Positions 1-63,871 of a DNA stretch of 63,871 nt are shown here, in pieces. The position numbers and the translations under genes were made by a program. Each line of letters begins with the position of its first letter. Position 1 is the first letter of the stretch. Below the pieces are notes generated by a model. That model was not told where the DNA came from. It did not search any database and saw nothing but the letters and a program-made list of their open reading frames with translations. The DNA is from an archaeon (GTDB lineage: Archaea > Asgardarchaeota > Thorarchaeia > Thorarchaeales > Thorarchaeaceae): assembly GCA_024276825.1 (NCBI GenBank), contig JAJRWI010000025.1, positions 1-63,871 on the forward strand. The letters are read 5' to 3'.

Positions 1-75
1 GTGTTGCAAGAAGTAAGCCTCAGCTAAGAGGATTGAGAGCATTTGGCGTTTAGGGTGGTGGCGCGAGAGGAGATT

Positions 76-936
76 TTAGGTTCCCACTACGACTAGTTCC
101 GAGTCTGAAAATCCAGTTGAGCGACGCTTTGATATCACAACTGCCACAGCGGCAATTACAATTATGAAGCTAATACCTATGATCAGTGATGTCATGGGCA
201 CCCCTGTTCCCGAACTATCAGCATTATCTGTAGTTGGTTCGTTCTCAGCATTGTAGACGTTTACAATTTTTTGAAGGTAGTCCTCATTTCCAACATTATC
301 AGATGCAACAATTTTGACTGTATGTTGTCCATTGGAATAGTCTGTAGTCACCCAAGAATAGCTGAATGAATCATCATATTCAGTTTTCTTAAGGACGCCG
401 TCAACATACAATTTGACATAGCTGATCTCAAATGTGGCCTCAGTAATGGTTGCAGTGATGTCTTTAATTCCTGAATATGTAGCTCCAGAATCAAGATTCA
501 TGGTTATGCTAGGAGGCGTTGTGTCTCTGTTAACATTGAAGTTAATTGTCTTGGATAGAAGCAATGCGTAGTTTCTGAAGACAAAGTACCAGGTATCTGA
601 ATGTGGAATCACAAACTTGAAGTCATAGGATGCTACATTCTCTTGAAGGTGGTACACTGTGGCATCCTGGCCCCCAGTCCATTTGTCAAAATTACTTTGA
701 TCACAGATAAAGAATGTGATTATCTGGTCGGCTCCTGAAGAGGGATTTGTGACCTGAAAGTCACCATAAATCCCATCGCCAGAATAAAGATTCCAATATA
801 CGTAATCATAGTCATTAATTCCCACAACAATTTGAGTATTGTTGGTATCATCTGCCCTCCCAACAGGTATCAATAGTGATACCATAACAAATGCGAGGGC
901 GAACACTAGAAATGTTCGTGAGTTAATTTTTGCCAT
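76..936 (-). CDS. Type I membrane/surface protein: signal peptide, GOLD/p24-like beta domain, Ig-like (Big) domain, C-terminal TM
   Basis: Hydrophobic N-terminus; FKFVIPHSDTWYFVFRNYALLLSKTINFNV resembles the GOLD C-terminal strands; DTTPP...LYVDG...WVTTDYSNGQHTVKIVASDNVGN is a typical Ig-like repeat; TM followed by KRR. Confidence 0.65.
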   Translation of the reverse strand: MAKINSRTFLVFALAFVMVSLLIPVGRADDTNNTQIVVGINDYDYVYWNLYSGDGIYGDFQVTNPSSGADQIITFFICDQSNFDKWTGGQDATVYHLQENVASYDFKFVIPHSDTWYFVFRNYALLLSKTINFNVNRDTTPPSITMNLDSGATYSGIKDITATITEATFEISYVKLYVDGVLKKTEYDDSFSYSWVTTDYSNGQHTVKIVASDNVGNEDYLQKIVNVYNAENEPTTDNADSSGTGVPMTSLIIGISFIIVIAAVAVVISKRRSTGFSDSELVVVGT

Positions 937-1275
937 TGTTTGATTTCACCCCTACTATCGAGTGTTAATTTCAAAGCAATTTCATAACAGCTTTTGTGCA
1001 AATATCATAGACTACATCTATGATATGTTTGTAAAAGTAGCAAGTGATACTATATAATAGAGCACCACTTCCAAATTGGTCAATTTCCCGCAAATTTTGA
1101 AGATTAGAAGGTATAAAAACAAAAACAATCCGATTTCGGTAACAATCTACAACAAAAAGGTCGCTTTATGTTTAAATTCAATACTTTTGCAAAAATAGTT
1201 ACTCATCAGATTAATGTGTTCAATTCATGACTTATTTGTCATCTACTCCGGTCTGAATTTACTTACCATCATTAT

Positions 1276-2211
1276 CTAAGTTAAGTACCCCCCGAAGCTG
1301 ATGGCGTCCATGGTGAACACATTTGTCTGGGCGGCATCGAACGAATAGGCAGCGAGGACATTCTTGAGAAGCATGGTGATTGTCATAGGTCCCACACCAC
1401 CAGGCACAGGAGTGATGTAGGAGGCCTTGCAGCGGACATTCTCAAAGTCGACATCACCGAGTGGGGTAGCGACATCGATCACGATAGCGCCTTCTTTGAC
1501 CATATCAGCGGTGATGAAGTAGGGGTCGTCCTCCGACTTTCTGCGACCGATGGCAGTGATCAGGACATCAGCTTGACGGGTGAAGGATGCGAGGTCTTTG
1601 GTCTTGGAGTGGCAGACGGTGACGGTCATGTTGCGATTGAGAAGAAGCATGATCAGGGGCTTACCCACAATGGTGGATCTGTTGATGATGACAGCATGTT
1701 TTCCAGTAAGGTTGACATTGAGGGAGTCCAAGATAGTCGCGATTCCTTGGGGGGTTGCAGAGCTGAGCATCTCACCGCCATAGAAGAGCCTGTAGATGTT
1801 TCGTGGAGAGAAGCCATCAACGTCCTTGTTGGGATCGATGGCACTGATGATGGTCTCCTCATCGATATGTCTTGGGAGAGGCAGTTGCACAAGTATGCCA
1901 TGAACGGTCACATCCTTGTTCAGTCTATAGATGAGAGAGAGAAGTTCCTCTTGAGACGTGTCAGCGGGGAGATTATGGCTCTCTGAGGCGATACCGACCT
2001 TGTTGCAAGCCTTATGTTTCATCCTGACATACATCGCAGAGCCAGGATCATCACCGACAAGCACAGTGACTAGTTTTGGGGGGTAGCCATGAAGTTCGGT
2101 CAGGCGAGCCACTTCTTCTTTTATCTCAGCACGGATTATCTTGGCCAGTCTGCGGCCCTTAATCACATTTCCCTCGCAGAACTCTTCTGAGATGGGCTCA
2201 AGAAATGACAA
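1276..2211 (-). CDS. folD: Bifunctional methylene-THF dehydrogenase/cyclohydrolase
   Basis: YVRMK, HGILVQLPLP, KDVDGF, RSTIVGKP, ITPVPGGVGPMT motifs. Confidence 0.95.
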   Translation of the reverse strand: MSFLEPISEEFCEGNVIKGRRLAKIIRAEIKEEVARLTELHGYPPKLVTVLVGDDPGSAMYVRMKHKACNKVGIASESHNLPADTSQEELLSLIYRLNKDVTVHGILVQLPLPRHIDEETIISAIDPNKDVDGFSPRNIYRLFYGGEMLSSATPQGIATILDSLNVNLTGKHAVIINRSTIVGKPLIMLLLNRNMTVTVCHSKTKDLASFTRQADVLITAIGRRKSEDDPYFITADMVKEGAIVIDVATPLGDVDFENVRCKASYITPVPGGVGPMTITMLLKNVLAAYSFDAAQTNVFTMDAISFGGYLT

Positions 2212-2222
2212 ACAGACACCTC

Positions 2223-3818
2223 CTAGAACACGCCAGTGATGTTGCCAGAACTATCAATATCCATGCCCACAGCAGCCGGAGTTTCAGGCAGGCCAGGCAT
2301 GAGCATGACATCACCCATATAGACGATTACAAAGCCCGCTCCCGCGCTGACAGCAGCACCTCGCACATCCACCTTAAATCCTGTAGGGCGGCCCTTCAGT
2401 CTCTTGTTGTCAGACAGACTGAACTGAGTCTTTGCAACACAGATTGGCAGTTCACCATAGCCGCGTTTCTCCAATGAGCGGATCTCGCTCTTGGCTGAAC
2501 CTGAGAATGTCACACCGTCAGCACCATAGACCTGAATGGCCAACTTCTTGATTTTTGTCTTCAGATCATCTTTCAAATCATAGGTATAATGGATCTCACT
2601 GGGCTTTTCGAGAGCTTCGATGACAGCAGTGGCAAGGTCTTTTCCGCCCTCACTGCCCTTTGCAAACACTTCGGAGACCTCCATTCTCCAACCCCTAGAC
2701 ACACAGAATTCGCGGAGTTGTTCAATCTCCTTGTTAGTGTCGCCTGGGAACCTGTTCAGCGCGATGACAGATGGAAGACCGAAGTTCTCGATGTTCTCCA
2801 CGTGCTTCTCAAGGTTTGGAAAGCCATTCTCTAGAACACCGTCACCATGGTTCTTCAGTGCTCTTATGGATGTGACAATGACAACAGCATCGGGCCTGAA
2901 ACCACCAGCTCGAGTGACAATGTTAATGAACTTTTCAGCGCCGAGGTCTGCTCCAAAACCAGCCTCGATGACAACATAGTCAAACAGACGAAGGGCAAGA
3001 TCAGTGGCCACAACAGAGTTAGTGCCATGAGCGATATTGGCAAAGGGTCCTGCATGAATGATTGCTGGAGTGCCCTCAGAGGTCTGAACCAGATTGGGTT
3101 TGAGAGCATCACGAAGGAGCACAGCCATGGCACCCTGTGCCTTGAGGTCTCGGGCATGGACCTCTTTCAACTTGCGTGTGCGGGCGACAAGGATATTGCC
3201 TAGACGATTCTTGAGATCATCATAGTCAGTGGCAAGGGCAAGGATTGCCATGATCTCTGAGGCTGCTGTAATGACAAAGCGGTCCTCACGCGGAAATCCA
3301 TTCACTCTGCCACCGAGACCGACTACCACATTTCTCAGAGCGCGATCATTCATGTCAACGGTCCGAGGCCAGTAGATCCTTCTCACATCAATGTCAAGTT
3401 CATTCCCCTGATGGATGTGATTATCTATCATGGCTGACAGGAGATTATGGGCAGCGGAGATTGCTGGAAAATCGGAGGTGAACAACAGATTGATCTTCTC
3501 AAAGGGGAACACCTGTGACTTTCCGCCGCCAGCAGCACCGCCCTTCACACCGAAGACTGGACCAAGGGAGGGTTCCCTGAGAGTGACCACGGTCTTGTAG
3601 CCAAGAGCGTTCATGGCCATAGAGAGACCTATCGAATTTGTGGTCTTGCCCTCACCTGCAGGAGTGGGTGTTGTAGCAGTGACAAGAATCAACTTCCCCT
3701 TGCGTTCACCGAGCTCCTCATGAATGGCAAGATCAATCTTTGCCATATATTTGCCATAGGACTCGAGATATTTGTCAGCAATTCCAACATTCTCTGCGAC
3801 TTTGGTAATTGGTAGCAT
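2223..3818 (-). CDS. fhs: Formate--tetrahydrofolate ligase (start moved to ATG at 3818)
   Basis: TPAGEGKTT, LREPSLGPVFGVKGGAAGGG, HAGPFANIAHG, EAGFGADLGAEKF, AKTQFSLSD; the longer ORF start would overlap the divergent RLP gene. Confidence 0.95.
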   Translation of the reverse strand: MLPITKVAENVGIADKYLESYGKYMAKIDLAIHEELGERKGKLILVTATTPTPAGEGKTTNSIGLSMAMNALGYKTVVTLREPSLGPVFGVKGGAAGGGKSQVFPFEKINLLFTSDFPAISAAHNLLSAMIDNHIHQGNELDIDVRRIYWPRTVDMNDRALRNVVVGLGGRVNGFPREDRFVITAASEIMAILALATDYDDLKNRLGNILVARTRKLKEVHARDLKAQGAMAVLLRDALKPNLVQTSEGTPAIIHAGPFANIAHGTNSVVATDLALRLFDYVVIEAGFGADLGAEKFINIVTRAGGFRPDAVVIVTSIRALKNHGDGVLENGFPNLEKHVENIENFGLPSVIALNRFPGDTNKEIEQLREFCVSRGWRMEVSEVFAKGSEGGKDLATAVIEALEKPSEIHYTYDLKDDLKTKIKKLAIQVYGADGVTFSGSAKSEIRSLEKRGYGELPICVAKTQFSLSDNKRLKGRPTGFKVDVRGAAVSAGAGFVIVYMGDVMLMPGLPETPAAVGMDIDSSGNITGVF

Positions 3819-3958
3819 GTGAATCATCCCAAGAATCAGACCAGTTTGTACTTCGCGCCTTTTGGATTTAAGCAAAGCTCTCTGGCAATTGACAGTATTA
3901 ACAAGGTCTCCAAAAAGACATAAGGGAGATAGTGTTTTCATATCATCTGGAGAGGAAA

Positions 3959-5272
3959 ATGAGAGAGATGCCGCTTGATGCACTCCCGGATGCGCTTCCT
4001 GATGCTATAGATGTTGAGAAGTACGTGATCTGCACATACTATGTTGGTCTCCCACCATTCATGGATGCTCGCGAGGTTGCGTGGGCTGCAGCCATAGAAC
4101 AGACTACAGGAACATGGACATTGGTCCCTGGAGAAACCGCTGAAGTGCGAAAACGTCATGTTGCAAAGGTCATTGGAGTCTATGAGGTCCCCCAATACGA
4201 GTACAGCACACCCAAAGACCTCGAGAGAAGACAGTACGTCATTCAGGTCGCATTCCCATGGGAGAACTTCGGTGCGCAGATCCCAATGCTTCTCAGTACA
4301 GTGATTGGAAACATATCGTTGGGCGGCAGAATCAAATGCCTAGATATGCGATTTCCGAAGAGTTGGCTGAGGAAGTTTAAGGGTCCCAAATTCGGAATCA
4401 AGGGACTCCGCAAACTGCTTGGCATCAAGAAAAGACCTCTGCTCAATAACATGATCAAGCCATGTGTCTATACTTCTGCCAAGATGGGGGCAGAATTGGC
4501 CTATGAGGCTGCTGCAGGGGGCGCTGACATCATTAAGGATGATGAGCTTCTTGCGAATCCTGACTTTAACACAATTGATGAGAGAATTCCGCTGTTTATG
4601 GAGGCTCTTGACAGGGCGGACTCCGAGAAGGGTGAGAAGACCCTGTTCACTGTGAACATCACCGATAGAGTACCCAAACTGTTCGAGAATGCTGAGAGGG
4701 CGCAGGAGCTTGGAGCCAATGCATTGATGATCAACTTTCTCGCAGTTGGATACTCCGCCTTTCGTGCGGTCTGCGAGGACCCATCTGTAAAGGTGCCAGT
4801 TCTTGCACATATGGATATAACAGGAGCGCTGTCATATTCACCAATCACTGGAATTGCAACAAACATCGTGATTGCGAAGCTACCCCGGATCTGCGGTTCG
4901 GACATTACAGTGTTCCCAGCACCTTATGGAAAGGCCCCGATTCTGAAGGAGCGATTCCTCCTGATGGCTCATGATATGGTCATGCCGCTTCATAATATCG
5001 ATCAGACTTGGCCCATGCCAAGTGGTGGCATTAGTCCTGGTCATGTTGAGGAAGTGATAGATGATCTGGGATTTGACATCGTGATTGGTTCAGGTGCAGG
5101 TATTCATGCTCATCCCGATGGGCCAAGAGCTGGTGCTATTGCTTTCAGGCAGGCAATTGATGCGAAGATGCACGGGGTCCCAGTGAGCAGGTATGCAAAG
5201 GAAGAGGGCCATGAGGAACTGAAGAGAGCAATGGAGGCCTGGGGATCAAAGAGGACTGGGTTCGACTTGTAA
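3959..5272 (+). CDS. RuBisCO-like protein (form IV)
   Basis: EQTTGTW, GPKFGI, IKP, IKDDE, PSGG, HAHPDG present; HMD instead of HRA and no His327 equivalent, so not a RuBP carboxylase. Confidence 0.9.
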   Translation: MREMPLDALPDALPDAIDVEKYVICTYYVGLPPFMDAREVAWAAAIEQTTGTWTLVPGETAEVRKRHVAKVIGVYEVPQYEYSTPKDLERRQYVIQVAFPWENFGAQIPMLLSTVIGNISLGGRIKCLDMRFPKSWLRKFKGPKFGIKGLRKLLGIKKRPLLNNMIKPCVYTSAKMGAELAYEAAAGGADIIKDDELLANPDFNTIDERIPLFMEALDRADSEKGEKTLFTVNITDRVPKLFENAERAQELGANALMINFLAVGYSAFRAVCEDPSVKVPVLAHMDITGALSYSPITGIATNIVIAKLPRICGSDITVFPAPYGKAPILKERFLLMAHDMVMPLHNIDQTWPMPSGGISPGHVEEVIDDLGFDIVIGSGAGIHAHPDGPRAGAIAFRQAIDAKMHGVPVSRYAKEEGHEELKRAMEAWGSKRTGFDL

Positions 5273-5368
5273 GAAACATGCAAGGTAGATTACTGAAGTT
5301 TGACTCTAGCAAGATAGCAAGAATCATCAATGATATTGTACAATTGAACGAGTCATCTGAATTGTGTC

Positions 5369-5704
5369 CTATTTGATGATACGAGTCTTTAATTTGTTAT
5401 CAACCTTGCTAACTACTTCAAAGTGAGTGTCTTTCGTAACTAGAACAAGATCACGATTAATTGCAACTGCTGCAAGGATTATGTCAACAGCTGGTATTGG
5501 GGTACCAGATTTTTAAAGCATAACAGAGATTTCAAAACCTTTGTCAAAATCTTTGGGTCCAGGAATAATGATATTGAGTTTCTTCAAAATTGATGCTTTA
5601 GTGAACTCAATAAGATTGAATATTGTAGTAAACCCATCCAAGACAGTAGTCCAATCGTGTATTTGCTCTATGAGGAAGCTTGTGTCGTAGAGGTTCGTTT
5701 CCAT
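5369..5704 (-). pseudogene. vapC: VapC/PIN toxin with in-frame TAA at 5513-5515
   Basis: LYDTSFLI...FNLIEF upstream; same frame after the stop reads KSGTPIPAVDIILAAVAINRDLVLVTKDTHF, the PIN C-terminal motif. Confidence 0.85.
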
Positions 5705-5945
5705 TCTAACTCACTCATTTTCTTATAATATCGTTCAACTTTTGCGATGGACAATTTTTCTAGATTTACTCCCAAATTCCTTGGAAGTTCAGAATAGGAG
5801 GAAGAGTCTCGTATTTCAGTGCTAGCAATCCTGTCAAGGTAATCTCTAATTGCTCTTCTTACAACTTCACTCCAATTTATTTCGGGGGGTACTTTTTCAT
5901 CCGTTCACGCAGCTCGTAAGGGATTGAGAGAGTGATATTTGCCAT
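5668..5945 (-). pseudogene. RHH (CopG-type) VapB antitoxin, frameshifted in a G6 run at 5884-5889
   Basis: MANITLSIPYELRERMKKYP, then in another frame EINWSEVVRRAIRDYL...; overlaps the vapC start. Confidence 0.8.
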
Positions 5946-6101
5946 GTGCATATTATTTGTACTCACACATATAACTGTGTTCAAAGAATATTGTTATCAA
6001 GAAAAGCATTCAAATTGGGTGAAAAAGAGTTGGAACAATCACTCAATGATCATGAACTATTTGAATTGTCTTTGAATAACGCAATATCACCTTTGCTTCT
6101 A

Positions 6102-6623
6102 CTAGCGGCTGCCTAATCGAGTTTCTGGAATCTGAACCTTATACATAACCTCATCCAAGTGGCGAGCAATGTCCATAATTCCATATCCAAGACCAAAGCA
6201 AAAGACAGTGGGCTCTGGGCGCATCTTGATGAACACAGCATCTTTGAGGGTCGAGGGGGGCATATTCAGATTCATCTTGAGGATTCGCGTCTGATGAAAC
6301 GCCCATTGACCATCAGCATCATCAAAGGGAAGGATCTCAGCGGTGCCACGAAACATGACATAATTGGCTGGTGCAAAGCGAAGGTAATAATGCGGGAAAG
6401 TAATAACAAATGAGACCTTCGGGTTGTTCTGAATGTTTCGAGCCTTTGCATAATTATTCATAGTCACAAAATACAATGCAAAGTCTGATTCGGGCGGGCC
6501 GACTCCGTATAGTATTCCAGTTGAATGGGGTCGACCTTTGGAGTCAATAGTTGTAAGTATTCCAAATGTCTTTTTCCGTATGTGTTTCTCAACAAATTCA
6601 AAATCAAACGATTTCTTTGTCAT
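6102..6623 (-). CDS. Pyridoxamine 5'-phosphate oxidase-like FMN/F420-binding split-barrel protein
   Basis: GILTTIDSKGRPHS...KARNIQNNPKVSF pattern. Confidence 0.8.
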   Translation of the reverse strand: MTKKSFDFEFVEKHIRKKTFGILTTIDSKGRPHSTGILYGVGPPESDFALYFVTMNNYAKARNIQNNPKVSFVITFPHYYLRFAPANYVMFRGTAEILPFDDADGQWAFHQTRILKMNLNMPPSTLKDAVFIKMRPEPTVFCFGLGYGIMDIARHLDEVMYKVQIPETRLGSR

Positions 6624-6632
6624 ATCAGCACC

Positions 6633-8216
6633 TCAGTAAGATTCAGCATTCATCTTCTTCCAGAGCTTCTTGTTCCGTTTATAGTATTCCTTCAGATTGC
6701 CAAACAAACTGTCATAGGTCTCGAAGTTATCTGCGTTCGGTTCAAACACTCGGTCAACAGCAATCTTGTCAGCAACCTTGTCAAAGCCAGACAGTTCACT
6801 GAGTGCTATGAACGCTACCATTGAAACTCCAATCGAGCCAGCCTCCAATGGATTTGCCATTCTGTGAATTGGTCTATGGAGTACATCAGCGAATATCTGG
6901 GGCCAGATCTCAGAATTGGCACAACCACCAATCATGTTGATCTTTTCCTGACGCCCTGCCAGTTTGCGCTTCTCAACCCCTTCCAGCATCCATCTCACAT
7001 GGTAGGCGACACCTTCCAGCACAGCTCTCACCATGTGACTCTTCTCATGTGCGAGTGAGAGATTGAAGTAGCCTCCCCGCACACTGTGGTCATCCAGGGG
7101 GCTTCGCTCGCCAAACATCCAAGGGGCGAATATTAGGTTCTCAGATCCCGGCGGGGCATTCTCTGCGACCAAGTCAATACTCTTGTAGGGGTTTCGAAGG
7201 CCCTGAAGGCACTCATTACATGCAGGATTGGCATAGTCACGGACATGTTGACAGAGGTCGCAATGCCAGTGCTCCTTGAGGTGTTTCAGACAGGCCCCTG
7301 CAGACTCCTGTTCGGCCACCATGAAATAGAGATCAGGGATTGCACTTCGTATAGAGCCAGTGTATGTTGAGATGTCCAGTTTTCTGTTCTTGAGGTGAGC
7401 ACCCAACCAAGCACTTGAGCCCGCATAGAGATGTACCTCCTTGGGTCTGACCGCACCAGACCCGACACCAGCAGCAGTCATGTCACCACACCCATTGACA
7501 ACCTGCGTAGAAGTAGACAGGCCAAGCTCCTCTGCGGCCTCGGATGTGAGAGTCCCCACAATCTCTGTTGATGGTGCAAGTCTCGGAAGTCTGGACTCCT
7601 CAAGCCCCATCCATGAGAGAATGGTTTCTGACCAGTTGTTGCGACCCTTTCGCGAGTCCATGAACCATGTTAGGTTCGCACAGTCCCACGAGGTCACAAA
7701 CTCACCTGTAGTCTTGTATATCAGGTAGTCCTTGCAATCCAAGAACTTGTGGGTCTTTTCATAGATCTGTGGGCGTTCCTCCATCACCCAAAGAATCTTT
7801 CCGATGATGTCCTTTCCAGAGGGCAGACCTCCAGTTATCCTCAACATTCGCAGCATTCGTATCGGGTTCTTGATTATCTCCTTGTTCTGTCGCGCCGCGC
7901 GTGTGTCCATCCATATCATGCAGTTCATTAAAGGCATACCATCGGAGTCCACAGGGAGTGTGCCCATCATTTGTGTTGAGAATGTTATTGCGAGAACATC
8001 AGTGGGATTGATGCCAGAGTTGGAGATCACTGACCGTGTTGTCTTGACAATGGCGCTCCACCAGTGTTTCTCAGGATCCTGTTCTGCCCAGCCAGGGTGT
8101 GGATATAGCACGGGATACGCTTCCATTGCTGAGCTGAGTATCTTACCATCAATATCAACGAGTGTGGCCTTGTTTCCACCAGTGCCTACATCATGGGCTA
8201 GGATGAAACCCGCCAT
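6633..8216 (-). CDS. FGGY-family carbohydrate kinase (xylulokinase-like)
   Basis: HDVGTGGNKA, GWAEQDP, WMDTRA, GERSP, RAVLEGV, IGGCANSEIWPQIFADV. Confidence 0.9.
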   Translation of the reverse strand: MAGFILAHDVGTGGNKATLVDIDGKILSSAMEAYPVLYPHPGWAEQDPEKHWWSAIVKTTRSVISNSGINPTDVLAITFSTQMMGTLPVDSDGMPLMNCMIWMDTRAARQNKEIIKNPIRMLRMLRITGGLPSGKDIIGKILWVMEERPQIYEKTHKFLDCKDYLIYKTTGEFVTSWDCANLTWFMDSRKGRNNWSETILSWMGLEESRLPRLAPSTEIVGTLTSEAAEELGLSTSTQVVNGCGDMTAAGVGSGAVRPKEVHLYAGSSAWLGAHLKNRKLDISTYTGSIRSAIPDLYFMVAEQESAGACLKHLKEHWHCDLCQHVRDYANPACNECLQGLRNPYKSIDLVAENAPPGSENLIFAPWMFGERSPLDDHSVRGGYFNLSLAHEKSHMVRAVLEGVAYHVRWMLEGVEKRKLAGRQEKINMIGGCANSEIWPQIFADVLHRPIHRMANPLEAGSIGVSMVAFIALSELSGFDKVADKIAVDRVFEPNADNFETYDSLFGNLKEYYKRNKKLWKKMNAESY

Positions 8217-8419
8217 AGCAATATCTCCAAGAGAATTACTTTTAATCAATGAACTTGGTAAAACAAATACTTTTTGAAACATTTCTAAATAATGAAATAA
8301 CAAGACACAAAAAATCAGGGAGGTTCGAGGAATTGCATTTTCAGTTGGAATGCAACACCGTTGATGTTCTCATATGTGCTAAAAAGCGAATATCATATCA
8401 TTATTCGGAGGGCCTGTAA

Positions 8420-9196
8420 TTGGATCTGTACAATGATTACATAAAATTCTGTGAATATATGAATAGTGTCCATGACAGTCATATCGATTTAAGTGATGAA
8501 GTGTTCTTCAGACCTACGACATTGCTTCCTTTGTATTCGTTTATTATTTCAAAAAAACTTCAAATAATAATGCCTACTAACAAGAATACTAAAAACTATC
8601 TAACAACTATAATGACTCGCCAATTAGATAATGTATTTTCAACAAACAGAACATATCTTCCCTTTGTACAATTTCCTATAAGCCAAGGCGATGTGAATAG
8701 AATTCTTGATTATCTATATATGATTCAGAATATTAATGATTATGGTGGTGAAAATGCATTCAAATATTTGATTGGTGAGATAGTGGATAATATTTACCAA
8801 CATTCTGAATTCCGCAAAGCTTATGCATTAGCCCAAGCCTATAAAAAAATGGGGTATATGGATGTCTGCTTTATTGATGATGGAATCACTATCAATGGAT
8901 GTTTTCAAAAGCATAATATTGTTTCATTCAATGATGTTGAGGCAATTGATGAAGCCACCAAAGGACTTTCAACAAAAGGTGAAGAACGAGGAACAGGTCT
9001 TGAGTCTTCTGCAAAAATCATTACGAACGGATTGATTGGTTCATTTCTTATCGTTTCAGGAAAGGGGGCACTAAATATTGAGAGAGATGGAAAGAATATG
9101 ATCCCACTAAATGACTTTTGCAAATTTAATGGAACATTAGTGATCATAAGGATTCCCTACAGAAAAGAAACGATAGATATCTTTGACTATTTGTGA
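8420..9196 (+). CDS. GHKL/HATPase_c-type ATP-binding protein (anti-sigma-factor-kinase-like)
   Basis: N box EIVDNIYQHS, G1 DDG, G2 STKGEERGTGL, G3 NGT; AT-rich. Confidence 0.75.
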   Translation: MDLYNDYIKFCEYMNSVHDSHIDLSDEVFFRPTTLLPLYSFIISKKLQIIMPTNKNTKNYLTTIMTRQLDNVFSTNRTYLPFVQFPISQGDVNRILDYLYMIQNINDYGGENAFKYLIGEIVDNIYQHSEFRKAYALAQAYKKMGYMDVCFIDDGITINGCFQKHNIVSFNDVEAIDEATKGLSTKGEERGTGLESSAKIITNGLIGSFLIVSGKGALNIERDGKNMIPLNDFCKFNGTLVIIRIPYRKETIDIFDYL

Positions 9197-9405
9197 TTAA
9201 TCTAATTCATTATAATAGGAGTTAATTATCATGGCAAATGCTCAAATATGATTAATATTCAAGCAGAATTTATCAGATGCTGTTTAATAGTAAATATCAT
9301 TCCCAATATCATTTAATTTGGTATCATTTATCAACATGCATATATGCTATAAGATATCACGTAACAATATAGAATCAACTATTTGGTCCATCTAGGTGAT
9401 GGAGT

Positions 9406-9693
9406 TTGAACGCAACTAAGGTAATTCAAATTGCAGACTTGATATCGAAAGATTTAGCATTGAGATATAATGCAAATGTTCTATTCAATATAATTGAGTC
9501 ATATTCTGAGAATCATATCAAAATAGATTTTTCTGGAGTTCTATCGATTACTTGGTCATTCGCTCATGAATATCTGTCTAGAAAGCAGAAGTGCACCAAG
9601 ACCATATCAGAGATCAATGTTCCCGTGGTAGTTAGAAAAATGTTTGAGGTAGTTAAAGCCCATTCCATGAAGAAACTATCACTGCCCAGCTGA
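9406..9693 (+). CDS. STAS-like domain protein (DUF4325-like)
   Basis: IKIDFSGVLSITWSFAHE matches the DFxGV..I.xSFA.E STAS-like pattern; follows the HATPase gene. Confidence 0.7.
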   Translation: MNATKVIQIADLISKDLALRYNANVLFNIIESYSENHIKIDFSGVLSITWSFAHEYLSRKQKCTKTISEINVPVVVRKMFEVVKAHSMKKLSLPS

Positions 9694-9724
9694 TAACAAG
9701 TAAAACCTCACTATCATCAGAGAG

Positions 9725-10939
9725 TTACAATTCAATTAATTCAACATTACCGTCATGATCAATGGACTCGATGATTAGGGGCGAACTCCCACCAGTCATC
9801 TTGTCGAGCTTGAGGTGCTCCTGCATCAAGCCAAGGAAGTCAAGCGGGTTGACACACGCCTCAGGCGGCAGCACACCTTTTTCAGTGATCTTCCCACGCT
9901 TCATCAACACTGCACCGATGGCTGCAGGAATGCCTGTGCCCTCACCCATGGATTGGCCCTTTGATGCGAGTTGAAAGTTGAACTGGTGAGGTCTGCCTTC
10001 AACAATCCCGGTCATCCTGATCTTTAGACATCCACGCTGAATGCCAAAATTGGTATCTTTGAGAATCTTCTCTCGTTGATGGAGAATGTAGGCAATTGCA
10101 AAGTCGAATGGTTTGACAGCCTGCCCTTTCACATTGATGGGCTCTTCACTGACTATGCCAAGGCGAACAATGCCACGAATCACATCATAGTACTCAGTTG
10201 GAATCACGCATCCAAGGTTAGTCACTCTCTTGCATTTGATATAATTCGGAAGAGTTATGGTCTCAGGGTGGGGATAGGGATAGCAACGATAGGTCCCAAG
10301 CAGATGGAAGTCGATGTCCTCTTCAAGGGCCATTCCACTCTCTTCAAAATACTTCACCGTTGTGAACTTTCCGTCAAGGTACATGGGAATGTCTGCAAGT
10401 ATGCTATGAATTCTATGAGCAACAACAGCTGGACCCTCTGTGGGCTCTCCACCATGAGCATGGAGAATATCAATTGCATCCACCTCATCAAGCATATGAT
10501 CGGCACAGAATTTGACCAAGAGGTTGGCAATGCCAGGAGAACTCCCCATTCCAATCAGTGCTGTGATCCCCGCATCTTTAGCATCCTTGTCCATTTCAAG
10601 CAGGAGTCTGGTGGCATCATAGTCGTCGCATACATCAACATAATTGATACTTGACTCAATCACCGCTCTTAGGACAATCGGGCCAAGCTTGTAAAACGGT
10701 CCAGTGCAATTTACTATTATATCAGCACCTTTGATCACTTCTTTTATCAGCTTGGGGTCAGTAGCATCAACTCTTACTGATCTACAGACTTTTGAGCCAA
10801 TCTCATTAGCTCGTTTCTGAGCCTCTTCGTAATTGATGTCGGCAATCACCACTTCATTGAAGTCCCCAAAAGAAACGAGTGTTCTGACAGCGACCGAACC
10901 AACCGTTCCGCTTCCACCGAGAACAACCACACGAGTCAT
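9725..10939 (-). CDS. Saccharopine dehydrogenase-family NAD(P)-dependent oxidoreductase
   Basis: GGSGTVG Rossmann motif, NCTGPFY, YVDVCDD, GMGSSPG, HPE, GVLPPE. Confidence 0.85.
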   Translation of the reverse strand: MTRVVVLGGSGTVGSVAVRTLVSFGDFNEVVIADINYEEAQKRANEIGSKVCRSVRVDATDPKLIKEVIKGADIIVNCTGPFYKLGPIVLRAVIESSINYVDVCDDYDATRLLLEMDKDAKDAGITALIGMGSSPGIANLLVKFCADHMLDEVDAIDILHAHGGEPTEGPAVVAHRIHSILADIPMYLDGKFTTVKYFEESGMALEEDIDFHLLGTYRCYPYPHPETITLPNYIKCKRVTNLGCVIPTEYYDVIRGIVRLGIVSEEPINVKGQAVKPFDFAIAYILHQREKILKDTNFGIQRGCLKIRMTGIVEGRPHQFNFQLASKGQSMGEGTGIPAAIGAVLMKRGKITEKGVLPPEACVNPLDFLGLMQEHLKLDKMTGGSSPLIIESIDHDGNVELIEL

Positions 10940-11165
10940 GATTTGTAGATTAGGATATTTTAAAGATAAAAACGTTGTTTAAAAAGGTCATTTTATTTTG
11001 AATCTAGAAATCTGCAGGTTCAATTGAATGACTAAAGAAATCAATATATCGTTTCTTTAATCAACTTCATCAAACTATTCATACAGATACTTAGGGTTAA
11101 ACTGGTTAATGAGAATTAATAAAACTGAAATAGCGTATGAATCTCATTAATAATTGGCGAGGGTT

Positions 11166-12428
11166 ATGGGCGAATATGAGATACGTGATCCTATTTATGG
11201 ATTCATTACTTTTGATGAATGGGAACGAGAGATTATTTCGCACCCATGGTTTCAACGACTACGCAGAATAAGACAACTTGGTCTTACAGATATGGTTTAT
11301 CCTGGTGCAATGCATACACGGTTCGAACATTCTTTGGGTGTAATGCATCTTGTCACAAAAATGTTTGATTCAATAATGAAGAATGAAGAGAATAGGAAAT
11401 TACTTGAAGACTATTTTCAATATTCGGGTGAAGATTTGAATAGATATAGAAAAATTGTGCGCCTAGCAGGACTTCTTCATGATGTTGGCCATGCACCTTA
11501 TTCACATGTTTCGGAACAGATTATGCCCAAAAACACAAACACGAAGAAACCATTCAAACATGAGGATTATACTAAAGCGATAATAGAAGGACCGATGAAG
11601 AGAGTAATTGAAGCCAATAACCACACAAAACATTTTGATATCTCTACTAAGGATATAACGAATATAATAAGTGGAAATCCAGAAACTCCAGTTGGGCTGT
11701 TGTTTTGGAGAGTAATAATATCAAGTCAACTTGATGCTGATCGATGTGATTATCTATTAAGAGACTCTCATCATACGGGGGTGAAGTATGGGATTTATGA
11801 CCTTGAGAGACTCCTAAACACTTTGAAATTGGGAGTTAATCCTGAGTCAAATGAGTTAGTGTTAGGCATAAAGAAAGGAGGATGGCATGTGGCGGAGTCT
11901 TTAATAATTGCCAGGTATCAGATGTTTACACAAATGTATTTTCATAAAACCAGACGAGCTTATGATTATATGATTCAACAAGCACTTAAGGAATCCATTG
12001 GACTACTGCCTCCACCCTCTTTAATTGAAGATTTTTTGGAACTTGATGATTATTCAGTATGGCATTGTATGAGAATAAAAGGATCAGAGTGGTTTACAAA
12101 TTTGATTAGCCGAAAACATATTCGATTGCTTTATGAAACAAAGGAGATGCCCATAGAAAGTGAAGAAAAAATGATATGTAGATTAAAAGAGTGTTTGAAT
12201 CATGATAATATATGGGTATGGGAAGATAGTCAAGGGATTAGAAAAAATTGGTATAGTGGTGGTGATGATAAAGAAGTGCATATCATAGACAAATTTAACA
12301 ATAGTATGCCACTTTCATATTACTCAACAATTGTCAAAAATATGTATACACCATTTATGAAAATTAGACTTTATGTAAAATATAAAGACGTGAAAAATGC
12401 TATAAAAATTAAAGAGGGGTTAACATGA
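11166..12428 (+). CDS. HD-domain dNTP triphosphohydrolase (SAMHD1/YwfO-like)
   Basis: IRDPIYG, FQRLRRIRQLG, HTRFEHSLG, LLHDVGHAPYSH, LDADRCDYLLRD, YFHK. Confidence 0.9.
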   Translation: MGEYEIRDPIYGFITFDEWEREIISHPWFQRLRRIRQLGLTDMVYPGAMHTRFEHSLGVMHLVTKMFDSIMKNEENRKLLEDYFQYSGEDLNRYRKIVRLAGLLHDVGHAPYSHVSEQIMPKNTNTKKPFKHEDYTKAIIEGPMKRVIEANNHTKHFDISTKDITNIISGNPETPVGLLFWRVIISSQLDADRCDYLLRDSHHTGVKYGIYDLERLLNTLKLGVNPESNELVLGIKKGGWHVAESLIIARYQMFTQMYFHKTRRAYDYMIQQALKESIGLLPPPSLIEDFLELDDYSVWHCMRIKGSEWFTNLISRKHIRLLYETKEMPIESEEKMICRLKECLNHDNIWVWEDSQGIRKNWYSGGDDKEVHIIDKFNNSMPLSYYSTIVKNMYTPFMKIRLYVKYKDVKNAIKIKEGLT

Positions 12429-12967
12429 ACTGGTTGTTGGAAGAAGCAGAGATAATTTCCTTATTTGTGAGAAAAATCTCAGAAAAAAATCCAGAACACC
12501 AAATCGGAAAAACTATAATTCAGAAAATGATGTATCTATTTGAAATCGAATACAATAATAAATATGAAGATCAAAAGCAGTACGATTTTGATTATACACT
12601 ATATCATTATGGACCGTATTCTTTCGAAATTAATCAAGCCCTAAATATGGCTAAGAACATGAAGTTCGTTTCTATCACATGGAACCCAGAAAAAGGGTAT
12701 TTCATTAAGCCTCGAACTATCAATATTGAAAATCAAATTAACGAGAACATGGATCAAATAGAAGAAATTGTCGAAGATTTAGTAAATGGATATGGCTCAT
12801 ATTATGCAAGAGAACTATCAATAATTGCGACAGCAATTTATGTAAAACAGCATAATACTGATATTCATGATGATGATCTTGTAGAAATTGTAGCTGCATT
12901 AAAACCAAAATATAACGTACAAAGTATAAGGCGGATATTAATTGATGCAAATATTATAAATCATTGA
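12425..12967 (+). CDS. YwgA/SocA-like winged-helix protein, translationally coupled to the HD gene
   Basis: GKTIIQKMMYL...YTLYHYGPYSFEI motif; 4-bp overlap with upstream gene. Confidence 0.65.
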   Translation: MNWLLEEAEIISLFVRKISEKNPEHQIGKTIIQKMMYLFEIEYNNKYEDQKQYDFDYTLYHYGPYSFEINQALNMAKNMKFVSITWNPEKGYFIKPRTINIENQINENMDQIEEIVEDLVNGYGSYYARELSIIATAIYVKQHNTDIHDDDLVEIVAALKPKYNVQSIRRILIDANIINH

Positions 12968-13099
12968 TTAGCTGTAAATGAGCAAACATTCACAGAAAAG
13001 ATATCTAATAACACATATCATTTTTCAATCTAGAGTATTCAAAAAATGGATTATTTAAATAATTCCATATACACCCAAATGTTCTTGCACATAAAGGCC

Positions 13100-14008
13100 A
13101 TGAGAAACAATAATGACAGGCATCAGTTTGCATGTATGATTTGTGGTGATGAGTTGGTGTATGACACTAAATCTAATGACTACGAATGTATGTATTGTCA
13201 TGAGGTTCAGCAATCACAGATATACTGTCCAAATGGTCATTTTGTGTGTGATGAGTGTCATTCATCCGATGCTATTGGGCTCTTGCAGATGATGTTGGTA
13301 CATGAGACTGAGACCAATCCAATAGAGATTGTAGAGAAGGCATTTGTTCATCAGTCATTCAGCTTTCATGGTCCTGAACATCACAGTTTCGTTCCTACAG
13401 CGATTCTTATAGCTCTAAAGAACAGAAACGTTGCAAGATCAGATGGAGAATCAATCACTGATGAGATCATTCTTGAGGGAATTCGGAGAGGTTCAAAGAT
13501 ACCAGGTGGATTCTGCGGTTATGCTGAGGCATGTGGTGCGTGTGTTGGTGTGGGAGTTGCCATTGCGTTGTTCACAGGATCAACTCCCAAAAAGTGATTT
13601 GAACGAAGGATTGATCATGAGGCCACAGTCACTGCTCTTGCAATGCCACAGGATGGATTGATCAGATGCTGCAAGAGGGCCACTTTCTATGGACTGATGG
13701 CCGCTCATGAGATTTTGGAGTATGAGTTTGATGTTGATCTTGGAATTGATGTTGAGAGCGTGACCTGTAAAAACTCCCATCGCAACCGTTCATTGTAAGT
13801 TGGACATTCTTGGACATCAGAGTCCAGTCCTTCCTAGAACGGCACAGGACTGCTTTTCTCTTGTATGTGTCACACAATTCAAGCTCCTACATTTTTCAAG
13901 GGTTCTATCAAACATTTATTTGAAGAGTGTCCAAGTTTGTCCCATTTCTCAGCATCTGTGCGCAACCCTGATTGTGCTGGAAATGACTGTCATTTTTACT
14001 CTGCATAG
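13100..14008 (+). pseudogene. DUF5714-type Cys-rich protein interrupted by an in-frame TGA (13595-13597) and a 180-bp insertion (13787-13966)
   Basis: CMICG, CMYC, CPNGHFVCDECH, HGPEHH, GGFCG..ACG; read-through gives RCCKR; removing the insert restores ...CKNSHRNPDCAGNDCHFYSA*. Confidence 0.8.
13787..13966. mobile_element. ~180-bp non-autonomous element, copy 1
   Basis: Near-identical to 61300-61484; interrupts a coding frame precisely; sub-terminal inverted repeats TTGGACATTCTTGGACA / TGTCCAAGTTTGTCCCA. Confidence 0.8.
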
Positions 14009-14104
14009 AGTGAGTTCTGAAAGGTGTGTCTTGGATTGTTAAGGGTGACTCCATTTTTAATTTCTGAAAAGGTTTAATTAGTGCTTGGATAACCAGTATC
14101 ATTT

Positions 14105-15670
14105 ATGGCATCTGCATTCAGACAGATTCTTATTGAAAAGGACAAATTGCTTCCACTCAGCATTCCAGTATTGTGCACAGGGGGACTCTGGATATTTCAC
14201 TATTGGTTTGATTTTCTGGTCGCATCGAATGTGGGGGCGAACAACAGTTTCATCATCTGGCATATTATGCCACTGGCTCTTGGTGGACTGATTTATGTCC
14301 GACTCCGACAGAAGAGCCCATTCAAGGTGGCAGGATTATCCACAATCTTCACATTGACGTTGATGGGAATCTCAACAATTGTTGTAGACAGGACATTGGC
14401 ACAAATATTGCTTGTCATAATTGGATCATCTGCAATGATTGGAGCATCTTCAATACTTGTTCTTGTGACGGATCTGCTGGACAGGGTGGAAATCAGAGGA
14501 ACCTTGTATAGCAGTGTGCATGTAGTTGTTGCTGTTCTACTGGCCCTAGCTGTATTGCTGTCCATCTGGTTTGCATATGGGGGACTGTTGTTCTATCTGG
14601 CCATTGTGGTGGCAGTGGGTTATGCTCTGCTAAGGTCAAATAAGGATGTAGTGAACTATCCAGCAAGAGAGTCAATAGGCATAAGGCACCTTGCGGGCGA
14701 CAGAGAGTATATCCCCGTTTATATTGCTGCCTTGTTTCAGGGATTTTTCTACTCATCAATATATTATGCAATTGTGGACTATCTTGAGGTCCGTACAGCA
14801 ATAGAGTCAATGAGGGTCCTCTTAATAGTTGAACTCAGCGTGGTCATGATTATTATTGCGGTCCCATTGGGGATTCTGCTGGACCGGGTTGGTAGAAAGG
14901 TGATTGTTCTTGCAGGGCTATATCTTCAAGGGATTGCATTGTTCTTAATTGCATTGATGCCAGATGCTCTCATAACATTCAATTTAGTGATTACTATAAT
15001 AATTCCAATTCTAGCCATTGGTGTCATTGGGGGAATATTCATCGCATTCTTGCTGTTTGTGGAGTTGGCACCAGAGTTTGGGAAAAGGGGCTTTGTGGGT
15101 CTGTTCATGACAGCCTCTGGAACTGGTATGAGCTTGGGCCTTATAGTCACCAACAGTCTTCAAGAACTGACTGCATCAAGTCCCATGGCGTTTCCAATCA
15201 CGCTCCTTCTAATCTACTTCACTCTGACATTGGTGATTGCACAACTTAGAGAACCATTACCATCAAAGTCTGAGCGGGAGTGGAAGAAGAAGATTCATGA
15301 CCTTATTATCATCAGTTCAGGAGGACTGCCAATATTCCATCATCAGTTTCAGCAGGGAGCCATTCAAGTTGACTCATCATTAGCAAGTGGTGCTTTGACT
15401 GGAATTGAAGGCATTCTCTCAGAAATAACGAGAGAGAGGGGATTTGTGAAGATCATCAAACAAGAGGATTTCTGCATAATGTTAGAACACGGAAAATCGG
15501 TGACACTGGCACTCCTTGCTGATGAAGAACTGCCAATCTTACGAAAAATGATGCAGATATTTCTAGAGGAGTTTCAAGCATTCTTTGGTGAGCTGATTGA
15601 AATGTGGGAGGGAGATGTTATTGTCTTCTCGCCCACAGAGAGAATCATTCAGAAGGTGTTTGGTATCTGA
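14105..15670 (+). CDS. MFS transporter fused to a C-terminal longin-like domain
   Basis: About 12 TM segments with MFS motif GILLDRVGRK; soluble tail LIIISSGGLPIF...DSSLASGALTGI...LEHGK...WEGD..F typical of Asgard longin-like domains. Confidence 0.7.
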   Translation: MASAFRQILIEKDKLLPLSIPVLCTGGLWIFHYWFDFLVASNVGANNSFIIWHIMPLALGGLIYVRLRQKSPFKVAGLSTIFTLTLMGISTIVVDRTLAQILLVIIGSSAMIGASSILVLVTDLLDRVEIRGTLYSSVHVVVAVLLALAVLLSIWFAYGGLLFYLAIVVAVGYALLRSNKDVVNYPARESIGIRHLAGDREYIPVYIAALFQGFFYSSIYYAIVDYLEVRTAIESMRVLLIVELSVVMIIIAVPLGILLDRVGRKVIVLAGLYLQGIALFLIALMPDALITFNLVITIIIPILAIGVIGGIFIAFLLFVELAPEFGKRGFVGLFMTASGTGMSLGLIVTNSLQELTASSPMAFPITLLLIYFTLTLVIAQLREPLPSKSEREWKKKIHDLIIISSGGLPIFHHQFQQGAIQVDSSLASGALTGIEGILSEITRERGFVKIIKQEDFCIMLEHGKSVTLALLADEELPILRKMMQIFLEEFQAFFGELIEMWEGDVIVFSPTERIIQKVFGI

Positions 15671-15678
15671 CTCATTGG

Positions 15679-16416
15679 TCATTCTAGAGTGATGCGATCG
15701 CCCACATGAAGTTCGACATGGTCAGTCGCAGAACCATTCTTTGCAGACATCTCCAGAGTGCCCGAACTCCCCGCAACCAAGAACACATCATCATCTGGAC
15801 CAAGTTCATAGGTCTCATAGAATGATAAGATGCGTCTAGCATGCTCGGACTTCAGTTCGTATTGACTCTTGTCAAGGGGAGGGATGTTAGTTATTATATT
15901 TCCAAAATGATCGATTCGCACCACTTCACCCGAGCGGCCATCTAGGAAAAATCTTAAGTCGACATCAAAGTCATCCTTTCTCTTGCCAAGAGTGTTGGTA
16001 TCGTCACCCCTATCTATCATGGCACCAATTCTTGCAAATACATCTCTTCCGTGAAATGTCTTAGAAACTGGATCTTGTATTTGAATGCTCAAGATGTCCT
16101 TGACGCCAGCACTTGTTGATGCGGGGACCATAAGACCATTGTCAGGGCCTACGAAGACATAGTCATCCGTTCTGACAATGATTGCATCTCTGTCTGTCCC
16201 AACTCCAGGATCAACCACACAGACAAAGACTGTGCCTCTTGGAAAGAACTTGTAGCTCTGCAACAAGACCCAAGCACCTTCACGGATGCATTGCGGTGAG
16301 ATATGATGTGTAAGGTCAACCACCGTGGCATTTTCATGAAGGGAGTAGATCACGCCCTTCATCATTCCAACATACTCAGACTCTCCGAAGTCAGTCAGCA
16401 GAGCTATCATCGCCAT
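15679..16416 (-). CDS. SAM hydroxide adenosyltransferase (DUF62, chlorinase/fluorinase family)
   Basis: LLTDFG, VVDPGVGTDR, GPDNG, TFHGRDVF, IDHFGNIITN. Confidence 0.92.
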   Translation of the reverse strand: MAMIALLTDFGESEYVGMMKGVIYSLHENATVVDLTHHISPQCIREGAWVLLQSYKFFPRGTVFVCVVDPGVGTDRDAIIVRTDDYVFVGPDNGLMVPASTSAGVKDILSIQIQDPVSKTFHGRDVFARIGAMIDRGDDTNTLGKRKDDFDVDLRFFLDGRSGEVVRIDHFGNIITNIPPLDKSQYELKSEHARRILSFYETYELGPDDDVFLVAGSSGTLEMSAKNGSATDHVELHVGDRITLE

Positions 16417-16480
16417 CCCTTCTGATCCATAGAGATAGATAACAGGCAAGTTGATAAAATCAGTTGTGTTATATTATCAA

Positions 16481-17065
16481 ATGATACCTGCGAGATTGTT
16501 AGTGTTCGGGGGACTAGTTTTGCTCATTCTTGCAGTACCATCAAATGCTGGGACCAGCACTATACCAAACCATGTCACAAGTCAGACAACACCAGTCAGG
16601 GTCATTTCATTTAATCTTACTGCAGTATTGGATGTGCCAGACCTGTTCCTCGAGGTTCATTATGAGTGGAACTTCACCGGCGATGAGAGATTGACTAGGG
16701 CGACATTATACCTCTCACTGGACAACTCCACATTCTTGGTTGGGCAGCAACACGAGTACAATCAAAGTGCTCTACAATCAAATGGGTCCGCAATGTTTTG
16801 GCTGGCCAACTCAATTGGAGACCCATTACCCTTTGATGTTCAGGTGGGCCAGACATTATATGGTTATGTGGAGTTTGCGACCACTGAGAATATATATCAA
16901 TCAGAGGTCTACCTACAAGAGATTCCATTGAGTCTTGAGAGACCACTTATCTTCAAGATTCCAGGAGTGGTGATTATAGCAGGAGGAGTGTTCCTGACCT
17001 TCCTGCCTTTAATAATCGTGGCTTTCCTTTATATTCGAAGGCGCTCTCAATCTATTCAACCTTGA
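16481..17065 (+). CDS. Hypothetical secreted, C-terminally membrane-anchored protein
   Basis: Signal-like N-terminus, beta-rich core with N-x-S/T sequons, C-terminal TM followed by RRR. Confidence 0.6.
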   Translation: MIPARLLVFGGLVLLILAVPSNAGTSTIPNHVTSQTTPVRVISFNLTAVLDVPDLFLEVHYEWNFTGDERLTRATLYLSLDNSTFLVGQQHEYNQSALQSNGSAMFWLANSIGDPLPFDVQVGQTLYGYVEFATTENIYQSEVYLQEIPLSLERPLIFKIPGVVIIAGGVFLTFLPLIIVAFLYIRRRSQSIQP

Positions 17066-18185
17066 TAAGACGTATTTCATTGTAGTCAGTGATGACGCGA
17101 ATATAGCCCCGGAGCATCTCATCCACTGAGGGGTTTCCCGTGTCGACCTTAAGAGTTCTACTAGAGATGTCCCTAAGCTTTGAAGGAGTGGCAATAACAA
17201 GAATGTGCTCTTTGCCAACTCTCTTGATTATCTCTGGGCTTATCTGCTGGTTTCCACGACCGAATATCATCCCTTGATGACCTATCGGAGACACAACAAT
17301 CCAAGCTTTGTTAAAATCGGGTATCAGCTCGAGAATTCTGGCTTCATTGACATCATTGTGCATCTGTCCATCGATGAACAGATCAACACCCAGAGTGGTC
17401 TTTTTCAGTCCAAGCAGGTCAGTGACTGCCTTTACGGTGGTGCCAGGTCCGAAGATGTATGCGGTATTAGAGTCCATTTCATCAATTATGTAGCGTGCAA
17501 TCGCCTCTTGAGCCTCATGTTCATCAATGGTTTCAGGACTTGCCTGTTTGGCACCTTGGAACCTAGCAGGCACTGCGGGACCCTTGAGGTATCCATAGAG
17601 CCTGATGATGAACCGGTCCTCGCGAAATGCCTCCTCATCAGCATCCATGATCTCAAACTCGGCAGGGGATGTTGAGCCCTCAGCAATCAGTCTTATGACA
17701 TCAGCAGCATCAGGCGGGTTCACAACGAATATCCCTGAATACATCTTCACTCCAGAGGGGACCCCGATCACCATAAGGTCGTCAAGCCCGTGTTCATTTA
17801 CAGCATCGAGAATATCACGAGCAGTCCCATCTCCCCCCACAAAGACAAGTATTCTCACTCCTGCATCATAGAGGGCCTTCACACATCTGCGGGTGTCATT
17901 AGCGTTCGTAATGGCGCCTAACTTCACAGAAACTATCTCTGCATTCATTCCCAGTTCATTAATGATGTCTGCACCCATGACAGAAGGGCATGTTAGCAAC
18001 TCCAGATCGTACATATGTCTTGCAGTCATCAAGTTGAGAAGCGCCTCCAAAAACTCTCGGGCCCTCTGCGGAGCAACTGGCTCCGCACCTCTTCGGATGG
18101 CTTCATCAACCACACCATCTGTGCCTTTCAGACCCACTCGTCCACCCATTCCCGCTACTGGATTTATCAGAAACCCGATCTTCAT
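17052..18185 (-). CDS. ATP-NAD/AcoX kinase family protein
   Basis: NPVAGMGGRVGLKGTDG, GGDGTARD, GVPSGVKMYSG, GRGNQQ, VDTG. Confidence 0.88.
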   Translation of the reverse strand: MKIGFLINPVAGMGGRVGLKGTDGVVDEAIRRGAEPVAPQRAREFLEALLNLMTARHMYDLELLTCPSVMGADIINELGMNAEIVSVKLGAITNANDTRRCVKALYDAGVRILVFVGGDGTARDILDAVNEHGLDDLMVIGVPSGVKMYSGIFVVNPPDAADVIRLIAEGSTSPAEFEIMDADEEAFREDRFIIRLYGYLKGPAVPARFQGAKQASPETIDEHEAQEAIARYIIDEMDSNTAYIFGPGTTVKAVTDLLGLKKTTLGVDLFIDGQMHNDVNEARILELIPDFNKAWIVVSPIGHQGMIFGRGNQQISPEIIKRVGKEHILVIATPSKLRDISSRTLKVDTGNPSVDEMLRGYIRVITDYNEIRLIKVE

Positions 18186-18309
18186 TGAGTTCACATCCCC
18201 ATCAGCTGAATCGCAACGATTTGGCTAAAGAACTTGCGATTAATGAGCGATGATGTCATTTAGCATTGTAAGGTTTCGTTATAGAGATAATGTAAGTGGA
18301 GTGATGTTT

Positions 18310-18906
18310 TCAGTCATTTCTCTTTAATCTGAGAGCACCTACAGCTGCAGCAGACATGAACCAGAAGCTCACTCTCACTAGGAGTTCTTCAAGAAATCGG
18401 GGTCTATCATTGGGTGTGGCCTCTTCTGGCCACCGATTGCGTCGATAGTCGTCGAATTTCTCAAATGTCTTACCCCATTTGGTCGTTAGTGGAATATCCA
18501 CAAAATGGTCGCAGACAGTATTGATTGAACGCACAAGTGTGACAAAATCAAGCTTCATACGGAGTAGCAAGTCTTTCATCCCCTTAAACAGGGGACGATT
18601 GTTTAGGAACTCCCAATCAATGCTCTTCAGCGCTTCTCGATTAACAGCATTCATGCGGGGCTTGTTGAATTTGCACTCCGAGTCATAGGTACAACGGGCG
18701 CGCACCCACAACTCCTTCTTTGTGAAGAGTACGACAATCACATGATCTCCCTTGGACCTCATCTTTTCCTTGTGATTGCCAGCGGGAAATGACACCTCCA
18801 GAGCACTAGGGCCTTTATACTTGGGATGATTCTTGAAGTAGAGTTTCAGAGCTAGAGATAATGCAGGTAAAAGATTGACACCATAGTGCTCATCTGGATC
18901 GGTCAT
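18310..18906 (-). CDS. Hypothetical protein downstream of the Rab-like GTPase
   Basis: 198-aa ORF with GAGGAG upstream, co-oriented; no recognised motif. Confidence 0.7.
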   Translation of the reverse strand: MTDPDEHYGVNLLPALSLALKLYFKNHPKYKGPSALEVSFPAGNHKEKMRSKGDHVIVVLFTKKELWVRARCTYDSECKFNKPRMNAVNREALKSIDWEFLNNRPLFKGMKDLLLRMKLDFVTLVRSINTVCDHFVDIPLTTKWGKTFEKFDDYRRNRWPEEATPNDRPRFLEELLVRVSFWFMSAAAVGALRLKRND

Positions 18907-18967
18907 TTATGGGATCAATTCTCCTCGCAATTCGTCCCAAGGAATATGAAGTATAAGTTGTTGATCA

Positions 18968-19504
18968 TTATGTATTCTGGCGGTATTTCACAAGAGTCTT
19001 GGCGAGCTCGGCAAAGATGTCAACAATACCCTCGCCAGTCTTTGCAGATGACTCAACATAGGGCATGTTATGATTCTTTGCAAACTCATAACCTTCAGCA
19101 GGATCTACAACGCGGTCAGGCAAGTCAGTCTTGTTTGCAACAAGTACGAGTGGGATGTCCTTATTAATCGCCTTTCTCAGCTCTTCAAGCCATTCTTCAA
19201 GAACAATGAATGTTCGCCTTCGACTTACATCATAGACAAGTATTCCGCCACTAGCACCACGATAATACATGGGTCGCAGGATTTGAAACCGAGACTGACC
19301 TGCAACATCCCAGATCTGTAATTTGACCGTGGTTCGAGACCCATCATCTTCAGTGATATCGATACTCTTGACAGCAAACTGCGAACCAATAGTGGTCTTA
19401 TAGTCAGTACGGAAGAATCCATGACTGAAACGGGTGACTATTGCGGTCTTTCCAACAGCACCCTCCCCTAATACAACAATCTTGAAGAGCAGGTCGTACG
19501 CCAT
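18968..19504 (-). CDS. Rab-like small GTPase
   Basis: G1 GEGAVGKT, G2 TIG, G3 WDVAGQ, G4 NKTD, G5 SSAK; RabF-like IGSQF, KLQIW, RFQIL, YYRGA, LVYDV. Confidence 0.95.
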   Translation of the reverse strand: MAYDLLFKIVVLGEGAVGKTAIVTRFSHGFFRTDYKTTIGSQFAVKSIDITEDDGSRTTVKLQIWDVAGQSRFQILRPMYYRGASGGILVYDVSRRRTFIVLEEWLEELRKAINKDIPLVLVANKTDLPDRVVDPAEGYEFAKNHNMPYVESSAKTGEGIVDIFAELAKTLVKYRQNT

Positions 19505-19759
19505 CTGACTTTCCTCATTGGGTTAAATTGGTCATCTATTAGTTCATGACACGAAATCATAAGATTTACTGTCAGTAATAAAGTTTCGTAGTTTGCAAAG
19601 AACTATGTGAACTTTGCTGTTTCTATTGAGTAGGAGCACTTTTTGTCCGATGCATGTATATGCGAAAAAACTGGCTTTTGACTTGATTGGGCATAATGCT
19701 TCATTTTGATGATTATTGCATTGTAGGAGTGCTTTTCGATAGACTATTGCAAAAGAGTA

Positions 19760-20152
19760 TCAACTTGACTGAAGATGTCGTATAAAAAGTGGTATCAACA
19801 CTCCAATGTAACTAATAGATAGTGAGTCTATGAATAGAAATGTGATGACTATCAGACGAGGCATAAGTAGAGTCGCAAGAAGCGGACTTGCATAATAGAC
19901 ACTCACCATTAATATCAAACCAATTATGAAAATGATCACTGATATTCTTTCATCAATCTGCTTTAATTGTGCTTTCTCTGCAAGATATTGAGCAACCATA
20001 GTTGTTGAGACCAGAATTGGCAAGAATCCAATAATTACACAAAAAGTGTTTATGTCTGGAAACAATTGAAATGCAGAGATAAACACTTGGACTATTGTAC
20101 CCATCAGGAAAAGCAGTATTCCAATAATTATCAGTTTATTATTCTCGTTCAT
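19760..20152 (-). CDS. Small 4-TM membrane protein (possible immunity protein)
   Basis: Four hydrophobic segments; GGAGG upstream; AT-rich. Confidence 0.6.
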   Translation of the reverse strand: MNENNKLIIIGILLFLMGTIVQVFISAFQLFPDINTFCVIIGFLPILVSTTMVAQYLAEKAQLKQIDERISVIIFIIGLILMVSVYYASPLLATLLMPRLIVITFLFIDSLSISYIGVLIPLFIRHLQSS

Positions 20153-20187
20153 TATAGATGTGCCTCCTGCTTTTCAATAATATAAAA

Positions 20188-21108
20188 TCATGGATTCCCA
20201 ATTCCGATCGCATCAACAAAAGTATATGATCCAATCCTGAGATAGCCTGATGTCAACAACACAGAAGCGGCAATTCCCATTCCTGATCCACCAAGTGCTG
20301 TGAGCCACCAAAGATTTGATTTAAGCCATGTATCATAACTTTTGCCCCACCACCACCAAATACAACCAGCTTCATCAATTAAGACTGATTCTGTGAGATA
20401 TCCAAAGGCAAGACCTAGGATTCCACCAATAAAAGCGCCTGCGGGCCCATCTATCAAAGCACGTATTGTGCCGAAAATAACTCCCCAGCCACCAACCGCG
20501 ACTGCAGCAGATAGGGTACTACCCATTTGATTGTGATAGGAATTCTGGCCATTTAATGTGGTCTCAGTCCATGTTGGAATGTGGTAATAGTTTCTATCTG
20601 GGTGATGATATTTGAATTGATATGAAGGACCAATCACTTGGCGCATACCATCCCACCAAGAGTATGAATATAATTCATCCAAATCATGGCCAGTCTTTGT
20701 ATTTGATTTTGTTATTGAAGCATTCAATGGCTTGATAATATTGGCTGATCGAATAAATGTCAATTTCGTATTACTATTAACTATAATTGTTGTCAAGAAT
20801 TGATTATTGATTGGAGAAACTAGTAGTTCCAATGTGGAAACCATATATTCATCAACATAACTGATCAGAATGTGGTGTCCTGGCGAAAAGATGAAAATAG
20901 TTAATTCCATTTCGTCAATAACAAAAGAGAACACTTCTGCATCTAGTTCGTTGTAAATGATGTCAACATGCCCCAGTGAAAATAATTGTTGGCTTTTTAC
21001 GCCCGAAGAGGCTTTAAAGTATCCATTTGAAGATGCAAAAGAACTTACAATTCCAGAGAGAACCATAACCAAAACTAAAATTATAGAGAGAAATTTCGAG
21101 ATTTTCAA
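20188..21108 (-). CDS. Secreted protein with C-terminal glycine-zipper hydrophobic region
   Basis: Signal peptide from TTG at 21108; GPAGAFIGGILGLAFG and LGGSGMGIAA segments; WWWW run. Confidence 0.6.
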   Translation of the reverse strand: MKISKFLSIILVLVMVLSGIVSSFASSNGYFKASSGVKSQQLFSLGHVDIIYNELDAEVFSFVIDEMELTIFIFSPGHHILISYVDEYMVSTLELLVSPINNQFLTTIIVNSNTKLTFIRSANIIKPLNASITKSNTKTGHDLDELYSYSWWDGMRQVIGPSYQFKYHHPDRNYYHIPTWTETTLNGQNSYHNQMGSTLSAAVAVGGWGVIFGTIRALIDGPAGAFIGGILGLAFGYLTESVLIDEAGCIWWWWGKSYDTWLKSNLWWLTALGGSGMGIAASVLLTSGYLRIGSYTFVDAIGIGNP

Positions 21109-21281
21109 TCCCCAACACCAAGATGAATTAATCAACAATTCCTTTTTTTTTCGGTTCTAGCAAAACGAGGGTCTATCATTAAATGCTAAAAAGAAAGGAC
21201 AAGAATTATTCAGTCGTGCCTATGCTGATTAATTCCTGCATTCAATGTAATTAGAATAGAATAAAGATGGAATCAGTCCCA

Positions 21282-22082
21282 CTATTTTTGAAGCGTATCC
21301 GCAATCCAGTGCATGAATTTTGCAAGTATTTCATTAAATCGTTCTGATTGTTCAATCATAGGCTGGTGATCTGCATCACGGATCAACACGAGATCGGCCC
21401 TGGGGAGTGCACGTTCGAGTTCTTGAGCATAACCGGGGCGAATCACATCATCATCAATCCCATGAATCACCAGAGTAGGTAGCCTGATCTCTCCAAGACG
21501 GTCATTGATGTCGAACTCATGGCAGGCCTTGAGGTCTCGTGGCAGCATCTCAGGATGTGTTTCTTTCATTCTCTGCTCTGCTTCAATTATCTCCAATGCT
21601 TCGGAGTTCTTGTGCTTGAGTTTACTCTCAAGTCTGAAAAACATCTCCTGAACAAACTCAATGGCAAGTCCGGGTGTGAGCTTCGTCAAATCGAGGTCTG
21701 CAGAGGTATCGACAAGGACAAGAGCTCTTGGTTGTGGTGAGCTGCCATTCAACACATAAGACATCACAACTCCACCACCCATGCTATGCCCGACCAGAAC
21801 AAAGTTTTCTAGTGAGAGGTGTTTGATGAGCGCCTCCAGTTCTCGTGCATAGTCGTTCATTATGCTCACATTATCCACAGTCGTTTCAGAACAGCCATGA
21901 CCAGACAGGTCGAATGTGATGACACGATGAGTCCTCTTGAATTCTCGAACTTGCAGTTTCCAGATGTTGTGGGATGAGCCTGCACCATGAACGAAGACAA
22001 TGGGAAATCCTTGAGCCTTGTCCATGCGTTCATCAGCCTCAAAATAGCAGAGTTTTGCGCCCTTATACATGAATTCTGGCAA
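21282..22082 (-). CDS. Alpha/beta hydrolase
   Basis: FVHGAG, DLSGHG, GHSMGG nucleophile elbow, GIDD, ADH triad His. Confidence 0.92.
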   Translation of the reverse strand: MPEFMYKGAKLCYFEADERMDKAQGFPIVFVHGAGSSHNIWKLQVREFKRTHRVITFDLSGHGCSETTVDNVSIMNDYARELEALIKHLSLENFVLVGHSMGGGVVMSYVLNGSSPQPRALVLVDTSADLDLTKLTPGLAIEFVQEMFFRLESKLKHKNSEALEIIEAEQRMKETHPEMLPRDLKACHEFDINDRLGEIRLPTLVIHGIDDDVIRPGYAQELERALPRADLVLIRDADHQPMIEQSERFNEILAKFMHWIADTLQK

Positions 22083-22193
22083 GAAGGTTCACCTCATTTA
22101 ATGAAAGACTCATGAGTCAATGCCATATAGCAGTATCCTTGATGCCATGTTAATGGCGGTAGGTATTTCTTTTCATTTGACATCCCAAGACAC

Positions 22194-23579
22194 GTGGCAG
22201 AGATGAAAGGAAGACTATTCGGAACCACGGGTGTCAGAAAGGTGTATGGAAGAGAGTTTGACCTTGATATGGCACTCGATCTTGGAAAAGCCTTTGGTAC
22301 ATATCTGAATGAGGGCACGGTGCTACTTGCCAGAGATGTAAGGATCACCGGCAAGATGGTGGAGGACACATTTGCGGCAGGACTGATGTCCACAGGGATA
22401 TCGGTTGTGAGAGCGGGAGTCATTCCCACTCCAACGCTTGCATTCATGACAATGCATGGCCGATACAAGGCAGGAGTTATGATAACAGCCTCACATAATC
22501 CGCCAGAGTATACAGGGATAAAATTCTGGACTGCAAGCAGCATGGGATACACACCCCATGAGGAGAGGGAAATTGAGAAGATCTATCAATCACGAGAGTT
22601 CAAGCGGGCAACATGGGACAGGCTTGGTTCTGACTCAAGTATAGATAATGCGGTCAGTGAACATATCAGAGAGATCTTGGCAAGGACCAAGGTTGAAACA
22701 ATAAAATCCAAGGAGTTCAAGGTTGTCGTCGACCCGGGAAATGGCGCGGCCTGTGTTTTGACACCATATCTTGTCAGAGAACTTGGATGCAAGGTCATCA
22801 CGATCAATGGGCAACTGGACGGACACTTTCCAGGCAGAAAGTCCGAGCCTGATAAGGAGTCATTGGTTGATCTGATCAGAGTCGTCAGGGACACTGGTGC
22901 GGACCTTGGAGTCGCTCATGATGGTGATTCTGACAGGGTTGTGTTTGTGACTGAAAACGGTGAAGTGATTCGGAGTGACAGGACTATTGCATTAATATCA
23001 ATGGACATGTTGAAACGGCAGCCGGGAGGTGTCATAGTCACTACTGTTGACAGTTCAAAAGTGCTTGATGAAATAGTGGAGAAGCATGGCGGCAAAGTCA
23101 TAAGGACACCTGTCGGAGACATTCAGGTAGCGTTCAAGATAAGGGAGAATAACGCAATATTTGGTGGCGAGGCCTGTGGAGTCTTCATATTCCCCGATTT
23201 TCATCTGGCCCCTGAGCCATTTCTGGCAACCTGTAAGATTCTTGAACTCATGGCGAAGACTGGTAGAGGCTTTAGAGACCTAATGAGAGAGATTCCTATC
23301 TATCCACTCAAGAAGACAAAGATTCAGTGTGATAATGAGAGAAAGCAGGAGGTCATGGAAACACTTCAGGAGAAGCTACCAGAAGCCATAGGTGATGTTG
23401 TGGAGATCATCACTGTGGATGGGCTTGGCGTGTCGCTGAAAAATGGATGGCTCCTCGTGCGACCCTCTGGAACCGAACCAGTCATCAGAATCACATGTGA
23501 GGCAAGGAGTGAGCAAGACGTAGAACATATAATAGAGAGAGCAAAGGAGATAGTTGAAGGAACAATCGCAACAAGATAG
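22194..23579 (+). CDS. glmM: Phosphoglucosamine/phosphomanno-mutase
   Basis: LFGTTGVR, ITASHNP, HDGDSDR, GGE, VRPSGTEP; substrate specificity not resolvable. Confidence 0.85.
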   Translation: MAEMKGRLFGTTGVRKVYGREFDLDMALDLGKAFGTYLNEGTVLLARDVRITGKMVEDTFAAGLMSTGISVVRAGVIPTPTLAFMTMHGRYKAGVMITASHNPPEYTGIKFWTASSMGYTPHEEREIEKIYQSREFKRATWDRLGSDSSIDNAVSEHIREILARTKVETIKSKEFKVVVDPGNGAACVLTPYLVRELGCKVITINGQLDGHFPGRKSEPDKESLVDLIRVVRDTGADLGVAHDGDSDRVVFVTENGEVIRSDRTIALISMDMLKRQPGGVIVTTVDSSKVLDEIVEKHGGKVIRTPVGDIQVAFKIRENNAIFGGEACGVFIFPDFHLAPEPFLATCKILELMAKTGRGFRDLMREIPIYPLKKTKIQCDNERKQEVMETLQEKLPEAIGDVVEIITVDGLGVSLKNGWLLVRPSGTEPVIRITCEARSEQDVEHIIERAKEIVEGTIATR

Positions 23580-23630
23580 TTTTATAGCACAACAAATAGA
23601 AAAAGAGAGTTGTATATTGGAGTAAGAGAA

Positions 23631-24038
23631 ATGCCCGACGAAGACGAACTAGGAATAATGGAAGAATTTGAGTGGGCATTAAAGGATCCCACTGAAGAAA
23701 AGATACGACAACTAGGTGAAGTAGTGAGTACCATAACCACTAAACTAGTGGCTGCCATAAGCGAGATTCAAGAGAACATTTACAATATCAAAAATGAAGT
23801 TAGTGAGTTGAGTTCCAAAGTGGATCAACTGGAGGGCAAGATCTCACGACTGTCTACTGCGGGTCCTGCAACGGCGGCCCCATCTGCAGCATCTGCCGCT
23901 GCTGATACACCAATAGCCGCTGCTCCAAAGCCAAAGCCCGCAGCAGCCCCACCCCCAAGTTCAGGAGGAGGCCTAATGGGAGAACTAAAGGCTGCTCTTG
24001 CGGCCAGAAGAAGAAAGGCAGGCGGAGAGGACGGTTAG
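23631..24038 (+). CDS. Coiled-coil + Pro/Ala linker + VASP-FAB/WH2-like C-terminal motif protein
   Basis: Heptad region ISEIQENIYNIKNEVSELSSKVDQLEGKISRL; APKPKPAAAPPP; GGGLMGELKAALAARRRKA. Confidence 0.7.
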   Translation: MPDEDELGIMEEFEWALKDPTEEKIRQLGEVVSTITTKLVAAISEIQENIYNIKNEVSELSSKVDQLEGKISRLSTAGPATAAPSAASAAADTPIAAAPKPKPAAAPPPSSGGGLMGELKAALAARRRKAGGEDG

Positions 24039-24700
24039 AAAAGCGTCATGACATTGTTCTTTGGATAGAACGGTCCCGAGTGTTCTGGTAGGGTCACTGA
24101 GAATGCTTCTGCGCGTTCGCATGCAGACTGAACGCCCCGTAGAGCAGTTCTTGTGTCGTATAGTCTTAGGTAGTAATCATTGGCTTTGCTTATCTGCGAC
24201 TCGTGTTCTTTTAATGCGGCCACGGCACTCTTGTAAAATGGCGTTATGTTGACAAACACATGTGGACGAGAAATGGGCGTGTTGATCTCCATATGGAGCA
24301 CACGTTCCACTCGATGAGCATTGTCAAAGAGGGTTGTATGGGACGCCCACTCGATAGCGCGTCTCACAATCTCCAATGTCGCCCTATGATTATGATTGTA
24401 GTCCTCCTCTGAATGAGTGATTATCAGGAAGGGTCTTGACTTCAGGATTGCACCTATGACCTCATTGACAAGGTCCATGCCAATGTCAAAATCATCACGT
24501 TCGCTCAGGAACAGAGAGCGTACACCCAGACGCGAACAGGCATTCTGAAGTTCGTTGTTCCTTGTGTCATTGCCTGTAAGGCACATCACATCAACAGGAA
24601 TGTTGTGAGTAGTATGTGCCAGAATGGTGCCGCCAGCACCGATGCATTCATCATCAGGGTGAGCACTAATTACCAGAATTGACTTGGTTTCATCGGGCAT
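24035..24700 (-). CDS. bshB: PIG-L family deacetylase, BshB-like
   Basis: SAHPDDE..GAGGTI, DYNHNH, HESQ, AEAF; divergent from bshA-bshC. Confidence 0.75.
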   Translation of the reverse strand: MPDETKSILVISAHPDDECIGAGGTILAHTTHNIPVDVMCLTGNDTRNNELQNACSRLGVRSLFLSERDDFDIGMDLVNEVIGAILKSRPFLIITHSEEDYNHNHRATLEIVRRAIEWASHTTLFDNAHRVERVLHMEINTPISRPHVFVNITPFYKSAVAALKEHESQISKANDYYLRLYDTRTALRGVQSACERAEAFSVTLPEHSGPFYPKNNVMTLF

Positions 24701-24801
24701 GTTGCCACAATTGTCACCAATACTAATCAACCATTCTAATTGACCAGACCATTTTCCTTATAGGACAGCATCATGCATAACTGATTACTCTGGTGAACCA
24801 C

Positions 24802-25968
24802 ATGAACATAGGAGTCAATCTCTATCCATCTGTGGGAGGCTCTGGATATCTGGCCACAAGGCTTGGTCAACATCTCGCCCGTCGTGGACACCATATCCAT
24901 TTCATCACCTATGACAGACCATTCTCGCTGATGTGGGAGTCAACACAGGGAGTCTATGTTGATCTTGTTGACAGGTTCGATTACCCATTGTTCAAGAATA
25001 TTGGTCCACCCTATGGTATGGCTCTCACCTCTAAGATAGTGAAAGTGGCAAAGTCATCCAAACTTGACTTGATTCATTCTCATTACGCTATACCTCATGC
25101 AATGTCTGCATACATGGCAAGAGAGATCATTGGGATACCCTATGTACTCACACTGCATGGTTCAGATGTTCATACCCTGGGCATGGACCCCGCCTATCGG
25201 CCAGTAGTTGAGCATGTAATAGAAAATGCCGATGCTGTGACATCTGTTTCGGAGTTTCTCAAGAGGAAGGCAATTGAGGAAATGGGAATAGAGAGGGACA
25301 TCAAGGTCATTCCAAATTTCATTGATGTGAAGAGGTTCACTCACCTCAATGGAATAAGGCTTCTTGTTGAGAGCGGGTGTGTCTCACTACGACGAAATGA
25401 GGAACTCAAGGAGATTGACCCTGATGAGAAGATCTTACTTCATGCCTCCAATTTCAGAAGAGTGAAGAGAGTAGTCGAACTTGTGGAGATGATGAGACCC
25501 ATTGTAGACCATCTACCAAAGACAAGACTGATAATCGCTGGCGATGGCCCCACGAGAATCGAGGTTGAACGCAAGATAGATGAACTCGACTTGTGTAACA
25601 ATGTCCACCTCTTAGGAATTAAGAGCAACATGCTTGAAATCATGTGCACTGCTGATGTGTTCCTTCTCAATTCCACACTTGAGGGGATGCCCCTTGTGCT
25701 CCTTGAGGCAATGTCATGTAAACTCCCGGTTGTGACCACTCCTGCGGGAGGCATCCCTGAGCTGGTCCGACCCGGAATTGATGGAATAGTGACAAAGGGG
25801 TTTGAGCAGGACGAGTACATTCAGAAAGTCTTGGAGATATTGACTGATGACAAGTTGCGTCAGAAGTATGCCCAGGCGGGACGCAAGAGGGTTGAAGAGA
25901 GTTTTTCAGCAGATAAGATTGTCAAACAATATGAACAGTTGTTTATTGAGGTCATTGCAGATCGGTAG
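24802..25968 (+). CDS. bshA: N-acetyl-alpha-D-glucosaminyl L-malate synthase (GT4)
   Basis: YPSVGGSG..AT.LG, HIHFIT, LIHSHYAIPHA, TLHGSDV, HASNFRRVKRV: BshA-specific signatures. Confidence 0.88.
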   Translation: MNIGVNLYPSVGGSGYLATRLGQHLARRGHHIHFITYDRPFSLMWESTQGVYVDLVDRFDYPLFKNIGPPYGMALTSKIVKVAKSSKLDLIHSHYAIPHAMSAYMAREIIGIPYVLTLHGSDVHTLGMDPAYRPVVEHVIENADAVTSVSEFLKRKAIEEMGIERDIKVIPNFIDVKRFTHLNGIRLLVESGCVSLRRNEELKEIDPDEKILLHASNFRRVKRVVELVEMMRPIVDHLPKTRLIIAGDGPTRIEVERKIDELDLCNNVHLLGIKSNMLEIMCTADVFLLNSTLEGMPLVLLEAMSCKLPVVTTPAGGIPELVRPGIDGIVTKGFEQDEYIQKVLEILTDDKLRQKYAQAGRKRVEESFSADKIVKQYEQLFIEVIADR

Positions 25969-25977
25969 GAGGCCTTA

Positions 25978-27693
25978 TTGGTGAAGAGTATTGGGACTGT
26001 CTACGAAGACTACATCTGGCGTGGCAAGAATGAGGACCTAGCAGCGAGCCTTTATAACAAGCCGCCAGAAACATTGGGCTCTGTGTTTAATCGAGTTAAG
26101 GGGATTATGAGGGCATATGAGAAGACAGAGTGGTTTACATCTGAGAGATATGCCATCCTTGAGAGAGCATTGACTGATTGGAACCGCCAGATTGGATGTC
26201 TGACCAGTGCAGTCCGTGAGAACATATCCAGACTGCAAGATGGAGCAATTGAGGTCGCTCATCAGAGTATTGTACTAGGAGGGCCCTGCTATATTCTTAA
26301 CAAGGCTGCAACTGCAAATATTCTGTTTCATATTGGAGTTGAGAGAGGAGTTCCACAGACACCCTACTATTGTATTGCAGATTATGACATTATACAGGCA
26401 GAACTGATTAACATTCGCACGCCATTAATGGGGCATGAGGGAAATCTGATCAGCATTCCTGTTCCAGAGGGTTACAAGAACTCACCAGTGAGCGCAGTCC
26501 CACTTCCAGAGAAGAGTTGGCTTGATGAGGTGGAGGAGAGTCTGCGATCAAACTACCATCCGCTCTTCAAAGCAATTGAGGGCAGCGTAAGGCGCGTGTT
26601 CGAAGAACGACTTGATGGATCGCTCACTGTGATTCGATGGGCGTTTACAAACTCAAAATTCATCGGCGATTTTGCACAGCGAATCATAGGCTGGCTCGTC
26701 AATATCCAAGGGGGGCTGGGAATTCCAATTGTGCCAGCCTCGAATAAGAAGATCAGAACCCTACTCGTGATGGGTCTCGAGTTCTTGCTCCAAGTGGACA
26801 ACAGGGAGAAGTTCCTGCGAGTACAAGGCAAGATAACTCAACTCATTAAGGACAAAGGGTATCGGCCCAGTTTTTCTGCGCGACCAGATGATTATGTCCC
26901 GTTCTTCTACGAATGCCAGAATGAGGGATGTAACAAGAGCAGGACCGAGTTGAAGTATGATATGGTCAATGATAAAGCGGTCCTCAGAGGGAGATGTCTT
27001 TCTTGTGGAGAGAAGATTGAAATCGAGGTTTCTGCAAAGGATCCAGATCTCACCAGCATTGCAGAACATATCTCGCCACGTGTGGACTCAAGACAGTTTG
27101 CTGTCAATACAATGATACCTGTCACTGTTCATGTGGGCGGACCTGGCGAGGGAGCATACTATGCCCAGGTGATCCCTATTGCCAGAGAGCTTGGAACTCC
27201 ATTCCCAGACTTCGTCAGATATCCGCGCGTGTATTTCAACACTCCCTGGAATGAGGCCCTTGCGAAGAGTCTGAATGATAGGGGATACCCTGTTCTTCAT
27301 TCCCCAGAGATGTTCAAGATCATTGGGAAGAGCAACCGGTATAGGAAGAAGAAACGCTATGATGAGATGAACGAGAAAATCGGGGAGTTCGAGGAACTCT
27401 TGAAGAGGAAACACAGGGAGATTAGCAGGGCAATTGAAGAACTCAAGACCAAGATTGCTGAGAGCTCAAGAGAGAAGCAACAGGAACTGCGAAGAGACTT
27501 GCTTGATATGGAGCGCTATCTGAGCTGGGTATTCGGTCAGTATGCACCTGAGAAAATGGGGCAAGAGACCGCGTGGTCATGGATTGAGTGGGCAATAAAC
27601 GCGGGCTTGTCTGATCTCTTTGGACCATACAAAAGAGCATATGTGGCATCCATGAAGAATGGTGCCACATTGTTTGTAAACTTTTCAACCTAG
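25978..27693 (+). CDS. bshC: Bacillithiol cysteine-adding enzyme
   Basis: HQSIVLGGPCYILNK, DYD, GGPGEGAYYAQ, C-terminal coiled coil; immediately after bshA. Confidence 0.78.
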   Translation: MVKSIGTVYEDYIWRGKNEDLAASLYNKPPETLGSVFNRVKGIMRAYEKTEWFTSERYAILERALTDWNRQIGCLTSAVRENISRLQDGAIEVAHQSIVLGGPCYILNKAATANILFHIGVERGVPQTPYYCIADYDIIQAELINIRTPLMGHEGNLISIPVPEGYKNSPVSAVPLPEKSWLDEVEESLRSNYHPLFKAIEGSVRRVFEERLDGSLTVIRWAFTNSKFIGDFAQRIIGWLVNIQGGLGIPIVPASNKKIRTLLVMGLEFLLQVDNREKFLRVQGKITQLIKDKGYRPSFSARPDDYVPFFYECQNEGCNKSRTELKYDMVNDKAVLRGRCLSCGEKIEIEVSAKDPDLTSIAEHISPRVDSRQFAVNTMIPVTVHVGGPGEGAYYAQVIPIARELGTPFPDFVRYPRVYFNTPWNEALAKSLNDRGYPVLHSPEMFKIIGKSNRYRKKKRYDEMNEKIGEFEELLKRKHREISRAIEELKTKIAESSREKQQELRRDLLDMERYLSWVFGQYAPEKMGQETAWSWIEWAINAGLSDLFGPYKRAYVASMKNGATLFVNFST

Positions 27694-28956
27694 TTCTTTT
27701 GTCAACAGCTTGCCAAGGCGCTCTATGCCCTCCGAAATGATTTCTATGTCCGCATAGGAGAACCCAAGACGCATTGTGTTGAGCTCACGTCTTACCTCAA
27801 CCAATGTGTTTCCATCATCAGACAAGCTGAATCCCGTCTGCGGATAGAAAGGCCCGCCAGGCACGTAGAGCAGGTCATTAGGTATCGCAACGCGTTGCAT
27901 GAATTCTCCGCTGTCGAAATTGGTGTCCTCGCTCTGCCACCAGATGAAGAAACCGCCAGTTGGGTCAGTTCGACTCCCAGCAGGGAATGATTCATCAATG
28001 GCCTTTGCCATTGCTTCATATCGTTTCTTGTATTGAGGAACCGCCTTCTGCATTGCCAGATCGATGTACTTGGAATAGTACTCATCTAGAATGCGCTGAA
28101 CAAGTGTGGATGTGCACAGGTCGAGATAGCCTTTGTCCTTCAAAACCTGCTCCTTGACATTAGGTGGAAGAACTGAATATCCGACTCGCAGCACTGCGGC
28201 CTCCTTACTTGTGGTACCGAGATAGGCCACTCGTAAGTTCTCTTTATCAAGGGCCTTAATGGGTCTGATTGGTTCCTTAAACTGAATCTCGGCATATGCA
28301 GAGTCCTCAAGAATGAGAACATTATGGCTCTCGGCAATATCGAATAGTGCTCTCCGTCTATTCTCAGGCAGTGTTGTTCCTTTCGGGTTATCAGAATCTG
28401 GAACCACATAGATGATGTCTGGAACCTTCCCAAAGTTCTGCTTGGAGAGCTGAATGGCCTTCTCAACATATTCAGGAATGATCCCATCAAGGTCAGTGGG
28501 AACAGTGATTATACGTGCTCCGAGCTTGACCGCAGGAACCAGAAAGCCAAGATATGCAGGAGAAGGGGTGATTATTACATCGCCTGGATCGATGAGCGTG
28601 TCAAGTAGTGCGTAGAGTGCCTGCTGTGAACCGTTTGTAATTGACACAGCATCCCACTGATCCTCGGGATTGATAGGAATGTGCCTTACATCATGAAGTC
28701 TCTTTGCAAGGGTCTTGAGAAACCATGGCTGGCCGCCGGTGGGACCATAATTGAAGTCCTCGAGGGCCATCTTCGGGTCCTTCTTGTATCGCTCACTGAG
28801 ATCAGACATGATGTCTGCAAGAATATCGGTGGGCATAATGCCGGGTTTACCCCCCGCAAAGTAATACTTCACCCTGTATTTCAAAAGAGCTCGGATTTGT
28901 GACTCAGCAATGAGCCCGGTCCAAGTCGCGAAAGAATAGCCATTTTTGTCTGCCAT
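27685..28956 (-). CDS. PLP-dependent class I aminotransferase (LysN/ARO8-like)
   Basis: FAGGKP, ITNGSQQAL, NPKG, EDSAY, TTSK...LRVG, GGFFIW. Confidence 0.9.
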   Translation of the reverse strand: MADKNGYSFATWTGLIAESQIRALLKYRVKYYFAGGKPGIMPTDILADIMSDLSERYKKDPKMALEDFNYGPTGGQPWFLKTLAKRLHDVRHIPINPEDQWDAVSITNGSQQALYALLDTLIDPGDVIITPSPAYLGFLVPAVKLGARIITVPTDLDGIIPEYVEKAIQLSKQNFGKVPDIIYVVPDSDNPKGTTLPENRRRALFDIAESHNVLILEDSAYAEIQFKEPIRPIKALDKENLRVAYLGTTSKEAAVLRVGYSVLPPNVKEQVLKDKGYLDLCTSTLVQRILDEYYSKYIDLAMQKAVPQYKKRYEAMAKAIDESFPAGSRTDPTGGFFIWWQSEDTNFDSGEFMQRVAIPNDLLYVPGGPFYPQTGFSLSDDGNTLVEVRRELNTMRLGFSYADIEIISEGIERLGKLLTKELG

Positions 28957-29012
28957 AGGAATTGACTCCTAAGAGGCTGAGTTGAGTTTCACTTTGTCCC
29001 GTCATGAGTGTG

Positions 29013-29127
29013 TGATGTACAGTAGTGTACACTACATTGAGTCATTGATGCGGCTTCCCTTTATCTGTTTCTACAAGTACACTTGGTGACGGTGCTTTGT
29101 TTTGAGCTATGATGTACAAAAGTGTGC
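29013..29127. promoter_or_regulatory. Two copies of a putative operator TGATGTACA-NN-AGTGT(A/G)C upstream of the aminotransferase
   Basis: Copies at 29013-29030 and 29110-29127; perfect palindrome GTAGTGTACACTAC at 29022-29035. Confidence 0.35.
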
Positions 29128-29139
29128 CATGATGCTTCA

Positions 29140-29931
29140 CTAACGCGTCATCTCCGCAAAGCTTCTGGCTGCATCAGCAGGGTTGTCTGCATTCACTATG
29201 GAACGTGCAATTATTACGTAAGACGCTCCAGCATCAATTGCATCTCTGGCTCCTCCACCCTGTGTCCCAACGCCTGGCGAGATTATGGGGATATCATCTC
29301 CGATGATTCTCTTGACCTCTCGGATTCGCTCCGGGTATGTTGCACCCACAACCACACCATCAACATCCCATTTCAAGGCACGTCGTGCAAACTCGAGATA
29401 TAGTGGTTCATGCTCCTTTTTGTTCATCATGATTCTTAGTCCATACCCCTCATCAGATGCAGGATGGGACATGTAGCAGAGTGTGATGATGCCTTTATGC
29501 CTGTTCCTTGCGACCTTGAAGACCGAATCGAGACCGCCCTCCCAGCCAACAAAGGGATTTACAATAATCGCATCAAAACCCGCATCAAAATAATAGCGAG
29601 CAATCCATTCATTGGTGCTGCCAATATCATTGATCTTGCAGTCCATGATAGCGGTGAGCCCCTCATCATGAATTATATCAAGCAAGTTGGGAATTCTATC
29701 GAACAGTCCAAGAGGGAGCACAATCTGTCGGTTGAACTTGAAGGCCACACAATACTCAGTGGTCTTTCGAATGATGTCAATGGCTCGCTGCTCAAGTTCG
29801 TCCTTTGCCCCTTCAACCCCGCTCCTAGGTACCGTGGCCATATCAACAGTCAGATCCAGCCCGATTATCAATCTGGTCCTCCTAACATAAGAAGCTGCTG
29901 AGAGCTTGCTTTTGTACAATTGAGTGCTCAT
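29140..29931 (-). CDS. pyrF: Orotidine 5'-phosphate decarboxylase
   Basis: IGLD, DCKINDIGST, MSHP, VVGAT, SPGVGTQGG, IIARSI. Confidence 0.93.
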   Translation of the reverse strand: MSTQLYKSKLSAASYVRRTRLIIGLDLTVDMATVPRSGVEGAKDELEQRAIDIIRKTTEYCVAFKFNRQIVLPLGLFDRIPNLLDIIHDEGLTAIMDCKINDIGSTNEWIARYYFDAGFDAIIVNPFVGWEGGLDSVFKVARNRHKGIITLCYMSHPASDEGYGLRIMMNKKEHEPLYLEFARRALKWDVDGVVVGATYPERIREVKRIIGDDIPIISPGVGTQGGGARDAIDAGASYVIIARSIVNADNPADAARSFAEMTR

Positions 29932-30005
29932 GCATTTGGCCTCCTTTCAATAATATGGCCTTCACACTTATATCAATGTACTCATTCACAGGAACCGATT
30001 GAGAG

Positions 30006-31043
30006 TTGAGTCCAGACTGGTTGCCAACACGTTTGACTGTAGCATTACTGGGACTAATGGGCCCAGTCTATTTCGTGTTATTAGTCATATTCTTGCCATT
30101 CAGACTAACGCCGTTCACGGACCCCATGTTGAACCTGCTTTTTCATTTTGTTGCGGTCCCCATAGTGTTCGCTGCGCCCTGGATTGGAGTCATTTATTAT
30201 CATAGGTACCGTCTTGCAAACACTGTTCATCTCATGCAGGAGAGCACAAGCTCTGTACCGCTGAGATGGCGTGTGTTCTATGGGACTAATGCTGCCTTTG
30301 TGCTGCTGTTCTTCCTCCTGCCGCTGACAATTCCAGTGCTTGCACTCATTGAAGGACTATATGTTGCAGGGACTCTCTTTGCGCGAGTGCAGGGTGGAAA
30401 GGTAGGAAGCACACTTGCTGCGATTGTGTCCATATTGACAGCAATCTGCCTGAGTGTCTTGCCAGCATTTGTCTTGATCGAGTTCGCACCACAATATATC
30501 CTCGTATGGAATGCTATCATGGAGGCCTGGAACTCGTTTTGGATAACAGTTGTGTATGGCATATCGCAGTGTCTAGTCAACGCAATCAGTTTTGGATCAC
30601 CAGCATATTTCATCTATTTTGCAGCCTCAGAATATGACAAGGGGATCTTTGAGACCAGCTACACAAAGACTCCCACCAATAAGATCAGAATGGGCGAGGC
30701 TGCTCTCTTTCTAATATTCATTACACTATATCTGCCGCCTATTCCAACCGTATTGTTCACAATTCCGTTCCTTAATATGTCATTCCTGTTTACTAGATAC
30801 ATCAACTGGATGTCCATGGGAATTGGAGTCATTATAATCATCGTGAAGAGGATACTGAGGGTGAAGGACAACAGCACCATGGGAGGGGCTTCGAACATTG
30901 TTGTCGTATTCCTCTTTCTCATTGTTGAGATCTTTTTCAAGACCAACATTGTTGTGACCATTGTGATATGGCTGGCGTTCTTTGTGTATGCGTCTATAGC
31001 CATAGCAAACTATCTGAGAGCATCATCAAGGGAGATGTACTGA
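30006..31043 (+). CDS. Polytopic membrane protein, unknown function
   Basis: About 9-10 hydrophobic segments, no recognised motif. Confidence 0.7.
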   Translation: MSPDWLPTRLTVALLGLMGPVYFVLLVIFLPFRLTPFTDPMLNLLFHFVAVPIVFAAPWIGVIYYHRYRLANTVHLMQESTSSVPLRWRVFYGTNAAFVLLFFLLPLTIPVLALIEGLYVAGTLFARVQGGKVGSTLAAIVSILTAICLSVLPAFVLIEFAPQYILVWNAIMEAWNSFWITVVYGISQCLVNAISFGSPAYFIYFAASEYDKGIFETSYTKTPTNKIRMGEAALFLIFITLYLPPIPTVLFTIPFLNMSFLFTRYINWMSMGIGVIIIIVKRILRVKDNSTMGGASNIVVVFLFLIVEIFFKTNIVVTIVIWLAFFVYASIAIANYLRASSREMY

Positions 31044-31044
31044 G

Positions 31045-31482
31045 ATGTACCGGAATCCAAAACCAACGATTGATGTCATCGTGTATAGAGAGAACAGAGT
31101 CCTGCTTGTAAAGAGGGGGAGAGAACCTTTCAAGGGGCGCTGGGTCTTTCCCGGGGGATTTGTTGATTATGGCGAAACGGTAGAGCATGCTTCCATCAGA
31201 GAGGTCAAAGAAGAAACTGGAGTTGATGTAAGACTTATTGACATTCTGGGAGTCTATAGCGCACCTGATAGGGATCCACGTGAGCATCATGTCAATGTGG
31301 TATTCATCGGGGAGTACATCGCAGGCGATGCCCAGGGAGGTGATGATGCAGAAGAAGCAGAATGGAGAGATATCGAGTCAATCGTCCATGATGACTTGGC
31401 CTTCGATCATGGACTCGTCTTGATGGACTTCAAGAGTTGGTTGAAAGAAAGAGGTACCTATTGGTCCACCAAAGAGAGATGA
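31045..31482 (+). CDS. NUDIX hydrolase (ADP-ribose pyrophosphatase-like)
   Basis: PGGFVDYGETVEHASIREVKEETG Nudix box, RDPR, LAFDH. Confidence 0.93.
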   Translation: MYRNPKPTIDVIVYRENRVLLVKRGREPFKGRWVFPGGFVDYGETVEHASIREVKEETGVDVRLIDILGVYSAPDRDPREHHVNVVFIGEYIAGDAQGGDDAEEAEWRDIESIVHDDLAFDHGLVLMDFKSWLKERGTYWSTKER

Positions 31483-31484
31483 CC

Positions 31485-31841
31485 TCAGATATCAAGAATA
31501 TCGAGTTTCTTCACCATTTTGATTATCGGCAGATGAACAAGCATCGGTTCTGACTCGATAACATCAACAAACTTGATAGCCTCTTCTGGACGTGTCTTAT
31601 ACTGCAAAAAGTGTCCCGCTGGAGGGCTTTCCTCTTCTGTATATACCCATAGGGGAATCCCATAATTCTCATAATAGCCATGGTGTGATATCAAAGTCCC
31701 AAATATGTGCTTACCATTGTGTTCGAAATACAGAATATTCGCAGAACGGTCTCGTTGGGTCCATGAGACCAGCATTCTTGCCAGATCTATTATGGAGTCA
31801 AGTTGGAGATTGACTGGAGGACGTATATCTGAATCAGTCAC
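31485..31841 (-). CDS. Hypothetical protein
   Basis: 118-aa ORF fitting between neighbours; no recognised motif. Confidence 0.6.
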   Translation of the reverse strand: MTDSDIRPPVNLQLDSIIDLARMLVSWTQRDRSANILYFEHNGKHIFGTLISHHGYYENYGIPLWVYTEEESPPAGHFLQYKTRPEEAIKFVDVIESEPMLVHLPIIKMVKKLDILDI

Positions 31842-31941
31842 TTACAACACCGAGCTGATGGTCAACATGACCCCTTATAATCTTGATTCTAAATGCTTTG
31901 GACGACATTCAGCAAGACTCAAAACTCAATGCCTCTGAAAT

Positions 31942-32730
31942 ATGAGCATGACTGATGTGATTGAAGATGGCGATTATGTCCTGATATTCCTCGATGGCAA
32001 GAGGAACTGGATTCGAAAGGTCATGGCAGGAGAGAAGTTCCACTCTAATAAGGGAATAATTGATTTTGATGATCTCATTGGTAGACCATTTGGCATTAAG
32101 ATAGAGAGCCATTCTGGGCGGACATTCCAGATCCATCGTCCCAGTCAGACGGACATTCAGGTATATTTTGCCAGAAACACCCAGATTGTGTATTCAAAGG
32201 ACGCGGGCATCATCCTCATTGAAGCGGGAATCTCGGCAGGCTCTAGAGTCATCGAATCAGGTACAGGGTCAGGAGCATTGACATGGATACTCTCACAGGC
32301 AGTCGGACCAACAGGGCATGTCTACACGTATGAGGTCAGGGAGGACATGTATAATGGCGCACGAAAGAACCTCGCAAAGTTTGCAGACATGGAACGGATC
32401 ACCATGCATCAAAAGGATATCACAGAGGGCATTGAGGAGGAGAATGTAGACGCAGTGGTCCTTGATCTGGCCACCCCATGGCTTGTCGTCGATGAGGCGC
32501 ACAGAGTCTTGAAACCAAGTCATTTCTTCGTGAGCTACAGTCCAACAATCGAGCAGGTCATGAAGACCTGCAAGGCACTTCATGAGAGAGGAGAGTGGGG
32601 AATGGTAAAGACTATTGAAGTCCTTCAGCGCGAGATATTGGTCAGGGAAAACAAGACAAGGCCCACGACATGGATGGTGGGACACACAGGATACATCACT
32701 TTTGCTCGTGCTCTTGCAACTGAACGGTGA
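31942..32730 (+). CDS. trmI: tRNA (adenine57/58-N1)-methyltransferase
   Basis: TQIVYSKD, ESGTGSGALT, VLDLATPW, YSPTIEQV, GHTGY. Confidence 0.93.
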   Translation: MSMTDVIEDGDYVLIFLDGKRNWIRKVMAGEKFHSNKGIIDFDDLIGRPFGIKIESHSGRTFQIHRPSQTDIQVYFARNTQIVYSKDAGIILIEAGISAGSRVIESGTGSGALTWILSQAVGPTGHVYTYEVREDMYNGARKNLAKFADMERITMHQKDITEGIEEENVDAVVLDLATPWLVVDEAHRVLKPSHFFVSYSPTIEQVMKTCKALHERGEWGMVKTIEVLQREILVRENKTRPTTWMVGHTGYITFARALATER

Positions 32731-32822
32731 TTCGGCTGAAAAATGCAGCCAGAAAAAGACTTATATGTTGTTGATGGTAGTTGATTGTTGTCGATTATTG
32801 TCGATTGTTGACGGTGATTGTA

Positions 32823-33167
32823 ATGACATATCAACACAAAAGGAGCGAATGCTCCAAAGACACTAGAGAGATTGTGGAAAATATTGTAAGGCTCAACAAG
32901 TCATACTACGAGCTGGATATCAAGTCCAAGAAGTTCATGGAGAGTCTTAGTGAGGAGAGTGCACCCCCTTTAGCGATGGTTCGGGGGAGGAGCGAGACTA
33001 ACATCTTCAACATCCCCACAAGTCTTGTCAGGCAGGACTTTGAAGCTGAGAGATACAAGACACTTAATGATATCAGTGACAGCTTCAGAAACTATCAGGA
33101 GTTCTCCGAGAAAAAGCGCAATCGCAGAAACTATGTTGAGTTCAAGATTGACTATGAGAGTCTATGA
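32823..33167 (+). CDS. Hypothetical protein
   Basis: GGTGA upstream of ATG; helical charged protein coupled to the next gene. Confidence 0.55.
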   Translation: MTYQHKRSECSKDTREIVENIVRLNKSYYELDIKSKKFMESLSEESAPPLAMVRGRSETNIFNIPTSLVRQDFEAERYKTLNDISDSFRNYQEFSEKKRNRRNYVEFKIDYESL

Positions 33168-33170
33168 GGT

Positions 33171-33539
33171 GTGATTCTAATGCCTAAGGATGCCAAGATA
33201 ACAGAGTTAAAGCAGGAGGTCGAAGCCCTGCGAATGACAGTCCAAAGGCTGCAGAATCAGATAAGGCAATTGACAGGACAAGAGATTCAGGAGACTGTTT
33301 CAGAGTCCCCACACTATGAGATTCTTCCGGAGAGCGGCAAGTATTTTGAGCAAGACGCCAGTTGGGTAAGGCTGATCGGCCTGCTTAAGACTCAGGGACA
33401 GGGACTCACAGCTAAAGAGCTTGCAGATCTGTGGGGGAAGTCCAGATCACGAACCAGTGAGGTGTTGAACAGACTGGTGGAGAGAGGGCAACTAATCAAG
33501 TATCGTGACGGACGAAACATCAAGTTTAGGGCCCCATGA
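33171..33539 (+). CDS. N-terminal coiled coil + C-terminal winged HTH protein
   Basis: ITELKQEVEALRMTVQRLQNQI; GLTAKELADLWGKSRSRTSEVLNRLVERG...RDGR. Confidence 0.75.
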   Translation: MILMPKDAKITELKQEVEALRMTVQRLQNQIRQLTGQEIQETVSESPHYEILPESGKYFEQDASWVRLIGLLKTQGQGLTAKELADLWGKSRSRTSEVLNRLVERGQLIKYRDGRNIKFRAP

Positions 33540-33660
33540 CTTTTGTGGGGGCCTTGATTCACTTCTTTTCGAAACACAATACGTGCATCCATCTTGATAT
33601 GAGGTATTCTTAAGTAGGCTCAGGCATATTTTTCTATGACAATAGTCAGAGGTTTCAGGA

Positions 33661-35964
33661 TTGGCAAACGTATTTGGTGGGTCAAAGACAAAAGAGATTG
33701 ATCTCTCAGATGTGAACATTTATACTAGCAAGCTGTATGAGCTGAATATCATAGCACAGGACAGCGTGAGAGAATTCTCCCTTCATGACGTTGATGATAA
33801 AGAGGGCCTTGAGCGTAAGAGAGTCGCCATGCATGACGCATTCTATGACCTATACATGGCCATAGCGGAGTTTCATAAGGACATCATGGTCAACGAGTTT
33901 GATGTTGCATATTTGCGTGATGGAATTGAGAGCACAGAGGGCGAAACAAAGCAACAAATACAGACTATATATGAGAAGATTGTTGAGAAGTATCAGAGTG
34001 ACCTGGCAAATGTATGGATGGCTGAGACCATGGCCTGGCTTCATAAAGCATCCTCAATTCATAGCCCATTCACCAATGAGGATCATCCCGACAAGACAGG
34101 AGAGGCCGCAAAGGTCCTGTCTGAAGTGTACACAATGCTTGAGAAGCCCTTCTCTGTGGTACCGGGAAAGGTCGATGGTACGGAAAAGCTCAGACGTGTC
34201 GCCCTGGGACATATGGCAGTCAATATAATAAGGGACTATGTGGATGAGAAGGAGCTTGGCAAGTTACTCGCCAATAGTAAGATCACTGAGGCCGAGTTCT
34301 ATGATGAATTTTTGAATGAGTTGATTGGTCTTGAGAGTAGTTTCCGTCAGGCATTCAACCCGTTTGATGAACTCCTATGGAGAGACATTCTCAGTTCTTT
34401 CATATTCCAAGAGGCGTCAAGGCATTACGAAGAGGCCATCCCCAGACTGAAAGAGAGTGGGGCTTATGAGGAGCATGAGGTCAAAAAGATTGAGGACTGG
34501 ATGGCAAATACGAATGGCCTCATGAACGCATATCTTGCAATGGCTTATACAGACATTGCTGATGCCCAGATGCGGGCGGGTAATCTAGAAGATGCTGCTG
34601 CCCTGTATAATCTATCATCAGACATGTTTCATAAAGCGGAAGAGGCATTTAGCAAGATCACAATCACACAACGAAATGCCGAGCAGGCAAAGACTGATGC
34701 GGAGCAGAGACAGGCACAGGCACTATTATGTCAATCAGAGGCGTCAGTTCAGACACTCACAGACCTATTAAATGTCAATAATCGCGAAGAGGCAATGAAG
34801 ACTCTCAAGGAGATATTCAACGATCTCAAGACCGCTGAGAGCCTTGCCAAGACACCAGAATTGACAAGCGCCATCAAGGAGAATCTGAGAATATTCTCGT
34901 TTGTTGAGGAGCTGCTGAAGAAGGAGACCCAAGACCTCACTGCAATAAGAGGTCAGATAGAGTTTGCGAAAGACCTTCGTATGACAGGCCTGATTGAAGA
35001 TGTGAATAAGGCCCTTGATGATGTCAGTAGAAATCTCAGGTCAAATACCAGCGATGCCATTGATGCCATTAGAGAGGCGCTAATCAGTCTTGGTATTCTT
35101 TTGAGCCTTGATTCTGAGGATGAGGAGGTCATCAGACTACGGAACAGGACTATGGCATTGCTGCATCATGTCAAATATGTCATCCAGTTTCATCTTAGTT
35201 CCGAGTTTGTCGGTGGCGTCCAATTTGTGTTATCAAGAATTCTTGAGAACTTGCATGCAGTGGAAGCGGTTTCTTACTACAAGGTGATCAATGAGCAAGA
35301 GCCAATCTCTGAGTTGACAGATGTGGGCAAACTTGCACTTGTCACTGCGTTCACTCAAGAGGCACAGATGTATACCCAGAGGGGAGGGCACTGGGCGATG
35401 AGGTCTCAGATTGAGAGGTCGAAGATATTCCAAGAGCTTGATGAAGAGGCCAAGGGAGATGAGAACCTCATTAAGAGAGCCCTTGATGTTCATGACAAGA
35501 CAATCATGAAGATCAAGCAGGCAATTGCAGCATATCAGGCAGCCACAAACGAGCTTGAAACAGTCACCAATGAGGAGATTAAGAAGTCAAACAATATTGA
35601 TGCGAAGATCAAGGCCCTGCAGGCCATCGTTATGCGTTATCGAGGAGACCTCTCTCGTCTTGAGGGTGCAAAGAACGACTTTATGGCAGAATACTACTAC
35701 AAGCTGGGAAACAAGAGCAATGCCCAGCGGTATTTCTCAGACGCCTTTGAGTTATTAAGAGAGGCATTCGGCAACTACAATGTGAGTGCGAGCATGTTTC
35801 AACAGATTGGAGATGCAGAGTCAGCACAAGAGGTGAGTAATCGCGCCAAGGTGGCAGACCTCTTAGCAAGGACTGTGTGGGACACACGTCAGAAGCTTGA
35901 GAGAGACCAAGAGCCACCCTTCAAGGGAGACCCCGAGCTGACCGCATTATATCAGGGTGGCTAG
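33661..35964 (+). CDS. Large all-alpha (solenoid/TPR-like) protein
   Basis: 767 aa of amphipathic helices; two similar TPR/SNAP-like segments. Confidence 0.7.
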   Translation: MANVFGGSKTKEIDLSDVNIYTSKLYELNIIAQDSVREFSLHDVDDKEGLERKRVAMHDAFYDLYMAIAEFHKDIMVNEFDVAYLRDGIESTEGETKQQIQTIYEKIVEKYQSDLANVWMAETMAWLHKASSIHSPFTNEDHPDKTGEAAKVLSEVYTMLEKPFSVVPGKVDGTEKLRRVALGHMAVNIIRDYVDEKELGKLLANSKITEAEFYDEFLNELIGLESSFRQAFNPFDELLWRDILSSFIFQEASRHYEEAIPRLKESGAYEEHEVKKIEDWMANTNGLMNAYLAMAYTDIADAQMRAGNLEDAAALYNLSSDMFHKAEEAFSKITITQRNAEQAKTDAEQRQAQALLCQSEASVQTLTDLLNVNNREEAMKTLKEIFNDLKTAESLAKTPELTSAIKENLRIFSFVEELLKKETQDLTAIRGQIEFAKDLRMTGLIEDVNKALDDVSRNLRSNTSDAIDAIREALISLGILLSLDSEDEEVIRLRNRTMALLHHVKYVIQFHLSSEFVGGVQFVLSRILENLHAVEAVSYYKVINEQEPISELTDVGKLALVTAFTQEAQMYTQRGGHWAMRSQIERSKIFQELDEEAKGDENLIKRALDVHDKTIMKIKQAIAAYQAATNELETVTNEEIKKSNNIDAKIKALQAIVMRYRGDLSRLEGAKNDFMAEYYYKLGNKSNAQRYFSDAFELLREAFGNYNVSASMFQQIGDAESAQEVSNRAKVADLLARTVWDTRQKLERDQEPPFKGDPELTALYQGG

Positions 35965-35983
35965 TATCTCTTAGTGAAATTCA

Positions 35984-38140
35984 CTATCTTGATACCGGTG
36001 CTTTAACTGGCACTGGTTCAGTAATAATCTTGACAGAGTGCAGTCTCTTTGCTCTGAATGGTCTGAATTCGATGCCTCCCGCGTGATAGAACTTTGAATA
36101 CCATTCTACCATATGAAGACGGAGGGTATGCATGAATGCAAGTAGTCCCTCTAGAAGTCCGACAATGATTGTCCCCACTATGGCACCAATAAGTGGGATT
36201 GTGGCACCTGAGTGAATCAGGTCAATGCCGAAGAGCGTGATTTCAGGAAGCGGGATGACTATGAGTGGATTGTCACCATCGATCAGCCTGAAGAACACCA
36301 TACTAAGGATCATATGTACTGTGTTGAGTGCGAATATCCGTGCATAGCTAACAGTGTGACTGATCATGCCTATTGCATATTCAAGGAAGTGTACAATTCC
36401 ATCCATCCCACCCATGAGTGATGCTATGGTCATTATGATGAATGGGACTATGAACGCCAACAGGGTGAATATGAGAGGGCTGACTGGAAGAGTGGGATAC
36501 ACACCATTGTTTCCTGTCCCATATCCAATTCCCACTATTGGAAGCCATAGATTGACATTGCCATCAGCACTGAACCACTCATTTATACTGCTATAGCTGA
36601 CACCAAACAGGAGGTTGATGAATCCGAGATAAAGCCATAGATAGGAGAAGGCAATGATTGCGCCTCTCTTGTCATGATGCTTGAGCTTGTTGTAGAGGTT
36701 GAGGAATATGCCAAGGGCTATCTGAATCGCACCGATCTCGATTGAGAGTTTAAGCATGTGTGTGGTACGATAAGGGTTATGCTCACCATTGATGGTGTGG
36801 GCAAAGGCAGGCCAGAGGGGTTCAATGACTTCGGCGCCAAACAGGCTTCCGAACAGAAGCCCACCAATCATTGAGAATATTCCCATCATGATGAGTCCTT
36901 CGGCACCACTCTGAATGTAGCCCATGATCTGACCCCAGTCATCACCGCGCCTTCTTGCTCTCAGTGCAAAGATACCTATCAATAGCACAATGAACCCCTG
37001 ACCAACATCTGCAAATATCAGACCGAATATCAATGGAAATGTGAGCCATTGTATCTTTGTCGGGTCAAGATCATGTTTGGTAGGGACTCCATATGCCTTC
37101 ACAACGTCCTCAGTTGGTTTCATGAATGATGGGTTGTCAAGATACGTGGGACTCTCAACATCTGAGAACTCGGGGTAATCAAAAATCACCTCAAGGGTCT
37201 CACCAAGCCATTTTGTAAGGCTCGCCTTTAGAGCGTCCTGTTTGCCATCAGGGATCCAGCCCCATAGTTTGACTGAGTGCTCTGTGTAGACAAAATAAGA
37301 CCGCACTTCGATCCTCTGCTTCTCAATCTTCATCTGTTCCCAGGCTGCGAGAATTTTCGGGCCCCAGTCGTGAGCAATCGATCTCATGCGATTTTCAAGC
37401 TGTTTGAGTTCCTGCTCGAGTTCTTCAATGCGGGCCTGAGCGGTCGCCTCAATCTCAGCAGGCCGACCCTTATGTTCACCCTCAACGTCGAACTCATCGA
37501 ACCCGAGTGCTGAGAGAATTCGTTCCACAGCATCGCGTTGCTCGACTGGCACAGAGAGGGTTATTGCAGCCTTACCACGACCCAGTTTCACCCAGCCGAA
37601 CACAAAGGCATTGTCAGTCACCTCGTGTATGCTCCATTCCAGCTTGGTCACGTTCTTCTCGGGAATGACTCCTGCAGTTGTGAATGTGAACTCTGATACA
37701 CCAAGATAGCTGGGGTCTACGCCCAGTGGCTTCAGAGACCTTGCAACATCAATTGTGTTCTTCTGATGCTCGATTTCCAGATGTGTTGCGGCGAGGTCCT
37801 GCTCAATCTCAATGACCTCTTCCTCGATAGCCTTGATGACCTCTGCGACATAAGTTAATGATAGTGTGAGAGAGTAATCATCAATCTCGACAGGCTTTCC
37901 AGCATGCCTTTCTGGATCAAGGTCTAGTATCTCAATAATCCGAGTAAGCCGGTCAATAGCAGAGTAAACGGTCTGTTCTTCCCGTGTCTTCTTGATGTCG
38001 GCAATGCCCGCCTGATGCCTAACATCCATCAGTTCTAACAGACCAAACTCCTCCAAGGCTAGAATAAGCCTTCTGTCAAAATCCCTATGAGTGATCACTT
38101 TTGCAACAAGCATCTTTACTGGGCTCATGCTCAGACGCAT
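35984..38140 (-). CDS. atpI: A/V-type ATP synthase subunit I (a)
   Basis: WGWIP, PTYLDN, FGLIFADVGQG, SHTVSYARIFAL with essential Arg, HTLRLHMVEWYSKFY. Confidence 0.95.
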   Translation of the reverse strand: MRLSMSPVKMLVAKVITHRDFDRRLILALEEFGLLELMDVRHQAGIADIKKTREEQTVYSAIDRLTRIIEILDLDPERHAGKPVEIDDYSLTLSLTYVAEVIKAIEEEVIEIEQDLAATHLEIEHQKNTIDVARSLKPLGVDPSYLGVSEFTFTTAGVIPEKNVTKLEWSIHEVTDNAFVFGWVKLGRGKAAITLSVPVEQRDAVERILSALGFDEFDVEGEHKGRPAEIEATAQARIEELEQELKQLENRMRSIAHDWGPKILAAWEQMKIEKQRIEVRSYFVYTEHSVKLWGWIPDGKQDALKASLTKWLGETLEVIFDYPEFSDVESPTYLDNPSFMKPTEDVVKAYGVPTKHDLDPTKIQWLTFPLIFGLIFADVGQGFIVLLIGIFALRARRRGDDWGQIMGYIQSGAEGLIMMGIFSMIGGLLFGSLFGAEVIEPLWPAFAHTINGEHNPYRTTHMLKLSIEIGAIQIALGIFLNLYNKLKHHDKRGAIIAFSYLWLYLGFINLLFGVSYSSINEWFSADGNVNLWLPIVGIGYGTGNNGVYPTLPVSPLIFTLLAFIVPFIIMTIASLMGGMDGIVHFLEYAIGMISHTVSYARIFALNTVHMILSMVFFRLIDGDNPLIVIPLPEITLFGIDLIHSGATIPLIGAIVGTIIVGLLEGLLAFMHTLRLHMVEWYSKFYHAGGIEFRPFRAKRLHSVKIITEPVPVKAPVSR

Positions 38141-38286
38141 TCTTTCTTCACCGAATATCTTATACGCCAAGGAGTTTGGCTTAGAGTAATCCGAATATCG
38201 CGGACATATAACCATTATGACAGAGGTCAATCTTTATCAATGGGTCTCTATAATAACAAAGAGACTGACTACATTGGTGTGTTATC

Positions 38287-38640
38287 ATGTGTGCAGCCCA
38301 GAAGGAGCCAGTAAATGAGAGCCTTGAAGAAATTCACTTGATTCATGAGGCTGAAGCCGAAGCCCGAATGAAGATTGAAGAAGCTGAGAGGAGAGCCAAA
38401 GAGATCCGCAGCGAAACTGAGAAAAAGATTCATGAGATAGACAAGAAATACGAGGAGGACACTCGGGCTAAGATTCAGAGTATAATGAATGACATTGAGA
38501 AACGAAAAAAGGCCATTGAGAAGCGAGTAAATGACGAGGCTGAGCTGGAAATTGGAAATCTTGAGAAAAGAGCAAGAAAGAAGATGAAAGATGTCATTGA
38601 ATTTGTGGTCAGGGTGATCACAGGGGAGAGTGATGTCTAG
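38287..38640 (+). CDS. atpH: A/V-type ATP synthase subunit H (G) peripheral stalk
   Basis: IHEAEAEARMKIEEAE coiled coil; directly before subunit E. Confidence 0.75.
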   Translation: MCAAQKEPVNESLEEIHLIHEAEAEARMKIEEAERRAKEIRSETEKKIHEIDKKYEEDTRAKIQSIMNDIEKRKKAIEKRVNDEAELEIGNLEKRARKKMKDVIEFVVRVITGESDV

Positions 38641-39252
38641 ATGTCAGGGATAGAGCACATCATAAACATGATTATTGACAAGGCCGTCGAGAAAGAGTTG
38701 AAGATAATCGAGGAGGCCGAGAATTATCAAAGAGAGAGACTTCAGCTAGCAGAAGACAAGGCACAGGAGAGAGCCCAAGCAGAGTTGGAGAAGGCACAGA
38801 GAGAGGCAGATGCGGTCTTGGAGAGGCATGCTGCTAGTCTGAAGTTGCAGAAAAAGCATAAAATTCTTGAGACCAAGGAGAAGATAGTCAAGGAAGTACT
38901 CGAGAAGGCACTCGAAGAAACAAGCAAGGCCGTGAATAAGCCCGCATATTCTAAAGTCCTTGAGAGACTAATCATTGATGGTGCAATTGCACTTAATGTG
39001 GATGATCTTGAGCTTGTGCTTCCGAAGGGCCAGAGTCAAAAGATCAATCTCAGCAGCATCGCCAAAGAGATAGAGAACCAGACTGGAAGAAAGGTCAGTA
39101 TCAAGACTGCAAAAGACACAGTAAGATCAAGGGGTGGAGTGATTGTCAGAGTGTCAGATGGCACGAAGTGGGTGGACAACACAGTAGAGGCCAGACTGGA
39201 ACGCTTTGAAGGCAAGATTCGAGACAAGATCAGCAGTGAGTTGTTCCCATAG
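38641..39252 (+). CDS. atpE: A/V-type ATP synthase subunit E
   Basis: N-terminal coiled coil; GGVIV..DG..VDNTVEARL; ends LF. Confidence 0.92.
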   Translation: MSGIEHIINMIIDKAVEKELKIIEEAENYQRERLQLAEDKAQERAQAELEKAQREADAVLERHAASLKLQKKHKILETKEKIVKEVLEKALEETSKAVNKPAYSKVLERLIIDGAIALNVDDLELVLPKGQSQKINLSSIAKEIENQTGRKVSIKTAKDTVRSRGGVIVRVSDGTKWVDNTVEARLERFEGKIRDKISSELFP

Positions 39253-39285
39253 TCATATCAAGTATCGACTGAAACACCGATCTTG

Positions 39286-39327
39286 AAAAAAGTCGGAGTG
39301 GAAGGAGCGAGCAGCGCCCAACTCCGA
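39286..39327 (-). terminator. Stem-loop + T6 downstream of subunit K
   Basis: TCGGAGT...ACTCCGA inverted repeat followed by TTTTTT on the minus strand, between convergent genes. Confidence 0.55.
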
Positions 39328-39333
39328 ATTCCA

Positions 39334-39741
39334 CTAATGCCCAACGAGTGTTGGGAGGTAGCCCATTAGAAGGAATGCAATGACGAAACCGTAGATTGCA
39401 ATTGCTTCAATGAACACGACATATAGGATTGACTTTCCAAAGGTCTCAGGCTTTTCAGTGATTGCCCCTAGGGCTGCAGCTGAGGCAGTTCCCATTCCAA
39501 GGCCTGCACCAACGCCAGTCAGGCCTATTGCGAGACCTGCACCGAGAGCGATACCAAGAATGGCCCAACCTGTGGTTTCAGTCACCTGAAGAGGGACTAT
39601 GCCCTGTGCACCACCAATGCCAAGGACCTTCATTGTCATGGGAGCCCCAATGAGTCCATGATACAATCCAAGCATGACAGTAAGGACTATGCCTCCAAGC
39701 ATGAACAGGATACTGCTACTGATTGTTCTGTTGATTTGCAT
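39334..39741 (-). CDS. atpK: A/V-type ATP synthase proteolipid subunit K (c), single hairpin with N-terminal extension
   Basis: GLAIGLTGVGAGLGMG, EKPE, FIEAIAIYG. Confidence 0.93.
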   Translation of the reverse strand: MQINRTISSSILFMLGGIVLTVMLGLYHGLIGAPMTMKVLGIGGAQGIVPLQVTETTGWAILGIALGAGLAIGLTGVGAGLGMGTASAAALGAITEKPETFGKSILYVVFIEAIAIYGFVIAFLLMGYLPTLVGH

Positions 39742-39755
39742 GATGTTTCCTCCAG

Positions 39756-40829
39756 TTACCAGATAGTTATCATTTTTCTGATTGTTTCGGCTGACTCGCC
39801 TCGTTCCACCCCTACTGCAATTGAGTTGATGTTTCGGATCTCATAATACTTGAGACCAAAGAAACCAATCACTGTGCCAATATGGAAGGGGTATGCGGTC
39901 AGTTGCGATTTCATCCTCTGAGCAAGAGAGTCCTCTATCAGCAACTCGACCTCTCCCAGATCGTCAGACTCCTCGTAAATCTTTGCAAGACGAGTTGCAA
40001 ACTGACGATAGCGCGTCTTCTCCAATTTTGCAAATACCTCTTGCCAAGTAGTCGCAGTCAATAGCGCCTCACGCAATGCGTTTGACCTTGCAGTGAAGCG
40101 TGCTAATGACAGGGCAATGTCATTATTGTGTAGCCCCATTCGCAGACCACGAACCATGGTCAGGGCATTTCGCAAGTCAACACGAGGTTCAAGAATTGAG
40201 AGCACTCGCTTCTTCTCGTCATATGAGAAGTCAGAGAGCGCGTCCAACATTGAACGCAGATACCACTCCTCGATTGCAACCTCAAGAGGGGCTGTGGAAC
40301 CATAGGTGTCGTATGCATGAAGACGTGTCAACAGGGACAGGCGAATGTCCCAGTATGGCATCATTTCAACAAGATTAGGAACAGAACCTGAATCAACCAG
40401 TGTGGCAAACACTTGTGCCTGATCAGGAGATATGGGAACAACAAAACGTAGTATCTCATCACGGTCTAGTTTTGCTTCTACACCCCTGATTATTGACTTA
40501 AGGCTCTCAGCCAAAAACAGGTTGAGATAGGTCTCAGTGAATCTTAGAGTCTTTCCTGTGAGAGTACGTGTCAGTCTATATGTGATGTTAGCAAAGTCTT
40601 TGGACAACAACACAAAGATGTCCTCAGGACTGGGACTCTCACCAAATGAACCGCTGCTTATGATGGCACCATAATAGGTCATGCTGAGGTTCTTCAAGAA
40701 GTCTTCATAATCGCTCGATTGTATGAGCCTTTCGTAGTCGCCAAATGTGAGGAACCGGGACTTGATACCTCTTATCCTCGCATTGACAAAGGCGTATTCC
40801 GTAGCGGTCCCAAGTAGTCTCATTGTCAC
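39756..40829 (-). CDS. atpC: A/V-type ATP synthase subunit C (d)
   Basis: YAFVNARIRGIKSRFL, NALTMVRG, KYYEIRNI..IAVG. Confidence 0.9.
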   Translation of the reverse strand: MTMRLLGTATEYAFVNARIRGIKSRFLTFGDYERLIQSSDYEDFLKNLSMTYYGAIISSGSFGESPSPEDIFVLLSKDFANITYRLTRTLTGKTLRFTETYLNLFLAESLKSIIRGVEAKLDRDEILRFVVPISPDQAQVFATLVDSGSVPNLVEMMPYWDIRLSLLTRLHAYDTYGSTAPLEVAIEEWYLRSMLDALSDFSYDEKKRVLSILEPRVDLRNALTMVRGLRMGLHNNDIALSLARFTARSNALREALLTATTWQEVFAKLEKTRYRQFATRLAKIYEESDDLGEVELLIEDSLAQRMKSQLTAYPFHIGTVIGFFGLKYYEIRNINSIAVGVERGESAETIRKMITIW

Positions 40830-40910
40830 TTCGTTCCTTGCAGTAGGATGTTGAAGCGATAAACCCCAAGTTTGTTATAAGCATAACGAACCAGCGATAA
40901 AAAGCGAAAT

Positions 40911-40925
40911 GCATCAAATTGATGC
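40911..40925. promoter_or_regulatory. Palindrome GCATCAA-A-TTGATGC in the divergent intergenic region upstream of atpC
   Basis: 7-1-7 inverted repeat seen in sequence; function inferred. Confidence 0.3.
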
Positions 40926-40995
40926 GAATTTTGAGCTGGTTTTGCAGTAATTTGTGATAGCTAGTTTCATATAATATGAGGTTGTTATTAATGCG

Positions 40996-41565
40996 GTGCA
41001 AAACATGAGCAATGAGGATGAGTTTGACATTGGGTCACTCTTCAGAACATCTGCAACTCTTACTTTCGTGATTGAAATAGTATCTGCAATTGTCATGATT
41101 GGATCACTGGCAGCCTTCTATATTGGTGGCGCCTTACCAACACTCGATCCAGACCTCTTGATACTGTTGATTCTTATTGGATGTATCATCACACTGGTTG
41201 TGTTTCTAGCAGCACTTGGGTTCTTCATAAGGTTCTCACGCAAGATCAATAGCATTGTGTTTCCACCAGGCATTGATCTGATTGATATAAAGAAACCAAA
41301 GGTCAGACCCATTGTGATAATCTATGCTGCACTGGTTGGCGTGATGGGGGTCACTGGGATTTATGTCTGGTATCTTGTTTACAAGAACATCTTGGGACCA
41401 TGGGCCATGGCAAACAGCTCCATCTCGCTTCAGATATTCAGCTTTGCAATGGGTGCATTCTTCATAGCACTATTAATTCAGATAATAATAGCACTCGTTG
41501 GCAGAAGTGCTAGAAAGGTGATATTGGGAGTCATGGATGTTGATGACTCAGAGTTCCTAGAGTGA
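40996..41565 (+). CDS. 4-TM membrane protein, unknown function
   Basis: Four hydrophobic segments. Confidence 0.65.
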   Translation: MQNMSNEDEFDIGSLFRTSATLTFVIEIVSAIVMIGSLAAFYIGGALPTLDPDLLILLILIGCIITLVVFLAALGFFIRFSRKINSIVFPPGIDLIDIKKPKVRPIVIIYAALVGVMGVTGIYVWYLVYKNILGPWAMANSSISLQIFSFAMGAFFIALLIQIIIALVGRSARKVILGVMDVDDSEFLE

Positions 41566-41889
41566 GTCATCTTTCCCCTCAATAGCAAATTCAACATCCT
41601 CTAGTATCTCTTCCATGGGTGGAGCATATGTAGGCCTCCTATTGGTGGTGGTTTCTAGACGTTCGTAATAGGATATTGTCTTGAATATGCTGACAACACC
41701 TATGAAGAAGCCTGCAATAGCACCGATTATTGCACCCCAGACAGCACCCGATGTGCCACCCCATGAGGAGCCTATAATCTGGCCAACAAAAAGGAGAGAT
41801 ATCACCATACATGGGAGCTCGGAAGCGATTGCCAGCCACTTGCCCATGTCAGCAAAGCCGCCTCCTGATTCAGATTCTGTCATAACCAT
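41557..41889 (-). CDS. AtpZ/AtpI (ATPase gene 1)-like 2-TM protein
   Basis: IASELP..ISLLFVGQIIG..WG....GAIIGAIAGF.IG pattern; near the ATPase genes. Confidence 0.5.
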   Translation of the reverse strand: MVMTESESGGGFADMGKWLAIASELPCMVISLLFVGQIIGSSWGGTSGAVWGAIIGAIAGFFIGVVSIFKTISYYERLETTTNRRPTYAPPMEEILEDVEFAIEGKDDSL

Positions 41890-41980
41890 TAATTGTAATT
41901 AGAGCGAATATAGTTTTGGTTGATGGTCGGAAGTCAATCTTTTTCTTGGCCCGTTGAGTTCATTAATTGAGGTCGATTCT

Positions 41981-43267
41981 ATGAAGGTCTCTCTGAGCTA
42001 TGGGGATGAACATGTCGAAATTGAGATCCCTGAACGTAATTTGGCAGGCATTATCAAACCCAAGCAGATCAATGCAAAGAGCAACATTGCTGGTGAACTC
42101 GATCGTGTACTGAACAATCCGCATGGACCCATGATTGAGGAAGTTGCACGTGGCAAGAGTGTATGCGTTCTTGTTGAGGACCACACTAGGGACGAGCCGC
42201 ACAAGGAGATGATTGATGCGGTTGTTCCACGTCTTAGAGATGCAAATAGTGTGCAGTTTATCATAGCGACAGGGTCTCATGTGGTCGACCATCCCAAGAA
42301 TCATGAGATAGTGGCAATGATCAGGGAAGCTGCAAAGATGGCAAGGTTGGATAACTGGCGATTACTGATTCATGACTGTTATGGAGAGAACTTCATAGAC
42401 CTCGGAAAGACAAGCCGAGACACGCCAGTAGTAGTCAATCCAGCAGCTGTGGGCCATGATGCATATGTAGTCCTCGCAGACATGAAGGCACATTATTTTG
42501 CGGGATACTCAAACGCTCTCAAGGATTTCCTGCCTGGGATCTGTGCCTTTCAATCTATTGAGGCAAACCACTCTATGGCCCTCGATCCTAACTCGACATT
42601 TGGAAAGCATCCATTTCATCCCAGTCCAGAGAGAAGGGATAATCCCCTTGCTGATGATATGAGAGAGGCCACTGAGATCATAACTAAGGATGCCAAGGTG
42701 TTCACTCTGTCAACAGTGACCAGTGGAGGAAGGCTTGTCTGGGCAGATGCTGGAAGACTGGAGCCTGTGATAGCAGGAGGTATTGAAGTGTTGGATGAGA
42801 TTGCGAGTTTTATCATTACCCCCGTTTCCAGAATAATAGTAACTCCCGGAGGATACCCACAGGATAAGAGCCTCTATCATGCGCAGAGAAGCCTTGAACT
42901 CACAAAGAACGCGGTCAGTGATGGTGGAGAGATCCTGTTTCTCGCGGAGTGCAGGGACGGGGTTGCCCCAGAGTCAGCCATCGAGAACTTCTACAACAGA
43001 CTGACCGCACCACTGGACACTGTGATTGAGTCTATCAGTGGACAGTATCATCTGTACGAGCATAAGGCGTTCAAGTTTGCAGAACTGCTAAAGAGAGTAT
43101 CTGCAGTCAAGATGTATACGAAACTTGACCGAAAGACCGTTGAGGATGCACATCTGATAAAGGTGGATGACCCCCAAGCTGTTGTCGATCAATGGATTGC
43201 AGAAGACCCCGATGTCAAGATCCTTGTCTTGGACAAGGGCAACAAGCTTGCGGTCTATAGGGACTAG
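41981..43267 (+). CDS. LarA-superfamily (nickel-pincer) racemase/epimerase
   Basis: EDHTR, IATGSH, IHD, HYFAGYS, KDFLPG, PGGYP.D, ECRDG. Confidence 0.88.
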   Translation: MKVSLSYGDEHVEIEIPERNLAGIIKPKQINAKSNIAGELDRVLNNPHGPMIEEVARGKSVCVLVEDHTRDEPHKEMIDAVVPRLRDANSVQFIIATGSHVVDHPKNHEIVAMIREAAKMARLDNWRLLIHDCYGENFIDLGKTSRDTPVVVNPAAVGHDAYVVLADMKAHYFAGYSNALKDFLPGICAFQSIEANHSMALDPNSTFGKHPFHPSPERRDNPLADDMREATEIITKDAKVFTLSTVTSGGRLVWADAGRLEPVIAGGIEVLDEIASFIITPVSRIIVTPGGYPQDKSLYHAQRSLELTKNAVSDGGEILFLAECRDGVAPESAIENFYNRLTAPLDTVIESISGQYHLYEHKAFKFAELLKRVSAVKMYTKLDRKTVEDAHLIKVDDPQAVVDQWIAEDPDVKILVLDKGNKLAVYRD

Positions 43268-44778
43268 TTCCAAGTCATTTCAGAGATTGCATTATACAGT
43301 GCCTTGTATCTCTCAAAGCCTCTGTCATATACATCACGATTTGCATCATTAGGCTTTAGACGTCGGCGCTCATGCACCATCACATCAGCAGCCTCGACCA
43401 TGGTCTTATAGATTCCAGCACCTTTGCACGCCAGTATTGCAGCACCGAGAGCAGTGGCCTCTTCAATCTCGGTCAATATGACAGGTATGTTGATCACATC
43501 CGACTGAATCTGCATCCAGACCTCACTTCTCGCTGCACCACCAGTGACCCTCAGTTCAGATGCTGGGAGTTTGAGGTCCTTCATCACATCAAGATTTGTC
43601 CGTATCTCATAAGCAACTCCTTCTAGAATCGCTCGCATCAGATGAGCACGAGTGTGTCCAAGTGCAAGCCCTGCAAAGACAGCCCTTGCCTGAGGGTTCC
43701 AATATGGTGCACCAGCACCGACAAAGTGGGGTATATGAATCACCCCTTCTGAACCTGCAGGAATTGTGTCTGCAGACTCTGTCATGATCTCATAAGGGTC
43801 CTTTCCGGCCTCCTCGGCATCCAGACACTCCTTCAGTCCAAGGTTGTCCCTGAACCATCTGAGGGCAGAGCCCGTAGTGAACATGCTGGCCTCAATCACA
43901 AAGGAGTCAGGAATCACATGTCTGGAGCACAGCACCCTGCGTGCAGGATCAAGACGCAGCTTCTTAGAGAATGCGAGCATGAATGTGCCAGTACCTGTTG
44001 TAGACTTGATAGAGCCCTCACGCACAACACCCACGCCAAGAGCTGCGCACTGTTGATCGCCACCACCAGCCACAACTGGAGTGCCTGCCTTGAGACCGCA
44101 TTCCTCAGAGGCTCTTTCCGAGACCTCTCCTACAACTGTCCCAGACTGAACTGCTCTTGGCAACTTCTCTTTGGGTACTCCTATTGCATCAAGGATCCTA
44201 TCAGACCATTGTGCCTTTTCAATATTGAATAACATGGTTCTGCTGGCATTGGAGAAGTCGGTGACGAGTTCACCGGTCAATCGATATAACACATAATCAT
44301 GAACCAGCAGAAACTTGTGAGTCTTGTCAAACACATCAGGCTGGTTCTCCTTGAGCCAGAGTATTTTTGGAGCTGAGAAGTATGGATCAACAGTCAGGCC
44401 AGTGATGGAATACACGGTCTCTAATGTGATATTGTCCCTGATCCACTCACACTGGGTGGTTGTTCTTCTGTCCTGCCAGACAATGGCATTATGTAGTGAT
44501 CTGCCACTCTCATCGATTGGCACGATGGTCTCTCGCTGATTAGTGATGCTGACTGCCACCACATCTTCGGGACTGGTTCCACCCTGTGAGAAACAATGTT
44601 TCATTGTAGAACAGGCAGACTCCCACCATTCTTCAGCTGACTGCTCCACCCAAGAGGGATGAGGATAGTGGCTTGAAAACTCCTCGTATGCCATTCTCAC
44701 AATCTTTCCAGATGTGTCAAAGAATATTGAACGAACTCCAGAGGTACCTACATCGATTGTCACTACAAGCTCCGTCAT
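43264..44778 (-). CDS. FGGY-family kinase (xylulokinase/glycerol kinase-like)
   Basis: IDVGTSG, ITNQRET, WQDRR, DFSNASRTMLF, GDQQ, TGTG, GGAARS. Confidence 0.92.
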   Translation of the reverse strand: MTELVVTIDVGTSGVRSIFFDTSGKIVRMAYEEFSSHYPHPSWVEQSAEEWWESACSTMKHCFSQGGTSPEDVVAVSITNQRETIVPIDESGRSLHNAIVWQDRRTTTQCEWIRDNITLETVYSITGLTVDPYFSAPKILWLKENQPDVFDKTHKFLLVHDYVLYRLTGELVTDFSNASRTMLFNIEKAQWSDRILDAIGVPKEKLPRAVQSGTVVGEVSERASEECGLKAGTPVVAGGGDQQCAALGVGVVREGSIKSTTGTGTFMLAFSKKLRLDPARRVLCSRHVIPDSFVIEASMFTTGSALRWFRDNLGLKECLDAEEAGKDPYEIMTESADTIPAGSEGVIHIPHFVGAGAPYWNPQARAVFAGLALGHTRAHLMRAILEGVAYEIRTNLDVMKDLKLPASELRVTGGAARSEVWMQIQSDVINIPVILTEIEEATALGAAILACKGAGIYKTMVEAADVMVHERRRLKPNDANRDVYDRGFERYKALYNAISEMTWN

Positions 44779-44825
44779 TAGAACCACATGTAGAACAAGC
44801 AATACCACGATTTGAAAGCTTCGAG

Positions 44826-45113
44826 TCATTCATTCTGTGCGATCTGATTCAGAAACTGTTCAATGTCAACTCGATCTCCAATGCATGCCCGCTTCAGCCT
44901 ACGATTTGACTTGATTCGTCGTTCCAATCGCAAGGCGTCACTCAGACTCTCACACTCGCGGAGATAGACAACAAATGCAGGGGGATGTGCCCTCAGATAT
45001 CTTGCTGAACGGGAATTCCCTGAGAGATGTTCACGGAACCTGCGGGCAGGATTGTTTGTGATGCCAGTATAATAGGTGCCATCAACAGTTTCGAGAATAT
45101 AGACAAAGACCAT
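44826..45113 (-). CDS. GIY-YIG nuclease family protein (UPF0213-like)
   Basis: FVYILE...YYTGITNNPARRFREH..G..ARY, ALRLERRIK. Confidence 0.85.
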   Translation of the reverse strand: MVFVYILETVDGTYYTGITNNPARRFREHLSGNSRSARYLRAHPPAFVVYLRECESLSDALRLERRIKSNRRLKRACIGDRVDIEQFLNQIAQNE

Positions 45114-45767
45114 ATGTTCCGCCTTGCATCTATGAGTACTGTGTGTCATTAAAGTTGTTGTAATGCACTCGTATCAATCATTGATAAGACTAGGCAAGAA
45201 TCGACTTTGAGATATCAAAAGTGTACAGAATTCCAGCTGATATATATCGCATCAGCGAACATAATGTGATGGGCGTTCGAGCATGCTACAAGAGAGGGAT
45301 TCGTCACAGTCCCGATTCTGGCCATTGACATTTTTTGGAGTGTCATCAGTGATCTTCGCAGATCTGTTGTTCAATTCAGAAGCTGTTTGGAGTGTTCATC
45401 GTAATCAGCATTCTCTGGTCGCAAATAGTTGGAGTTGTGATACTGCTCTTCATTATTTTCTATCTATCGATGATCGTGGCAGGTCCCTTTCTCTTTCTGC
45501 GATCAGTCTACAGAGTCATCAGGTCAATACTACAGAGTCGATGAGCTTTTGTAATGGATTGTTATCTGTATGAGTACGAAGTGATGAGAAGATGGGACTG
45601 ACTCATGACTTGCTGCCAGTATCAGCAATTGCACTTGTTATCATCGCGATGGTGAGTGTTGATGTTCTGATAATTGGAGACCCCTATAGAGCGATCTCAG
45701 CGATTCCAATAGTCCTGTTTCTATTGGTATGGGCGGCCGCAACATTCAAGGTCAGGAGGAGAGGTCA

Positions 45768-46400
45768 ATGACTGCAATAATCGTCACTCTGGCGGTCATG
45801 ATTGGCTGCATTCCATGCATTGTTCACAGTCTAAAAGAACATGGTCAGTGGCCCACAATCGCTTTCTTTACGGGTGGTTTCATCTTCGGAATAGTTCGGG
45901 AGAACATTGTTGCCCTCATGCCCGGGATGTACACATATCCGAATCACCCATTGTATATCGGAGCGGCACCACTGATGATGGGATTCGGTTGGTCCGCATC
46001 GTTCTATGCCTGCTGGATGGTGAGTAAGCGGATAATCGAGGCTTTCGCCCCTCACTTCAAGGATAGCAGACTTGCAGTCTCGTTTTTGACAGCAGTTGGT
46101 ACGGCCCTTTTGTCATTGCCTGTTGAGATTGCGGCAGGCGCCCCTGAAACCTCATGGTGGATCTGGCCTGCTGAAGCGATTTCAGTGTGGTACGAGATGC
46201 CGCCAATAGTTCCCTTTGGCTGGGGAGGTGCAGCATTCATCTTTGTGTTTATGTTTATCTGGCTGATGGACAAAATCAAGAGCCCAAAGAGAGCTGCTGT
46301 CTTTTTTGTATTTGGGGGTTCAGTCAGTGCAATCTTCATCCATCTGATCTATGTTGTCACAGTGAGAGGAGTTATAGTGCTCTTGCTGAATCCAATTTGA
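45768..46400 (+). CDS. CruF/DUF422-like membrane protein (carotenoid hydratase family)
   Basis: H....G.......GFIFG...EN, YTY, IGAAPL..GFGW, WWIW, P...PFGW; about 6 TM. Confidence 0.55.
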   Translation: MTAIIVTLAVMIGCIPCIVHSLKEHGQWPTIAFFTGGFIFGIVRENIVALMPGMYTYPNHPLYIGAAPLMMGFGWSASFYACWMVSKRIIEAFAPHFKDSRLAVSFLTAVGTALLSLPVEIAAGAPETSWWIWPAEAISVWYEMPPIVPFGWGGAAFIFVFMFIWLMDKIKSPKRAAVFFVFGGSVSAIFIHLIYVVTVRGVIVLLLNPI

Positions 46401-46448
46401 ACAATAAAGTTCAGTACCATCCGAAACAAAGGCTTAAAATGTGCCCAC

Positions 46449-46506
46449 TGCCGTTCCTGGAAGGACAGGAATATTATGTCCAAGAATGTCCAACTTACAA
46501 TGAACG
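46449..46506. mobile_element. Partial third copy (one end) of the ~180-bp element, inverted relative to copies 1 and 2
   Basis: TGCCGTTCCTGGAAGGAC...ATGTCCAAGAATGTCCAACTTACAATGAACG matches the reverse complement of 13787-13844. Confidence 0.75.
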
Positions 46507-46862
46507 GTTCTGCTTCATTGGGGCTGGGTTCCAATTCAGCAATGGCATCATACCTGTTACATCTGGGTCTATAGTGATGGATAGTGGACAACTAGCTATG
46601 CCTAATAATACAATATCCATTTGAAACAGGTGTTTATGGTGAAACTTAATGCAATCCTTAATAGCCTCATTCTTTTTCTTATTTTCACAACACCTGTTTC
46701 GTTTCCTTTTTTCCTCTTCATTCGAGTTCAAATCATATTCTCTCGCAAGGCACTTACTTTGAATACCTTTTTCAATTTAGACATCTTGAGTTTCTAAACT
46801 CTACTCGAATTGACACCCTCTCTTATCAACCACTCAGTCAAACAATTCGAGTATCAAATGCC

Positions 46863-47252
46863 TTGTACCAAGGTTTGGTGTATAAAGGATCAAATAAAAA
46901 GAATATTCAAACAACATTATTAATGCCCATACCAGTACCATACGATGTCTATTTACTGACTTCTGATGACCTTGTCAGCCGCATAAGAATTGGCAATCTT
47001 GAGAACATCACTCCAATTTATGTTGGCCATTCCAACTCAAAATTATCCTTTGACATATTCCTAAACGAAACTTGTACTTATGGTGTGTTGTTAAGCACAG
47101 AATCGAATGAGTCGATTGAAATTCTCTTAATGATTAGTTCAATCATTCCTCATATAACTCTCTTTTTCACTGGATTAGTGATTTTTTCAATTTCTATTAT
47201 TATAATATTAATCAGAAGAATGACCGGTCGAAAACAGGCATTGCAGAAATAG
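46863..47252 (+). CDS. Hypothetical protein or fragment with C-terminal TM
   Basis: AT-rich ORF, TTG start, C-terminal hydrophobic helix + RR; may be a truncated gene. Confidence 0.4.
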   Translation: MYQGLVYKGSNKKNIQTTLLMPIPVPYDVYLLTSDDLVSRIRIGNLENITPIYVGHSNSKLSFDIFLNETCTYGVLLSTESNESIEILLMISSIIPHITLFFTGLVIFSISIIIILIRRMTGRKQALQK

Positions 47253-47408
47253 GTGTGCTCACATGTTCCTAATGCCTAGCCAGAAGCATATGGAATCCCG
47301 ATTATTCTATTGTGCATGTCTTTCAAATTGATATTAACCCATGAAGAATAAACATAGCTCATGCTAAGGCAATAGTGATAGTTTAATAGAATAAATTCTC
47401 AATGAGTA

Positions 47409-47813
47409 TTGATGACAGCTGAAGACTCGTTGAAAGTTATAATTGAGAGAGCTAAAAAAGATGAAGACATTTTGGCAGTTGTAGTCTATGGTAGTTATGC
47501 TAGACATGAGGATTACAATGACATTGATGTGAGTCTTGCTCTTTGCAAATCCAAAGTTGGAAAGATCAACTCCCTCAAGAAAGAGATAGAATACTCAGAA
47601 CCAGGTCTGGATGTTCATATTTTTCAAGACTTACCCCTTTACATACAGGCTCGCGTACTTGAAGAGGGGATTATTTACCATGTGAAGAATGAAGATGAGT
47701 ACTACGACCTTGTTTTCTACACATTACGAGTATGGGGAGACTTCAGACCACGATTTGAGATGATTCTTGAAGGTGTACTGCATGGATCAGAGAGTTCTAG
47801 TGAAGTTGGATGA
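47409..47813 (+). CDS. Minimal nucleotidyltransferase (MNT) antitoxin
   Basis: VYGSYAR...DIDV motif. Confidence 0.88.
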   Translation: MMTAEDSLKVIIERAKKDEDILAVVVYGSYARHEDYNDIDVSLALCKSKVGKINSLKKEIEYSEPGLDVHIFQDLPLYIQARVLEEGIIYHVKNEDEYYDLVFYTLRVWGDFRPRFEMILEGVLHGSESSSEVG

Positions 47814-48198
47814 ACTTAATCAATTGTATACTGAATTGCATGATACACTTCCAAAGACCTTGGATGAGTATCTAAAATCTAAAATTATTCGGCGAGCCAT
47901 CGAACGTCTTATCCAAATTACGATTGAGTGTGTAATTGATATTTGCTCAATACTCGTAAAAGAATTACAATTAGGTGTCCCACATATAGATGAAGATATA
48001 TTTTTGAAGTTGGAAGACGTAGTTTATGACCAAGATACAATTGACGTATTAAGAAATATGAAACGTTTTCGAAATAGAATTGTTCATCGATATAGTGCTC
48101 TGAATGATGAACAAATTTATTCACTCACGAAGATTCTACTACCAGATGTTTCAAGCTTCATTCAAAAAACTCGTGAGTTCATACAGATGAATAACTAG
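47782..48198 (+). CDS. HEPN (DUF86) RNase toxin
   Basis: AIERLIQITIE, FRNRIVHRY (RX4H). Confidence 0.9.
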   Translation: MDQRVLVKLDELNQLYTELHDTLPKTLDEYLKSKIIRRAIERLIQITIECVIDICSILVKELQLGVPHIDEDIFLKLEDVVYDQDTIDVLRNMKRFRNRIVHRYSALNDEQIYSLTKILLPDVSSFIQKTREFIQMNN

Positions 48199-48211
48199 AT
48201 CTGTCATGATT

Positions 48212-50023
48212 TCAGACAATTGAGCTTAGACCGAGAAGGTCAAGGGTTTCTTTATCGGGCACGCCATTCTTGTCATAGCCCCTTAACTCATAGTACTTGT
48301 CCAGACTCCTCTCGAAGTCCTCCTTGCTGATGAAGGATCTCATTCCCTCTGTGGGTCCTGAGGTGTGGGGTTCCCAGAGTCGAGGTGGCAATCTATCATC
48401 CTTTCTTGTCAGTCCCTCTCGAATATTGAACATTCTACCAAGGGTGTCTACCCTCCTTGCGAAGAGCTTGGCACTCTTCTCATCAAACTCCAGACCTGTT
48501 GCTGCATTAAGGAGCTTGATCTTAGTCTCATGAGTCAATGGAATGTGATATGTGAAATGACAGACTACGAGGGAGTCTGTGAGAATCTTCTGGTCACGTG
48601 CATCAATCATTGACTCAACAACATCCAGTGCAGAGGCATTCGGGATCTCATTTGTTTGAGGCCAGCCCCTCAAATGGCTTGCCCCCACATTGGCTGTGGC
48701 ATATGAGAGTCCAAGGCCTTTCTTTCCGCGGGGGTCCCACGCTGGCAACTCAAGCCCCTTTACATGAACCGCGAACTTTTCACTGCCCTTTCCGATTCTC
48801 TCAGCAGCCTTTCTAACACCATCAGCAAAAATCTCTCCAATGCCCTCTCGATGAGCCATCATTCGCAGCAACCAGACTGCCAAGCCATAATCACCAAATG
48901 AAGTCTTAAAATTGTAGTCCTCCTCAGTTAGGACTCCCTCTTCAAACAGCTCCATTACAAAGCCAATTGTGCTTCCTGCGCTGATTGTGTCGAGTCCAAG
49001 CTCATCGCACATGTAGTTCAGCTTGAGGACTGCCTGCGGGTCTGATATGCCCGTGTTTCCACCAAGGAGTCCAAGACTCTCATACTCTATGCAGGACTCG
49101 ACCTCTCTGCCTGGGTCATCGGGGTCCTCTGTCTTGAAGGCGTGAGTGCATCTCATCACACAATGTGGACAGGAGTTGTGAGCTCCAAGTCCCCACTTCT
49201 CTACCATGGTCTCTGGAGTGATTCCTTCGTAGTCATCAAAGAAGCCGGTCTGATAGTTTCGAGTTGGAAACGTCCCCATATTGTTCGAGACCTCAACCAA
49301 GAACGGAGTCCCATACTTCTTGAAGAGGGCGTTCTTCTTCTCCTTCCAGGTGTTTGCGACCTGCCTGTTGATCTCACGAATTGTGTCAATATCCGCAGCA
49401 TCCATGCTCTTAGTCCCCCTTGCCACCACTGCCTTGAGGTTCTTTGAGCCCATGACCGCTCCAGTGCCGCCGCGACCTGTCTGATGAGCAATGTCGCAGC
49501 ATCCCGTTGCGATACGACTTAAGTTCTCACCTGCAGGACCGATAGTATATACAGAATTCCCCTCATCATGCAACTCGCTGGTTGTCTCATGGACTCCCTT
49601 CCCCCAGAGATGACTAGCGCTCTCAATTGTCACAGAATCATCATCTATTTTCAGATAGACTGGTTCATCAGCCTCTCCCGTCACGCAGACTGCATCATAT
49701 CCCGCCCTCTTGATCTCCCTGCCCAGTGCCCCGCCACAGTGCGAGTCTATGATGTAGCCAGAGAGCGGCGATTTGGTGACCATTGCCCATCGGCCGACAT
49801 TTGGTGCGGGTAGACCCTGCAATGGACCTGTAAGAAAGATCAGGATATTTTCAGGTCCCAATGGGTCTATTCCAGCTCTCAAGTTCTTGTAGAGCAGATA
49901 GGTTCCAAGCCCTTTTCCGCCAATGAAGTTCTCATATACTCTCTTGCCTACGCTATTTTCCTCAATCTTGTTCTTTGCAAGATCAACCCATAGAATTCGG
50001 TCATTCCATCCATGTATCATCAT
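48212..50023 (-). CDS. aor: Tungsten aldehyde:ferredoxin oxidoreductase family protein
   Basis: TKSPL, IGPAGEN, GRGGTGAVMGSKNLKA, CPHCVMRC, EYE, CDELGLDTIS, VKGLE..WDPRG. Confidence 0.95.
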   Translation of the reverse strand: MMIHGWNDRILWVDLAKNKIEENSVGKRVYENFIGGKGLGTYLLYKNLRAGIDPLGPENILIFLTGPLQGLPAPNVGRWAMVTKSPLSGYIIDSHCGGALGREIKRAGYDAVCVTGEADEPVYLKIDDDSVTIESASHLWGKGVHETTSELHDEGNSVYTIGPAGENLSRIATGCCDIAHQTGRGGTGAVMGSKNLKAVVARGTKSMDAADIDTIREINRQVANTWKEKKNALFKKYGTPFLVEVSNNMGTFPTRNYQTGFFDDYEGITPETMVEKWGLGAHNSCPHCVMRCTHAFKTEDPDDPGREVESCIEYESLGLLGGNTGISDPQAVLKLNYMCDELGLDTISAGSTIGFVMELFEEGVLTEEDYNFKTSFGDYGLAVWLLRMMAHREGIGEIFADGVRKAAERIGKGSEKFAVHVKGLELPAWDPRGKKGLGLSYATANVGASHLRGWPQTNEIPNASALDVVESMIDARDQKILTDSLVVCHFTYHIPLTHETKIKLLNAATGLEFDEKSAKLFARRVDTLGRMFNIREGLTRKDDRLPPRLWEPHTSGPTEGMRSFISKEDFERSLDKYYELRGYDKNGVPDKETLDLLGLSSIV

Positions 50024-50186
50024 GATACCTCTGCTGATTGCAATTCAGTCAATCCCATTAGAAGTATAAATAGTAATCTTCAAGATTTCGGTTTCAATGG
50101 ATTGATTAGACCTCAAATATTTCTTACTTCATTCATCAATGCAAAAGTTAATGTATACAAAATATTCTATTGTATGCGAACCAACA

Positions 50187-50501
50187 ATGGAAACAATAAC
50201 CGCAAGATTGCCTGACAAGATGATAAAGATACTAAACACGCTTGTGAAGGAGGAAATGGTTGACAGGTCTGAATTAATACGTCGGATACTAGAGATTGGA
50301 TTACGTGAGTTTTTGATTAGACGAGCCCTAATCGCATATCAGGAGAGAAAAGTATCGTTGTGGAGAGCAGCTGATATGGCGGGAGTCACATTGAGAGAAA
50401 TGATTGAGGCTGCAAATCAAGCATTAATTCCAATCTCATATGACCTTGATGATTTGGAGCGTGACCTCGCAATTGTCAAAAAGCAAAACAGTCGTGAGTA
50501 A
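50187..50501 (+). CDS. RHH + UPF0175 antitoxin
   Basis: METITARLP...DRSELIR; YQERKVSLWRAADMAGV. Confidence 0.85.
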   Translation: METITARLPDKMIKILNTLVKEEMVDRSELIRRILEIGLREFLIRRALIAYQERKVSLWRAADMAGVTLREMIEAANQALIPISYDLDDLERDLAIVKKQNSRE

Positions 50502-50988
50502 TGCGACACCGCTGATTTACCTGGCCAAAGTGGGCATGCTCCATGTTCTCAAGATTGTATTCAGCCATATATGCATTGTTCGTGAGGTGTTCCAAGAAGT
50601 CTGTGAAGTCATAAAGACACCAGATGGTCTTCTTGTGAGTGAAGCAGTCAAATCGGGATGGATAGAAGTAAAGCCACAAAAGAAGTCCGCAAAGAAACTT
50701 GCAAAGCATGCTGGAATTCATGTGGGAGAAGCCTCATCAATAGTCCTTGCTAAGTCCTTGAATGCTCTGTTGATAATTGATGACAAGATGGGTAGAACCG
50801 TTGCAGAAATGATGGGGGTTGAATGCATCGGAACCATGGGCATCTTGCTGAAGGCATTGAATAACTCATTGCTGACTCTTGATGAGTTCAAAGCCATATT
50901 AGATCGAATGATAGCAATTGGATCTAGACTTGATGTGAGAGTTTATTCAGAAATCATTGAGTTAGCCAAGAAAATTTCAAGGGAGTGA
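50473..50988 (+). CDS. PIN-domain DUF3368 protein (putative toxin)
   Basis: VSNATPLIYL, VFQE, GEASSI.LA, IIDD, GTMGILL. Confidence 0.88.
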   Translation: MSKSKTVVSNATPLIYLAKVGMLHVLKIVFSHICIVREVFQEVCEVIKTPDGLLVSEAVKSGWIEVKPQKKSAKKLAKHAGIHVGEASSIVLAKSLNALLIIDDKMGRTVAEMMGVECIGTMGILLKALNNSLLTLDEFKAILDRMIAIGSRLDVRVYSEIIELAKKISRE

Positions 50989-51138
50989 GTTAGTCTTCGC
51001 TTTGTTCATTGGGAGCTACTTGACCGGTTGTTTTCGCAGAGCTAATCTATAATCTGACAGGAGTTCGGTTCAAGTGTGATGGCATGCCAAGTATTATAAG
51101 GTAATTTAAATTATACTAATCCAAATTATACAAATCTG

Positions 51139-52431
51139 GTGTTCGTGATGTTTGTCAATAGAAAGGATGAACTGGTATCCTTGAGAACCGCCATGAGTCA
51201 GAAGCATCCATTGATGATTCTATACGGACGAAGGCGGATTGGGAAAACTGCCCTGGCCTTGAATTTTTCAAAGTCATTGAATCATGTCTATTACATCGCA
51301 CGTGAGTTTGGAAACCTTCGCAAATTCAAAGAAACGCTCTCTGCCAAATTTCCTGAAGTATCAGACCTGAGAGATGATTGGGAGGTCCTGTTTAAGCATT
51401 TAGATGGCAAAGTTGACCTAGTCATTCTTGATGAGTTTCAAAACCTGATATGGGAGGACAAGAGGATTCTCAGTGTGTTTCAAGTGATTGCCGATCAACA
51501 TCTCACCAAGACTCGATTGTTACTCTTGGGATCTTCAATCTCTATGATCACATCGAAAGTACTGTCCTATCAGAGCCCTCTCTATGGAAGGCGTTCATTA
51601 TCTCTGGAACTTGGGCCACTGGACTTCTTTGATGCAATAAAGTTCTATCCTGGGATTTCAAAGGAAGAGATGGTCAATATCTATGGAGTGACTGGGGGAG
51701 TGCCTTATTATCTTGAGAAGGTACAAACACCCTTCACAGAATGGATTGACTCAGAGCTCAAGAATCCAACATTTATCAAAGATGAGATTGATTTTTTGCT
51801 TCGATACGAGTTTGATAATCCCTCCACCTACAAGTCCATATTAGAGGCAATATCGCATGGCAACACGAATCTGGGGCGCATAAAAAACTATTGTGGCTTT
51901 CAAAGGACTGACATTTCACAATATCTGAAGAACCTAATCACAGTGGGACTAATACGGCGAGTAGTGCCCATTACTGAGAATGAGCGAACACGAAGAGGTC
52001 GATACTATCTACTTGATGATTTCATCACATTCTGGTTCAGAATAATCTCACCCCGACTTAACGAACTTGAAAACAGAATACTGCGATTCAGGCATTTTAG
52101 AAAGGACTACAACACATATCTGGGTCATGTCTATGAGAAGATTGCATTTCAATATCTAATTAGAAAGAAGCCAATACGATTCACTCGAATAGGAAAGTGG
52201 TGGGATCACGAGGATGAGATTGATATAGTGGCAGTAGATGACATAGGAAACATTGCGTATTTTTGTGAAGTGAAATGGAGTAGAGTCACTCGTCCCAATG
52301 ACCTATTAGGACCCCTTGCTAGAAAGGCAGGCAAGTTATATCCAAACATGAAGAAGAGATTCATCCTGATTGCCAAAGAGTTTGAAGAGAAGACTCGAAA
52401 GGCCAAATGCATTGGACTTGATGACATGTGA
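51139..52431 (+). CDS. Archaeal ATPase (ATPase_2) with C-terminal DUF234 PD-(D/E)xK-like domain
   Basis: FVNR..EL, YGRRRIGKT, ILDEFQ, GSS, TGGVPYYL, EIDIV...CEVKW. Confidence 0.92.
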   Translation: MFVMFVNRKDELVSLRTAMSQKHPLMILYGRRRIGKTALALNFSKSLNHVYYIAREFGNLRKFKETLSAKFPEVSDLRDDWEVLFKHLDGKVDLVILDEFQNLIWEDKRILSVFQVIADQHLTKTRLLLLGSSISMITSKVLSYQSPLYGRRSLSLELGPLDFFDAIKFYPGISKEEMVNIYGVTGGVPYYLEKVQTPFTEWIDSELKNPTFIKDEIDFLLRYEFDNPSTYKSILEAISHGNTNLGRIKNYCGFQRTDISQYLKNLITVGLIRRVVPITENERTRRGRYYLLDDFITFWFRIISPRLNELENRILRFRHFRKDYNTYLGHVYEKIAFQYLIRKKPIRFTRIGKWWDHEDEIDIVAVDDIGNIAYFCEVKWSRVTRPNDLLGPLARKAGKLYPNMKKRFILIAKEFEEKTRKAKCIGLDDM

Positions 52432-52638
52432 GAATTGGCAATCATTAGTTCTAGTATCACAAGTCTGCCATTGAATCGAACAAAGTATCTGCAATGCTCA
52501 CATACCTCTCTGTTTTAATTTAGCTGTTTCTCTAATTAAACATCTCCAAAAACGTGGTCATGCCGTCAGGTTTATGAATGGAGTGCAGGGGCGGACGCGT
52601 GTCGTACCAGTGGTTCAAGACCCAGGCAGGGAATCAAG

Positions 52639-52923
52639 ATGATTACGGAGCCAATAGAGTTCGTACAACTGCTCATTTTGATCCTAGCCATTGTCTTCAT
52701 GGGAATTGCAATAGAGTATCGCAGGCTGGTCTATTCTGTGATCTCTTTTGCCCTGGGCAATAGCTGGGTGAGTATAACCTTCTTCATTCTTGGTGCGCCC
52801 CTTGTTGCAGTGTTCAATTTTGGAGTTTTTTCAATTGCAGTTGTGATAATTCTCCTTGCCACTATCAACATGGAGGCCCCTGAGGATGAGGAGATGAACA
52901 CAGAGGAGGCTGTTGTGCAATGA
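52639..52923 (+). CDS. nuoJ: NuoJ N-terminal half (J1)-like subunit
   Basis: LVYSVISF...FFILGAPLVAVF; 3 TM; first gene of the J-K-L-M-N-like run. Confidence 0.7.
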   Translation: MITEPIEFVQLLILILAIVFMGIAIEYRRLVYSVISFALGNSWVSITFFILGAPLVAVFNFGVFSIAVVIILLATINMEAPEDEEMNTEEAVVQ

Positions 52924-53183
52924 AACATAGAATTGCAGCAATTCTGCTCTCACTTCTGATGCTGGTCATCATAGGGGCCCAACTGATTGACCTGACGCCA
53001 TTTGCTCTGGGAACTCCCTCATCGACCTTCCCAATAGCTGATTGGACTCAGGTTTCGGAGGCCCTCGCAGACTGGATCTGGAGTTATAGAGTGGTCGATG
53101 TGATGATTCAGGCAACCCTTCTTCTAGCATCCGTCCTTGGATTCTCAGCACTGTTCAGGACAATGAGAAAGGAGGAGCCCTAA
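52920..53183 (+). CDS. NuoJ C-terminal half (J2)/MnhB-like small subunit
   Basis: IWSYRVVDVMIQATLLLA..G motif; 2 TM. Confidence 0.6.
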   Translation: MKHRIAAILLSLLMLVIIGAQLIDLTPFALGTPSSTFPIADWTQVSEALADWIWSYRVVDVMIQATLLLASVLGFSALFRTMRKEEP

Positions 53184-53185
53184 TC

Positions 53186-53515
53186 ATGCTTGACATGCTT
53201 CACTTTTACCTGATAGCATCCCTCATCCTTTACCTGATGGGCATTTACACCCTTGCGAGCAATAGGAATATGATCAAGCTCGTGATAGGTATTGAGATTC
53301 TTGTGGCTGCAGTCAATCTGAACTTTCTCGCCTTGGCGGCATTCACAAGCGGACAGGGTGTTCTGGGCCCTGTTGATCCTCTTGCTCAGACATTCGTTGT
53401 CCTGTCAATCTGTGTTGGGGGTGCCATTGCAGCTGTTGCTCTTGCATTGATCCGCAATGCGTTCAATCATTATGGCACACTTGATGTGCGTGAGTTAAGG
53501 AGGTTGAGAGAATGA
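53186..53515 (+). CDS. nuoK: NuoK/MrpC-like subunit
   Basis: RNMIK.VIGIEIL..AVNLNF; GTLDV..L..L. Confidence 0.85.
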   Translation: MLDMLHFYLIASLILYLMGIYTLASNRNMIKLVIGIEILVAAVNLNFLALAAFTSGQGVLGPVDPLAQTFVVLSICVGGAIAAVALALIRNAFNHYGTLDVRELRRLRE

Positions 53516-55521
53516 TCCTTCCATTAGAACAGGCAGGCTGGTTGGTATTTGTCATTCCTGTCATTGGGGCTCTACTCACTCCAGTGTTTGCAAAGATTCA
53601 CGGAAACCTAAGAGACCTCATGGCAGTGCTTGTTGGCTTCATCACTGCATTCATTGCCATTGACATGATTGCATCTATGGTGACCTCTCCTGGTGTATAT
53701 GGTTATGATCTTATCACCTGGGTTGTTGCAGGCGACTTTGTTGTCAGATTTGGAGTCCTCATTGACCCCCTGAGTGTACTTCTGGCAGGCATTGCTGGAG
53801 GGATTGGTTCTCTCATCATCCTCTTCAGCGTGGGATACATGACCGGGCATGATGAAGAGGGCAGGCTTGTGAAAGACCCGAGTCTGACACGCTATTACTT
53901 CTTCATGCAGTTCTTTGTCGCTGGCATGATCCTTCTTGTGATGGCCGACAACCTGCTTCTGACCTTCATTGGCTGGGAGATTGTCGGAATGTGCAGCTAC
54001 GCTCTCATTGGCTTCTGGCACAACCTGAAAGAGCCGAGTCCGGTTCCTGAGTACAAGACTGAGGGTGATTACAATGCCGCCTGTGGAATGAAGGCGTTTA
54101 TGGTCACCCGAGTTGGCGATATTGGCCTTCTTGCAGGAATTCTGCTTACATTCTTCATCACCGGTACTTTTCATTATCAGGAGTTGGCAGAGTCTGGGTC
54201 CTGGGTGGCACCCATGGCCACTGGACTGTTGCCAATAGCGGCACTCTTGATATTCGCCGGTCCTGTTGGCAAGAGTGCACAGTTCCCATTGCATGTCTGG
54301 CTCCCCGAAGCTATGGCAGGTCCCACAACTGTCAGTGCTCTGATTCATGCCGCAGCAATGGTCAAGGCTGGAGTGTATCTTGTGGCCCGTCTTGTCCCGA
54401 TATTCATCGAGATAACATTTCAGGTCTCAGAGATGGTGTACTTCTTCCAGACAGTCGCAATTATTGGCGCCTTCACTGCCTTCCTTGCAGCGACAATGGC
54501 ACTGGTTCAGGATGAGATCAAGAAGGTGCTGGCATACTCCACAATCTCTCAACTGGGCTACATGTTTATGGCTCTTGGAGCAGCAGGACTGGTCGCTGAG
54601 AGTGTGACTGCTTATGCCGCCGGCGCATTCCATCTTCTGGCTCATGCACTGTTCAAGGCACTGCTGTTCCTTGCGGCGGGCTCAGTCCTTCATGTGGTAC
54701 AGAGCAAATCCATGAAAGACATGGGCGGTCTCTGGAAACATATGAAGATCACAGCCATCACCTTCATAATTGGAGCACTGGCACTTGCTGGAGTGTTCCC
54801 GACAGTTGGCTTCTGGTCAAAGGAGTTGATATTGGAGGCCTTGTGGCATGAGCACCAGTATCTCCTATTCACAATGGCATTCATCACAGCCATTCTTACA
54901 GCATTCTACACATTCAGAATGGTAGGCATGACCTTCTTTGGTCGCAAGTCCGATTATTTGGTCCAGCTCGAGTCCTCAGGGCATCACCTCCACGAGTCCC
55001 CGCCCACAATGACCATTCCACTGATCATTCTGGCAGCATTAGCATTTGGTGGGGCACTCTTGGAGCCACTGTTCTTCAACACATTCTCGGTGCTTGCGTC
55101 AGAGCACACTCTGAGTGCGCCTTTTGAGTGGGGCATTCTGACGCCATTTACCATTGGATTCACTTCCATGTTCACGGTACTTGTCTGGGTGATTGGCATC
55201 GTTCCCGCCTACTTCATCTACTTCAAGGGTAATGGTGACTTCACCAGCCTGAGAAGCGGGCCACTTGGCAGATTTCTAGAGAATCGCTGGTACATCAACA
55301 GACTGTACTACAGGATCTTTGTTGATGGCTATCTTCGACTTAGCGAAGCATTTCGGACACGAATCGAGCCCGCCCTCCTCTCATTCAATCTGGGTGTCAG
55401 AGATGGGATGGATGGCATCTCGAGGGGCTGGAGGCGCACAATGACCGGCGTGCTCAATACGAATGTGCTGGGCATGATGCTGGGAATTCTGGTGTTCCTC
55501 TTGATCGTTCTATTCCTGTAG
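53512..55521 (+). CDS. nuoL: NuoL/MrpA-like antiporter subunit
   Basis: GWEIVG.CSY.LIGFW, TRVGD, GKSAQFPLHVWLPEAMAGPTTVSALIHAA, KKVLAYSTISQLG, HALFKALLFL. Confidence 0.92.
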   Translation: MILPLEQAGWLVFVIPVIGALLTPVFAKIHGNLRDLMAVLVGFITAFIAIDMIASMVTSPGVYGYDLITWVVAGDFVVRFGVLIDPLSVLLAGIAGGIGSLIILFSVGYMTGHDEEGRLVKDPSLTRYYFFMQFFVAGMILLVMADNLLLTFIGWEIVGMCSYALIGFWHNLKEPSPVPEYKTEGDYNAACGMKAFMVTRVGDIGLLAGILLTFFITGTFHYQELAESGSWVAPMATGLLPIAALLIFAGPVGKSAQFPLHVWLPEAMAGPTTVSALIHAAAMVKAGVYLVARLVPIFIEITFQVSEMVYFFQTVAIIGAFTAFLAATMALVQDEIKKVLAYSTISQLGYMFMALGAAGLVAESVTAYAAGAFHLLAHALFKALLFLAAGSVLHVVQSKSMKDMGGLWKHMKITAITFIIGALALAGVFPTVGFWSKELILEALWHEHQYLLFTMAFITAILTAFYTFRMVGMTFFGRKSDYLVQLESSGHHLHESPPTMTIPLIILAALAFGGALLEPLFFNTFSVLASEHTLSAPFEWGILTPFTIGFTSMFTVLVWVIGIVPAYFIYFKGNGDFTSLRSGPLGRFLENRWYINRLYYRIFVDGYLRLSEAFRTRIEPALLSFNLGVRDGMDGISRGWRRTMTGVLNTNVLGMMLGILVFLLIVLFL

Positions 55522-55533
55522 GAGGTTCATTGA

Positions 55534-57108
55534 ATGCAAGGAATATACTTTCCAATACTCTCAGAGTACCCAATGATATTGACACTCGTAGGGTTGATCG
55601 CAGGTGGTCTTCTGACACTGCTTGTGGGGACCAAGTCAGAGAGGGGTGCACGCTTCCTAGCGGCACTATCATTGCTTGGCGCTCTCTCTCTCAACATTAT
55701 ACTGCTGTTCAGAGTGATTGATGTGGGCAGTGTTCAGCATGATTTTGTCTGGCTTGGCTCTGAGACCAATATCATCATGAACCTCGGTTTTCTGGGCGAC
55801 GGTCTCAGCACTCCCGTGGCAATTCTGATTGTTGGCCTTGGTCTCTTCTCTATCATCTACTCATTTGACTATATGAAGGACTTGAACAGACCCGGACTCT
55901 ACTACTCATTGATGGTCTGGTTTGTTGCCGCTATGGTCGGCGTGGTCTATGCCATAAATCTGCTTCAGTTCTTTGTGTTCTATGAGTTGATGCTTCTTCC
56001 GGCCTTCCTGTTGATCTATGTATACGGAGAGTCAGAAGAGGCTGTCGAACGCGAGAAGAATGCACTACAGTTCTGGGTCTGGACTGCAGCTGGAGGGATC
56101 ATCTCTCTCTTTGCGGTCTTCATGGTCTGGGGTGTTGTAATGCAGGATGCCACATTTCTCTCCTCTCTTGGCTCTGCGAGCCCAATTGACATCAATGCAC
56201 TCTACTCGTATTCATTCTCCGTCGATGTTGCAAGGCTCATTGGTGTGGTCTTCCTGGTTGGATTTGGCATCAAGTTGGGTCTTGTGCCATTGCACATTTG
56301 GGCACCCCAGACTTACAGAGAGGCACCAATCCCAGTACTTGTTCTATTGAGTGGCGCGATGACAAAGACCGCCGCTTATGGTGTGATTCGCATTGTTATC
56401 CCACTATTCATGAATGCCCTCACAGCCCTTTCCACAGGGCTTCTTGCAATCTCTCTAATCACGATGTTCTACGGTGCAATTCTTGCAATCGCTCAGAAGG
56501 ACCTAAAGATGATGTTGGCGTATTCCAGTATCAGTCAGCTTGGCTATCTGATGTTTGGTTACTCCAGCATGACAATCATTGGAGCCAATGGTGCAGCCTT
56601 CCAGCTCATCAACCATGGAATACTCGCAAGTCTGATGTTCTTCTGTGCGGGTGCAATCAAGATGAAGACAAGCACAATGGAGTTTGACAGACTTGGTGGA
56701 CTTGCTCCAAAGATGCCTGTTCTCGCAACAATATTTATCGTAGGAGCACTTGCACTGGCAGGTACACCACCATTGTCCGCCTTTGCAGGAGAGTGGATGA
56801 TATTTGCTGGTGCCGCAGAACGTGCGGTCCTTGGAACAGTGGGACAGCCATATTATCTGATCCTGACACTCTTTGGTGTCATTGCAACAGGTCTGACTGC
56901 GGGATATTACCTATGGGCTGTGCGAAGAGTCTTCTTTGGTCAAGTGCCCGAGAGTCTGACAGGGGTTTCTGATGGTCCTCGTGTCGTTATTCTGATTGGG
57001 GCAATAATGGTGTTCTTTGTCATTACTCTGGGTGTCTATCCTGCCCTGCTGTGGAATATTGTAGGCCCAGTGATCAGTGCCCTTGGCCTTCTTGGAGGAG
57101 GTGTGTAA
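55534..57108 (+). CDS. nuoM: NuoM-like antiporter subunit
   Basis: FFVFYELMLLP, IKLGLVPLHIW, AYSSISQLG, NHG, GGL..KMP, FAGEW. Confidence 0.88.
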   Translation: MQGIYFPILSEYPMILTLVGLIAGGLLTLLVGTKSERGARFLAALSLLGALSLNIILLFRVIDVGSVQHDFVWLGSETNIIMNLGFLGDGLSTPVAILIVGLGLFSIIYSFDYMKDLNRPGLYYSLMVWFVAAMVGVVYAINLLQFFVFYELMLLPAFLLIYVYGESEEAVEREKNALQFWVWTAAGGIISLFAVFMVWGVVMQDATFLSSLGSASPIDINALYSYSFSVDVARLIGVVFLVGFGIKLGLVPLHIWAPQTYREAPIPVLVLLSGAMTKTAAYGVIRIVIPLFMNALTALSTGLLAISLITMFYGAILAIAQKDLKMMLAYSSISQLGYLMFGYSSMTIIGANGAAFQLINHGILASLMFFCAGAIKMKTSTMEFDRLGGLAPKMPVLATIFIVGALALAGTPPLSAFAGEWMIFAGAAERAVLGTVGQPYYLILTLFGVIATGLTAGYYLWAVRRVFFGQVPESLTGVSDGPRVVILIGAIMVFFVITLGVYPALLWNIVGPVISALGLLGGGV

Positions 57109-57109
57109 G

Positions 57110-58705
57110 ATGCAGTTCAACTTTCTGTTCACTCCTGATCTTGCGGTGGTAGTTCCTGTGATGATACCCATCATCACTGCACTGTTCTTGACACTTGTTT
57201 CCGAGTCACTGGGATTCTTGAAGAAACGAGTTCCGCATTCGCTGCTTGCAGGCATTGCCACACTTGGCTTTGCACTCACACTTCTTGGAGTATATTCTCT
57301 ATCTCAGAGTGTCTGGACCGATGGGGCTCAGGTGTTCACATGGGGCGGTCTTGGCGGTCCTCTAGGAGTTGTACTTGCAGCCGACATGTTCTCGATTGTC
57401 CTGATGGGACTCTTCTCCTTCATGGGTTTCATTGTAGTGGTCTACTCTCTTGGCTACATGAACGAGGACACTGGTCTCGCACAATACTACATGCTTCTAC
57501 TGATCATGGTTGGTGCAATGAATGGTGTGGTTGTGTCTGGGGATCTCTTCACCCTGTTTATGTTCTATGAGACCATGGGTCTGAGCAGCTTTGTCTTGGT
57601 CGCATTCAGGAGAAACTGGGAGGGCATTGAAGCAGCGATCAAGTACCTGATGATGTCAGCTATTGGTTCAACCTTGGTCCTCTATTCTGCCAGTTATCTC
57701 TATGGACTGACTGGGACACTCAACCTTGCATCAATGGCAGTAGCGATTCAGGCTGATCCAACAAACCCACTATTGCCAATCCTTGTTGCCATGTTGACAG
57801 CGGGCTTTGGAGTTAAGGGGGCAGTCGTTCCCTTTGCCGCTTGGCTTGCAGACGCTCATCCCGCAGCACCCAGTGGCATTAGTGCCATGCTGTCAGGTGT
57901 GGTCATAAAGGTGGGCATTTACGGCATTCTTCGAGTCAACACAACACTGTTCTCATCTGGAAGCAGTATAATTGCGGGAGTCGAGTTCTTGGCAACATCC
58001 ATCAACTGGCCCCTGTTGTTGGGAGTCTTTGCAGTGGTGACCATGACTGCAGGCAACTTCTATGCACTGACACAGACTGATCTGAAACGAATGTTGGCAT
58101 ACAGCTCTATCACACAGATTGGCTTCATTCTGTTCGCCTTCGGCACTGCAACTCCCTTTGGCTACGAGAGCGGAACACTGTATATCGTCAGTCATGCATT
58201 GACCAAGGGCCTACTCTTTCTCTGCGCAGGAGCATTCCTGCACTCAATTGGCTCAAGGGACCTCAGAGATCTGAGCGGGATTGCCAGGAAGATGCCGATC
58301 ACTGCTGCGTTCTTCGCAGTAGGCCTGCTATCTCTGATGGGGATGCCTCCCACTCTTGGATTCTATGCCAAGATTCTGATACTCTATGCTGGTGTGCAGG
58401 CAGGAGTAGTAATAGGCGGCTATTACCTCCTGTTCTCACTCATTGCGATTTTCAACGCACTTATTGGTCTGGGCTATTACCTGAGAATGCTCAACTACAC
58501 TTGGTTCAGGCCAATTTCCGAGAGGGCGGTGAATGCACACAGCGCTTCCAAGAGCATGATCTTTGCAATGGGAGTTCTTGCTATTGCCCTTCTTGCCCTT
58601 GGTATATACCCTGCACCAATCTATATTATTGCAGAGGCCGCTGGCAATGCACTGTATCACTTTGGCGATCTTATATCCTGCATTTTGAGTGTTGGGAGTC
58701 CATAG
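57110..58705 (+). CDS. MrpD/NuoN-like antiporter subunit
   Basis: DLFTLFMFYE, EAAIKY, WLADAHPAAPSGISAMLSG, KRMLAYSS, HALTKGLLFL, GFYAK, YYLR. Confidence 0.85.
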   Translation: MQFNFLFTPDLAVVVPVMIPIITALFLTLVSESLGFLKKRVPHSLLAGIATLGFALTLLGVYSLSQSVWTDGAQVFTWGGLGGPLGVVLAADMFSIVLMGLFSFMGFIVVVYSLGYMNEDTGLAQYYMLLLIMVGAMNGVVVSGDLFTLFMFYETMGLSSFVLVAFRRNWEGIEAAIKYLMMSAIGSTLVLYSASYLYGLTGTLNLASMAVAIQADPTNPLLPILVAMLTAGFGVKGAVVPFAAWLADAHPAAPSGISAMLSGVVIKVGIYGILRVNTTLFSSGSSIIAGVEFLATSINWPLLLGVFAVVTMTAGNFYALTQTDLKRMLAYSSITQIGFILFAFGTATPFGYESGTLYIVSHALTKGLLFLCAGAFLHSIGSRDLRDLSGIARKMPITAAFFAVGLLSLMGMPPTLGFYAKILILYAGVQAGVVIGGYYLLFSLIAIFNALIGLGYYLRMLNYTWFRPISERAVNAHSASKSMIFAMGVLAIALLALGIYPAPIYIIAEAAGNALYHFGDLISCILSVGSP

Positions 58706-58711
58706 ACTCCT

Positions 58712-59635
58712 TCACTCTCCCCTCTTTTTCTTGAATTTCTCTTTAGCACGTTCAACAAGCTCCTCCTTTCTCTCAGAATAGGGTGTGTATAAATCACCAG
58801 CTTCAATCTGCTTGAGGTTGTGTTCAATGATATCTCTCATGTCTTTATTAATCTCATACCCGATATAATGCCGATAAGAACCCTTACAGACGACTGCGGT
58901 AGTTCCGTTGCCCATAAAGGGATCAAGAACTAGGGCCCCTGGAAATGATGTGAAATCGATACATCTCATCACCAGTTCTTCTGGCAATTTTGTGCTGTTT
59001 TTCAACTCGCCCTTTCGGTATGTGCGATTGATCTCCCATACATCCAGAGGATAATGTTCAATCTTGTTGAAATAATACTTCTTCGAGTCCTTCACAAGGA
59101 ACAGCAGGTGATAGTGACTTGTGACAAACTTTCTGCGGGTGAACACACCGAACTGGTACTTCCATATCACGTGATTGATAACTGTCAGATTATGAAGTCG
59201 CACCGCATTTAATATGTCAACAAGATTTGTCCAACCACTGAAGATCCATGCTGAGCCAGTGGGCTTCAAGACTCGTGGAATCTCCCCAATCCAGCGCTCC
59301 GAAAACTCCCGATAATCCTCATCAATCTCATGATACCCTTCGACCACCAGTTGTTCATTGCGATTATAGAGTGACCCCTTTCCATTAAATGCGATGCCAA
59401 ACGGAGGATCTGCAATCACAACATCAATGCACTCATCTGGCAATTCCCTCATCCCATTAATGCAGTCCATGTAATGAACAGTGTCAACCTCAAATGGAAA
59501 CTCTGCCATTTGATACTCTCTCAGGGCATCTTCTCGTGTCCAGTCGAATTGTGGTCTGAATCTTGCTGCGGCCATATGTGGTACATATGGTTTCTTGCGT
59601 TTTCTTGTCTTCTCTCTTCGTGATTCTTTGGTCAT
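58712..59635 (-). CDS. Amino (N6-A/N4-C) DNA methyltransferase, beta class, apparently orphan
   Basis: Motif IV DPPF precedes motif I VLDPFMGNGTT; no adjacent restriction enzyme recognised. Confidence 0.9.
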   Translation of the reverse strand: MTKESRREKTRKRKKPYVPHMAAARFRPQFDWTREDALREYQMAEFPFEVDTVHYMDCINGMRELPDECIDVVIADPPFGIAFNGKGSLYNRNEQLVVEGYHEIDEDYREFSERWIGEIPRVLKPTGSAWIFSGWTNLVDILNAVRLHNLTVINHVIWKYQFGVFTRRKFVTSHYHLLFLVKDSKKYYFNKIEHYPLDVWEINRTYRKGELKNSTKLPEELVMRCIDFTSFPGALVLDPFMGNGTTAVVCKGSYRHYIGYEINKDMRDIIEHNLKQIEAGDLYTPYSERKEELVERAKEKFKKKRGE

Positions 59636-59882
59636 CTTGTATATTCTTCCTTATTCGGCTCAAACACACATGAGGACTATCAAGCAATCATAATGCTGGC
59701 AGTTTATGCTATCAGCATTCCCTATTATACAAATCCATGCTGAAATATTGTCATTGAAACCTTGTGACTCTAATGACATATGGTTCAAGTATGACAGGCG
59801 CAAGAATCACAAAATGGTGATAAGGGATCTGGCATTGCAAGAATCACGCATCATAAGTTTCTCGCCTTAACTTAGGATCCTA

Positions 59883-61163
59883 TCATTGCCATCTAACCGA
59901 TGCAAGAAAAACAGGTATCTCCTTTTTGTCAAGCAGAAAGATTCTATCAAGATGTTTTGGTTTTTTCCCTGATTTATAACCCCATTTTACTTCAAATCCA
60001 ATCTGTTTATCATTAATGATGCATACCGAATCAACTTCAGATGTATTTCTCCAGAAAAACACATTGCTAACTCTTGAAAGATGGGAAACAACAATAGATT
60101 CTACAATAGTTTCATCCAGAATTTGAGCTCCCGTATATGCTCCGAATGCTTGATAAATAGAGGGATCAGTTATGTGAATTTTCTTGTTTTTTCGATAGAG
60201 AATTTTGAAATCAGGTGAGATTATATTGAGCGCCCTGACAACAAAGAGATTTTCAAGTGTTTCAACATAAGATTGAGCAGTATGAGGGGAATTCAGGGAT
60301 GTATCCCTAGCAATCCCCAACCAGCTTACAGGCTGAACTCTTGCCTTCAGAATAAATGCAATTATTTCTTTCATGTATCTGTCGCTTCTACCAGTTTTTC
60401 TCCAATCCCCTCTGAGCCAGTCGAGATATATTTTGAGAGTTCTTGTTGTGACTCTTCCCTTCTCAAAGAATTCTATAGATGGAATGGGAAATCCGCCTGT
60501 TTTCAAATATTTGGTAAATAGTTCCAAGAGTTTTTCAGAAAATATTCTGTTTGCATTCACGCAATTTGTTACTCCATCTAGATCGTTCAGCCTTGTTTTT
60601 TTAAGTTCAAGCCCACCGAAAATTTCAGTATATTCTCCAAAGCTAAGAGGATGAAGAATTAGGTCTTTGCCTTCCCCTCTTCTTCCAGGGAATAATTCTT
60701 TTTGCTTAAGAAGATCAATACTTGCGGAACCCGTTACCAGAACCACATCGTTCTTCAACACCCTCTTATCAATTCTGGACTTTATTGATCTCCACCAGTC
60801 CTCAACAAATGTTATTTCATCCAAGATTATCACGGATTTTTTTATCCCCAACTCCCGTCTTGCGGAAAAATAACTGTCAAGTAATTCCCCAAGCTCTCTG
60901 TAATCTATAATCTCATCGCATGAATAGTAGAATATTGATTTTGGATCCCATCCCGATTTAAGAAGTCTGTGGATGAATATTTTTAGTGCTGTTGTCTTGC
61001 CCACCTGCCTTGCACCTATGAGAAAATATAGCGCGAATTTTTCTGTTGAGATCTTATCGATTATTTCTGGTGTCCACTTGATTTTAGATGCTCTCCACTC
61101 TTCATATATGTCATCAGGTTCTTTCATCCACCAAGGATTCTGGCTTTCCATTTGCAATGGCAT
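59883..61163 (-). CDS. AAA_14 ATPase with DUF4143 domain
   Basis: QNPWW, GARQVGKTT, ILDEI, TGS, TGGFP, EVD...FEVKW; AT-rich. Confidence 0.9.
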   Translation of the reverse strand: MPLQMESQNPWWMKEPDDIYEEWRASKIKWTPEIIDKISTEKFALYFLIGARQVGKTTALKIFIHRLLKSGWDPKSIFYYSCDEIIDYRELGELLDSYFSARRELGIKKSVIILDEITFVEDWWRSIKSRIDKRVLKNDVVLVTGSASIDLLKQKELFPGRRGEGKDLILHPLSFGEYTEIFGGLELKKTRLNDLDGVTNCVNANRIFSEKLLELFTKYLKTGGFPIPSIEFFEKGRVTTRTLKIYLDWLRGDWRKTGRSDRYMKEIIAFILKARVQPVSWLGIARDTSLNSPHTAQSYVETLENLFVVRALNIISPDFKILYRKNKKIHITDPSIYQAFGAYTGAQILDETIVESIVVSHLSRVSNVFFWRNTSEVDSVCIINDKQIGFEVKWGYKSGKKPKHLDRIFLLDKKEIPVFLASVRWQ

Positions 61164-61299
61164 TGCAAATTACTATTTAAGAATTTTGCAATGATAATGC
61201 ATACCTAATTTCAACTACCAATTAAAACAATTTATTTTAAACGATGATTAGCAATGTAGAAATTCATGACTGATTGCAACCTTCATTTCATCTCTTCAT

Positions 61300-61484
61300 C
61301 GTTCATTGTAAGTTGGACATTCTTGGAAATCAGAGTCCAGTCCTTCCTGGAACGGCACAGGACTGCTTTTCATTTGTATGTTTTGTGTCACTCAATTTAG
61401 GATCATACATTTTTCAAGGGTTCTATCAGACATTTGTTTGAAGAGTGTCTAAGTTTGTCCCATTTCTCAGCATCTGTGCGCAAC
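61300..61484. mobile_element. ~185-bp non-autonomous element, copy 2
   Basis: Matches 13787-13966 with about a dozen substitutions and one 5-bp indel (manual count). Confidence 0.8.
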
Positions 61485-61828
61485 CCCCATTCCATTGTCC
61501 CACTCACAGAATCCCCGTGCGTACTCATTAGGTATTCCAGTTGTTTCAGTAACATAGTGATGAATATTATATAGTAATGTCCAAGCCCAGCATAAGTTGA
61601 AACCAAGTCCCAAGAGTCACTAAGAAGACACTTCCCATAAGATGTATACGAGTTCACATCTACAAAGTAATCAAGCTATCCTGCAAGTGAATCGGTTATC
61701 GCATCCCTCATTTCATGTTGGAAGTGTCCTTCTGTATGAATTGTAGTTGCATCGACTTGAACTATTGTTAAACCAATTATTGCGAAAACAAGCAGGGATA
61801 CTCCTATTGATTTAGAAATATATTTCAT
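61485..61828 (-). pseudogene. Decayed secreted-protein gene (signal peptide, in-frame TAG at 61676-61678) running into element copy 2
   Basis: MKYISKSIGVSLLVFAIIGLTIVQVDA...LAG*LDYFVDVNSY... continues in frame. Confidence 0.5.
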
Positions 61829-62237
61829 TTTTAATGATCCCTCTCAGGAGTATCTGATATAGCATAAAGAGTAATTGCATTCACGAGAGTATATTGGTCC
61901 CACATATCAGAACTTCCCCAATACATTTGAGGTTAATAGGTGATAATTAGTAATTAACCTCCAATTTCATCAATTGAACTTTATTTTATTGGTTTTATTA
62001 TTCTTGTTAATGCAGCATCGTGTTATTTTAGAAACATTATTAGAAATGAGTTAATTATGGTTATTAAATATACAAAATATTTAATGGGATAATAGAAGAC
62101 GGTAAGATTTCTATGTGCATTAATAATTGCCATTTGGATTTGAAAAAAAACAATGAATTAATGCAATCTTGTCCCCTTATAGCATATTCTGGCAAATTGG
62201 AAAGCAATATCAGTCACCGATATATTAGAATGATATT

Positions 62238-63056
62238 ATGACAAGACCTCTCTGGTTTGTGGAGATGCTGAAGAGGGCATTTCCAGCAAAGCACCTTCTC
62301 GCAAAGATCACACTCATCCCGTTCTTTGGAGGGGTCATTGAGAGGTTTTTCTTTGCCAATGATCACATAATCTATCTTCCAATGGACAATGTTGTCAATA
62401 TTCAGGTCAATCAAAACCTGGAACAGTCAGGGGAGATGGTATTGCCATCGGACATTGTCCATAGGATGATTGACAAAGCGAACTTCATTTGGATGATGAG
62501 CTTCTGCATCTGTCGAGTCGCCAATCACTGTACGGACTATCCCCAAGGGTATGGCTGCCTGTTCATGGGCGAGGCTGCTAGAGGTATCAATCCAGACCTT
62601 GGAAGAGAGGTTTCCAGAGCAGAGGCACATGAATACATCAGGAATGCGGCAAAGGCGGGACTTGTTCATATGATTGGGAGAAATAAGATCGATACTATGT
62701 GGCTGGGTGTTGGCCCCGGCGATAGGCTACTAACAGTATGTAATTGTTGTCCATGTTGCTGTCTATGGACAATCCTCCCTGATCTGCATCCAGATATTGC
62801 AAAAAAGGTTTCGAGAATGCCAGGAGTAAGTGTGAATGTCAATGATGGATGCTCTGGGTGCGGTGAGTGTATAAATGTCTGCTTTGTCAATGCAATCTCA
62901 ATGATTAACAATAAGGCAGTCATCAGTGATGAGTGCAGAGGATGCGGGCGTTGTTTTCAAGTCTGTCCGGTCAATGCAATTAAGATTAGATATGACAATT
63001 TAGATGGCCCCACAAAATCAATTGATCAGTTGACTCGCAGGGTTGATGTCACTTAG
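62238..63056 (+). CDS. 4Fe-4S ferredoxin-domain protein
   Basis: CICR..C, CNCCPCCC, CSGCGECINVC and CRGCGRCFQVCP. Confidence 0.9.
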   Translation: MTRPLWFVEMLKRAFPAKHLLAKITLIPFFGGVIERFFFANDHIIYLPMDNVVNIQVNQNLEQSGEMVLPSDIVHRMIDKANFIWMMSFCICRVANHCTDYPQGYGCLFMGEAARGINPDLGREVSRAEAHEYIRNAAKAGLVHMIGRNKIDTMWLGVGPGDRLLTVCNCCPCCCLWTILPDLHPDIAKKVSRMPGVSVNVNDGCSGCGECINVCFVNAISMINNKAVISDECRGCGRCFQVCPVNAIKIRYDNLDGPTKSIDQLTRRVDVT

Positions 63057-63179
63057 TCTTGCAGAACTTGACCTTACAGTTCGGCAAAAGAGTGATGTTC
63101 AGATTGACTGATCCATCACTCAAAGGTGACCTGAAGTCTACCATCTTACTGAGCTCCGAGTTAATTCATATCAGACTTC

Positions 63180-63871
63180 TTACTCAAAGACATCGGTTGA
63201 GAGATAGCGTTCCCCAGTATCAGGGACAATCGCAAGAAGACGCTTTCTGCCACCGACTTCTTTAGCTATCTTCAACATGGTTGCTACTGCAGCACCAGAT
63301 GACACTCCTGCAAAAATCCCTTCTTTCCTAGCAAGCTGTCGTGCTGCCGAAACTGAGTCAGCATAATTCACTGTACGAATCTCATCAATCACATCAAGAT
63401 CTAGTACGCTCGGAACAAATCCAGCTCCGATTCCCTGTATCTTATGTGGTCCGCTTCGGTTCATTGAGAGTACTGGAGACTCCTCAGGCTCAACAGCAAT
63501 GATTCGAACTTCTGGAAACTCCCTCTTCAAGACTGGAGCAACACCAGTGATTGTGCCACCAGTGCCGACACCTGCAATGAAATAGTCCAGCTTGTCTTCA
63601 ACAGCCTCTATGATCTCTCTTGCAGTGGTTTCCCGATGAACTTGTGGGTTTGCTGGGTTCTCGAATTGTTGTGGGATGAAATAGGACTTAGGGTCTTGCG
63701 CAACGATTCTCTCAGCAACTTTCACAGCACCTGCCATTCCATCAGAGGCGGGACTAAGGACAAGCTCTGCACCCAAAGCAGTCAAAATACGTCGGCGTTC
63801 AATGCTCACTGTTTCGGGCATGACGAGAACAAGGGAGTACCCCTTTGCTGCCGCCACCATTGCCAGACCAA
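63180..63871 (-). CDS. cysK: Cysteine synthase A (5' end beyond window)
   Basis: VMPETVSIER, QQFENPAN, GVGTGGT, HKIQGIG, GVSSG, PDTGERYLST. Confidence 0.93.
   Translation of the reverse strand, partial: GLAMVAAAKGYSLVLVMPETVSIERRRILTALGAELVLSPASDGMAGAVKVAERIVAQDPKSYFIPQQFENPANPQVHRETTAREIIEAVEDKLDYFIAGVGTGGTITGVAPVLKREFPEVRIIAVEPEESPVLSMNRSGPHKIQGIGAGFVPSVLDLDVIDEIRTVNYADSVSAARQLARKEGIFAGVSSGAAVATMLKIAKEVGGRKRLLAIVPDTGERYLSTDVFE

Follow-up and report, generated by a model that had tools for sequence, protein, structure and literature searches.

Gene-less miniature derivatives of an IS607-family insertion sequence in a Thorarchaeaceae genome

Introduction

Insertion sequences (ISs) of the IS607 family have no inverted repeats and make no target duplication; GG is found at both termini and in the target, and short subterminal repeats, which are helically phased, begin some 20 bp in from the end (PMC6188088). 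How little of such an element is needed for movement is known from an IS607-type IStron of C. botulinum. Its 60-bp ends suffice for excision driven by TnpA, and a laboratory mini-IS with 60-bp ends was both excised and integrated by TnpA supplied in trans (bioRxiv 10.1101/2023.11.20.567912). For the C. botulinum element, the TAM is TGGG, versus TCGG at the right end, and the last bases of the omega RNA are UCGG (10.1101/2023.11.20.567912). Standalone omega RNAs that are mobilized have already been described (PMC10691335), and a palindrome-associated element (PATE) that has IStron ends is shown in 10.1101/2023.11.20.567912. Literature searches found no paper on IS607-derived MITEs in Asgard archaea.

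Here, we describe a gene-less repeat that first drew attention in a 63,871-nt stretch of archaeal DNA (the window), which is contig C14 of the 2.94-Mb, 82-contig, 98.3%-complete Thorarchaeaceae assembly GCA_024276825.1. The repeat belongs to the IS607 family. It resembles IS607 (H. pylori), IS1535 (M. tuberculosis), and ISC1926 (Sulfolobus) in having neither terminal inverted repeats nor target duplications, in its GG junctions, and in its phased subterminal repeats (PMC6188088); it differs from the ISs of that family in that the copies encode no protein. We are confident of the reading as a whole, that the repeat is a MITE, i.e., a gene-less internal-deletion derivative of a Thorarchaeia IS607-family IS, which would have been mobilized in trans and would retain the omega-RNA end of its parent.

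Results

Copies of the repeat in the window and in the genome

A BLAST search of the genome, followed by a search with a profile derived from an alignment of 19 copies, gave 64 profile matches, 33 of them full length. Full-length copies are 159 to 191 bp long, mostly 183 to 191 bp, with three shorter, and their flanks are mutually unrelated. The copies are gene-less, which agrees with the claim of the earlier note that the element is nonautonomous. That note had counted three copies; the number holds for the window, and the genome-wide count, which it had proposed to make, is the 64 matches given above.

Two full copies and an inverted partial copy are present in the window, as the earlier note had described. 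Copy 1 occupies positions 13786 to 13968 on the minus strand, as delimited by the profile, and in the orientation of the element reads flank-G-GG-TTGCGCAC...CAATGAAC-GG-T-flank; it adds a net 180 bp. The identity of copy 1 is 98.9% with C73:58020-58202 and 97.3% with C49:3720-3902. The former value is the highest found, and there are copies that are 97 to 99% identical; such near-identical copies point to recent movement. Copy 2 (positions 61299 to 61486, minus strand), with about 90 to 91% identity to copy 1 (91% for the full pair), has a 5-bp internal insertion, and its right-end junction is GA, not GG. Copy 3 is truncated at its 5' end and lies on the plus strand. The earlier note was right about its presence and wrong about its length, which is not 58 nt (positions 46449 to 46506) but 95 nt (positions 46413 to 46507, profile positions 95 to 189). 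Of the features described below, copy 3 retains the right end with its two boxes and the structured core, but neither the left end nor the TATA-like box. We considered whether truncated copies share a start, which might have marked a transcription start, and dropped the idea: the start points fall at seven profile coordinates (95, 96, 110, 113, 116, 117, and 125), and no common start is seen.

A sample of 24 other genomes from the same family had the right end of the element in 17; among 16 genomes from outside the family it was found in none.

The parent element

The earlier note had recommended a search for a longer copy enclosing a recombinase gene, and a longer copy with the remnant of such a gene exists. 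It is 568 bp long, lies on the minus strand at C81:166258-166828, has the same ends as the miniature copies, and carries the start of TnpA and the end of TnpB. The TnpA remnant corresponds to residues 1 to 112 of the TnpA of relatives and consists of a MerR-type HTH (HTH_17) followed by the start of a Resolvase domain with RCVVYARVSS, from the active-site region of serine recombinases, in which YARVSS is the serine motif. The TnpB remnant comprises the last ∼55 residues, with a zinc ribbon that includes ADVNAARNI, and the tnpB stop falls within the structured core. Full-length TnpA proteins of relatives (e.g., the ORFs at L060:1492-2100 and L058:1492-2112) have 203 to 207 amino acids (aa), with the MerR HTH at residues 4 to 51 and the Resolvase domain at residues 68 to 199 (E value, 1e-20). 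This domain order, an N-terminal MerR-like HTH and then a serine Resolvase, matches that of the IS607 family. Those elements of the relatives that have the right end of the miniature copies carry TnpBs of 712 to 735 aa; the left end of the miniature copies is also found in two of these three TnpB-carrying elements. Thus, like the IS607-family ISs, the parent encodes a serine recombinase with a MerR-type HTH together with a TnpB, and the miniature copies derive from it.

The 568-bp copy also orients the repeat. The end that the earlier note called left adjoins the 3' end of tnpB and is therefore the right end of the transposon, and the end that it called right precedes tnpA and is therefore the left end; this relation to an IS607 right end beside tnpB had been missed. 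Left and right are used below in the transposon sense.

In the earlier note, movement was attributed to a site-specific recombinase, not to a DDE transposase, and the parental TnpA, a serine recombinase, bears this out. The recombinase that the note had put first was of the IS110/IS1111 type, and here it was mistaken; its serine-type alternative agrees with the IS607 TnpA of the C81 remnant and of the relatives. In a derivative of IS110/IS1111, mobilization would fall to a DEDD transposase, and the structured part would serve as a bridge or seek RNA. Such an origin would account for a structured noncoding end and for the lack of terminal inverted repeats, and the one IS110-family gene of the genome (PF01548 plus PF02371) indeed adjoins sequence of a copy. 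However, that sole DEDD element (C81:172958-174478, 1.5 kb) has its own, different ends and sits between the two left-end boxes of the copy, which it splits at about profile position 32. Because it is nested in a copy and has ends of its own, it is an insertion into the repeat and not the parent of the repeat. The copy with coding remnants, moreover, carries a serine recombinase and TnpB. We give an IS110/IS1111 origin almost no credence.

In the 98.3%-complete, 82-contig assembly we found no Resolvase domain and no intact TnpA, nor did we find a relative of the long TnpB beyond the C81 remnant. Mobilization in trans, and use of the repeat by a TnpB, are thus impossible from the assembled DNA, and the copies in this genome are probably stranded at present. 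Since some copies are 97 to 99% identical and yet no parent was found, the parent either was lost recently or is unassembled.

Termini, junctions, and target site

In the alignment of the 19 copies and in the profile of the 33 full copies, the two tips have only GTT and AAC in common; neither data set contains a longer terminal inverted repeat. The description in the earlier note, GTT...AAC and no long terminal inverted repeats, is confirmed.

Junction logos were built from the genome copies; the note had also suggested a target logo. At the left-end junction the order is any base, G (38/43), G (41/43), G or A, and then TTGCGCG; at the right-end junction it is CAATGAAC, G (46/53), G (44/53; G or A), and then a pyrimidine (53/53). 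The junction G's are present in 83 to 95% of copies, and beyond the junction positions the flanks are random. Across the family, then, the identity between the junctions is GG, with a preceding G on the left-end side and a following pyrimidine on the right-end side. Because GGG never equals GGY, a target duplication longer than GG is impossible. The logos thus give a GG core with random flanks and no duplication of fixed length, and with the same GG at both junctions they uphold the view that what had been seen was homology of a core and not a target-site duplication. Compared with the IS607-family ISs, the Thorarchaeia copies show an additional G before the target GG and a strict pyrimidine after it.

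In copy 1 the right-end core is at positions 13786 to 13787 (CC on the plus strand, GG on the strand of the element), as placed by the right-end logo. The left-end core, at positions 13966 to 13967 (CC on the plus strand), is placed by the left-end logo and a reconstructed empty site, and base 13968 is the additional target G of GGG. The empty site was reconstructed from the gene that copy 1 splits near its 3' end, a DUF5714 gene (Pfam PF18978) on the plus strand at positions 13046 to 14008, with coding parts at 13046 to 13786 and 13967 to 14008 according to the orthologue alignment. A DUF5714 orthologue from the same genus ends in ...KNRDCAKEDCIFY, and the window reads ...HRN, the element, and PDCAGNDCHFY, in one frame. 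From the orthologue end and this frame, the insertion is exactly 180 bp, into CAATCA-GGG-TTGCGA. Of the three G's at the left end, the comparison favors the last two as the crossover core, i.e., a target of G-GG-Y; this assignment rests on one reconstructed site, whose target has 7 nt (CGCAACC, plus strand) identical to the left end. The identity between target and element end, CGCAAC(C), that had been pointed out for copy 1 is thus real, but it is peculiar to that copy.

Further evidence on the core was sought in several ways. When the 33 full copies were virtually excised, spanning ORFs were obtained whichever way the core was read, and Pfam searches of the flanks did not settle the choice. 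C4:3977, a candidate for a second informative empty site, was dropped because its left flank is noncontiguous. Empty sites in the relatives were not recoverable at the DNA level, the relatives being too diverged outside genes, and two metagenome scans with exact patterns for the empty sites of copy 1 and of C73:58020 gave no match in a collection that may lack records close to this genome.

The host gene of copy 1 also has a premature in-frame TGA at positions 13595 to 13597 relative to the same-genus orthologue (genome P0001). The statement that all copies lie in or beside decayed genes is correct for copy 1, with its split DUF5714 gene; it fails for copy 3, which lies 13 nt past an intact gene whose orthologues are of equal length, and for copy 2 no decayed gene was demonstrated.

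These data also bear on whether the repeat is a classic MITE of the DDE type, or else is dispersed without transposing, as a cellular RNA gene or a REP-like repeat. The copies are short, numerous, and mostly intergenic, as either would be. However, terminal inverted repeats and a duplication are lacking, the 180-bp insertion within a conserved coding sequence is precise, and near-identical copies lie amid unrelated flanks; nor was there an Rfam match, as a scan of 15 loci at E values up to 1 returned only a chance match to a snoRNA. Both possibilities seem to us extremely improbable, and we retain the assignment to IS607.

Subterminal boxes

Each end of the element has a pair of boxes 10 bp apart. 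In copy 1 the right-end pair is at positions 13800 to 13816 on the plus strand, 12 nt from the tip, and the left-end pair, TGGGACA plus TTGGACA, is at positions 13928 to 13944 on the minus strand, 21 to 22 nt from the tip. The left-end boxes are inverted relative to the right-end boxes. The earlier note had remarked on the 10-bp pairing and the unequal distances from the tips, and the asymmetry of 12 nt versus 21 to 22 nt confirms it. A pattern search placed the pairs of copy 2 at positions 61313 to 61329 and 61446 to 61462 and the pair of copy 3 at positions 46477 to 46493. TTGGACA-N3-TTGGACA has five matches in the window, all of them inside copies, where 0.82 is expected; none of 100 shuffles reached five. 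Across the family, the boxes are 60 to 99% conserved. IS1535 likewise has helically phased repeats near its ends (PMC6188088), and from this analogy we propose that the boxes are binding sites for the MerR-type HTH of TnpA. There are two clear boxes per end here versus four in the left end of IS1535.

The ends also discriminate against a PATE of the IS200/IS605 type, whose movement, in single-stranded form, would depend on the recognition of subterminal hairpins by a Y1 HUH transposase. With such an element the repeat would have in common the absence of inverted repeats and duplication, a hairpin in subterminal position near one end, and, beside the same end, the remnant of a TnpB. Against it, the ends bear phased direct-repeat boxes instead of one hairpin each; the same GG is found at both junctions, whereas in IS200/IS605 elements only the left flank carries a fixed tetra- or pentanucleotide, 3' of which they insert; the parental transposase is a serine recombinase with a MerR HTH; and the Y1 domain (PF01797) was not found in the genome. 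We judge a PATE origin very unlikely.

A probable structured RNA at the right end

The best-conserved part of the IS607-derived repeat is a stretch of about 75 nt at the transposon right end, which terminates in ...GAACGG at the boundary; its counterpart in full-length relatives overlaps the tnpB stop codon. Within the stretch lies a proposed omega-RNA-like structured core, which in copy 1 is at positions 13819 to 13861 on the minus strand. The core consists of an outer helix, in which positions 13858 to 13861 pair with positions 13819 to 13822, and a hairpin at positions 13826 to 13851, the inner stem of which is formed by positions 13832 to 13836 and 13845 to 13849 (all on the minus strand). 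The consensus of the hairpin is (U/C)CC(A/U)G, an 8-nt loop UGCCGUUC, and C(U/A)GG(A/G).

The structure was set by hand and then tested with shuffled and slid controls. In 55 right ends from this genome and its relatives, the inner hairpin is 85% paired. At one of its pairs, 28 sequences have CG and 20 have UA (26 to 28 versus 20 to 21 over both data sets), and another pair shows AU/UA exchanges. None of 500 shuffles reached the covariation score of the inner hairpin. When the 3' partner was slid by 1 to 3 columns, pairing fell to 27 to 46%, and in the slid controls overall it was 18 to 46%. Both the inner and the outer helix outperformed the shuffled as well as the slid controls.

The earlier note had called for a covariance model, and we built one (R1) of the hairpin plus the outer helix (AGUCU/GGACU) from 17 seed copies and searched it against loci without seed copies. 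Among 52 distinct nonseed matches, pairing reaches 88% in the inner helix and 75% in the outer one, in an alignment that is fitted to the model and so leans to the structure. In the same model-fitted alignment, four pairs in each helix have changes on both sides, which for the outer helix is four of five pairs; the outer helix shifts its register between subfamilies. R1 matches copy 3 at 84 bits, and it also matches the relatives' tnpB 3' ends, at L056:3845-3920 (tnpB ORF, 1751 to 3886), L054:2341-2417 (ORF end, 2375; minus strand), and L053:1167-1256. On the strand that runs from tnpA to tnpB, G·U cells outnumber A·C cells by 60 to 27.

The small structured RNA suggested in the earlier note is probable; it would be read from the strand opposite to the one that the note had chosen. 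The hairpin that it drew, CAGTCCT/AGGACTG, is a feature of this subfamily, but its register reaches only 61% pairing across the family, versus 85 to 88% for the related register given above. With a bulge on the 3' side in between, two outer pairs of that hairpin (UA in 27, AU in 7, and UG in 8) can stack on the stem that has the better support.

Other observations count against this RNA. Single-sequence folds were no more stable than those of shuffled controls (z scores from −1.7 to +0.9), and there were competing structures. With a plain MAFFT alignment of the 55 right ends, RNAalifold predicted no pairs and no consensus structure; with profile-aligned full copies, it gave similar energies for both strands. 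The covarying part is only ∼45 to 75 nt long, which is short for a TnpB scaffold, and Rfam gave no match apart from the chance one mentioned above.

A degenerate TATA-like box precedes the core. It is TTGAATTG in copy 1 (positions 13875 to 13882, minus strand) and TTTAAATAG in the family consensus, and it corresponds to profile positions 88 to 96, which are 50 to 80% conserved. It is a candidate internal promoter. Transcription that started about 26 nt past the box would, however, begin just beyond the 5' strand of the outer helix, which makes this role uncertain.

Could the hairpins have nothing to do with omega RNA? They might act at the level of DNA, as extra TnpA sites or as a remnant of the end of the tnpB coding sequence, or they might be a terminator, and the repeat would then be a plain MITE that retains its transposase ends. 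GGAC-A-GGAC, upstream of two GTCC boxes, does resemble further half-sites; the fold energies are unexceptional, and those from the alignment are similar for both strands; a matching TnpB was not found in this genome; and the subfamilies may just stem from different parents. However, compensatory exchanges (CG in 26 to 28 versus UA in 20 to 21, and AU/UA) preserve the pairing in copies that are gene-less, and on the tnpA-to-tnpB strand the G·U cells are twice the A·C cells. In addition, the position of the structure and its ...CGG end match those of characterized IS607 omega RNAs (10.1101/2023.11.20.567912). An explanation of the hairpins without omega RNA is possible, though we consider it on the unlikely side. 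To our knowledge, a recombinase that works on double-stranded DNA has no need for a hairpin, which counts against a role at the DNA level.

We conclude that the right-end structure is probably the 3' part of the scaffold of a TnpB omega RNA. Flanking bases are in keeping with this function: the sequence is N-G-GG on the left-end side versus A-C-GG on the right-end side, which parallels TGGG versus TCGG in C. botulinum (10.1101/2023.11.20.567912).

Discussion

A mechanism for the movement of the repeat can be proposed, and it is one that is already known from the work on bacterial IS607 elements. TnpA supplied in trans would bind the two TTGGACA boxes of each end through its N-terminal MerR-type HTH, bring the ends together, and swap strands across the GG dinucleotide. 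The element would exit as a double-stranded circle and enter a new GG, preferably in G-GG-Y. The predicted circle junction is GAAC-GG-TTGCG, and the predicted donor joint of copy 1 is ...CAATCAGGGTTGCGA.... Exchange at GG by a serine recombinase would explain both the missing terminal inverted repeats and the missing target duplication.

For the right-end RNA, the guide would be the host DNA just past the right end. A matching TnpB would then cut the emptied site (...GGG plus flank) and spare the occupied site (...ACGG plus flank). The C. botulinum IStron provides a close parallel: its scaffold, like the one proposed here, has CGG as its last bases at the boundary of the right end, and the emptied site has GGG versus CGG in the occupied one. 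The two systems differ in that the Thorarchaeia repeat has no group I intron and an archaeal host. Likewise, the copies resemble the C. botulinum mini-IS in being protein-less and composed of left and right ends only; that construct was built in the laboratory, whereas the copies described here (64 matches) are natural.

Gene-less units that keep the ends and the guide-RNA scaffold are also familiar from the standalone omega RNAs and the PATE-like minimal elements of IS200/IS605 (PMC10691335), and in both cases the genomes harbor, or the units descend from, effector-carrying elements. Among the published examples, those tested operate with an effector encoded in the same genome; in contrast, neither a matching TnpB nor a matching TnpA was found here. 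PATEs, for their part, use Y1 transposases and hairpin ends, whereas the Thorarchaeia copies would use a serine recombinase and box repeats.

A further-reaching proposal is that the copies are self-transcribed guide-RNA genes, made up of the ends, the TATA-like box, and the omega-RNA core, that would parasitize IS607 twice, using TnpA to move and TnpB for retention by homing, and that here have outlived their parent. We consider this proposal doubtful. If it were true, the genome would contain about 50 orphan guide-RNA loci that an incoming element could rearm or that the host could use.

The results explain a repeat family of Thorarchaeia that gene callers and Rfam have overlooked, and the identification guards against misreading the repeat as a new class of RNA or a new recombination system. 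They also provide junction rules, taken from natural copies, for a lineage of IS607 in archaea: a G-GG-Y target, TTGGACA boxes, and GGG versus CGG at the ends.

At 712 to 735 aa, the TnpB of the relatives is unusually long compared with that of the IS607-family ISs, and the lineage may be of interest to those who study TnpB, Fanzor, and nucleases for genome editing. Elsewhere in the genome, contig C24 carries one TnpB-like ORF that belongs to another, unrelated lineage, and remnants of a second IS607-like family are present.

Junctions and full-length relatives of the MITE

Throughout G000, the genome that holds the window, a pyrimidine lay directly after the right-end GG of the MITE at 53/53 junctions (T at 42 and C at 11), including those in the window at 13785, 46508, and 61298. 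In contrast to this invariable pyrimidine, the target rule reported for bacterial IS607 is looser.

Full-length elements of the MITE family in related genomes have long TnpB open frames (L053:1205-3409, minus strand; L054:2375-4573, minus; and L056:1751-3886, plus) of 712 to 735 amino acids (aa), making these proteins about twice as large as the usual TnpB; their Pfam match is confined to the C-terminal RuvC/zinc-ribbon part. Four relatives have, after the full tnpA, a convergent ORF that encodes 382 to 385 aa (L060:2109-3254, L062:2106-3257, and L065:2102-3256, all minus; L063:2-1150, plus). A Pfam scan of two of the four (L060 and L062) found no family; the ORF may be a passenger or a third gene of the element.

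Other elements in the genome

The G000 TnpB-like ORF at C24:45269-46948 (locus L029; PF07282 plus a weak PF01385 match) shares only 33% identity with the long TnpB across the zinc ribbon, and no MITE-type right end was found in its vicinity. This ORF is of a different lineage from the long TnpB.

The sole IS110-family element in G000 (C81:172958-174478, locus L031, outside the window; DEDD_Tnp_IS110 and Transposase_20 domains) is nested in a MITE copy (C81:172799-174511), inserted between its two left-end TTGGACA boxes. It has ends of its own, bearing TGTGCAAT/ATTGCACA.

Genes adjoining or carrying MITE copies

At C4:3975-4163 (locus L027), the right-end junction of a MITE copy is the exact start of the orthologue alignments of a ∼545-aa winged-helix protein. 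The first ∼225 residues were not found upstream, which suggests a deletion or rearrangement linked to the MITE.

The DUF5714 gene that bears copy 1 also contains a premature in-frame TGA (13595-13597). This looks like a nonsense mutation rather than a selenocysteine codon, because the orthologue from a genome of the same genus continues across this site with ordinary residues.

A second IS607-like remnant family

Unrelated to the MITE family, these remnants (C47:1-340, C36:1-266, C28:81873-82217, and C4:71388-71738) consist of a MerR HTH plus AVYARVSS, followed by non-coding DNA. Because two copies occupy contig starts, this family may break the assembly. Shorter derived repeats of ∼113 bp occur on C28, C56, C7, and C35.

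Follow-up and report, generated by a model that had tools for sequence, protein, structure and literature searches.

Asgard archaea form dynamic actin-dependent protrusions and crawl, and their known actin regulators are essentially gelsolins and profilins. In papers up to 2026, Asgard actin regulation rests mainly on these proteins and no filament polymerase is named; recent papers likewise name no bundler or nucleation factor. Could a 135-residue coiled-coil protein encoded by a thorarchaeal contig be one of the missing parts, and what would its conserved C-terminal helix bind? The question was raised by an earlier note, made from the sequence alone, which took the end of this protein for an Ena/VASP-like actin-binding motif carried on a coiled coil and proposed the protein as an undescribed actin regulator. 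New here are a reverse, genome-wide test with the VASP motif, signs that the likeness is lineage-specific, actin-bearing lineages in which the family was not found, GTPase fusions, a protein with an internal copy of the motif, and a comparison with published proteome and co-immunoprecipitation (co-IP) data.

The gene, its product and its family

The window, by which we mean the whole stretch of DNA analysed (63,871 nucleotides), carries the gene on its plus strand at 23631..24038, read as an open reading frame of 135 codons plus a stop. The ATG lies at 23631 and the TAG at 24036-24038, so that positions 23631-24035 encode the 135-aa product. Ahead of the ATG, the sequence of the same strand (23581..23630) reads as an upstream region of the gene's own, with a TATA-like TTTATA box at 23581-23586 and GGAG at 23619-23622, 8 nt before the ATG. 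The upstream PGM/PMM (phosphoglucomutase/phosphomannomutase) gene has its stop at 23579, 51 bases before the coiled-coil gene. The TTG at 23610 is improbable as the start codon, because orthologues begin at the ATG position and it is the ATG that TTTATA and GGAG precede.

We built an AlphaFold2 model from a 37-sequence family alignment. The predicted pattern is helix, linker, helix. A conserved N-terminal block (residues 9-40, IMEEFEWALKDPTEEKIRQLGEVV...KL; 23655..23750, plus strand) overlaps two predicted helices, residues 4-18 and 22-75. The second of these is the long helix of the coiled-coil stalk (23694..23855, plus strand) and has a pLDDT of about 95. Residues 76-113 (23856..23969, plus strand) are predicted to be disordered, with no secondary structure and a pLDDT of 47-66; this Ala/Pro spacer ends in PKPKPAAAPPPSSGGG. 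The C-terminus is a putative docking helix, amphipathic and polybasic (residues 114-131, GLMGELKAALAARRRKAG; 23970..24023, plus strand), predicted with a pLDDT of about 81. What the earlier note had read from the letters is borne out by the translated frame and the model: the acidic N-terminus (MPDEDELGIMEEFEW), the string PKPKPAAAPPP and the quoted tail string (SSGGGLMGELKAALAARRRKA, within the tail GLMGELKAALAARRRKA) are all present, and its long N-terminal coiled coil corresponds to the predicted helix 22-75. For the stalk, Pfam and PDB sequence searches yielded coiled-coil noise only, and a fold/feature search of the ESM Atlas gave nothing beyond unnamed clusters from Asgard archaea and generic helical look-alikes.

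The gene encodes a real, conserved protein. With a word-indexed search, 285 homologues were retrieved at E ≤ 0.01. Almost all of them are 125-165 aa in length, and those that are named come from Thorarchaeota metagenome-assembled genomes. An exhaustive phmmer scan of 1.84 billion representative proteins gave 19 hits, in which family members were joined by a few artefacts of low complexity or coiled coil; it turned up no family member outside Asgard archaea, where the earlier note had been concerned that the motif might occur widely in actin-less prokaryotes. Conservation is concentrated at the two ends of the protein. Among 26 Thor sequences, F13, W15, A16, L17, D19, P20, L28 and G29 are invariant in the N-terminal block and M116, E118, K120, L123, A125, R126 and R127 in the tail, the second of these patterns answering the note's call for a conservation check. 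The stalk and linker drift among orthologues, the linker in both length and sequence. The genome to which the window belongs (2.9 Mb, 98% complete) holds a single copy of the gene and also encodes a genuine actin, which scores 435 bits to Pfam Actin.

Six-frame scans of other Asgard genomes revealed the same architecture, with one orthologue per genome, and across the phylum the E, L, K and next L of the tail are nearly invariant. We surveyed the distribution with a pan-Asgard profile against 121 Asgard genomes that are at least 90% complete. Matches were found in 33 of 34 genomes of the window's own genome family (f1) and in 32 of 33 of f22; the other genome families with matches were f2 (1/1), f29 (4/4), f15 (3/3), f16 (4/5), f21 (2/2), f30 (2/2), f14 (1/1) and f28 (1/1). 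Among genomes of the same completeness, the protein family was not found in f8 (0/7), f11 (0/11), f13 (0/3), f10 (0/2), f26 (0/2) or three singletons. Actin is present in both f8 and f10. Among Asgard archaea the protein family thus has a wide distribution, which at the sensitivity of the profile is not coextensive with that of actin. As far as searched, it appears restricted to these archaea and present in most of their lineages. We found no description of it in the literature on Asgard WH2 motifs, VASP, polyproline and profilin, or Arf and coiled-coil proteins.

The gene neighbourhood gives no clue to function. In Thor loci the gene is flanked by a phosphohexomutase and a bshB/bshA/bshC-like cluster. 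The neighbours in the Loki-type locus are genes for an Elf1-type protein, an unannotated 206-aa helical protein, a pelota/eRF1-like protein, a radical-SAM protein, a GNAT protein and a hexapeptide transferase. No neighbour is common to the Thor and Loki-type loci, and neither type holds an actin-related or cytoskeletal neighbour gene or a GTPase gene as a conserved neighbour. With the Thor profile, the sole longer form found was a 472-aa protein that joins a phosphomannomutase to the coiled-coil protein; its most probable origin is read-through or the miscalling of two genes, reflecting the conserved synteny.

Resemblance of the tail to actin-binding motifs

The F-actin-binding block (FAB) of human VASP is a 20-mer, residues 259-278; the GAB motif covers residues 223-239 and the tetramerising coil residues 343-380 (PMC10340426). 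The version of the block given in the earlier note agrees with this one. We scanned the 20-mer with BLOSUM62 against every six-frame ORF of 80 aa or more in the window's genome (1.38 M residues). The tail of the coiled-coil protein gave the genome's top ungapped score, 53, compared with 37 for the next unrelated match and a background mean of -19 (sd 9). With a one-residue gap the tail scored 61 and the next match 37.

By tail profile, the motif proved unique in the genome. Three tail profiles were then run against the 12,380 ORFs of the genome with the FAB mixed in. The Thor-only profile scored the FAB at 19.0 bits (E 5e-4), second only to the protein itself and ahead of the next ORF at 6.9 bits. 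The pan-Asgard profile gave 12.6 bits (E 0.056), again at rank 2, and the Loki-type-only profile 5.4 bits (E 7.8), at a rank of about 15. The human VASP GAB scored about 0 bits with all three. A match as short as that between FAB and tail would not be significant in a database of billions of proteins; at genome scale the likeness is real. Since the score falls from 19.0 bits with the Thor profile to 5.4 with the Loki-type profile, the likeness appears to be largely a trait of the Thor lineage (its Gly run and LAARRRKA) and not of the whole family. What the tail keeps throughout the phylum is a hydrophobic spacing of 0, 1, 4, 7, 8 followed by a basic cluster. The human VASP FAB has the same spacing and cluster, and Thor tails differ from it by one additional Ala before the Arg run.

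No profile search linked the protein to known actin-binding families. Among the best 25 of 34 Pfam families listed at E ≤ 1 for the window protein, none was WH2 (PF02205), WH1/EVH1 or VASP_tetra, and these three likewise gave no match in eight Loki-type orthologues at E ≤ 10, in a search whose HMMER filters can drop very weak matches. A tail profile matched no WH2 or VASP chain among 177,635 PDB sequences. The helix is not followed by an LKK[TV] element, and its place is taken by AARRRK in Thor and KRKK in Loki-type proteins. We found no second, GAB-type motif in the window protein.

It is quite improbable, in our judgement, that the resemblance is a matter of chance, with the basic helix serving another purpose (for instance to bind nucleic acid or to let the oligomer self-associate) and its likeness to the FAB coming from low-complexity composition. 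The motif is indeed short and compositionally biased (a Gly run, Ala, an Arg run), residues specific to Thor supply most of the FAB score, no profile method ties the tail to actin-binding families, and nothing points to co-IP with Lokiactin. Against chance stand the clear margin by which the tail is the genome-wide top match to the FAB, the retention of the hydrophobic spacing and basic cluster both phylum-wide and in the GTPase fusions described below, and the repeated pairing of the helix with a Pro-rich stretch in several architectures, which suggests a functional unit.

How far does the comparison with Ena/VASP proteins go? Shared are a coil that would oligomerise here as it does there, a Pro-rich stretch and a short amphipathic helix ending in RRRK. 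The differences are considerable: EVH1, GAB and VASP_tetra are all absent, and 135 residues leave no room for an EVH1 domain. The coil here, of 54 residues, stands at the N-terminal end, whereas that of VASP is a short C-terminal tetramerising coil. The linker is Ala/Pro rather than GPPPPP, and the FAB likeness fades in Loki-type orthologues. The earlier note had itself pointed to the missing EVH1 domain and separate GAB, and the lack of a WH1 match and the GAB scores bear it out. Its label Ena/VASP-like is apt as a description of design but not supported as one of family membership, there being no WH1, GAB or VASP_tetra match. On the sequence comparisons, the protein would be Ena/VASP-like in design only, and membership of the Ena/VASP or WH2 families is not supported; the resemblance is presumably one of design and not of descent.

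There are also parallels in the order of parts. In the WH2 proteins of the MIM/ABBA kind, a dimeric helical domain at the N-terminus is followed by a Pro-rich middle part and, at the C-terminus, a WH2 motif; BimA is a trimeric bacterial mimic of Ena/VASP. These proteins share with the Asgard protein the succession of an oligomeric helical domain, a Pro-rich spacer and a terminal actin-type helix, the last putative in the Asgard case. WH2 helices begin R-x-A-L-L-x-x-I, and the R-x-A-I-M-x-E-L-K of Loki-type tails comes close to this general pattern, but the coiled-coil family lacks LKK[TV] and any Pfam or PDB profile link to WH2. The ESCRT-III MIM1 motif has the consensus (D/E)xxLxxRLxxL(K/R); on inspection, the spacing of conserved residues in the tail does not fit it, and we discarded this reading. 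The only short actin-binding motifs described in Asgard archaea are the WH2-like linkers of gelsolins, LRRV, LKHV and LVDV (PMC9433394). Those linkers lie between gelsolin domains and have a four-residue LKKT-type core, whereas the protein described here has neither.

The Loki-type orthologues depart from the Thor protein in their linkers as well as in their tails. The window protein has an Ala/Pro linker ending AAAPPP and contains no GPPPPP, as the earlier note had cautioned. At the level of the family this caveat does not hold: in Loki-type orthologues polyproline or GPP repeats replace the Ala/Pro linker, with runs such as APPPPPG, SPPPPPG and GGPPGGPP, and the orthologue in a 6.04-Mb closed Loki-type genome has a linker with APPPPPG...SPPPPPG...APPPPG. 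These XPPPPP runs stand directly upstream of the terminal helix, which reads NPvSLRGaIMgELKeLFaKRKK and in some cases ends in an acidic run. In eukaryotic actin assembly factors, XPPPPP runs adjoin WH2-type motifs. As for profilin, the Loki and Odin proteins have been reported not to bind VASP polyproline, and those of Heimdall and Thor to bind it weakly, with millimolar affinity (PMC8410842).

A portable module, fused to GTPases in Loki-type genomes

In six-frame scans of Loki-type genomes, the pan-Asgard profile also matched proteins of 383-475 aa. These consist of an N-terminal extension, an Arf/Rag-like GTPase domain (75-87 bits to Pfam Arf, 71-92 bits to Gtr1_RagA) and then the whole module. 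The segment after the GTPase (...LTDPTvKKIEGLGkILEqTLNAVIKL...) can be aligned to the free protein's N-terminal block, and the fusions continue with a long helix and a linker that contains Pro, to end in a helix reading vRqqVLsELKnLFdKKK. In two Loki-type families, 32/33 and 2/2 genomes had full-length fusions; the Thor family had none (0/34), and neither did any other family sampled. GTPase fusions of a second type were also seen. Arf-like GTPases of the ARL13B type have a coiled coil and a proline-rich C-terminal region; compared by the order of parts alone, the Loki-type fusions share the sequence of Arf-like GTPase, coiled coil and Pro-rich stretch, but they end in a conserved ELK..LF..KKK helix.

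A further setting of the motif emerged from a tail-profile scan of five genomes. A protein of 697 aa, in which Pfam recognised no domain, carries the motif internally (...TLRGGMTEELKTLFSK...) after a Pro-rich run; close to its C-terminus lies a hydrophobic stretch that resembles a membrane span. Since the Pro-rich stretch and helix recur in other proteins, they are a reused unit, and N-terminal helix and stalk, spacer and terminal helix together form one portable module. The best-supported account of the family is that of a portable partner-docking module, which occurs free in most Asgard lineages and fused to GTPases in Lokiarchaeia-type genomes.

By Rosetta-stone logic, the fusions link the free protein to Arf/Rag-like GTPases. 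One possible, if somewhat doubtful, reading is accordingly that the protein is an adaptor in a small-GTPase pathway: a detached C-terminal region of such a GTPase, whose coil dimerises and whose tail binds a conserved partner other than actin. That partner would be an effector, a regulator, or another cytoskeletal or membrane-remodelling protein. The reading draws on the fact that the complete module (EEF..FL / DPT..K..LG block through tail) trails the GTPase domain in the 383-475-aa proteins, on the near-universality of the fusions in the two Loki-type families, and on the strongly conserved polar tail residues E118 and K120, which fit a specific protein partner. It has to contend with the confinement of the fusions to those families and with the lack of a GTPase gene among the conserved neighbours of the free gene. 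An AlphaFold2 model of a fusion had a pLDDT below 50 in the module region and showed no confident contact with the GTPase, and the Arf that co-purifies with Lokiactin (discussed below) does not carry the module. A role in a GTPase pathway would also be compatible with actin as the final target.

The same terminal helix could instead contact lipid. FtsA and MinD are targeted to the membrane by terminal helices, and the tail might in the same way anchor the coiled-coil scaffold, or the fused GTPases, to the acidic cell membrane. We consider this rather unlikely. The tail does have the expected form, a terminal amphipathic basic helix predicted to follow a disordered linker; its hydrophobic moment is 0.26-0.47 and its net charge +1 to +4, and a HeliQuest-type discrimination factor of 0.7-1.57 falls in the possible-to-likely lipid-binding range. 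Such values are not discriminating, however, because the VASP FAB itself falls in that range, at 0.98. Conservation is far tighter than amphipathicity needs and includes an invariant Glu at the boundary of the polar and non-polar faces, Thor tails contain no aromatic residues, and in the 697-aa protein the motif is internal, in a chain with its own C-terminal membrane-span-like stretch. Given the invariant E118 at the edge of the hydrophobic face and the internal motif beside such a stretch, a protein-binding peptide fits better than a lipid anchor.

Known bacterial systems illustrate the distinction. The tail has in common with FtsA and MinD a short terminal helix behind a flexible spacer, with any targeting role putative here. 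It differs from theirs in being conserved residue by residue throughout the phylum, an acidic residue included, and in that it can be internal. FtsZ carries a conserved C-terminal peptide behind a disordered linker, and this peptide binds proteins; the tail resembles such a protein-binding peptide more than it does a lipid anchor. A helix anchor on the fusions would nonetheless make sense, because the small GTPases of Asgard archaea are reported to be without C-terminal prenylation signals (PMC10933270). If the partner is not actin, the module would still represent a putative conserved docking peptide that Asgard archaea have attached to Arf/Rag-like GTPases, and it would bear on how their many small GTPases without lipid anchors are targeted.

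Actin as the candidate partner

With these alternatives in view, we tentatively regard actin as the most likely single partner of the terminal helix and the protein as a candidate regulator of it. The protein would be a small, Asgard-specific adaptor made from three parts: the N-terminal helix with its stalk, the spacer and the C-terminal helix. The conserved N-terminal helix would run into the long coiled-coil stalk and so form an oligomer, from which the extended, disordered Pro/Ala spacers would present the conserved amphipathic, polybasic C-terminal helices as docking peptides. Each helix may then sit on actin in the manner of a WH2 motif or the VASP FAB, with its hydrophobic face (L/M-M..L..LL) in the cleft and its RRRK cluster toward the acidic surface of the filament. 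With several tails per coiled-coil oligomer, such a protein could bundle or tether filaments or help to elongate them.

Several observations favour the actin reading. The tail is the top match to the human FAB in the genome (53 against 37), the Thor tail profile ranks the FAB far above the next ORF (19.0 against 6.9 bits), the XPPPPP runs of Loki-type orthologues directly precede the helix, and a family that is Asgard-only in our searches occurs in a genome that has actin. The invariant E118 and the internal copy of the motif, which suit a protein-binding peptide better than a lipid anchor, point the same way, as does the lack of a named filament polymerase in the Asgard literature. The actin reading is weakened by the lack of LKK[TV] and of any Pfam or PDB profile link to WH2 or VASP, by the largely Thor-lineage character of the FAB likeness, by the actin-bearing genome families f8 and f10 in which the protein was not found, by the GAB score of about 0 bits, by the lack of an actin-related neighbour gene or of any neighbour common to Thor and Loki-type loci, by the reported failure of Loki and Odin profilins to bind VASP polyproline, and by the absence of a probable Lokiarchaeum ossiferum orthologue among the Lokiactin co-IP rows listed.

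A broader form of the same idea, which we think unlikely, would make the Pro-rich stretch and the ELK..L[FL]..basic helix an Asgard-wide actin-assembly module comparable to the PRD-WH2 and FAB units in elongation and nucleation factors of eukaryotes, deployed as a free coiled-coil oligomer in most Asgard lineages and, in Lokiarchaeia-type genomes, also wired to Arf/Rag-like GTPases. If this were true, it would amount to an actin polymerase or tether under the control of a GTPase switch, in a prokaryote and older than formins, WASP and Ena/VASP. Under the actin reading in general, a small, expressed and near-ubiquitous family with a stalk, a Pro-rich spacer and a WH2/FAB-like helix is the kind of part that is missing from the present inventory of Asgard actin regulators.

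Proteome and Lokiactin co-IP data for L. ossiferum are available in the supplement of bioRxiv 10.1101/2025.11.30.690169. A genome of 6,035,313 bp could be matched to this organism by landmarks given there: its two 2DGel genes lie at 3.04 and 4.78 Mb, in agreement with locus tags 02589 and 04136. The family gene of this genome encodes a 16.14-kDa product and directly follows the gene for a zinc-ribbon protein of the Elf1 type, for which a mass of 24.03 kDa was calculated. Since GNAMCCOK_02218 has a mass of 24.01 kDa and the expected index, the orthologue is probably GNAMCCOK_02219, an assignment made by position and by the mass of the neighbour. Another entry, GNAMCCOK_02062, had been considered on a coincidence of mass and was discarded on checking.

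The Lokiactin co-IP lists gelsolins and an Arf (bioRxiv 10.1101/2025.11.30.690169). This Arf, GNAMCCOK_04696 (38.1 kDa), matches a 38.12-kDa ORF (L111) at the expected place, and it lacks the module. GNAMCCOK_02219 is absent among the co-IP rows listed, which run from a log2 ratio of +10 to about -0.96. Its neighbour GNAMCCOK_02218, which is the less abundant of the two in the proteome, does appear, with a log2 ratio of 1.36 and an adjusted p of 0.034. We take the absence as mild evidence against stable actin binding, and only as mild, because the tag assignment is indirect, the rows listed stop at about -0.96, and co-IPs lose weak or transient binders. In the proteome itself, GNAMCCOK_02219 was quantified in 16/16 columns with a mean log2 intensity of 18.5, and the detection of this probable orthologue supports the conclusion that the family is expressed.

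Arf/Rag-like GTPases carrying the module

The coiled-coil, linker and tail module of the family is also found, in its entirety, at the C-terminus of Arf/Rag-like GTPases of 383–475 residues. Six such fusions lie at L090:1213-2481 (+), L091:761-2026 (−), L092:2205-3584 (−), L094:2000-3223 (−), L103:1480-2628 (−) and L133:169-1593 (+), all loci of other Asgard archaea. Fusions of this kind were present in 32 of 33 genomes of one Lokiarchaeia-type (Loki-type) family and both genomes of a second, and none was seen in the other Asgard families sampled. We did not find them described in any of the papers searched.

Genes adjoining the family gene

At the majority of Loki-type loci, a gene for an Elf1-type protein adjoins the family gene or lies close to it. 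In Lokiarchaeum ossiferum, the gene immediately 5′ of the family member (L041:4193-4810, +) encodes a protein of 206 residues that contains a zinc ribbon of the Elf1 type (PF05129, 60 bits). This protein, which is GNAMCCOK_02218 as assigned by mass and position, was enriched in a published Lokiactin co-immunoprecipitation (log2 ratio 1.36, adjusted p 0.034; bioRxiv 10.1101/2025.11.30.690169). Its extension is helical and acidic, and its terminus reads ...LGDLGFLEF.

A second neighbour, also of 206 residues, is all-helical and carries no annotation; examples, which have further relatives, lie at L044:4248-4865 (+) and at L043:4256-4873 (−). It is encoded upstream of the family gene in one Loki-type family and downstream of it in two genomes of another. 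Adjacency in two different arrangements hints at a functional link between the two genes.

In the window, the family gene is flanked on one side by a phosphoglucomutase/phosphomannomutase gene (22194-23579, +) and on the other by genes for a PIG-L deacetylase (24035-24730, −), a GT4 glycosyltransferase (24793-25968, +) and a BshC-like protein (25978-27693, +), all identified by Pfam. Judged by their domains, these genes together look like an archaeal bacillithiol-type thiol pathway.

A tandem pair, a weak match and an internal tail motif

A single tandem duplication of the family was seen among the genomes scanned: a pair of members on a short contig (C202:85-396 and 602-925) of G124, another Asgard genome. 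In the window's own genome, the family profile weakly matched (E 1.7e-5) a 203-residue protein (C33:19639-20250, +) that combines a coiled coil with an Ala/Pro/Gln linker. The tail motif is absent from this protein, and its likeness to the family is probably compositional only.

A 697-residue protein (L132:679-2769, +), in which a Pfam search found no domain, carries the tail motif internally, as TLRGGMTEELKTLFSK, together with long Pro-rich stretches and, near its C-terminus, a hydrophobic stretch resembling a membrane span.
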